Shown: one piece after another, positions 1-32,000 of the stretch
How the letters are laid out: every line of letters starts with the position of its first letter
Position numbering within the stretch: position 1 is the first letter of the stretch
Assembly: GCA_024275415.1 (NCBI GenBank)
Contig: JAJRZD010000053.1
Span: 28,920-60,919 of the forward strand
Source: an archaeon
Lineage (GTDB): Archaea; Asgardarchaeota; Thorarchaeia; Thorarchaeales; Thorarchaeaceae
Length of the DNA: 32,000 bases
Direction: 5' to 3'
The notes under the pieces: model-generated
Told to the model about the DNA's origin: nothing
The model's database searches: none
Seen by the model: only the letters and a program-made list of their open reading frames with translations
Made by a program: the position numbers and the translations under genes

Positions 1-24
1 AATATATCGAGCTGAGGTGGATTC

Positions 25-378
25 ATGTACGCAATCAACTATACTGAGAGACCTGAGGAAGAAGTGACTCTCGCTGGTGCTAGCAAGACGACAGTCCGTT
101 GGCTAATTGGACGAAATACTGGGGCAAAGACATATGCTATGAGGCTTTTCAAGATAGCTCCAGGGGGGAAAGTCCCGCTCCATTCACACGATGAAGAGCA
201 TGAGATTTTTGTACTTCAGGGAAGAGCAAAGCTTCTTGGTGCACCAGAAGAAACGAATGCTCAGAAAGATGATGTCGTTTTCATTCCTTCCAATGTCGAG
301 CATGGCTATGACAATACTGAAGGCACTGAAGATTTCCGTTTCATTTGTGTGATTCCACTCCTTAATAAGGACGAGTGA
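25..378 (+). CDS. Cupin_2-type cupin domain protein
   Basis: 117 aa; cupin motif 1 PLHSHDEEHEIFVLQG and motif 2 FIPSNVEHGYDN, carrying His/His/Glu/His metal ligands. Confidence 0.85.
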   Translation: MYAINYTERPEEEVTLAGASKTTVRWLIGRNTGAKTYAMRLFKIAPGGKVPLHSHDEEHEIFVLQGRAKLLGAPEETNAQKDDVVFIPSNVEHGYDNTEGTEDFRFICVIPLLNKDE

Positions 379-386
379 TTTGCCCA

Positions 387-435
387 ACTCCATCAATACT
401 GATATCGCCTTCATGAGGACGATATCGAATGGAGT
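387..435 (+). promoter_or_regulatory. Putative RNA hairpin covering the RBS of the HAD gene
   Basis: ACTCCAT 387-393 pairs with ATGGAGT 429-435, GATATCG 401-407 pairs with CGATATC 420-426; GGAGTGA RBS at 431-437. Confidence 0.35.
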
Positions 436-442
436 GATAACC

Positions 443-1246
443 ATGGCTCTATCAGAGAAGAAACTCTGGGTATTTGATGTAGACAATACTCTCATTCGTG
501 ATGTGGAACATCCTCACCCGTTTGATGACGCCCTTCAGTTGTGGGACTATCTCCTAGAAACAGGAAGGGATGTTGCTGCGTTGACCAACGTAGGAAGACT
601 CTCAGCTCGCACAATCAATCATGTGTTGAAGGTGGCAGGCTTCAAGCTTGACCTTGACCACACGTTCAGTGCGGGTGCAGCAGCAGCAGCGTATATACAT
701 AACAGGAATCCCTCTGCACGATGTTTTGTGATCAGTGAGGGTGGGGCAACAGAGGATTTTATTGCGCGTGGTCTGGAGGTCGTCAACAACCCTCCTGTGG
801 ACTATGTTGCTGTAGGTGCTGATAGAGGTCTGACATTCCCCCGTTTGAATTTTGCAGCAAAGATGATCCGTGATGGTGCAAAGCTTATCTGTATCAGTGG
901 GAGCCGCGACTATCCGGGTATTTATCTTGGCATCGAGGACATCTATATTGGTGAACGTTCTATCGTTGCAGCGTTGGAAGACGCAACTGACGTAGAGAGC
1001 GTGATTGTCGGGAAGCCGTTGCCTGAGATTCTCCTAGAAACCACGAAGGCGTTGGGATACTCCCCGAATGAGGCTGTAATGGTAGGCGATAATCCTGCAT
1101 CCGATATTGCTGGCGGGAAGGCAGCCGGCTTGACTACAGTCCTTGTTCGTCGCCCCGACAACATAGTTCCCTTTGACTCTCAGGGTTTGGACCAGTCGCC
1201 AGACCACACTGTGGAATCCCTTGCAGACATCATCAAGATGTTGTGA
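443..1246 (+). CDS. HAD-superfamily subfamily IIA (NagD-like) phosphatase
   Basis: Motif I FDVDNTL, motif II LTN, motif III GKP, motif IV MVGDNPASDI. Start moved from 380 to ATG 443 because GGAGTGA lies just upstream. Confidence 0.88.
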   Translation: MALSEKKLWVFDVDNTLIRDVEHPHPFDDALQLWDYLLETGRDVAALTNVGRLSARTINHVLKVAGFKLDLDHTFSAGAAAAAYIHNRNPSARCFVISEGGATEDFIARGLEVVNNPPVDYVAVGADRGLTFPRLNFAAKMIRDGAKLICISGSRDYPGIYLGIEDIYIGERSIVAALEDATDVESVIVGKPLPEILLETTKALGYSPNEAVMVGDNPASDIAGGKAAGLTTVLVRRPDNIVPFDSQGLDQSPDHTVESLADIIKML

Positions 1247-1247
1247 C

Positions 1248-1808
1248 TTATTTGACCCAGTGTTTCTCCTTGCTAAGTTGTTCTAGGTTTGCAGCGTGGA
1301 CGATGTTTCCTATCTCCATGAACATGTCATTTACATTCGTTCCTGTTTTCGCGCTTGCCAGGATGAAGGGTGCCTTCAGGGCCTTTGCGTATTCTTTCGC
1401 TCCGAAGAAATGGGTTTCACCAGGAACAAGATCCGTCTTGTTCCCGACAATGATGTATGGGATGTTCTCGCCAAGGAATCCCATAGCTTCCTTAATCCAT
1501 TTTGAAATAGATGCGAAGGTTTCCTGTCTTGTCACATCAAACATGATAATGAGCCCTTTGGCTCCCTCATAGAAGCTCGCACGAAGCTGTCTGAAGACAT
1601 CCTGCCCTGCAAGATCCCAGATCATCAACTTGACGTGTGTGTTGTCATTCCCCGCGTTCACTATTCGGGAGTAATGCTGCACTCCTACCGTGCTCTGGTA
1701 TTCTTTGCGGAAATACCCTTCTGACCATCTAAGGATGGTACTGGTTTTGCCTACAGCTGAATCTCCTATGATACATATTTTATAGACGTAGGCAGGCCTA
1801 ATTGTCAC
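1248..1808 (-). CDS. Rab-like small GTPase (Ras superfamily, Asgard eukaryotic signature type)
   Basis: G1 GDSAVGKT, G2 STVG, G3 WDLAGQ, G4 NKTD, G5 SAK; GTG start; 186 aa. Confidence 0.92.
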   Translation of the reverse strand: MTIRPAYVYKICIIGDSAVGKTSTILRWSEGYFRKEYQSTVGVQHYSRIVNAGNDNTHVKLMIWDLAGQDVFRQLRASFYEGAKGLIIMFDVTRQETFASISKWIKEAMGFLGENIPYIIVGNKTDLVPGETHFFGAKEYAKALKAPFILASAKTGTNVNDMFMEIGNIVHAANLEQLSKEKHWVK

Positions 1809-2091
1809 GGACTCGTCCCCTGTTTTGCGACTCTTCTTACTGGATTACTCTTAGATGGAACCTGTCATTAAATGTATCTATTCACATAAAATACTGTAAT
1901 TTGAAGTGTTTCAATGAAGTTATGAGTAACTATCATCATTACACCCTATGATCGAAGTGGGTTAAGTACCATCGGTCAAGCTAAATAAGGATCTCAAAGC
2001 GCTTGGCATTTTTGATGAAAGAAAGGAATATGGTCGGCACATCAGCATTATGTACGACAGTTCTGACATCCTTATTACGTTGGTAGAAACC

Positions 2092-2128
2092 TATTAAAGA
2101 GCCCTCATGGACTGTAATTTTGGAGGAG
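2092..2128 (+). promoter_or_regulatory. TATA-like box and RBS of the solute-binding protein gene
   Basis: TATTAAAG 2092-2099 preceded by GAAAC; GGAGGAG 2122-2128 upstream of TTG 2136. Confidence 0.5.
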
Positions 2129-2135
2129 TATTAAA

Positions 2136-3905
2136 TTGAGCAGGCGGAAATTTACTATTCTACCACTTGTGATATTACTCAGTGTCGCAGCATTTCTTAA
2201 TATACCCCAGACTGCTGGTACGTCGACTGTTCCTGTTGATAGCTTGACTTTCGAGGTCATGTCTAGTGATTCTACTCGTATGGATGCGTTGATTAACGGC
2301 GATATCGATTTCATTTATGACGGTGTAGACCCGTCCTATGTGGACAGTGATTCAACGAATCTGCAAATTGTGGAGGAAACACAGAACGGATATGGTTATC
2401 TTTCTATAAACACCAATCGGTGGCCTTTGAACTATACCGCCATTCGAGTCGCAATTGCATTGGCTACAAATAAGACTGAGATTGCAGGCTATTTTGAGAA
2501 TGCATTTCCAATCGATGCAGCACTTCCACCTGCCAACCCCTTCAGCGCAGAGGGCACATTCGATACGACGTATTATGATGCGGATTTAGATGGAGCACGG
2601 GCGGTGTTGGACGAGGCTGGTTTCATTGATATTGATTCTGACGGATATAGAGAAGCCCCTAATAGCACTGCTTTTGCTGTTTCCATAGTTTCTGTAGATT
2701 TTGGACCCGGAACGACAATTCTTGAGCATATCCACAGTCAGTTGGATGCGATTGGTATCTCTTCGACAATCGAGTATTTCAGTATAGGTGAGTACATTTC
2801 TCAGTTGACGGTATACCATGACTATGGAATCTCATTTCTCAGTGCGAGTTTTCCCATTCTAGATCCCACTCCACTCTATGACTTTACAAGTACGTCCTAC
2901 GAATGGCTTCTCTTGTCAGGTTTGTTTTCAAATTCTACTTATGACACAACAGCGAATATGTTGAAGACAGAAATGGACAAGGCCAAAATTGAACAGTATT
3001 CATATGATCTTCAAGAAATTCTATTTGAGCAGTGTCCCATAATTCCGGTATATAGCAATCGCCTCGTCTATGCTTACAGCCAGCACCTTACTGGTGTGAC
3101 TTCTAATGCACTGGACGGAATATCGTCCCGTTGGAGTATTATGAGACTTCATGTCAATGATTCAGCTTACTCTGCTGTACGAGTTGCGATATCTACAGAT
3201 ATCTTTTCTTTCAATCCAATCGAATCCACAACGGGACCTAGTGGAGTTGTCAACAACCTAATCTGGGATAGACTTCTCAGAATCGACGACAATTTTGAGA
3301 TGCATGCAGGCCTTGCGACCAATTGGACCCTTCAGACGTATCCTGAAGATAGCACTCTTGAATCCCACGAGCTAGCTATTGTATTCACCATCAGAAAAGG
3401 TATTGTCTGGACAGATGGTTCGTCCGTGACTACTGAAGATGTAGCGGCATCATTCAATTTTATAGCAAAGAGTTGGCATACCACCTCACTGAACTTGAAT
3501 GACCTTAGCAGGGCTCTTGCGATATCAGACACAAAGGTCAAAGTCATATTCAATAGCACGAGTTTCTTCAATCTCTGGTATGCAGGTACTGCTCCTATTC
3601 TTCCAAATGCTACATTAGCCCAGCACAATCCTGACAAGATTAATCTCTGGGATCCAGTCCCTGGCACCTCTGGGGATTTAGTATCCTCTGGCCCCTATAT
3701 GGTTTCACAATATGAGGCTGGCTCCCGCATCATGCTAGAACGAAACCCTGATTATTATCTTGACCCAGACGAACTTTTTGACACCACAACATCCACCAAC
3801 ACCACAACTCCATTGCCTGATATTGATATACTCCTTATGGGCTTTGCTGGAGGTGCAATAATTGCTGTTATGGCCGTTGTAGTCATCATCTTTAAGCGTA
3901 GGTGA
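2136..3905 (+). CDS. ABC transporter substrate-binding protein, family 5 (DppA/OppA-like), circularly permuted, with C-terminal membrane anchor
   Basis: Signal peptide; SBP5 motifs ALINGDID, INTNRWPLNYTAIRVAI, LDEAG, PIIPVY, FNP, GLATNW, RKGIVWTDGSSVTTEDV, GPY..LERNPDYY; Thr-rich linker, TM helix and KRR tail. Confidence 0.85.
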   Translation: MSRRKFTILPLVILLSVAAFLNIPQTAGTSTVPVDSLTFEVMSSDSTRMDALINGDIDFIYDGVDPSYVDSDSTNLQIVEETQNGYGYLSINTNRWPLNYTAIRVAIALATNKTEIAGYFENAFPIDAALPPANPFSAEGTFDTTYYDADLDGARAVLDEAGFIDIDSDGYREAPNSTAFAVSIVSVDFGPGTTILEHIHSQLDAIGISSTIEYFSIGEYISQLTVYHDYGISFLSASFPILDPTPLYDFTSTSYEWLLLSGLFSNSTYDTTANMLKTEMDKAKIEQYSYDLQEILFEQCPIIPVYSNRLVYAYSQHLTGVTSNALDGISSRWSIMRLHVNDSAYSAVRVAISTDIFSFNPIESTTGPSGVVNNLIWDRLLRIDDNFEMHAGLATNWTLQTYPEDSTLESHELAIVFTIRKGIVWTDGSSVTTEDVAASFNFIAKSWHTTSLNLNDLSRALAISDTKVKVIFNSTSFFNLWYAGTAPILPNATLAQHNPDKINLWDPVPGTSGDLVSSGPYMVSQYEAGSRIMLERNPDYYLDPDELFDTTTSTNTTTPLPDIDILLMGFAGGAIIAVMAVVVIIFKRR

Positions 3906-4527
3906 TACCACCAATATAGATCAACATACTTTTGTCCATATCTCCAGTGGCGACAAACATGGCAACAAACATCTTGGCAAGTATAGTAGAAATAGTAGAA
4001 CCGCCCAACACTCACTATGAGTGCTATCAGTAGTGGCTTGACTACGTTGGTGGTAACACCGTTTATTGTAAGTTGTACAACCCTGGACACCAAGAGTGTT
4101 GTACTCCCAGGGAACGGCATTGGGTGGACTCCGTGAGGTTCTACGTGTGTCATGGATGACCTCACTGAGTATGTCTCGTCGAAACTATACAAGCACCCAC
4201 AACAAGATGTCCATAATCGTCTAGGTTTTGTACAGCTGTTGTCAACCCATGGAGATATGCATGTGTATGACGATCATCCATCTCTAGACATTCTCATGTA
4301 CTGGAACTAAGAAATAGCCGTCGCTGCTGTGGTACAGGAGGCTTCAAGATCATGCAGGGTGAGCCACAGTTGATTCTTAGACAGTTAATTTCAAACATGC
4401 CCGAACTTGTCAGCAATCCGTTCTAACACTAGTATACTCTCTCTGGCTGAGCGATTACCTAAGAAAAAAGTATGCCCTCTTTCATTCCATTCTGGAAGTA
4501 GAGGGCGGTATCCAATTCTAGTAGATA

Positions 4528-5208
4528 TTATTTCTTACGGCATAGAATGGCTATTACAACGAGCAGGACAACAGCACCGCCTGCAACCAATAGTAGGTTA
4601 TCCTGAACAAAGTCGAGTATCCCACTTGCATCGCTGGGCAAACTGGGCAAGTTCTGCCGAACCAGACTGAGGCTTCCGTTAACAGTTTCGACATTCCAAT
4701 GAGCAAGCATTCCATCCTGCTTCAGAAAATCGATTCTGATATCAAATGTATCCGAGCTAAGGGCAAAGCCAAAGTTGTTCAGCTCGACTCCCCAATAACC
4801 TCCGCTATCGAAAACAGTACCGTTGTAAATCGAACCTTCGTAGAGTTCTTGGAGTAGAGTGAAGTTCCCTATTGGTACTGCAAAATGGTCAATTGCAACA
4901 AAATAGAGTATGAACATCAAAGCGCTCCAGCCAAGAGAGGTTCCATTAGCCCAAGTGACATCTATAGAAGCAGCATCAAGATCACTCCACGAGTTCATGA
5001 TATTCGGGATAACTGGTGTGTCTGTGACCTCGAAATACATGATTTCGGTTCGTGTATCATTACCGTCTACTGAAGTGAAATCGAAGTTGAATTGATCATT
5101 ATCCTCGATTCCCCATTCAAGCCCCTGAAGGGTGGCTGCGGAAACATTGGAAACTAGTAATAGTCCCGCTACAAAAACAGCAAACAAAGCAATTTTGGCG
5201 TGTTTCAT
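4528..5208 (-). CDS. Hypothetical secreted, C-terminally anchored surface glycoprotein
   Basis: 226 aa; N-terminal signal peptide; sequons NDT, NGT, NFT, NGT, NGS; C-terminal hydrophobic helix then CRKK; AGGAG RBS. Confidence 0.75.
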   Translation of the reverse strand: MKHAKIALFAVFVAGLLLVSNVSAATLQGLEWGIEDNDQFNFDFTSVDGNDTRTEIMYFEVTDTPVIPNIMNSWSDLDAASIDVTWANGTSLGWSALMFILYFVAIDHFAVPIGNFTLLQELYEGSIYNGTVFDSGGYWGVELNNFGFALSSDTFDIRIDFLKQDGMLAHWNVETVNGSLSLVRQNLPSLPSDASGILDFVQDNLLLVAGGAVVLLVVIAILCRKK

Positions 5209-5404
5209 TTTACTACATCTCCTTACAATAGTAAGTATCTCTTTCGAAGAATGAACACAAATAAGGTCTTCGCATACAATAAATTGTTTCAGTTATGTTG
5301 TGGGATGACCTTGTTATCCTGTGGAATAATAGGGACTTTTCCCCTTTAATACGCTACTGACATGCCGTACTTCTGCAAGACGAGGGCAATTGTGGTAGGA
5401 CTAT

Positions 5405-7381
5405 CTACTTCACACTGAACTCAAGGAATGGCTCGCCCAGAGCAATCCTCTCTATGAGCGAGTTCTTCTTTGCAGATTTTACGATTTTCTCAAAGTATTT
5501 CTTGAGGCGTCGCTCATCGACATACTCGGGTTCCTTGATTCCTATGCTCTCGATGACCTTGTTGAGCAGGGATTCGAAATCGTAAACAAGATAGTCTACC
5601 TCGACTGTCTTTCCTCGTTTCTTCTTTGGCAGCTTCTCCTTGCGAGCAAGTCCCTGTTTCAACGCTTCTCGTGTTTCCTTTAGATACATGCCTCTGGCTC
5701 TTTCGTATTCCAACTGGTTCTTCCTAACCAGCTCTTTTAGGAGTTGAAGTCCAAATGTGGTACGTGCAATTTTCTCGATTCTTGCGACAAAGCCATTCAT
5801 GATATCCTCATAGGACACCATCTCGGCCTGACCCTTAGTGCTGAACACCTTGTCACTATCTTTGGCCTTGGCGTACTTTGCCTTCTTCTCCCTGAGCTCC
5901 TTTTCTCGTTGCTTGCGCAGCTCCTCTTCTCTTTTCAGACGCTCTGCTTCTTGGCGTTTGCGTTCAGCTTCAAGCTTTTTAGCTTCAGCAATTTTCTTCT
6001 TTTCTTCCTGTTTTTTCTTTCTTTCAGCTTCCCTCTTCTTCTCTTCGGCGAGTCGTTCTTGTTCCAGCTTCTTCAAGATTTTTTGTTGATCCTTGACGAG
6101 CTTTGCCATATGATCCTTTATGTCCTTCTCAGTGAGAGTGATATGTTTAGTGAGAAGCCATCTTACTCCAATATTATTCACTTTCGGTTTCAGGTCTGCA
6201 GAGGAGAACACAAAGCAGGCAGTCTGTTGTCCCGGAAGCTTCGATATGATCTCCTCGGATTCTTTCTCGCCAGCAATTGGCTCAAGGATGCGTTCTAACA
6301 CCTTGAGTGATTGCTCGCTGCTAATCCTACCTGCAGAAATCGTGTTGAACTGCTCGAATGCCTTGTAGTCAATGTCCTTTGGGCTTTGTGTGGCAATCAA
6401 GCACTCTACTCCATACTTTCTCGCCTGTCGGAATAAGAGAAGGAACGTTTCTTTCGGGCCTGGTGAGCGCATCCCTGCCGGGATGAACGGAGCAGCCTCA
6501 TCCTGGAAGAGAAGCAATCGGGGTCTTTCTGTAAAACCCTGCCTGAGCATCCACGAGTATAGCTGGTTGAGGACGATTGCGATAAAGAAGTGTTTTTCCT
6601 CCTCGCTGCGTAACGTCTTCAGGAAAATGATGTTGACCGGAGTCTTACCATTGACAGGTTTCACCATCTCGTCGAAATCAATCTGTCCTTCTTCTTTGAA
6701 GAGTAGCTGAGCAGAGCCAACCGTAAGTGTTCGTATTCTTGTGGCAAGTGTCTGTCTCTCAGAGAGTTTCATGTACGGTTCAAGATCCACACCAATCTCT
6801 TCCTGTGGTGCGGTGAGCATGTCGGCTAGCTCCTTGAGGTTATTCACATCCTTGTTATTCTCCCAGATCGAGCGCATCAGCTCGTAGATGACCGCGAAAG
6901 ATTTGCTCTCCCACGAACTTGAGAGACCTCCAACTTTGGTTAGAACCTTAGTCAGTGTGCGTGCCGAGTTGTCTAGCAATCGGATGACATCATCTTGGTC
7001 TGCTTTTGGATCTGGCAATTTCAAAGGATTGATAGAGATTGACAATCCCTTGCTACTGGCAGGAGTATAGACTTTGACAATCACTTTGTCCATGTATTTC
7101 TTTAATCTATCCGGAGGGACTCCTTTCTCCTTGAGCTGCTTTGGGTCGCCAGGAATCATCAATGATGCGATGTCTCCTTGTGGGTCGAATGCAAGAATAG
7201 GGATGCCCTGCAATGCAGCCTCTTCAAGAATGACCTTGCTTAAGACCGTCTTACCTGAGCCTGTCGAACCAAATATCCCACCGTGCCGCCTTAATAGATC
7301 AACACTGATCTCAAACTTCTTGTTTGTTCTTTTTCCTGTGTCATCCAGATAATGTCCAAGCCAAAGTTTAGAGTCTGCCAT
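5405..7381 (-). CDS. HerA/FtsK-superfamily ATPase (DUF87/DUF853-like) with a long C-terminal coiled coil
   Basis: Walker A GSTGSGKT, FDPQGD, Walker B LLFQDEA, Arg-finger segment RQARKYG, ATQSP; K/E/R-rich coiled coil. Start moved from 7441 to ATG 7381 (GGAGA RBS). Confidence 0.85.
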   Translation of the reverse strand: MADSKLWLGHYLDDTGKRTNKKFEISVDLLRRHGGIFGSTGSGKTVLSKVILEEAALQGIPILAFDPQGDIASLMIPGDPKQLKEKGVPPDRLKKYMDKVIVKVYTPASSKGLSISINPLKLPDPKADQDDVIRLLDNSARTLTKVLTKVGGLSSSWESKSFAVIYELMRSIWENNKDVNNLKELADMLTAPQEEIGVDLEPYMKLSERQTLATRIRTLTVGSAQLLFKEEGQIDFDEMVKPVNGKTPVNIIFLKTLRSEEEKHFFIAIVLNQLYSWMLRQGFTERPRLLLFQDEAAPFIPAGMRSPGPKETFLLLFRQARKYGVECLIATQSPKDIDYKAFEQFNTISAGRISSEQSLKVLERILEPIAGEKESEEIISKLPGQQTACFVFSSADLKPKVNNIGVRWLLTKHITLTEKDIKDHMAKLVKDQQKILKKLEQERLAEEKKREAERKKKQEEKKKIAEAKKLEAERKRQEAERLKREEELRKQREKELREKKAKYAKAKDSDKVFSTKGQAEMVSYEDIMNGFVARIEKIARTTFGLQLLKELVRKNQLEYERARGMYLKETREALKQGLARKEKLPKKKRGKTVEVDYLVYDFESLLNKVIESIGIKEPEYVDERRLKKYFEKIVKSAKKNSLIERIALGEPFLEFSVK

Positions 7382-7484
7382 CTTATTATCTTCTCCACTG
7401 GGATAAACCACTTTGTGTTTAAGGAGATTCCTACGAATCAAATTACATATGCATATTTATTACATTTACTTAGGAGTACTTCAT

Positions 7485-7529
7485 AAAATGAGATAAGATA
7501 AACAGGTGGAGCATGATTCCCCACCTGTT
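7485..7529 (-). terminator. Hairpin plus U-rich tract downstream of the 210-aa membrane protein
   Basis: AACAGGTGG 7501-7509 and CCACCTGTT 7521-7529 form a perfect 9-bp stem 6 nt after the stop; minus strand continues TATCTTATCTCATTTT. Confidence 0.55.
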
Positions 7530-7535
7530 CACCAT

Positions 7536-8168
7536 TTATGCACCTACAGGTTCGTACCTGCGTCCTAGGTATGCGACTATCGCAAAGACGAGGACGACTG
7601 CAAATATGCCAAGAACTAATGATGCCCATCCGTAGGATGCTGTAACCTCCCAGATCCAGTCTAGGAATACCTTGATACCGGCCATGATGGCACCAAGTAG
7701 TAGAGCTACTAGCATGAAACGAGAAGTCATCTCCTTCACTTGTCCCTGCTCGCTGCCTTCAGTGATTTCGGCGCTGAAGAAAATGAAGACGAAAAGGAAC
7801 ACATATGCAATGACTATCATTGCAGCCACATTGAAAAGTCGTTGTTGTAGCACCGCGTCATTTGGATAGAGAATCCCAAGGACAAGTATTGTGGTGAGCG
7901 CCTGAAGATAAACAAACATATTGCTCACGAGCTTGTCTTCGGGATGCACGAACCCGGTCAGTTCGGTGAAAGTCGTTATCGAGGACATCAGCACTACCAG
8001 TCCAAGGATAGCCGCGCCAGCCACCCATAAGTAGAATGGGTAGTTCCAGGCGGTTTCTCCTGCTCCGAGGTCTAGCTGATCAAGAAGAGCCCAAAGTCCA
8101 CCGGCTCCCGCAATAACGGCGATTCCAATACCTGCAAGAACATTGCTTACTGTTGTCAATCTAACCAT
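7536..8168 (-). CDS. Hypothetical integral membrane protein (about 6 TM)
   Basis: 210 aa; repeated hydrophobic segments separated by short charged loops; GGAGA RBS. Confidence 0.75.
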   Translation of the reverse strand: MVRLTTVSNVLAGIGIAVIAGAGGLWALLDQLDLGAGETAWNYPFYLWVAGAAILGLVVLMSSITTFTELTGFVHPEDKLVSNMFVYLQALTTILVLGILYPNDAVLQQRLFNVAAMIVIAYVFLFVFIFFSAEITEGSEQGQVKEMTSRFMLVALLLGAIMAGIKVFLDWIWEVTASYGWASLVLGIFAVVLVFAIVAYLGRRYEPVGA

Positions 8169-8228
8169 TGTAGGTCTCCCCGATTGATTCTAGCTCTCTC
8201 AATGGTGCTAGCTTCTATTAACTCTTGC

Positions 8229-9461
8229 CTAGACATTCACCGTTAACTCCCCAGATTGTTGTTGGCCAGTTTCGTGAGCTTCAGGCATGAGATAGGTGCC
8301 GATGCATGCTATTGCAATGAGGATTGCAACTAGGACTGACAGACCGAGAATACCGTACGAGTTGTACATGAAATAACCAATTGAGGGACCGATGACCATT
8401 CCTGACCCGAAGAAGATGCTGTAGACGCCCATCGTGCTTCCTCTTGCTTCCTTATCCGATATGTCTGTAATATACGCCAAAGCTGCGGGAGGAAAGGCAC
8501 CAGCTGTGAATCCCAGAATTGGTATCACTGGCCAGATCGTCCAGAGATCCGTTAAGTGGTCTGCATATTCGAACAGGATGAATGCCAACAACCCAAAGGC
8601 GACGAGTCCTGTCACAATGAATGGTCTTCTCTTCAAATAATGGTCAGAAAGGTGTCCCATGATGATGATACCAAGGATTAGGGCTCCTCCCAACATGCCA
8701 AACAATACAAGAAGGTCAATCTCCGTGAGTGAGAAATGCTCCTCAAGTAGGCGTTCAGCATTGGCAATCACCAATCCATAAAGTGAGATGATTGGGACGT
8801 AGACTGGTAACAGTTTCTGGATTCGCTTATCCTTTGCCACCTTGCGTAGTAATGCAATGACACTGACCTTTTCGTCTTCCACTAAATGTCGGGTTTCCTT
8901 GATTCCCACAAGTGCCATGAATCCGCTGATGACACAGGCGACTGCTGCGGCGTAAAGTATCGGGACAGCTTCGAACCCAAATTGAAGCAATAGGATTCCA
9001 AGGCCATAGCCACCAGCCAGTCCCATTAAGGTCGCTAGATCATAATAACCCATCAACCGTGCTCGATTGTGTTCATCCGAGCAGTCTGCAATTATTGAAA
9101 GGGTCGTTGTGACCTTTGCTGCTATAGCAATTCCAAAGATCAATCCAAATAGAATAATAAGAACTGCAATAGAATTGATTGCAAACAAGAAGGCAGTGAT
9201 GCCTGTTACAAACAAGCTTGCTACCTGTATCGGTTTTCTTCCAATTTTATCGCTGTATGAACCAAAGAGAGAAACCGTTGAAAGCTCGGCTATGGGATAT
9301 ATCACAAGAACCGCAGTAGCTTCCCATCCTTCGACTGCCCCAGCCATATAAGACGAGCTCTGGATTACTGCTATTGTGATATAGAATGAAGCTCTCATGA
9401 TGAAAGTCACAAAGTACAGAATCAGTAAAGTTCCTTTATGTTCAGAGGCACGTAATCCCAT
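8229..9461 (-). CDS. MFS transporter
   Basis: About 12 TM; motif A FGSYSDKIGRKP, repeated as MGHLSDHYLKRRP; DEHNRARLMG and DKEARGSTMG. Start moved from 9497 to ATG 9461 (GGAG RBS, TATA spacing). Confidence 0.92.
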   Translation of the reverse strand: MGLRASEHKGTLLILYFVTFIMRASFYITIAVIQSSSYMAGAVEGWEATAVLVIYPIAELSTVSLFGSYSDKIGRKPIQVASLFVTGITAFLFAINSIAVLIILFGLIFGIAIAAKVTTTLSIIADCSDEHNRARLMGYYDLATLMGLAGGYGLGILLLQFGFEAVPILYAAAVACVISGFMALVGIKETRHLVEDEKVSVIALLRKVAKDKRIQKLLPVYVPIISLYGLVIANAERLLEEHFSLTEIDLLVLFGMLGGALILGIIIMGHLSDHYLKRRPFIVTGLVAFGLLAFILFEYADHLTDLWTIWPVIPILGFTAGAFPPAALAYITDISDKEARGSTMGVYSIFFGSGMVIGPSIGYFMYNSYGILGLSVLVAILIAIACIGTYLMPEAHETGQQQSGELTVNV

Positions 9462-9502
9462 TGGATTCTTACTCCTGTTTTCCCTGTGAGCAAACATGAC
9501 GG

Positions 9503-9510
9503 TTTATAAA
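9503..9510. promoter_or_regulatory. Palindromic TATA box shared by divergent genes
   Basis: TTTATAAA is self-complementary and sits between the MFS gene (-) and the 118-aa gene (+) at plausible spacing for both. Confidence 0.5.
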
Positions 9511-9531
9511 GTGCCCTGTAGATGAAAAAAT

Positions 9532-9888
9532 ATGGCACCCAATCCTGTGTTCGGGGGTAGTCTGGAGTTCGTCTATCTGGTGATGTATCGACTGAAGGCC
9601 ATGACCCGCGAGGAGAAAAAAGATTGGATTACTAAGTGGGCCGTTGTACGATCCAAGCTGCCAAAGGGTGTAAAGATAATTACAGAGGCAGGCAGTGCGT
9701 TCGGAACTGACTTCACTGGGTTTACTGTCTTTGAAGGCCCTTTTGAAAGGTTTGAGGAGCTGGTCACTCTTCTCGAACTACAGTCTGAAGGGTACATCGA
9801 CAAGACAAAGACCATCATCGGCACGAAGGGGCTGTTCGATGCTTCTTCGGACCTGATGAAGATACTATCCGAGCGTCCTATAGACTAG
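9532..9888 (+). CDS. Hypothetical protein, possible ferredoxin-like / dimeric alpha-beta barrel fold
   Basis: 118 aa; beta-alpha-beta-beta-alpha-beta-like pattern (YLVMYRL, helix, VKII, FTGFTVFEG, helix, TKTIIG); fold call is an impression only. Confidence 0.65.
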   Translation: MAPNPVFGGSLEFVYLVMYRLKAMTREEKKDWITKWAVVRSKLPKGVKIITEAGSAFGTDFTGFTVFEGPFERFEELVTLLELQSEGYIDKTKTIIGTKGLFDASSDLMKILSERPID

Positions 9889-9963
9889 ACGACTCTTTGC
9901 CGCAGTGACCCCCTTTTTAATGGAATGGACACGCCCCCTTCATACCTAGAAGGGTGACCTTAC

Positions 9964-11697
9964 GTGGAGTCGGATAGAATCCCAAAAAAGACTATCATCG
10001 TTCTCATCATCGCAGTTATTGCAGGGTTTGTTTCCTACAATATGGCTCCTTCAGACATCCAGCCTGGCACCTACTCTGTTGTGCTATCAATCCAATCCGA
10101 TTCTATGTCGATTGAGGAAACATTCAACATTACCTTTGTCGAGCAAGGTGACCAACTGAAATCAGTCCTTATGATAGAGGTTCCTGTCAGTAATCTGACC
10201 ATCAGCTATACCTCTCAAGTTCCCATCCAAACAGGCAGCAAGTTCGTGATAGTGATATCCTTTGAGGGCGAGCCCATCTATTCGAAGGACGTATCTGTCC
10301 GCCTCTACAATGATGCAGGATTCGACCAACCACTCCACCCCACAAGGCAGACAGGTTCCTCCTTGTCTATCGAATACCAGCCCCTTGTCCATTCTCGGGC
10401 TGCTGTCACAATCTTGGTAGTAGTAGCGATCCTCTGGTTTTCAGAGGGAATCAGTTTGGTCGCTACTTCTATCCTGATACCTGTCATGATTGTAGTAACC
10501 GATATCGCTTCAACGCGGACTGCATTTGCACCGTTCTTCGACCCTGCGGTAGCACTCATTTTCGGAGGATTCCTGATAGGCAGAGCCTTGAGCAAGTATG
10601 AGCTGGACAAAAGACTTGCACTCATGATCCTATCCAGAAGTTCTGGCTCAGGTCCAAGACTACTCCTTACCGTGATGTCAGTGACTGCATTCCTCTCAAT
10701 GTGGATAAGCAATACGGCATCAGCTGCAATCATGATCCCGATAGCTCTTGCTGTCATCTCTAGGATTAGGAATTTAGAAACACGAAGCAAATACGGGAAG
10801 ACCCTTGTTCTAGGAACCGCATACTCCGCCACGATAGGAGGCGTAGCGAGCCTTGTTGGATCACCCCCGAATCCATTAGCTGCTACCTATCTCAAGACAT
10901 TCCTAGGAGTTGACATCACCTTTGTATCTTGGCTCCCTTACGGACTGCCCGTTGTTCTGATTATGCTACCTCTTATTTGGATGTGGCTCATGTTCAGGTT
11001 CAAGCTCCCGAAAAGTGTGGAAGAGATGACCGAGCTGAGGTCAATCTCGGAGCAAGAGTATCTCAAGCTGGGTCCGATGAATCTCCAACAACGATTGGTT
11101 GTACTGATTTTCGTTTCAGTGATAGCATTGTGGCTTACAGAATCACTCCATGGTATATCCAGTTCGATCGTGGCAGTCATGGGCGGGTTGGCCCTGTTAA
11201 TACTTCGTCTTCTGGACGAGAAAGATGTATCGTCTCATATCAACTGGTCCGCGCTTCTCATCTTGGGGAGTGGTATTGCTTTGGGGAATGCCATGATAAC
11301 CACCGGATTATCGGCATATCTTGCCTTTCAAATGACTGCACTTGGAGCGCTACCCAGCTTTCTGGTGATTGTTATTATCGGGATTATTGCTGTTGGTCTG
11401 ACCATGGTCGCATCCAATACCGGAGCTGCTGTAATCCTCATCCCTATTGCGATACCCCTTGCAATCGACTTAGGGATAGACCCGCTTCTTCTAACTATGG
11501 TGATTGCTATTGGTGTATCAATGGACTTTGCTTTGCCAACGGGCACCCCGCCTTCAACCATCGCGTATAGCACTGGCGAAGTCGAGATGGATGAGATGAT
11601 CACCACAGGGCTGGTCATCGACCTGTTCGCAATTCTCGTGTTGACACTCGTAGTGGTCTGGCTATGGTCTCTCTTTGGTCTGGTAGTTCTCTATTGA
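9964..11697 (+). CDS. DASS/SLC13 family sodium:dicarboxylate or sulfate symporter with an extra soluble insertion
   Basis: LWFSEGI, FLSMWISNTASAAIMIPI, VGSPPN, VASNTGAA, FALPTGTPPSTIA motifs; GTG start. Confidence 0.9.
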   Translation: MESDRIPKKTIIVLIIAVIAGFVSYNMAPSDIQPGTYSVVLSIQSDSMSIEETFNITFVEQGDQLKSVLMIEVPVSNLTISYTSQVPIQTGSKFVIVISFEGEPIYSKDVSVRLYNDAGFDQPLHPTRQTGSSLSIEYQPLVHSRAAVTILVVVAILWFSEGISLVATSILIPVMIVVTDIASTRTAFAPFFDPAVALIFGGFLIGRALSKYELDKRLALMILSRSSGSGPRLLLTVMSVTAFLSMWISNTASAAIMIPIALAVISRIRNLETRSKYGKTLVLGTAYSATIGGVASLVGSPPNPLAATYLKTFLGVDITFVSWLPYGLPVVLIMLPLIWMWLMFRFKLPKSVEEMTELRSISEQEYLKLGPMNLQQRLVVLIFVSVIALWLTESLHGISSSIVAVMGGLALLILRLLDEKDVSSHINWSALLILGSGIALGNAMITTGLSAYLAFQMTALGALPSFLVIVIIGIIAVGLTMVASNTGAAVILIPIAIPLAIDLGIDPLLLTMVIAIGVSMDFALPTGTPPSTIAYSTGEVEMDEMITTGLVIDLFAILVLTLVVVWLWSLFGLVVLY

Positions 11698-11752
11698 AAT
11701 CCACGACATCTTTAAATCAATGAACTGTAGGTGCGGTATCGAGTTGAGGAAA

Positions 11753-12514
11753 ATGAATTGGTGTGCAAAAATAATCAATGGAGCATCTGACGAGTTCGTT
11801 CATGCAAAGCTCCTGAAATACGGGATTGGCGAGCATCCAGGTCCTCGTGTTGTCCTGAAGTTCAGTAAGGCTAGGGTGACATTCAAAGCGGATCTTGACA
11901 TGGAGAAACCCCTTATCCGTGCGTATCTGGAAGGTGCTTCTGACGGTGTCCACAAGATTAAGGGAACTATTGTTTCTTACGAGGATCGAGAAGCTGAAAC
12001 ATCGACTTTCGTAATGCCTATCACATGGAAAGCTTCCAAGGGCAAGGGCGCTACCACGTATAAAGCAAAACTCAATGAGGTCGCTCCCCTTAGTGACATC
12101 AAAGAACTCATGAAGCTTGACAGTCCGACGACATTTTTCCTCCTCTCAATAAGTCCCAACACTACAGGCACACCTTGGAAGATTACAACGAAGACATCAT
12201 TTCCAAAAGGTGGTCCTAGTGGGGAAGAAGATGAAAAGGATCCGACCTTTTGTAAGGGGGCTTTTGCAAACATCCCCGAGATTCTTGGTTTCCTGTCCAC
12301 GGAACTTTATCCTGATATAGCAGATAAGGTAACGCCCAAGACAAAGAATATCTACATACGCCAGACCATTTTCATTGATGATATCCAGATTCCAGATGAC
12401 GATTCGCTGTCATTTAAAGAAAAGAGGAAGCTCGCCAAGAAGAAGGGCATACTGTTGAGAAGGATTTCCGTCGATGGTGTAGACTATGAGAACGAGTATT
12501 CGTTTCTTGCGTAG
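11753..12514 (+). CDS. Conserved archaeal hypothetical protein
   Basis: Long clean ORF; N-terminal HAKLLKYGIG and basic C-terminal KKKGILLRRI. Start moved from 11720 to 11753 (TTTAAAT 11711-11717, GAGGA RBS). Confidence 0.72.
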   Translation: MNWCAKIINGASDEFVHAKLLKYGIGEHPGPRVVLKFSKARVTFKADLDMEKPLIRAYLEGASDGVHKIKGTIVSYEDREAETSTFVMPITWKASKGKGATTYKAKLNEVAPLSDIKELMKLDSPTTFFLLSISPNTTGTPWKITTKTSFPKGGPSGEEDEKDPTFCKGAFANIPEILGFLSTELYPDIADKVTPKTKNIYIRQTIFIDDIQIPDDDSLSFKEKRKLAKKKGILLRRISVDGVDYENEYSFLA

Positions 12515-12591
12515 CTTTCCCATTAGTATGAATCTTGTACAACCGAGATGTTTAAATGAACTAACGAGTGCGCGACATAGAGGTTGAAAAC

Positions 12592-12813
12592 ATGCTCCAG
12601 TTCGAGTTCGCTCTTGACATAACCATTGAGATGCTGTTCCCCTTCTTTGCTCTCTTCTTCCTAGCATTCGGTCTTTTTGCCATAGGATGGTTAGTAGTTC
12701 ATGTGGAGCATGCCCGCCACTTTTCAAGGTTCAAAGTGGCATCTGCGATTATTCTGGGCTCATTATTCATCGGTTTTGGGATACATTTCATTCTCTTGAC
12801 CTTTGGTATATGA
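12592..12813 (+). CDS. Small 2-TM membrane protein with HVEHARH motif
   Basis: Two hydrophobic helices; TTTAAAT 12551-12557 and GAGGTTGA RBS support ATG 12592 rather than 12568. Confidence 0.7.
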   Translation: MLQFEFALDITIEMLFPFFALFFLAFGLFAIGWLVVHVEHARHFSRFKVASAIILGSLFIGFGIHFILLTFGI

Positions 12814-14098
12814 ATCCGCTGAGATACATCCGCACATTATTGATATTCTCTACTCCAAAGTATCGTACATCCATAATTACACCGATACCAGATACTTTGT
12901 GATAGAGAGGAACATAACTGTGTTACTAGATCCCGATCTTGAGAAAATAGCTGTACAGAGCAGGCAGCGCCTTATCCAAGAGTTCGCAGAGAAACATGCG
13001 ACACTGGGAGAGCGTGCCCGTCGCATTCCCGTTGAGGCAGCAAGGAAGATTGCGGAGAAATACAGTTGTCCCCTCCAGATTGCGACCGTGGCATACATTC
13101 TAGATATGGATGGTATAACGAGCATACGAACAGCAGTCAAGCTTTTGTCGCACGAGCTGTTCCGCAGGGAGTCCATCGGAGAAGGCGTACCAAACTTGCC
13201 TGGGAATGTTCAGGAGTTTGCTGTGGAGGAAGGTCGTTGGATATACTACATATACGGAAGGTTCTCACGGGAGTTCGAGGTGAAGATTCGAGAACTGGCG
13301 AACCTTGAGAGCGTCGTTGATGAGGACCACCCTCCTGTTGAGAAAGCAATCTCGCTGATGAATGCACGGATTAAGGTAGCTGAAGCATTTCTACTCCCTG
13401 TTGTCCAGACATGGTTCAAGGATCACACAAGAGGGACAAGTGAGGAGCTGCTCCTGTTCTTGGGTCCTGCAATCACTGACTGGAATGAGACGACCTTGCG
13501 GGCCAAGCTTAACCGTATGAAGAGAAGGGCACAGGCGCTGTTCAGGAGGCTTGACGCAATCATCAGTTCTGCTTCCGATTCCCTGACCATGGATGAGTAT
13601 TCTAAAAGAATCAACAATCTCATCGATGAACTTGATAAGAACATCAACGATCTCAGTCACAAAGCAGTGGCTCACCTTATTCTCCACATTGCTCCACGTC
13701 CTACTGGAGCTAGGGGTGATCGCTCACGATACGTGCAGATTGGCACTGGATCCACGAGAGGCAACAAGGCAGAACCCGACATGGTTTCCCCCTTTGACTT
13801 TCTCGAACGAGATATTCGCCTTGCCAAACGTCGTTCAGGTGAGGAACGTGAGCAGTACTTGAAAGAACGTATCGCTCGCGTCATCAAGGTTCTCAAGTAT
13901 TCAGGAAACGATTCGGTTTCAGGAGCTATCCAGTGTTTACAAGAGATAACAGAACGCTTCAAGATTCAGGGCATTGACATGCCACGAAGTATCGAGAGTC
14001 TAAAAGGAGCCTTTGCAAATGTCCGCCCTGAAGAATCCGACACCACCGCTACTGAACAAGTCTACTCATTTGTCGAGGAATACATACTTTCGGCGTGA
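12803..14098 (+). CDS. Hypothetical, largely alpha-helical protein
   Basis: 431-aa ORF with no recognised motif; true start may be GTG 12920 (GAGAGG upstream). Confidence 0.75.
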   Translation: MVYESAEIHPHIIDILYSKVSYIHNYTDTRYFVIERNITVLLDPDLEKIAVQSRQRLIQEFAEKHATLGERARRIPVEAARKIAEKYSCPLQIATVAYILDMDGITSIRTAVKLLSHELFRRESIGEGVPNLPGNVQEFAVEEGRWIYYIYGRFSREFEVKIRELANLESVVDEDHPPVEKAISLMNARIKVAEAFLLPVVQTWFKDHTRGTSEELLLFLGPAITDWNETTLRAKLNRMKRRAQALFRRLDAIISSASDSLTMDEYSKRINNLIDELDKNINDLSHKAVAHLILHIAPRPTGARGDRSRYVQIGTGSTRGNKAEPDMVSPFDFLERDIRLAKRRSGEEREQYLKERIARVIKVLKYSGNDSVSGAIQCLQEITERFKIQGIDMPRSIESLKGAFANVRPEESDTTATEQVYSFVEEYILSA

Positions 14099-14877
14099 TG
14101 CAACCCATGATGAACCCAACTCCACTCTTTTGGCTCTTGGATATAGAAGCATACGACTATGATATCGGCGTACTCAAGAATGCGGACATGACTGGGAAAG
14201 CTCTTATCGCATCAAATCAACTGTGGTCCATTCTACGTGGTGATAAGGTATATTCGACGCTTATCGGTCCTGGCTACTTCAAGGGAGTTGCCGAGAGCGG
14301 CAATAGAAGAGTAGAGATCAACGAGTACTTGTCTGTACTCATGTTCGATCCGACTGCCCTTCGATACGATGAGCCCGTTCCGCTTGTTGATATCATCAAC
14401 CCCGAAGTGATAGACCCTCTAGGCACTTCAAAGGTAGAAGAGATCATGACTATCATCCGCGACATTGTCGTGGAAAAAGGCAATGTCCTTGCCGGTGACC
14501 AGATTGCACGTGTCAAAGGAAAGGCTGACATCCCTCGTTTGGTGCATTATACCGACTTGATGAAACGCATCAAGGTATCACATGTTTCAGGAGTACAACG
14601 TGCACGATTTCTCTTAGGTGGTACGAACCGTCCTCTATACGCCCCACTCATCGATTGGTTCAACAAACGTCGATACAACAATTTCCTGCGACCGAAGATC
14701 ATGGCACTGCCCTTTGGCAAGTTCGCCAGTTCATCTGATATCGAGGTACTGTCTGATTGGATGCTGGTCGAGAAGGCTGGGATGGGCGGCAGTGGGATTG
14801 ATGGCTTTCGCGAGGAATACGAGGTCGTCATGTCTCTCATTCACAAGAACTCGGACTCTTTCATATTCGATGTTTGA
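14095..14877 (+). CDS. Hypothetical protein
   Basis: 260-aa ORF; start overlaps the upstream stop (GTGATG), suggesting translational coupling; no recognised motif. Confidence 0.72.
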   Translation: MMQPMMNPTPLFWLLDIEAYDYDIGVLKNADMTGKALIASNQLWSILRGDKVYSTLIGPGYFKGVAESGNRRVEINEYLSVLMFDPTALRYDEPVPLVDIINPEVIDPLGTSKVEEIMTIIRDIVVEKGNVLAGDQIARVKGKADIPRLVHYTDLMKRIKVSHVSGVQRARFLLGGTNRPLYAPLIDWFNKRRYNNFLRPKIMALPFGKFASSSDIEVLSDWMLVEKAGMGGSGIDGFREEYEVVMSLIHKNSDSFIFDV

Positions 14878-14933
14878 CCTGACCGCAAAGGTCTTTGGAT
14901 GCAATCTCTCGTTGTCGAGAGTGAGGTCAAATA

Positions 14934-17570
14934 GTGGAAATCGCAGATGCTGATGTTCAGAAGATTCTGACCAAACCGTATTCACTCGTATTGCGGGCTG
15001 GCAGGCAAGAGATGACCGCAAGGACTGAGGTCATGCAGGATGTGTTGCTTGACCGTCAGCGAGCAAAGCTATCGGGCATGATCGAGTTTGGAAGACGTTC
15101 GAACGGATTGCTCGAAATAAGGCGTTCGTGGTTCATAAAGTACAACAAACCAATATACTATCAGCCGAAAGAGTTCCATGAGATTCTTCGTAAGGCGAAG
15201 TTCATCATCATACCACGTAACCAGAAGCCCTCTTTCCACAAGGATATGATTGACATGTTGGCGAGGCTACAGGTTGCGAAACCCAAGACTGTCCCAGTAT
15301 GTGACCATTGCATCCGTGATAACCGATTGACTGTACTCACAAGAAAGAATGCAGTGAAGGTTTCAGAAACCCAAGTTCTTTGTGCTAGCTGTGCGAAGGC
15401 TGACCTGCGCACGGATCTGAAGAGCTTGGGCGTCAAGGTATCGAAAGGGATGCTGCATCATCTAGAAAACCAATTGATGAAGGTGAAGTCCGTTCCACAT
15501 CTGCTCGAGCTTGTCATGCCAGGGTTCGACCCGACAAGGAACCCTGACCTCACGTTGGTCGATACCCTATCAACTGGCATTGCTATGAAAGGTGTTAAGA
15601 TTGAAACGCTGGATATTCCAGAGAAGTTCAAGGCACTATTGCTTGAAGAAGGGCTTGAGAACCTATTGCCTGTGCAGGAGCTCGTAATAAAGGCCGGTCT
15701 GTTGAAGGGAGCGAGCCTGCTGGTTGTGTCGTCGACATCCTCTGGGAAAACGTTGATTGGAGAGATGGCAGGCGTTCCACGCGCTCTGGAGGGGCGGAAG
15801 ATGGTCTATCTTTCTCCGCTTGTCGCCTTGACGAATGAGAAGTACGAGCTCTTCCGCAAGCGGTACAGCAAGCTGGGGCTGCGGACAGGCATCAAGGTGG
15901 GGATGTCCCGTCTTGATGTGGGTGATGACGCAAAGCCAATAGTTGATACTGACATAGAGAAATCCGACATCATCTGTGCGACCTACGAGGCGCTGGATCT
16001 CATCTTCAGATCCGGCGAAACAAAGAAGCTTGGTGATGTAGGGGTCATAGTCGTGGACGAGATCCAGAACCTTGCTGATGAAGAACGAGGCCCTGAGCTG
16101 GATGGACTGCTTGCTAGGATGCGGTTCCACTATCCCTCGGCACAAGTCTTGGCACTTTCTGCGACAGTGGGTTCTCCAGAGAAGCTTGCAAAGGAACTCG
16201 GATTGGATCTGGTCAACTATACGGGCAGGCCTATTCCCCTAGAGCGCCATCTTGTGTTTGCTAGGAGTGATGAGGAGAAGCGACGGATTATCCGGCGTCT
16301 GGTAAAGGATGAATTCCACAAAAAGAGCAGTACAGGGCACAAGGGGCAGTCGATTATTTTCACGTTCTCACGACGGAGGGCACACGCTATCTCTGACTGG
16401 CTGAACGAACAGCATGTGTACAGCGCAGTCTATCACGGTGGCCTTTCTTATAGCAACAGACGACGGGTCGAACGGGCATATACGAAGCAGCGCTATGCAT
16501 GTGTAGTGACAACAGCAGCTCTTGGTGCGGGTGTCGATCTCCCTGCTTCTCAGGTCATTTTCGAGTCACTGGCCATGGGCGCAGACTGGATATCTACTGC
16601 TGAGTTCGAGCAGATGCTCGGGCGGGCGGGACGACTGGGGAAGCATGATAGGGGCCGTGCATTTTTGCTTGTACAACCAGAACGCAAGTATCATGGCGGT
16701 CAGGAGAAGACCGAAGACGAGGTCGCTTCGGATTTGCTTGCTGGAGTGGTTGAGGATGTGGAACCATTTGCTGATCTAGAACGTAGCGCGGAACAGGCTT
16801 TGGCAATGATATGCTCGACTAATCTGGTCGAGCTCAAGGCAGTGGCAAGAGCATACAACAGGATGCTTTCTATCTCAGTTCCGCCGTCCGACGCGCTGAA
16901 GCATCTGGTCAAGAAGCATATGATCAGGGTCAGGGAAGGCGGTGCTCATGTGACACCACTAGGGCGAGCCACTTCCGTTTCGTTTCTGACGCCGACAGAG
17001 GGACTGCGAGTGGTGAAGATGGCTGCGAATATAGATGTGCTAGATATCGCAATCACGTTGGAACCCTTTGAGAATGTATACCTATCGAACAAGCTACAGG
17101 GGGAGATTAATACCGCATTCAAGACACACATGCCTACTCGCCTTTTCTCGGGTGTCTTCACCGACCTCACTACCATCCGCAATCCACGAAGTGGTGCCGC
17201 ACGGTTGCCAAAATGGGTCTTTGAAGTGTTCTCTCTCTGGACTCGGGATTTCTTCAGCTGTGGGTGCAATCTGTTTCCAGAATGTGACCATGGGAAAATT
17301 GCCATGGGCCGATGGATAGTCATCCAACGCAAGAAAGGCTTGAACCCGTCGGGGATTGCACAGAAACTCCATCGTGATTATGAACTATGGGCATATCCTG
17401 GTGACATCTATTCATGGCTGGACGCGCTTATCCACAATCTCAAGGCAGTCCAACGTATCGCGATGGTGGAGGGCAAGACGGACTTGAATGAAACAATTGA
17501 GGATCAAATAACGAGGATTGAGAAACCTCTACAACGCACAGACAAGGACGATTCCGAGAAGAGCGGATGA
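14934..17570 (+). CDS. Archaea-specific SF2 DEAD/DEAH helicase (COG1202 / DUF5814-containing type)
   Basis: Q motif LLPVQ, I SSTSSGKT, Ia SPLVAL, II DEIQ, III SAT, V TTAALGAGVDLP, VI QMLGRAGR; N-terminal CDHC..CASC and C-terminal CGC..ECDH; GAGGT RBS before GTG. Confidence 0.9.
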   Translation: MEIADADVQKILTKPYSLVLRAGRQEMTARTEVMQDVLLDRQRAKLSGMIEFGRRSNGLLEIRRSWFIKYNKPIYYQPKEFHEILRKAKFIIIPRNQKPSFHKDMIDMLARLQVAKPKTVPVCDHCIRDNRLTVLTRKNAVKVSETQVLCASCAKADLRTDLKSLGVKVSKGMLHHLENQLMKVKSVPHLLELVMPGFDPTRNPDLTLVDTLSTGIAMKGVKIETLDIPEKFKALLLEEGLENLLPVQELVIKAGLLKGASLLVVSSTSSGKTLIGEMAGVPRALEGRKMVYLSPLVALTNEKYELFRKRYSKLGLRTGIKVGMSRLDVGDDAKPIVDTDIEKSDIICATYEALDLIFRSGETKKLGDVGVIVVDEIQNLADEERGPELDGLLARMRFHYPSAQVLALSATVGSPEKLAKELGLDLVNYTGRPIPLERHLVFARSDEEKRRIIRRLVKDEFHKKSSTGHKGQSIIFTFSRRRAHAISDWLNEQHVYSAVYHGGLSYSNRRRVERAYTKQRYACVVTTAALGAGVDLPASQVIFESLAMGADWISTAEFEQMLGRAGRLGKHDRGRAFLLVQPERKYHGGQEKTEDEVASDLLAGVVEDVEPFADLERSAEQALAMICSTNLVELKAVARAYNRMLSISVPPSDALKHLVKKHMIRVREGGAHVTPLGRATSVSFLTPTEGLRVVKMAANIDVLDIAITLEPFENVYLSNKLQGEINTAFKTHMPTRLFSGVFTDLTTIRNPRSGAARLPKWVFEVFSLWTRDFFSCGCNLFPECDHGKIAMGRWIVIQRKKGLNPSGIAQKLHRDYELWAYPGDIYSWLDALIHNLKAVQRIAMVEGKTDLNETIEDQITRIEKPLQRTDKDDSEKSG

Positions 17571-17572
17571 GG

Positions 17573-17821
17573 TCACTCTCTGGCTATTTCGAAGACCACA
17601 CGGATGTTCCCGACTGCATCAGGATCCATCGAATCGATGTTGAGGTCGATCCATCGATGAAGGTCTCTCCTGATTTCTTCCTTTGTGGTCATCGTGGTTG
17701 GTAATGGGTTCCGATCCTCAGAAACCAGTTTGAAGTGGGTACTGCCACAATCGCATGAGCCCTGAAGCACTCTGTCAATGTCATCGAAGGTGATCCCACA
17801 ATTCCGGCATTTGAACTGCAT
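17573..17821 (-). CDS. Zn-ribbon protein, DUF2072 / OapC-like
   Basis: CRNCG..LQGSCDCGSTHF resembles the family pattern CxxCG..L.GCPxCG..KF; ATG 17821 preferred over GTG 17830. Confidence 0.6.
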   Translation of the reverse strand: MQFKCRNCGITFDDIDRVLQGSCDCGSTHFKLVSEDRNPLPTTMTTKEEIRRDLHRWIDLNIDSMDPDAVGNIRVVFEIARE

Positions 17822-17903
17822 AGCTATCACACCCTATCGACCCGAGGAGTGCTATGAGAGTTGGTACTCTTGTAGTAATACCAACTTGAGGATGGATTTC
17901 GGC

Positions 17904-18158
17904 CTATCTGGGAATGACGAGGAACAGGATGAATAGGGACAAGGCGATGAAGAACAGGATGATTTGTGTTCTTCTACTAAACCCCCAGACCAACGGGATG
18001 GGCCCGATAAAGACGATGGCCTTGGTTTCCCTTTTGGTATCCATAGCGATATCATCGCTCATCCCCTTGGATGACAATAGACAGCCAATCATGACCAATA
18101 CAATGCCTATCACAATGATGATTATTGAAAGAATTTGAAGGTTCAGTGCTAACTGCAT
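17904..18158 (-). CDS. DUF131 / TIGR00304 family small membrane protein
   Basis: Signature IVFIGPIPLVWG between two hydrophobic helices. Confidence 0.8.
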   Translation of the reverse strand: MQLALNLQILSIIIIVIGIVLVMIGCLLSSKGMSDDIAMDTKRETKAIVFIGPIPLVWGFSRRTQIILFFIALSLFILFLVIPR

Positions 18159-18159
18159 C

Positions 18160-18747
18160 TTACTTTGCCACCTCTCTGCTCCTCCCCGTTCTGGTGTCCA
18201 GACGGGATTCTGGTATTAGGAATTCCATGGACTCGTATCCTCCTACTTCGTCTCCCTCCACTGCCCAGAGCACTACGAAATCCCCGTGTATTTCGAAGGT
18301 AAGTTTGCTATCAATCTCCACAATCTGTGTTCCGCTTGGGAATCTCCAGATAATCTCAAAGTCATAAGGGGCCACTTCCTCTTCCAACCATGTCTGGATA
18401 ATATTCCCCCCAGGTCGCATTACCCCTGCAAAATCGATAAGGTATACCACTGCAACCACATTGCTTACTCCCTTGAGAAAGATGTCCACATATCGGACAA
18501 TAGATTTGACCCGCTCACCATTTATCTCGACTCTCTCTTCGTCCAGAAAGAACTGCATGTTGGTTGCCAGCTTGCGAATCTCTTCCTCAAGGCGCCCTTC
18601 ATCCTGGAGAACCTGTCGGTAGTAGCCTTCTATGTCTATGTACTCGAAGCAGAGACGCTCATGAATCTCACCTGATGCTGCGACAGAGAAGAACGATTCA
18701 GCATGTATTGGCTCGACGAAATCCTCACTTTCAGAATACAATGACAT
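18160..18747 (-). CDS. Conserved archaeal hypothetical protein
   Basis: 195-aa acidic ORF with 1-4 nt gaps to its neighbours; EEEVAPYDFEIIWRFP segment. Confidence 0.72.
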   Translation of the reverse strand: MSLYSESEDFVEPIHAESFFSVAASGEIHERLCFEYIDIEGYYRQVLQDEGRLEEEIRKLATNMQFFLDEERVEINGERVKSIVRYVDIFLKGVSNVVAVVYLIDFAGVMRPGGNIIQTWLEEEVAPYDFEIIWRFPSGTQIVEIDSKLTFEIHGDFVVLWAVEGDEVGGYESMEFLIPESRLDTRTGRSREVAK

Positions 18748-18751
18748 TCAC

Positions 18752-19756
18752 CTACTCCAATGGTATTGCGTTGATTCCCTGTTGATTCAGATATTCTGAT
18801 AGCACTCCTGCATTGCCCGTGAAGCAGTATACAATTTTAGGGTTTACACTCTTGGCGAACTTGATGAGGTGCGGAAAGTCGGTGTGGGCACTAAGCGGAA
18901 ATCCGCCATTCTTGAACTCTCCTAGTGTCCATCCTGACAGATTGTAGTTCCTCTTCCTGCGATCCAAATCTCGTACGTAGGATGATCCTACCAATTTCCG
19001 GACGTTGCTGGGAATAAAACGTGGTGCAGATGACACTATGGCACAACCTTCTCGTAATGCCCTCCTTGCATCATTGCTCTTCAGACTGGTATAGCTTATC
19101 GGAACACCATGCCTACAGTAAACCTCTGTGACAGCATCAACAGCCTGATTTCCAGATACGACCTCAATGCCTTTCTGAGAGAGCAATGCGATGGTCTCCT
19201 GAGCTTTACCCAGTGAATAAGCACGGAATATGGGGATGTTTCCATTTTCGATGTGCATCTGTGCCACCTTCGTGATCTCTTCGTGGATTTTCTTTCGTTC
19301 AGGGAACACCCATTGGGGAGTCCCGTAGGTCGCTTCCATTATCAAAGCGCTCGTTTCAATGGGCTCGGCCGCTTCGTGAACGATGCTGTTGACTGAATTG
19401 AAATCTCCTGTGTAGAGTACCGTCATACCATCATCGAACTCGATCTTGAACATCGAAGACCCGATTACATGTCCAGCGTTCAATGCCGTGACATAGACCC
19501 CAACATGTCCGAACGTTTCACCAAGTTGGATAATCATCGGGTTCCTAGGTGGCTTTCCTCCTCTAGCCACTAGCGCGTCAATTGTTCCTAGTGTGGCGAT
19601 GACTTGCTTCGCCTGCTGAAGATTCCCTATATGGTCTGCGTGTGCATGGGACAGCAGTGTAGTAATCCTGGAAATACCTGTATCCAGCGCCAGCTTAACG
19701 CCTTTGTATGTGATGAGTATGCCTGTGCCATGTTTAACGACCTGTAATGATGACAT
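18752..19756 (-). CDS. Metallo-beta-lactamase / beta-CASP nuclease (COG1236-like)
   Basis: HAHADH, AGHVIGS, YTGD, MEATYG, AYSLGKAQE, LSAHTD. Start moved from 19792 to ATG 19756. Confidence 0.88.
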   Translation of the reverse strand: MSSLQVVKHGTGILITYKGVKLALDTGISRITTLLSHAHADHIGNLQQAKQVIATLGTIDALVARGGKPPRNPMIIQLGETFGHVGVYVTALNAGHVIGSSMFKIEFDDGMTVLYTGDFNSVNSIVHEAAEPIETSALIMEATYGTPQWVFPERKKIHEEITKVAQMHIENGNIPIFRAYSLGKAQETIALLSQKGIEVVSGNQAVDAVTEVYCRHGVPISYTSLKSNDARRALREGCAIVSSAPRFIPSNVRKLVGSSYVRDLDRRKRNYNLSGWTLGEFKNGGFPLSAHTDFPHLIKFAKSVNPKIVYCFTGNAGVLSEYLNQQGINAIPLE

Positions 19757-19816
19757 AAGGGAACCAGACCGTGACTGCGAGGATGTGAACAAAAGGCTTT
19801 CCGCCTTGTACTAGTC

Positions 19817-20701
19817 CTACAATCTCTTCCTGTAGAGTAGCAGCTCGGTCTTCCACTTGGAAACCCCGCAAATTTGCTCCATTGCATTGACGATGCTGGA
19901 ATCACTGGGCATCATATCAAGCACAATGGATGAGAGTCCTGATTGGTGGGCAATATGACATATCATTGCTGCCACATCCTGAGCAGAAACGACCGAAGGG
20001 TCAAACATGGCCGCCGCAACCACCAAAGAGGTCTTCCAGTGGAACGCGCCCATTGCCAGATAAGGGTCTGACTTGTCTGATGCAGTATGCAATGTGTTGT
20101 TTGCACCTGCAAGGATGATCCCATGCCATAAGGAACCATGGTCAGGACGCTCTTCTAAGGGTATCTTCCAGTAGAAACTCTTCAGGCTCTCAAATGAGGC
20201 CGGTATCTCGTCCCACGTATGAATAGTTTCTGGTGCAGAATCAGGAACCGAATACACAACTCTGTAGAACGTACCTTTCTCCTTGAATCCATTCTCGATC
20301 AGGCCGTCCTCAGCCCATCCCCCCACATCGGGAACCAATGGGAACGGGATGTCCTCTTCTGTAAGGTTGCGGTTTACTACGGCATCCGCTTCTCGTATCG
20401 CCACAGACTTGAAAAATGGTAAAGAGTTCCTGATGACATGCTTGGTCAGCTGCCCTCGCAATGCACTGGTTATCCGCAATCCCGAAAGCAGAAGGCACAT
20501 CCGTGTCTTATCGCGGAAGATTGAGGATGTTCCGACCATTTCGTCCCCTAAGTGTGACACGAAGAACATACTCTCCTCCATCTCTATACATTTCTGTGTC
20601 ACAGTCCTATCGACTGCTGGGATATCAGGAACCTGTAGCCCCACCCAGACCGATAGCTCATCAGCAGAAAGCCTTCGTGAATAATATGACCGTTCATCCA
20701 T
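19817..20701 (-). CDS. Hypothetical protein, possibly GNAT-like fold
   Basis: 294 aa; FFVSHLGDEMVG and LRITSALRGQ loosely resemble GNAT beta-2/3 and motif A. CDS is solid, fold call is weak. Confidence 0.65.
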   Translation of the reverse strand: MDERSYYSRRLSADELSVWVGLQVPDIPAVDRTVTQKCIEMEESMFFVSHLGDEMVGTSSIFRDKTRMCLLLSGLRITSALRGQLTKHVIRNSLPFFKSVAIREADAVVNRNLTEEDIPFPLVPDVGGWAEDGLIENGFKEKGTFYRVVYSVPDSAPETIHTWDEIPASFESLKSFYWKIPLEERPDHGSLWHGIILAGANNTLHTASDKSDPYLAMGAFHWKTSLVVAAAMFDPSVVSAQDVAAMICHIAHQSGLSSIVLDMMPSDSSIVNAMEQICGVSKWKTELLLYRKRL

Positions 20702-20822
20702 TGTTTTTCACTCGGCACTATCCCGTCCAACACCCTATCATTTAAAACTCATTACGACCTTTTTGGGTGATGGAACGTAGGGTCTCTCGGAAACATCTCT
20801 TTTAATGTGAGGAGGAAACAGG

Positions 20823-21806
20823 TTGAAATCACTGGTGCTTACTCAGGACGGGTTTCAGATAGCGGACACGCCTTTGCCCCCGTTGATGCCTGGTGATGTT
20901 CGAATCGAGATCCGGTCAATCGGAGTGTGCAGGACTGATTTGCGTATCTGGAAAGGCCAGATTGATGTTGCCCTTCCTCTTATTCTCGGTCACGAGATTT
21001 CTGGTGTTATCCATGAAAGCACAGTTACTGAGTTAGTACCTGGAACCCCTGTCACCACCGAGATAGACACCTCATGTGGCATATGCTGGTATTGCCAGCA
21101 CAGAAAACGGCATCTATGTGCAAAGAGAAAAACTCTTGGATTTGATATTGATGGAGGACTTGCAGAGTACATCTCTGTCCCCGGAGAACTAGTCCATGTC
21201 CTACCTGAAGGGATCGACTACGTTCAGGGCACCTTCGTTTCTCCCACATCCATTGCCATTGAAACCTATACCCGCTCCACAGTCAATCCCCACGAGAGCG
21301 TTCTGGTAATCGGTACTGGAAAGATGGGACTGATAGTAGCACAAGTGTTCGAAGCGTTTGGTGCGAATGTGTACCTTCTAGGCGACAACCGATGGCATAT
21401 GGGAGTCGCTCGGCAATTGGGACTGCGGAATATAATCGCGCAACAAGCAGATTGGCAAGAGAAACTGAAATCTCTGACTGATGTTGGTCCACACATTGTA
21501 GTCGAGGCTACAGGAACCAAAAATGGGTTGGATACAGCAATCGAAGTTGTACGAAATGACGGTACTATTGCCCTTGCCGGACATCATCTTCCCGAATATC
21601 CTCTATCCCCAGAAACCTTGACACAAAGGGAGTTGAAGATTATTGGCACATTCAGGGGCGATTATAAGATGGCAATCGATATGCTCCAGAAAGGGAGGAT
21701 CGAGGTTGACAGACTTGTCACCAAGCAATTCCCATTGGAACAGGGAGCCAAGGCATTCGAGGAAGCATGCAACCCCGATATTCTAAAGGTCAACATCAAC
21801 ATCTAG
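20823..21806 (+). CDS. Zn-dependent medium-chain dehydrogenase (threonine/sorbitol dehydrogenase-like)
   Basis: GVCRTD, GHE, structural Zn motif CGICWYC..C, Rossmann VIGTGKMG, VEATG; GAGGAGG RBS. Confidence 0.88.
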   Translation: MKSLVLTQDGFQIADTPLPPLMPGDVRIEIRSIGVCRTDLRIWKGQIDVALPLILGHEISGVIHESTVTELVPGTPVTTEIDTSCGICWYCQHRKRHLCAKRKTLGFDIDGGLAEYISVPGELVHVLPEGIDYVQGTFVSPTSIAIETYTRSTVNPHESVLVIGTGKMGLIVAQVFEAFGANVYLLGDNRWHMGVARQLGLRNIIAQQADWQEKLKSLTDVGPHIVVEATGTKNGLDTAIEVVRNDGTIALAGHHLPEYPLSPETLTQRELKIIGTFRGDYKMAIDMLQKGRIEVDRLVTKQFPLEQGAKAFEEACNPDILKVNINI

Positions 21807-21816
21807 AGGCTAATTC

Positions 21817-23085
21817 ATGCAGACGATTGCCGCAGACCTACATATCCACTCTCCTCATTCAATTGGCGTAAGCAAGCATATGACTATCCCTAACCTCTCT
21901 GGTGGCGCTTTGAAGAAAGGGGTCAGTTTGATCGGTACTGGAGATGCAACACAACCTGACTGGCTTGCACATCTGGAGAAGACTCTCAGTCGAGCGGATG
22001 ACATGCTTTCATATAACGGGGTGGCATTCATACCCACAGTCGAAGTGGAGGATGCCGACTCGATACATCATGTGATTATTCTACCCCATCTTGATGCGGT
22101 TCGACAGCTCAGGACTCTCTTGTCAAATAACTCTCCCAATCTGGATCATGAATGGGGAGGGCGCCCGCGAGTCAATCTGAAGGCCGAACCAATTGCAGGA
22201 ATGGTTCGAGATGTCGGAGGCATGATCGGCCCTGCACATGCCTTCACACCGTTCAGATCCATATTCCGTGAGGGCAAGTACGATAGCCTCAAGGCATGCT
22301 ATGGCGATGAGTCAGAGCATATCCATTTCCTCGAATTAGGGCTTTCGGCTGATACCGAGATTGCCGATTACATCCCATCCCTGAGAAGGCTTACCTATAT
22401 TACATCGAGCGATGCTCACTCGCCGTCGCCTGACAAGCTGGGGAGGGAGTTTATCCGGTTGGAAATCAAAGCCCCCACATTCGAGGAAGTGAAAAAGGCG
22501 TTCACTAGGACTGGCGGTAGAAAGGTCAGTCTGAATGTGGGGTTGCACCCGAAGCTCGGGAAATACTATCTGTCGTTCTGCTCGAAATGCCGCAGGACTC
22601 TGGTTGTCATGGATGGGAAAGGATCTGTTTCCTTTGATGACATGAACATATACATCGAGTGTGAGAACGAAACGGATCGGGCCCGCCTACTGTCTGATAT
22701 CCACAAGCGTGCAGTCCGGTGTCCTCATGACGGGAAGCCCCTTCGACTAGGCGTTCGTGATAGGGCAATGATGCTAGGTGAAGTGAAAAGCTTGAGTCCC
22801 TCGCACCGTCCCCAGTACATGCATATCCCGCCTCTCCTTGAGATGATTCAGCTTGCATTAGGCACGAGCTCACCAAAGGCAAAGTCCGTAACAAAACTCT
22901 ACGACAGGATGATAGAAACCCTGGGCACCGAGGTCGATATCATAACATCCAGTGGTTCAGACGAGGTGGATGCGTTCAATACTAAAGTGGGTGTTATCAT
23001 CGGCGCTTACCGTAGCGGAAAGATAAAGTACATTCCCGGTGGTGGTGGGAGATACGGCTCGATCGTAGCACCATGGGATGTGTAA
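21817..23085 (+). CDS. Endonuclease Q (TIGR00375 PHP-family) homologue
   Basis: ADLHIHS, GTGD, PAHAFTP, ELGLSAD, SDAHS, KLGRE, GKY, LGVRDR, PGGGGRYG; 422 aa. Confidence 0.85.
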   Translation: MQTIAADLHIHSPHSIGVSKHMTIPNLSGGALKKGVSLIGTGDATQPDWLAHLEKTLSRADDMLSYNGVAFIPTVEVEDADSIHHVIILPHLDAVRQLRTLLSNNSPNLDHEWGGRPRVNLKAEPIAGMVRDVGGMIGPAHAFTPFRSIFREGKYDSLKACYGDESEHIHFLELGLSADTEIADYIPSLRRLTYITSSDAHSPSPDKLGREFIRLEIKAPTFEEVKKAFTRTGGRKVSLNVGLHPKLGKYYLSFCSKCRRTLVVMDGKGSVSFDDMNIYIECENETDRARLLSDIHKRAVRCPHDGKPLRLGVRDRAMMLGEVKSLSPSHRPQYMHIPPLLEMIQLALGTSSPKAKSVTKLYDRMIETLGTEVDIITSSGSDEVDAFNTKVGVIIGAYRSGKIKYIPGGGGRYGSIVAPWDV

Positions 23086-23089
23086 TGAA

Positions 23090-23401
23090 ATGACCGTTGT
23101 TAGAGGAATCATTCGGGAAGTAGGTAGGAGTACGACCACCCGAGTAGGAACCAGAAGATGGTATGGCAAAACGAACCTTGTAATTCAAGATGAGAAGACC
23201 TTGAAGACATACACCGTCCACCTTCCTGCGTCTGTGATGGACAAGTGCCGCTTTCTTCCTCGAGTGGGAATTCCTGTGATTGTGCACGGGTATGTCGAGG
23301 AGGCTGAATATGGCCTGTCTGATTATGTCGTGACACGCGTCACTCACATCAAGAGGGAAGGAGAGGGCATCCTTAGAGTACACAAGTTCGATGATGAATA
23401 G
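23090..23401 (+). CDS. Small OB-fold-like protein
   Basis: Pattern VRGIIREV..NLVIQDE..TYTVHL..GIPVIVHGYV..VTRV typical of OB folds; start at 23078 (overlapping EndoQ) or 23090. Confidence 0.6.
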   Translation: MTVVRGIIREVGRSTTTRVGTRRWYGKTNLVIQDEKTLKTYTVHLPASVMDKCRFLPRVGIPVIVHGYVEEAEYGLSDYVVTRVTHIKREGEGILRVHKFDDE

Positions 23402-23408
23402 ACCGCGG

Positions 23409-23711
23409 TCATCTCTTGCGTGAACGGATGAGGAACGCCGGTGAAATAATCCACTGCGACTTGCATTTTGGACATTTCGAAGGTCTCTTGGACGAGCTCT
23501 TGGTCTTGAAGACATAGTCGCATTTCCCACATCGTGCAGGGCGAACAAGAAGGCTCTTGCCCACATTCTTTAGGGACTTAGAAATGTGGTCGATGTCCTC
23601 GTACACGACAGATCGTTGTTTGATGTCCAATTCTTGACATATGTCCTCGGCTGTAAGCGGATAATCGACCGACTCAAGCAGTTCGACAATGCGTTCTCTT
23701 CTCGTCTGCAT
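23409..23711 (-). CDS. Archaeal HTH plus Zn-ribbon transcriptional regulator (COG3357)
   Basis: TRRERIVELL..VYEDIDHISKS..PARCGKCDYVF..PSKCPKCKSQWI. Start moved from 23798 to ATG 23711. Confidence 0.88.
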   Translation of the reverse strand: MQTRRERIVELLESVDYPLTAEDICQELDIKQRSVVYEDIDHISKSLKNVGKSLLVRPARCGKCDYVFKTKSSSKRPSKCPKCKSQWIISPAFLIRSRKR

Positions 23712-23811
23712 CAGGATCAACTCATTAATACCTACCATGAGATGTTCAGTCTTTTGAACAACGTGTTTCAAACGTAGAGTCAATACTAAATGAATCACAT
23801 ACTATCGTGAG

Positions 23812-24543
23812 TTGATGCATATGAAAGAATATGACACCGGGATTAGATCCACATCGATTGTGGCGGTCGTTATCGCCATAGTAGCAGTCGCTGGACTATT
23901 CACAGCGTCCACACTGATTAACAATGTGATTCCTACGACAACTACGACTGGAACAAACACAAATCCCCCTTCAGGAAATTATGGGATTCGGGCAGCAACA
24001 TATCTCGAAAGCCGAAGGGATGATGTTGTCTTCTACTGGATGTACAACTCGTCCTTTGTGAACGAAGACCTTTCGGATTTCTATAAGACATCACACCCTG
24101 ATGCCTATGTCGATGGTGTCCGGATGAATCGCACTGACGCCGGAGGCATTATCAATGTCCTGTTTGCACCTTGGTCTGCGGGCATCATCGGTGAAGGAGT
24201 ACTGCCCTCCTCTGAATGGGAAACCATGTCCGGGTCACTGGTGAATACAATCGAGTCACTTGCGGACTATCCGGGAACGCCAGAGATCCCTGATTGGTAT
24301 CCGACCTTCACTATTGGCATCTATTTCGATGATGGGACATTCTTCCTCTTGCAATACTATTCTGCACAGCAAGCTGTATCACTCATCAATGGCACTTGGG
24401 ATGGGTTTAACGAGTGGGGCTGGCCAAATGACATCTCGTTCGCACAAACCGAACTATGGCTAGATGCAGCGAACCGGATGGAAACTCCAATGAATGACTT
24501 CTACACGGCAATCACTGAAACAGTAGCGTATCCAAGCGGTTGA
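23812..24543 (+). CDS. Hypothetical N-terminally anchored extracytoplasmic protein
   Basis: One TM helix, PTTTTTGTNTNPP linker, acidic/aromatic domain with sequons NSS, NRT, NGT; start could be 23821. Confidence 0.75.
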   Translation: MMHMKEYDTGIRSTSIVAVVIAIVAVAGLFTASTLINNVIPTTTTTGTNTNPPSGNYGIRAATYLESRRDDVVFYWMYNSSFVNEDLSDFYKTSHPDAYVDGVRMNRTDAGGIINVLFAPWSAGIIGEGVLPSSEWETMSGSLVNTIESLADYPGTPEIPDWYPTFTIGIYFDDGTFFLLQYYSAQQAVSLINGTWDGFNEWGWPNDISFAQTELWLDAANRMETPMNDFYTAITETVAYPSG

Positions 24544-24555
24544 TACACAACGACG

Positions 24556-24580
24556 AGTGAGTGATTTTATATCACTCACT
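24556..24580. promoter_or_regulatory. Perfect inverted repeat enclosing a TATA box (candidate operator)
   Basis: AGTGAGTGAT-TTTAT-ATCACTCACT; 10-bp arms around a 5-nt spacer; TTTTATAT lies at the centre. Confidence 0.65.
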
Positions 24581-24609
24581 TATCTCTTTGACTTCGGGGA
24601 GACTGACAA

Positions 24610-25056
24610 TTGACGAACGACGAGCACAAGGATATGATTAACAAACTTCTCAAAGGGCGCACAATGAGTGTCTATGCGTTACTCCTGACAAATGAGGGGT
24701 TAGGGGTACGTGAGGTACAACGAAAGTTGGGGTTCTCTACTCCAAGCTTGGCTCTACATCATCTGACGAAACTTCAGGAACTGGAATTGATTGATAAGAA
24801 CGTGCATGGTGAGTATTTCATCAAGAAGCATGTCAAAGCAGGCTCTTTATCGCTGTTCGTCAGACTGGGAAAGCATCTCCTCCCTCGGTTCCTGTTCCTG
24901 CTCACTTTCCTGTCATTCATGCTGATAGTATATTCGCTCTTCTTCCTATCCTGGCCCATAACCGGGAATGACCTCATGTTCATCATGCTTTGCGTTATCA
25001 CGATTGGCGTAGTCCTGTATGAAAGTGTGAAAATCTGGAATCTATCCCCTTTCTGA
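24610..25056 (+). CDS. Winged-helix transcriptional regulator with two C-terminal TM helices
   Basis: LGVREVQRKLGFSTPSLALHHLTKLQELELI..GEY wHTH, then two hydrophobic helices; TTG start. Confidence 0.85.
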   Translation: MTNDEHKDMINKLLKGRTMSVYALLLTNEGLGVREVQRKLGFSTPSLALHHLTKLQELELIDKNVHGEYFIKKHVKAGSLSLFVRLGKHLLPRFLFLLTFLSFMLIVYSLFFLSWPITGNDLMFIMLCVITIGVVLYESVKIWNLSPF

Positions 25057-25143
25057 TGCCATCCTTCGGGTGTGCCGAGTGAAGGGATTATATGAGAATT
25101 CACCGTCAGAGAGAGTGTTGACTTACAGCCCGAGAGATAATCT

Positions 25144-26397
25144 ATGCCACAGCAGAAACTGGAATCACAGAAGCCCTCTTCCATCGACGACTCACTGTGT
25201 TCCAGGTGTATGGGGCATCGCTCGCTCTGTGGTATAAAGCCATGCCCGCTACTGCTGAGGGCTCGGGCCCTTGTAGACATAGAGAGTGCTGTAAGAGGAC
25301 AAAGCCTCGAAGGTTCTTCTCCTCCTTCTATCTTTGTTGGCAATCAGGGATACCCAAAGGTCTTAGCGGGTCCCCTGATACCACCAGTCCGCGGTGAGAC
25401 CTCCCTGATGGAGCGACCTGATCTTTGGTTGGACAAGACCCTTGATGAGATTCTCTCGATTAGGTTCAATCTTGTCCGCACAAAGAAACGGATTCCTGTG
25501 GATGATGCAATGGATCCTTCGAGGATGCTACAGGAAACCCAGACCATGGCGCTTTCAGAGGTCCCTCTCGATTCAGAGGCGACATTGCTTAAACGTCCGA
25601 CCTTTACATCAGTCTTCACAGGAAGGACATTGCCAATAGGCCCATCTGCCCCCCTAGATGACTTTCATCTCGAAGCAAATCCAAAAGTCCCTCGTCCTGT
25701 GGACAAGGTTACCTCTGATATCGATCTCGATACGACCAAAGGAGTCATGAGTCTCTTTGAGAGTGGTATCCGTCAGGAGCACATGACTCGGCTCCTATCA
25801 GTCGGTCTGTTAGGTGTGCAAAAAAGGCGTAGGCTCGTACCGACATTGTGGAGCATCACTGCCGTCGATGATATCATCGGGAAGCAACTGCACAGGGAAG
25901 TCCTTCGATTGCCATGGCTCAACGATTATGAGGTGTATGTCGACCATGCGCTGGGCAATACGGTCATTCTGCTCTTCCTGCCAAGTGCATGGCAATTCGA
26001 GGCACTGGAATGCTGGCTTGGAAGTCTGAACCCTCCAATTATCACTGACCATGAACGCAACAAAGGGAGAAATAAGTATGCATCATCAGTTGCGGGTGCG
26101 TACTATGCAACTAGGCTACCAGCACTTGAACATCTTGTAACGAGGCAGCACAAACAAGCGGGTGTCATCGTGTTCATGGAGATCGACCCAGCACAGTGGG
26201 TTCCACTAGGTGTATGGCGATTTCGTGAGATAGCACATCGTGCCCTCAACAAGCCCACAAAAAGGTTCTCGACGCTTGATGAGGCAATTCTTGAGATTGA
26301 TTACTATCTACGGCATCCTGTGAAGAAGTACCTTGACGCAAGCACAATCTACAAGGAGTTCAATCATCAGACGCTCCTGACTGATTTCATCAATTAA
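25144..26397 (+). CDS. nreA: Nre family DNA repair protein (DUF650/DUF651)
   Basis: CSRC..LCGIKPCP, GSSPPSIFVG..GYPKV..GP, RRLVPTLWSITAVDD, AGAYYATRL, PLGVW; C-terminal PIP-like QTLLTDF. Confidence 0.9.
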   Translation: MPQQKLESQKPSSIDDSLCSRCMGHRSLCGIKPCPLLLRARALVDIESAVRGQSLEGSSPPSIFVGNQGYPKVLAGPLIPPVRGETSLMERPDLWLDKTLDEILSIRFNLVRTKKRIPVDDAMDPSRMLQETQTMALSEVPLDSEATLLKRPTFTSVFTGRTLPIGPSAPLDDFHLEANPKVPRPVDKVTSDIDLDTTKGVMSLFESGIRQEHMTRLLSVGLLGVQKRRRLVPTLWSITAVDDIIGKQLHREVLRLPWLNDYEVYVDHALGNTVILLFLPSAWQFEALECWLGSLNPPIITDHERNKGRNKYASSVAGAYYATRLPALEHLVTRQHKQAGVIVFMEIDPAQWVPLGVWRFREIAHRALNKPTKRFSTLDEAILEIDYYLRHPVKKYLDASTIYKEFNHQTLLTDFIN

Positions 26398-26439
26398 TAC
26401 GGGCAATTTAAGAGGGGAATGGACGACTAGCTGGGTGAG

Positions 26440-27957
26440 ATGACACTCTACGAGAGGATATGTCGTATCTGTGAGAGAACACGGCTGCATAAGGTTTCGA
26501 ACAAATACAAGGATCGTGACCTGAACAAGGCGGTCGTCTTCCTTTCACCTATGATGAAACTGACCCCTCAAGGTGTAGTGTCTGCATCTTACTGCCTCTC
26601 ATTACTGGTCTTTGTCATCTTGACATCACTATTGCATGTCTGGGGTCTCTCACTCCCAGTCCTTTTCTTGCTCTCGCTTATCGCAGCCCTTCTTACCTAT
26701 TTCATCATTCTCAATTTTCCCATTTCAACCATGGAATCTTATAGGGTCGGTCTCTCGGAGGAAGCAGACCTTGTGTTTGAGCAGTTCGTTCTTGTGTTCC
26801 AATCAGGAGGGACTATATTCGATGCTATTGAGATGGTGGCGAACTCGGACCACCCCATCCTTTCAGAGAAGTTCCAAGAAATACTGTCTAAGGTGAACTC
26901 GGGAATCTCTCCCGAGGAGTGCATCTCTGATTTTGCAGCAAACCAGCCTTCTGCTGATCTCCGGCGCTACCTTCTTAGTATCCTTTCTTCGTTGGAACAG
27001 AGGACCGATTTGCTGGATTGGATTGCTGGCGAGTCTTTCGAGGCTGATACTTCATTACGCCAGAGAAACCTTGAGATTGAGAGTCGCCTCCTGATTGTGG
27101 CTGCACTTGTCACCTATCTCCCGATAATGCTGACCCTTGCATTGTCTCTGGCCGGTCATGCGACCAACCTTGGGATTATCCTGATTGTCCCCATTTTTAT
27201 TCTTCTCAACTCATTGCTACGTTCTAGGTTCACGCGGTCATTTTCTGCTTATTTCGACCGTCCCCAATCGACAGGTCTTGCGACCCCTTCTCAAAGAGAC
27301 ATTATCAGGGAGTATGATGAATTCCTTAACTTCATGGTTCTCATCGGAGAACGCTTGCGGATGGGTGACACTCTTGAGGTTGCACTCCCCGAAGTGCGAG
27401 ATGATGTAGGCCCTGAGGTACAATCTATCATTGACCCTGCAATAGAGATGATTTACTGGAAAAACCAGAGCCTATCAGATGCAATGCAAACTGCCAGAGA
27501 TGCTGCTCTCGGTCAACGGGTTGCCAACCTCTTGGCAATGATCGAGAAGATGTGCATTGCGTCTGCTGTCGATGCTGGAGAACGAATCTCGCGCATAGCG
27601 TCCCGTCTGATCAAGCGGTCGGCCCTGGCCAAGGAACGAGAATCTATCATCGCTGCTCAGAGGCTCAAAGTATACGTGTTAAGCATCACCAGCTCGATGG
27701 TTCTTGGGCTACTCACATCACTGGCTCCGTTTCTCAGCATCGGCGAACTGTTGAGTGGTGGATTCACTGGAACATGGAACCCTCCTACACTTCTTGAGAT
27801 ATACCCTCTAGTTCTGGCATTAGCCCTCATCACGACATCCTCGGGTTACCAGAACGTCCGGATGGTGGATGGACGCCTCGCATCATTCTTTGCGTTCCTT
27901 TGCCTGTTGCTCTACCTCGTATCCTTTTTCATCTCCTCCTCAATAATGGGCTTCTGA
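26440..27957 (+). CDS. Type II secretion system F / TadB-TadC / ArlJ-like membrane platform protein with two T2SSF repeats
   Basis: Two repeats of the x-SG-x-x-x-x-A helical motif (FQSGGTIFDAIEMV..SGISPEE and LRMGDTLEVAL), each followed by TM pairs; GGGTGAG RBS. Confidence 0.75.
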   Translation: MTLYERICRICERTRLHKVSNKYKDRDLNKAVVFLSPMMKLTPQGVVSASYCLSLLVFVILTSLLHVWGLSLPVLFLLSLIAALLTYFIILNFPISTMESYRVGLSEEADLVFEQFVLVFQSGGTIFDAIEMVANSDHPILSEKFQEILSKVNSGISPEECISDFAANQPSADLRRYLLSILSSLEQRTDLLDWIAGESFEADTSLRQRNLEIESRLLIVAALVTYLPIMLTLALSLAGHATNLGIILIVPIFILLNSLLRSRFTRSFSAYFDRPQSTGLATPSQRDIIREYDEFLNFMVLIGERLRMGDTLEVALPEVRDDVGPEVQSIIDPAIEMIYWKNQSLSDAMQTARDAALGQRVANLLAMIEKMCIASAVDAGERISRIASRLIKRSALAKERESIIAAQRLKVYVLSITSSMVLGLLTSLAPFLSIGELLSGGFTGTWNPPTLLEIYPLVLALALITTSSGYQNVRMVDGRLASFFAFLCLLLYLVSFFISSSIMGF

Positions 27958-28022
27958 CTGTCGGGCAATAGTTTATAGGAGATGGTTCTATTGACTTCGA
28001 TAGAAAGCACGAGGTGTATAAG

Positions 28023-28691
28023 ATGCTTCAACTAGATTTAGGAGTTTTTGACTGGACCCTCGGCGAAATAATGGCGTTGTTTGCTAACCAATGGGTTGTG
28101 GGTGCGACTCTGATCATCACTGGCATCCTTGCAGCGTCTTGGCTGCTAGAGAACATCACTGACCCTATACCCTTGCTTGGCACGATCTTTGACATCATTG
28201 TTAAGATTGGCACCTTCGTTGGATTCTTTGTAGGAATCCTAGATGTGCTGGTCGGCTATGTCGTGTGGCAAACGCAACCTGGAGCTATTGCAGTTGCGGG
28301 TATTTTGATTCTAGCGGGATTTGCACTCATGATGCGTGTGCTTAGCAAGTTCCCACTAGCATTCATCTTTGCAGCAGCAGCTTCACTCTTTGTCACCTTC
28401 ACGATATATGGATTCCTGATTCAATACGTCAGTCTTCCTGTTGTCGGAGAATACATTGTTCAGATCACCTCATTGAAGTGGATGGCGGTCATTGGGATCA
28501 TCCTGTTCATCTTCTTCTATGGCCTTTTCGGACTTGCAGTTGGTTTGATTACTTTGATTGGCAAGATATTTTCATCAACCCCCATCCTTGTGATCATAGG
28601 ACTTGCTGCACTCGCAATAGGCGTCATCGTGATGGCTGCTCCAGGGCTATTGGGAATTGCCATCCCCTGGCCTGCCCCGACGGTTCCATAA
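28023..28691 (+). CDS. Hypothetical integral membrane protein (6-7 TM)
   Basis: Almost entirely hydrophobic; GAGGTG RBS 28011-28016 favours ATG 28023 over GTG 28014. Confidence 0.75.
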   Translation: MLQLDLGVFDWTLGEIMALFANQWVVGATLIITGILAASWLLENITDPIPLLGTIFDIIVKIGTFVGFFVGILDVLVGYVVWQTQPGAIAVAGILILAGFALMMRVLSKFPLAFIFAAAASLFVTFTIYGFLIQYVSLPVVGEYIVQITSLKWMAVIGIILFIFFYGLFGLAVGLITLIGKIFSSTPILVIIGLAALAIGVIVMAAPGLLGIAIPWPAPTVP

Positions 28692-28695
28692 CATC

Positions 28696-28729
28696 GAGGG
28701 GCATCGCCCCTCACAGCTTCTTTTTTTTT
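28696..28729 (+). terminator. GC-rich hairpin plus T9 tract between convergent genes
   Basis: GAGGGGC-ATC-GCCCCTC 28696-28712, then TTTTTTTTT 28721-28729, 4 nt after the stop at 28691. Confidence 0.65.
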
Positions 28730-28737
28730 CAAATTCA

Positions 28738-28971
28738 CTAGCACAGTGGTTTCCGTAATTCCCTGAAAAAGAGGAACTTGATTCCTTTATCGTTGTAAAA
28801 TTTAGCTGCAACATCCATCTCATCACGGGCGCCCGCTATTTCATCATACCATTTCGTAACATAGAGTGTCTTCCCACTTGGATGTTCGTATCCGTCGCAG
28901 GAGGCAAATCCTTCCACCACAGCTATCCCATCTGGTACCAGAATCGCGACCCTGAACGTCTTACCTTTCAT
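28738..28971 (-). CDS. Small hypothetical protein (77 aa)
   Basis: 3-prime part of the 28738-29115 ORF; minus-strand TTATAAG at 29020-29014 supports ATG 28971; protein-like composition. Confidence 0.55.
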   Translation of the reverse strand: MKGKTFRVAILVPDGIAVVEGFASCDGYEHPSGKTLYVTKWYDEIAGARDEMDVAAKFYNDKGIKFLFFRELRKPLC

Positions 28972-29120
28972 TTCCAGCCATAATTCACAGTGTGTCAAGA
29001 GATCAAACCCATTCTTATAATTGGAAAAAAGCGTGATTAATCTTGTTACTGAGGATAGAATTCCTTTCTCTACACTAATCCCCAGACCTACCAATACATC
29101 GTGTATCAAACACATGGCAT

Positions 29121-29357
29121 CTAGTCCAAATAACCAAGCGCTTTCAGGCGATCCTTCACCTTCTTCTGGTCTTCCTCGAGAGACTGACCCCCTGAATTCC
29201 CTTCAGTCCCAGCCACAATCTCTCGAAGGATATAGGTAACATAGCTGGACACAGATGTGAAGCCTGTATCAGCTATGTGTTCTTCGATTTTCCTGAAGAG
29301 TGGGATTGGAATCGAAACGGTCGTGAATCGTCCTTTTCGTTTTTTTGTCTTGGACAT
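29121..29357 (-). CDS. CopG/ribbon-helix-helix protein with C-terminal RLKALGYLD tail
   Basis: FTTVSIPIPLFRKI..GFTSVSSYVTYILRE RHH pattern. Start moved from 29465 to ATG 29357. Confidence 0.85.
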   Translation of the reverse strand: MSKTKKRKGRFTTVSIPIPLFRKIEEHIADTGFTSVSSYVTYILREIVAGTEGNSGGQSLEEDQKKVKDRLKALGYLD

Positions 29358-29382
29358 TTGGTCACCAAACTGTTCAATACTG

Positions 29383-29904
29383 CTACAGATATCCAAGCTC
29401 CTTTGCCTTTTGAATAATCTTATTGACAGATTCCTCCACGGTTTCCTTGTCTGTTTCAACAACAAGGTCGGGATCTAGGGGTTCCTCGTAGGGATCGTCA
29501 ATTCCAGTGAATTGCTTGATTTCCCCAGCAAGTGCCTTCTTGTATAATCCCTTTGGGTCTCGCTCTATGCATACCTCAATCGGAGCTTTCACGAACACCT
29601 CCATTGTGTTATGGATTTCTTTCTTTGCAAAGGCTCGGGTTTCTCTATAGGGCGAAATCAATGCAACGACGACAATCACCCCATTTCGAGCCAGAAGCTT
29701 TGAACAGAATATGACACGCCTATTGTGCTGATTCCTGTCATCCTTCGAGAATCCGAGGTCGCTGCTCAGACCCTTTCGTATTTCATCACCATCCATTATC
29801 TCAATGTGACGGTTTTCTTGGAAATATTCTCTTAGTTTCGTTGCTATCGTAGTCTTTCCTGAGCCTGATAGCCCAGTCAACCATATACAGAATCCATTGT
29901 TCAT
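29383..29904 (-). CDS. cysC: Adenylyl-sulfate (APS) kinase
   Basis: WLTGLSGSGKTT, DGDEIR, LGFSKDDR, RDPKGLYKKA, FTGIDDPYEEP. Confidence 0.96.
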   Translation of the reverse strand: MNNGFCIWLTGLSGSGKTTIATKLREYFQENRHIEIMDGDEIRKGLSSDLGFSKDDRNQHNRRVIFCSKLLARNGVIVVVALISPYRETRAFAKKEIHNTMEVFVKAPIEVCIERDPKGLYKKALAGEIKQFTGIDDPYEEPLDPDLVVETDKETVEESVNKIIQKAKELGYL

Positions 29905-29910
29905 TGTTAT

Positions 29911-31299
29911 CTAACTCCTTATCGGTGTCCCTGTCATGTATGCAGGGATTTCTATGTCCATGTGCGAGAGGATTGTTGGTGCAATATCTAGGATTGAACC
30001 TGCAACCCGTCTACTGGTCGTGCCCTTTGGTGGTGTGACAACATAGATGCCATACCAATCGTGGACAGCATCATCAGGGCCCATGCCGTTCTCATAAAAA
30101 TAGAGTGATTCGTGACCCATCATACTTGATGCTCGCCAGTGCAGGTCATCAAGGTAAAGCATCAGGTCAGGGAAGTCACCCGTGCATTCCTCATAGACAT
30201 CCTCAGGTCTATCGACGATGATCATCCACTCTTCGCCATTTGGTCCCTTTAGTTCCTTTAGATCTTTGACGAGCCTACTGCGAAGAGGTTCGTATTCTTC
30301 TGGAGTCACACATCCGTTTCTTTCATACCCTTCAATGTTGATGAAGATCCGCGAATAATAACCACCCCACGCCCATACCTTGGTCCGCTTCCAGTCAATC
30401 TCCAGGTCCTCAAATGGGGTGGGACTATCAGGTTCCTTTAGGAGGTGCAACAGGCCCTTTTCTTGAAGCCACTGGTTGATACAAAATGCACCCTTACGAC
30501 CTTTAGCCCCATGGTCGGAAGCCAAGATGAACATGCAGTCCTCTGGGATCACATCAAGAATCTCCCCAAGATTCCGGTCTAGGAGCTTGTAGTAATCGAC
30601 GAATGCATCACGAAACTCATTGTCTTCCTCATAGAGCGGATGGTTCCTATCGAAGTACTTCCAGAACCCGTGGTGCAATCGATCGGGTCCCACCTCCATT
30701 ACGATGAACAAGTCCCAGGGCCTTGTATCAAGAAGATGCATCACTAGTTTATGTCGTTTCACAGACATGTCGTATAGGTCTGCAATCAGGGTGGCCTTCG
30801 CTTCAGTCCTGTAGAAGACATCGAGCTTATAATCGCCAACAATGCTGGTAATCTCATTTGAGAATGATGTCGGAAAGGTGTAGGGATAGCTCGTATCAGG
30901 AGCAAGAAACCCCGACACGAGAATACCGTTGACCTCCTGAGGGGGGTATGTTGGTGGCACTCCAATTATGATGGAATAGCCTCCTGCCTCGCCAACAAGA
31001 TCCCACACCTTTGGATACTTGATGGAAGTCGAATCAGGTATCCAGATTTCTTTGTAATCTCCCGGATGCCGATGCCTGAACCCATACATGCCTAGCTGAC
31101 CCGGGTCACAGCCAGTCATCATTGACATCCATGCAGGCACGGTGATCGGGGGCTTTGTGCTCTGTAACGGACCATAGATGCTTGACTGAAGTAGCTCCTT
31201 TAGGTTTGGCATCTCATCCAGAAGCTCGTCAAACACGATACTTGGAGGGACACCATCCCAGCCTAGCACAACGGTTCGTTTCTTGTTCATTACGCTCAC
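29911..31299 (-). CDS. Alkaline-phosphatase superfamily protein, type I phosphodiesterase/NPP-like (COG3379)
   Basis: GWDG, PPITVPAW (Thr nucleophile), PDRLHH, SDHG, AVH; GTG start overlaps the sat stop (GTGA). Confidence 0.88.
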   Translation of the reverse strand: MSVMNKKRTVVLGWDGVPPSIVFDELLDEMPNLKELLQSSIYGPLQSTKPPITVPAWMSMMTGCDPGQLGMYGFRHRHPGDYKEIWIPDSTSIKYPKVWDLVGEAGGYSIIIGVPPTYPPQEVNGILVSGFLAPDTSYPYTFPTSFSNEITSIVGDYKLDVFYRTEAKATLIADLYDMSVKRHKLVMHLLDTRPWDLFIVMEVGPDRLHHGFWKYFDRNHPLYEEDNEFRDAFVDYYKLLDRNLGEILDVIPEDCMFILASDHGAKGRKGAFCINQWLQEKGLLHLLKEPDSPTPFEDLEIDWKRTKVWAWGGYYSRIFINIEGYERNGCVTPEEYEPLRSRLVKDLKELKGPNGEEWMIIVDRPEDVYEECTGDFPDLMLYLDDLHWRASSMMGHESLYFYENGMGPDDAVHDWYGIYVVTPPKGTTSRRVAGSILDIAPTILSHMDIEIPAYMTGTPIRS

Positions 31300-32000
31300 T
31301 CGACGAATGGGTTATCGAAGCTAAGGATAGACTCTGCGACTTCGGGTCGCATCATGTCAGACGGAGGAACTTGCCCGTCTTGAAGCATGGCACGGATCCT
31401 TCTTCCAGCGAAATTCACGATATTGTCGCCAGAGTGCGGACAGACCTTGTCATTCGATATGCTGTTGCACTTCTTGCAGAAGAAGAACGAACGGAAGAAG
31501 ATGGGTGTGATCTTCAGGTCTGGGTATTCATCGAAGATGGCATGCGCATCGAACGGGCCATAGTAGTCCCCGACGCCTGCGTGATCACGCCCAACTATGA
31601 AATGGGTGCATCCGAAGTTCTGACGCATTATCGCATGATGCACCGCTTCCTTTGGACCACCATACCGCATTTCTGTGTGCAGGACGGACATATGGGCATG
31701 TGCTTCGGGGTAGTAGTTCTTCATCAATACCTTGTATGACTCGAGGATGACTTCATCCCTGAAGTCACCGGCCTTCTTCTTACCTATGAGCGGATTGATG
31801 AAGAGACCGTCTACAATTGAGAGAGCAGTCTTCTGGACATACTCGTGTCCTAAGTGTGGGGTGTTTCTGGTCTGAAAGGCGACTACTGTTTTCCAGCCTT
31901 TCTCCTCAAAGAGTGCTCGGGTTTGTTTCGGTGAAAGTGTATGTTCCGGATAGGGATTGCCTATGTCATTAAGCAGCGTGACCTTTCCACCAATCAGATA
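31296..32000 (-). CDS. sat: Sulfate adenylyltransferase (ATP sulfurylase), 3-prime part; start lies outside the window
   Basis: Frame is open to base 32000 (YLIGGKVTLL..); AFQTRNTPHLGHEY, MRYGGPKEA, VGRDHAGVG, MMRPEV. Confidence 0.96.
   Translation of the reverse strand, partial: YLIGGKVTLLNDIGNPYPEHTLSPKQTRALFEEKGWKTVVAFQTRNTPHLGHEYVQKTALSIVDGLFINPLIGKKKAGDFRDEVILESYKVLMKNYYPEAHAHMSVLHTEMRYGGPKEAVHHAIMRQNFGCTHFIVGRDHAGVGDYYGPFDAHAIFDEYPDLKITPIFFRSFFFCKKCNSISNDKVCPHSGDNIVNFAGRRIRAMLQDGQVPPSDMMRPEVAESILSFDNPFVE

What the first reader, a model, noticed from the sequence alone, without database searches (positions are those of the whole stretch)
2136..3905. Circularly permuted family-5 solute-binding protein
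Seen: motifs that normally form the second half of DppA/OppA proteins (VDSLTFEV..ALINGDID, N..P..RVAIALA, YDADLDGARAVLDEAG, LQEILFEQCPIIPVY) come first, at about residues 35-320. The canonical N-terminal half (FNP..IWDRLL, GLATNW, FTIRKGIVWTDGSSVTTEDV, GPY..LERNPDYY) follows from about residue 345 (near nt 3170) and leads into the Thr linker and membrane anchor. Known: the canonical order is the reverse. Inference: a natural circular permutation that moves the tether to a different lobe. I do not know whether it has been described.
Basis: partly seen in the sequence, partly recalled or inferred. Interest (0 to 1): 0.72.

Follow-up and report, generated by a model that had tools for sequence, protein, structure and literature searches.

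The report
Circularly permuted peptide-type binding protein
This Asgard (Thorarchaeota-type) archaeal gene encodes a membrane-tethered nutrient-binding protein of the OppA/DppA class whose first ~200 residues have moved behind its last ~300. The rewiring is real, conserved in hundreds of relatives, and I found no description of it for this class.

Summary
ORF 2136-3905 (+, 589 aa) matches Pfam SBP_bac_5 in two pieces in swapped order: residues 31-254 match profile 145-363, and residues 389-541 match profile 2-141. A profile of the permuted family aligns in one unbroken stretch to a doubled E. coli DppA (235-535 followed by 1-233). Single DppA gives two swapped pieces. AlphaFold models are confident (pLDDT 93.6). 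The first part superposes on canonical residues ~183/210 to the C-terminus (Z 27). The second part superposes on canonical ~1-190/215 (Z 19.5).

It is not an artefact. At least 121 cluster representatives share the order. So do 70 of 76 genomes of the same family, two other Asgard families and Bathyarchaeota. This genome has five permuted and three canonical paralogues.

One paralogue sits in a complete Opp-type ABC operon. The window copy and most others are orphans. Some are fused to subtilase proteases on long stalks.

The claim that the tether moves to another lobe is not supported, because the new ends stay in lobe 1.

A precedent exists only for sugar-binding cluster B proteins (TpMglB-2). 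This scan has already flagged permuted family-5 proteins on other DNA, including Thorarchaeota. I class it as a new variant of a known kind.

The parts
2136..3905 (+). Whole ORF, 589 aa with a TTG start: circularly permuted family-5 (cluster C) solute-binding protein
   Evidence: The public gene call P0002 starts 11 codons later. The longer start gives a normal charged n-region, as in the homologues.
2136..2219 (+). Predicted Sec-type signal peptide (residues 1-28: RRK n-region, hydrophobic core, ...PQTAG|T)
   Evidence: Read from the translation. The equivalent N-terminal hydrophobic segment is present in the 4-way alignment and in 86 of 121 family representatives. The cleavage site is inferred.
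2226..3125 (+). Segment A (residues ~31-330), equal to the canonical C-terminal ~300 residues: a strand and helix of domain I, all of lobe 2 (domain III), then the return strands of domain I
   Evidence: Pfam profile 145-363. The family HMM matches DppA 235-524. The AlphaFold model superposes on DppA 1dpe 203-507 and NikA 183-499, Z 26-27.
3126..3173 (+). New connector (residues ~331-346) joining the old C-terminus to the old N-terminus
   Evidence: It lies between the two matched segments. It is ordered in the model, with block pLDDT 84-96 and a short helix. Canonical N- and C-termini are stated to lie close together in domain I (PMC10924461).
3174..3758 (+). Segment B (residues 347-541), equal to the canonical N-terminal ~200 residues: first strand of domain I, domain II, and the GPY...NPDYY strands
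   Evidence: Pfam profile 2-141. The family HMM matches DppA 30-233. A separate AlphaFold model (pLDDT 91.5) superposes on NikZ 2-186 (Z 19.5, rmsd 2.2 A over 182 residues), OppA 1-215 and NikA 4-189.
3759..3827 (+). Acidic and Thr-rich linker (residues 542-564, includes TTTSTNTTT)
   Evidence: Read from the translation. It is low-confidence and unstructured in the model. Homologues have Ser/Thr-rich stretches of variable length here.
3828..3902 (+). C-terminal transmembrane anchor (residues 565-586) followed by KRR
   Evidence: Read from the translation. It is conserved in the 4-way alignment. A C-terminal TM-like segment is present in 93 of 121 family representatives.

Best explanation
The gene encodes an intact, folded cluster C (family 5, OppA/DppA/NikA-type) substrate-binding protein whose chain is circularly permuted. 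The old ends, which lie side by side in domain I, are joined by a ~16-residue connector. The chain is opened instead in a surface loop of domain I, between the '...NPxYW' strand and the following strand (between residues 233 and 235 of the E. coli DppA precursor). The order of parts is: signal peptide, canonical residues ~235 to the end, connector, canonical residues ~30-233, Thr-rich linker, transmembrane helix. The cut lies inside lobe 1, so both hinge crossovers and the bilobed clamp are kept.

Shown: the permutation; its conservation as one clade; confident models of the whole protein and of each half; one paralogue inside a complete Opp-type ABC operon.

Inferred: the protein is exported by Sec, stays tethered to the cell surface by its C-terminal helix, binds an oligomeric ligand (most likely a peptide, possibly an oligosaccharide) between its lobes, and hands it to an Opp-type translocator encoded elsewhere in the genome. 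On this reading it is one of several accessory receptors for that importer.

I put about 0.95 on the genuine, functional permuted fold and about 0.55 on delivery to an ABC importer for this orphan copy.
For: Order of parts:
- Pfam, PDB and NCBIfam matches are all swapped.
- Doubled-sequence test with the HMM of 104 permuted proteins: one domain, hmm 22-547, against doubled canonical paralogue C77 positions 238-778.
- Same test on doubled E. coli DppA: one domain, hmm 22-545, against positions 235-768. Single copies give two swapped domains.

Fold:
- The full model has pLDDT 93.6 and pTM 0.92.
- Model residues 1-318 superpose on the canonical C-terminal ~300 residues, Z 26-27.
- The second-half model superposes on the canonical N-terminal ~190-215 residues, Z 17-19.5, rmsd 2.1-2.7 A.
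- For single chains the two ranges tile the chain: 5u4o 229-521 and 42-227; NikA 183-499 and 4-189.

Not an artefact:
- Homologues at 52, 41 and 31% identity are collinear over the full length.
- 121 of 152 top representatives have a full-length collinear domain.
- 70 of 76 genomes of the same family carry it, with 5-9 full-length copies each in five checked genomes.
- The 104 permuted sequences form one clade (support 0.996) against 11 re-ordered canonical sequences.

Transport link:
- Paralogue C42:5067-6983 lies directly downstream of OppC-like, OppB-like and OppC-like permease genes. OppD/OppF-type ATPase genes are divergent next door.
- Permuted genes adjoin Opp-type permease genes in the same way in four of five related genomes and in locus L024.

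Peptide link: giant paralogues fuse the permuted domain to a subtilase (Peptidase_S8) domain.

Precedent: a permuted cluster B binding protein, TpMglB-2, still binds glucose and still closes on binding (PMC4990184).
Against: - The window copy has no transporter genes nearby. Its neighbours are a HAD hydrolase, a Ras-family GTPase, a HerA-like ATPase and an MFS transporter.
- Only 1 of 5 permuted genes in this genome, 4 of 30 in five related genomes and 1 of 23 related loci lie beside permease genes.
- The DppA residues that clamp the peptide ends (R383, D436; PMC12136057) are not conserved. R383 falls in an insert most members lack. The D436 column is variable and is Pro in this protein. That alignment is at under 20% identity and may be off.
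- The best PDB sequence matches are oligosaccharide binders (TM1223, Vibrio chitooligosaccharide-binding protein), so the ligand class is open.
- I could not run a non-sequential superposition of the whole model. That the two halves pack as in canonical proteins rests on AlphaFold's confidence only.
- No ligand, expression or transport data exist.
Confidence: 0.75

Rival explanations
1. The permuted domain of this orphan copy no longer serves a transporter. It would act as a surface-displayed binding head, for adhesion, sensing, or holding peptides or proteins near surface proteases. The permutation would have been kept because it frees a C-terminus that can carry stalks and enzymes.
For: - Most permuted genes are orphans.
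- In 119 of 121 representatives the domain starts within the first 70 residues. It is followed by a tail with a median of 122 residues; 19 tails exceed 300 residues and 6 exceed 1000.
- Paralogues carry Ig-like/PKD/fn3 arrays (C24, 989 aa) or a subtilase plus Ig-like/PKD domains (C110, 2578 aa; also P0020 and P0028).
- A head separated from its membrane anchor by some 2000 residues is poorly placed to dock on a permease.
- The DppA-type ligand clamps are not conserved.
Against: - This copy has only a ~23-residue linker between the domain and the anchor, the geometry of ordinary tethered archaeal binding proteins.
- A close paralogue family sits in Opp-type operons in most genomes checked.
- Several orphan binding proteins sharing a small set of permeases is an established arrangement, for example five binding proteins in Borrelia Opp (abstract of PMC5736914).
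- One canonical paralogue (C10) is also an orphan.
Confidence: 0.2
2. The swapped order is an assembly chimera, or a decaying remnant of two tandem family-5 genes, and not a functional single fold.
For: Tandem family-5 genes are common in these genomes. The source is a metagenome-assembled genome with 127 contigs and 4.5% contamination.
Against: - The same order and the same junction occur in independent assemblies from many genomes, down to 24% identity, with intact frames.
- Five paralogues in this genome each match the family HMM in one stretch.
- The junction is ordered in a confident model.
- No leftover duplicated segment was found in the C24 paralogue.
Confidence: 0.02
3. It is not a true permutation of one ancestral gene. 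Instead it is a mosaic: the C-terminal part of one family-5 gene fused to the N-terminal part of an unrelated family-5 gene. A similar origin was considered for TpMglB-2.
For: It cannot be formally excluded. A fusion of two tandem paralogues followed by trimming is the usual route to a permutation and would look the same (PMC4990184 discussion).
Against: Both halves score comparably against the same canonical proteins. The two segments tile single canonical chains with no gap or overlap at the cut: DppA 233|235, C77 237|238, P0179 213|217. No intermediate with 1.5 copies was seen among the hits examined.
Confidence: 0.03

Closest known systems
Canonical cluster C / Pfam PF00496 (SBP_bac_5) binding proteins of Opp/Dpp/Nik-type ABC importers: E. 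coli DppA (1dpe, 8z1z), OppA (1b52, 3tcf), NikA (1uiu), C. jejuni NikZ (4oeu), B. subtilis AppA (1xoc), T. maritima TM1223 (4pft)
   Same: - Sequence family: 162 bits to PF00496.
- All structural elements are present. Each half superposes at Z 27 and Z 19.5.
- Family motifs are kept (W-x-DG, GPY...NPxY).
- A paralogue sits in an operon with OppB/OppC-type permeases and with OppD/OppF-type ATPases that carry the oligo_HPY domain.
   Different: - Chain order: canonical residues ~235 to the end come first and ~30-233 come last.
- A new connector joins the old ends, and the new ends lie in a domain I loop.
- The DppA peptide-end clamps R383 and D436 are not conserved.
- Most genes are orphans and many carry long C-terminal stalks or a protease.
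TpMglB-2 (Tp0684) of Treponema pallidum, 'Type Ic / Cluster Bc' circularly permuted glucose-binding proteins (Brautigam et al. 2016, PMC4990184)
   Same: - It is a natural circular permutation of an ABC-importer binding protein.
- It forms a conserved family rather than a one-off.
- Members are mostly membrane-tethered.
- The protein still binds its ligand and still closes on binding.
   Different: - It belongs to another structural class (Type I / cluster B, sugar-binding, ~400 aa).
- There the first three strands of the N-lobe moved to the C-terminus, which required an extra (fourth) hinge crossover.
- Here the cut lies within lobe 1, so no extra crossover is implied (inference).
Engineered circular permutants of periplasmic binding proteins used for biosensors
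   Same: They show that the bilobed clamp tolerates new termini (papers listed).
   Different: They are laboratory constructs, not natural families. None of the listed papers concerns family 5.

Membership tests
Pfam PF00496 SBP_bac_5 / cluster C substrate-binding proteins | Significant sequence match to the family profile | tested here: met
   162.4 bits against a cut-off of 32.4. Each half alone is also above the cut-off, at 94.9 and 72.3 bits.
Pfam PF00496 SBP_bac_5 / cluster C substrate-binding proteins | Canonical chain topology: one collinear match, N-terminal strand, then domain II, domain I, lobe 2, domain I | tested here: not met
   There are two stretches in swapped order. Sequential structural alignments cover only about 300 of 531 residues, TM by query 0.40-0.47. 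Collinearity is restored only against doubled canonical sequences.
Pfam PF00496 SBP_bac_5 / cluster C substrate-binding proteins | Three-domain, two-lobe fold with the extra domain II | tested here: inconclusive
   Both halves, modelled with high confidence, superpose on the matching parts of solved cluster C proteins (Z 27 and Z 19.5). The relative packing of the halves could not be checked, because no non-sequential aligner or model coordinates were available.
Pfam PF00496 SBP_bac_5 / cluster C substrate-binding proteins | Genetic association with OppB/OppC-type permeases and OppD/OppF-type ATPases | tested here: not met
   This holds for the window gene, which has no ABC genes within the 32 kb window. 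The feature is met for paralogue C42 and its counterparts beside Opp-type permeases in other genomes.
Pfam PF00496 SBP_bac_5 / cluster C substrate-binding proteins | Ligand binding in the inter-lobe cleft with hinge closure | not testable with these tools
   This needs purified protein (ITC/DSF, SAXS or a crystal structure).
DppA-type dipeptide binders | Arg and Asp clamps for the peptide carboxyl and amino ends (DppA R383, D436; PMC12136057) | tested here: not met
   R383 aligns to an insert absent in 95 of 104 members. The D436 column is variable (S, P, G, D, N, Y) and is Pro240 here. The alignment is at under 20% identity, so this is a weak test.
'Cluster Bc' permuted binding proteins (TpMglB-2 type) | Type I / cluster B sugar-binding fold homologous to MglB | tested here: not met
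   All sequence and structure matches are to cluster C / PF00496 proteins. It is analogous in principle only.

The most novel reading that the evidence does not exclude
The permutation created a family-5 binding domain whose C-terminus points away from the working face. The domain could then be used as a modular N-terminal 'head' on surface proteins of Asgard and other archaea. It is placed on stalks from about 20 to more than 2000 residues long and is fused to subtilases, which would couple extracellular proteolysis to peptide capture in a single polypeptide. On this reading the orphan copies are a diversified receptor repertoire, not ordinary operon-encoded transporter subunits.
Probability: 0.3. 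Interest if true: 0.7.

Novelty: new variant of a known kind. Interest (0 to 1): 0.55.

Why it matters
Substrate-binding proteins are a textbook scaffold for studying fold evolution and for building biosensors, and their classification assumes fixed strand orders. A large natural family of cluster C proteins with a different chain order matters for four reasons.

- It shows that the ~500-residue, three-domain clamp tolerates re-threading in nature, not only in the laboratory.
- It explains why these abundant Asgard surface proteins draw only partial, swapped matches to existing family models. Public names for family members range from 'hypothetical protein' to generic 'ABC transporter substrate-binding protein' and 'DppE'.
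- It gives a natural test of whether the placement of the tether affects how a binding protein docks on its transporter.
- It points to an unusual binding-domain–protease fusion that may shape how peptide-fermenting Asgard archaea feed.

Practically, Pfam and NCBIfam lack a model for this order, so domain-order-aware annotation would be needed.

Tried and rejected
- Complex prediction of the permuted domain with the C42 OppB-like permease: no verdict (score 0.03, mark 0.32). This is not evidence either way.
- Public sequencing runs holding the gene: none was listed, and no RNA holder was listed.
- Second word-index homologue search with the 104-sequence alignment: swamped by candidates, only 12 hits. 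It did yield the closest canonical-order relatives (P0179 and others).
- Relic of a duplication in paralogue C24: Pfam's second stretch runs to profile position 185, but the tail after NPDYF is an Ig-like module with no similarity to the N-terminal segment. Rejected.
- Conserved synteny of the window copy with its 52%-identical homologue L017: none of the flanking genes is shared.
- C-terminal sorting-signal models (PGF-CTERM type) in NCBIfam: no hit for residues 540-589.
- Literature: eight full-text searches gave no paper on a natural permutation in family 5 / cluster C. They returned engineered permutants and the cluster B case TpMglB-2. The library lacks most subscription journals, so a description may exist elsewhere.
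- Model coordinates are not exposed to scripts, so CE-CP or non-sequential US-align could not be run.
- The look-up of earlier scan findings by sequence found no look-alike window.
Full report
**The object.** Window 2136-3905 (+) is an open frame of 589 codons starting at TTG.
- The product begins with a typical Sec-type signal peptide: an RRK n-region, a hydrophobic core, and ...PQTAG|T.
- It ends with an acidic, Thr-rich stretch (residues 542-564), a 22-residue hydrophobic helix (565-586) and KRR.
- Two antisense ORFs over its 3' part (3332-3667 and 3755-4192, minus strand) have no support and are probably shadows.

**Check of the observation.**
- Pfam SBP_bac_5 (PF00496) matches at 162 bits in two stretches in swapped order. 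Residues 31-254 match profile 145-363. Residues 389-541 match profile 2-141. Each half alone is significant: E 6.9e-27 and 5.3e-20.
- Solved family-5 proteins show the same swap. For TM1223, query 89-313 matches chain 261-498 and query 415-540 matches chain 68-189. For B. subtilis OppA, query 346-547 matches chain 20-223.
- All NCBIfam Opp/Dpp/Nik/Gsi/Sap models also match in swapped order, and none reaches its cut-off.

**Is it a true circular permutation?** I used the classical doubled-sequence test.
- An HMM built from 104 permuted proteins (alignment A2) gives two swapped domains against the canonical paralogue on contig C77 of the same genome: hmm 356-547 on residues 40-237, and hmm 22-328 on residues 238-532.
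- Against C77 written twice it gives one continuous domain: hmm 22-547 on positions 238-778, which is residues 238-541 followed by 1-237.
- E. coli K-12 DppA behaves the same. The single copy gives hmm 351-545 on residues 30-233 and hmm 22-326 on 235-524. The doubled copy gives one domain, hmm 22-545 on positions 235-768.
- The two segments tile the canonical chain without gap or overlap. The cut lies in the loop between '...FDGYWG' and 'TKPQIDTLVF' of DppA.
- Other canonical-order proteins give the same cut: P0179 213|217, P0184 218|223, P0006 221|227.

**Structure.**
- AlphaFold2 with the 104-sequence alignment gives a confident model of residues 26-556: pLDDT 93.6, pTM 0.92. The junction region is ordered.
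- Sequential searches of the PDB align only about 300 of the 531 residues, with TM by query 0.40-0.47.
- VIA-align places model residues 1-318 on the C-terminal part of solved cluster C proteins at Z 26-27: DppA 1dpe 203-507, NikA 183-499, 5u4o 229-521.
- A separate model of residues 338-556 (pLDDT 91.5) superposes on the N-terminal part of the same proteins: NikZ 2-186 (Z 19.5, rmsd 2.2 A over 182 residues), NikA 4-189, OppA 1-215, 5u4o 42-227.
- At the level of each half, the structure test agrees with the sequence test.
- I could not run a non-sequential superposition of the whole model. That the halves pack as in canonical proteins rests on AlphaFold's confidence and is marked as inferred.

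**Where the new ends are.**
[quoted passage not shown] It defines lobe 1 as residues 1-286 plus 540-579, and the hinge as 282-287 and 540-542 (PMC10924461). This proximity is the geometric precondition for joining the old ends with a short connector, here about residues 331-346.
- The new C-terminus (residue 541) aligns to about residue 245 of S. meliloti YejA and to residue 233 of the DppA precursor. Both are upstream of the first lobe crossover.
- Both new ends therefore lie in lobe 1, both hinge crossovers are kept, and the tether still leaves from lobe 1, though from a different loop.
- A canonical paralogue (C10, 691 aa) also has a C-terminal anchor. C-terminal tethering is therefore not a consequence of the permutation.

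**Not an artefact, and a large family.**
- Homologues at 52, 41 and 31% identity align over the full length, with the same signal peptide and anchor.
- A profile search of 1.84 billion representatives lists at least 150 proteins at 245-987 bits. Of 152 examined, 121 carry a full-length collinear permuted domain. In 119 of these the domain starts within the first 70 residues, and 93 have a C-terminal TM-like segment. The tail after the domain has a median of 122 residues and exceeds 1000 in six.
- Named records are mostly Candidatus Thorarchaeota. Others are Hermodarchaeota, 'Promethearchaeota' and a Bathyarchaeota cluster.
- Among 300 other sampled genomes of the phylum, the profile hits 70 of 76 genomes of the window's family at E<=1e-30. 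It also hits 18 of 19 genomes of family f12 and 10 of 21 of f22. In the four genomes I re-checked (one of f12, two of f22, one of f13) the matches are full-length and collinear.
- Several other families had no match in the genomes searched, for example 0 of 68 and 0 of 28.
- A fold search of the ESM Atlas gives full-length sequential matches to a bacterial cluster (mostly Synergistota; TM 0.85 over 507 residues) and to a Bathyarchaeota cluster (TM 0.75). The bacterial lead was not checked by sequence.
- The 104 permuted sequences form one clade (support 0.996) against 11 canonical sequences re-ordered in silico. This is consistent with one origin, but the canonical sampling is small.

**Genomic context and function.**
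- The window's genome (3.5 Mb, 127 contigs) holds five permuted genes (C32, which is this one, plus C42, C110, C24 and C119) and three canonical genes (C77, C21, C10).
- The C42 copy lies directly downstream of OppC-like, OppB-like and OppC-like permease genes. OppD/OppF-type ATPase genes with the oligo_HPY domain are divergent next to them.
- Permuted genes adjoin Opp-type permease genes in the same way in four of five related genomes and in locus L024.
- The permuted form therefore does serve an Opp-type importer.
- Most copies are orphans: 4 of 5 here, 26 of 30 in five related genomes, and 22 of 23 related loci.
- The window copy lies between a HAD hydrolase, a Ras-family GTPase, an unassigned ORF and a HerA-like ATPase.
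- Its short linker to the anchor fits an ordinary tethered receptor. I therefore read it as an accessory binding protein feeding a translocator encoded elsewhere (about 0.55). The alternative is a non-transport surface binding role (about 0.2 as a stand-alone rival).

**Ligand.**
- The giant paralogue C110 (2578 aa) and at least P0020 and P0028 combine the N-terminal permuted domain with a subtilase (Peptidase_S8) domain. C110 also has Ig-like/PKD domains and a C-terminal anchor. Five representatives share the S8-like region. This points to peptides as the ligand class for at least part of the family.
- On the other side, the DppA clamps for the peptide ends, R383 and D436 (PMC12136057), are not conserved. 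The best PDB sequence matches are oligosaccharide binders.
- The ligand of this copy therefore remains open.

**Comparison with what is known.**
- The protein belongs by homology to cluster C / PF00496, but it fails the family's defining chain topology.
- A natural permutation of a binding protein has been described for cluster B. T. pallidum TpMglB-2 is the founder of 'Cluster Bc'. It still binds glucose and still closes, and its authors wondered whether tethering favoured the new topology (PMC4990184).
- I found no description for cluster C in eight full-text searches. The library is incomplete.
- Public records name family members 'ABC transporter substrate-binding protein', 'putative dipeptide-binding protein DppE' or 'hypothetical protein'.

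**Earlier notes of this scan.**
- The scan has flagged permuted family-5 proteins before on other DNA. These include a Thorarchaeota tandem array (e1-5236730), a Hodarchaeales gene (e1-5416285), and bacterial groups that, by their descriptions, have other cut points (e1-4609871, e1-5242088, e1-4401199).
- One note led me to the cluster B paper, which I then read myself.
- My phylum survey qualifies the earlier statement that the form is standard across Asgard archaea. It is near-universal in some families and was not found in the sampled genomes of others.

**Verdict.** This is a real, conserved, probably functional circular permutant of a cluster C binding protein, and a new variant of a known kind. 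It is of moderate to good interest for fold evolution, transporter mechanics and Asgard cell-surface biology. The function of this particular orphan copy and the selective reason for the permutation remain inferred.

Noticed in passing
own genome G000, contig C110:14794-22530 (-), = L014:2798-10531 (outside the window): A 2578-aa surface protein. Order of parts: signal peptide, permuted family-5 binding domain (residues 23-561), Peptidase_S8 (subtilase) domain with a large insert (742-1296), Ig-like/PKD domains, C-terminal TM anchor. Representatives P0015, P0016, P0020, P0028 and P0017 share the S8-like region. It is a binding-domain–protease fusion that could couple proteolysis to peptide capture.
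   Followed up: partly
own genome G000, contig C42:7076-14589 (= L013): An Opp-type operon with three permease genes in the order OppC-like (533 aa), OppB-like (349 aa), OppC-like (526 aa). The OppC-like proteins carry an unassigned insert of about 270 residues between the OppC_N helix and the BPD_transp_1 core. The same order appears in related genomes. The insert may be an extracellular docking domain.
   Followed up: no
window 1248-1808 (-): A Ras/Roc/Arf-type small GTPase (PF00071, 150 bits), upstream of the binding-protein gene on the opposite strand (divergent). It is a typical Asgard 'eukaryotic signature' gene, which fits the Thorarchaeota assignment of the relatives.
   Followed up: no
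window 3332-3667 (-) and 3755-4192 (-): Antisense ORFs of 111 and 145 aa overlap the 3' part of the binding-protein gene. There is no evidence that they are genes; they are probably shadow frames.
   Followed up: no
window 14934-17570 (+), 25144-26397 (+), 5405-7441 (-): A DEAD-box helicase fused to DUF5814 (878 aa), an archaeal Nre_N/Nre_C protein, and a HerA/DUF87-like ATPase. Several neighbouring ORFs (4528-5208, 7536-8168, 11720-12514, 12803-14098, 14095-14877) have no Pfam match.
   Followed up: no
protein P0179 (599 aa, metagenomic; not in the window): A canonical-order family-5 protein that scores 283 bits against the permuted-family HMM (hmm 351-545 on residues 35-213, then hmm 24-327 on 217-524). 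It is far above the other canonical proteins tested, so it is a candidate close unpermuted relative. In my small tree, however, P0183 and not P0179 was the sister of the permuted clade.
   Followed up: partly
ESM Atlas cluster, 549 aa, 78 members, Bacteria (mostly Synergistota): A full-length sequential structural match to the permuted model (TM 0.85, 507 residues aligned). This suggests that the same chain order exists in bacteria. No sequence was available to verify the cut point.
   Followed up: no
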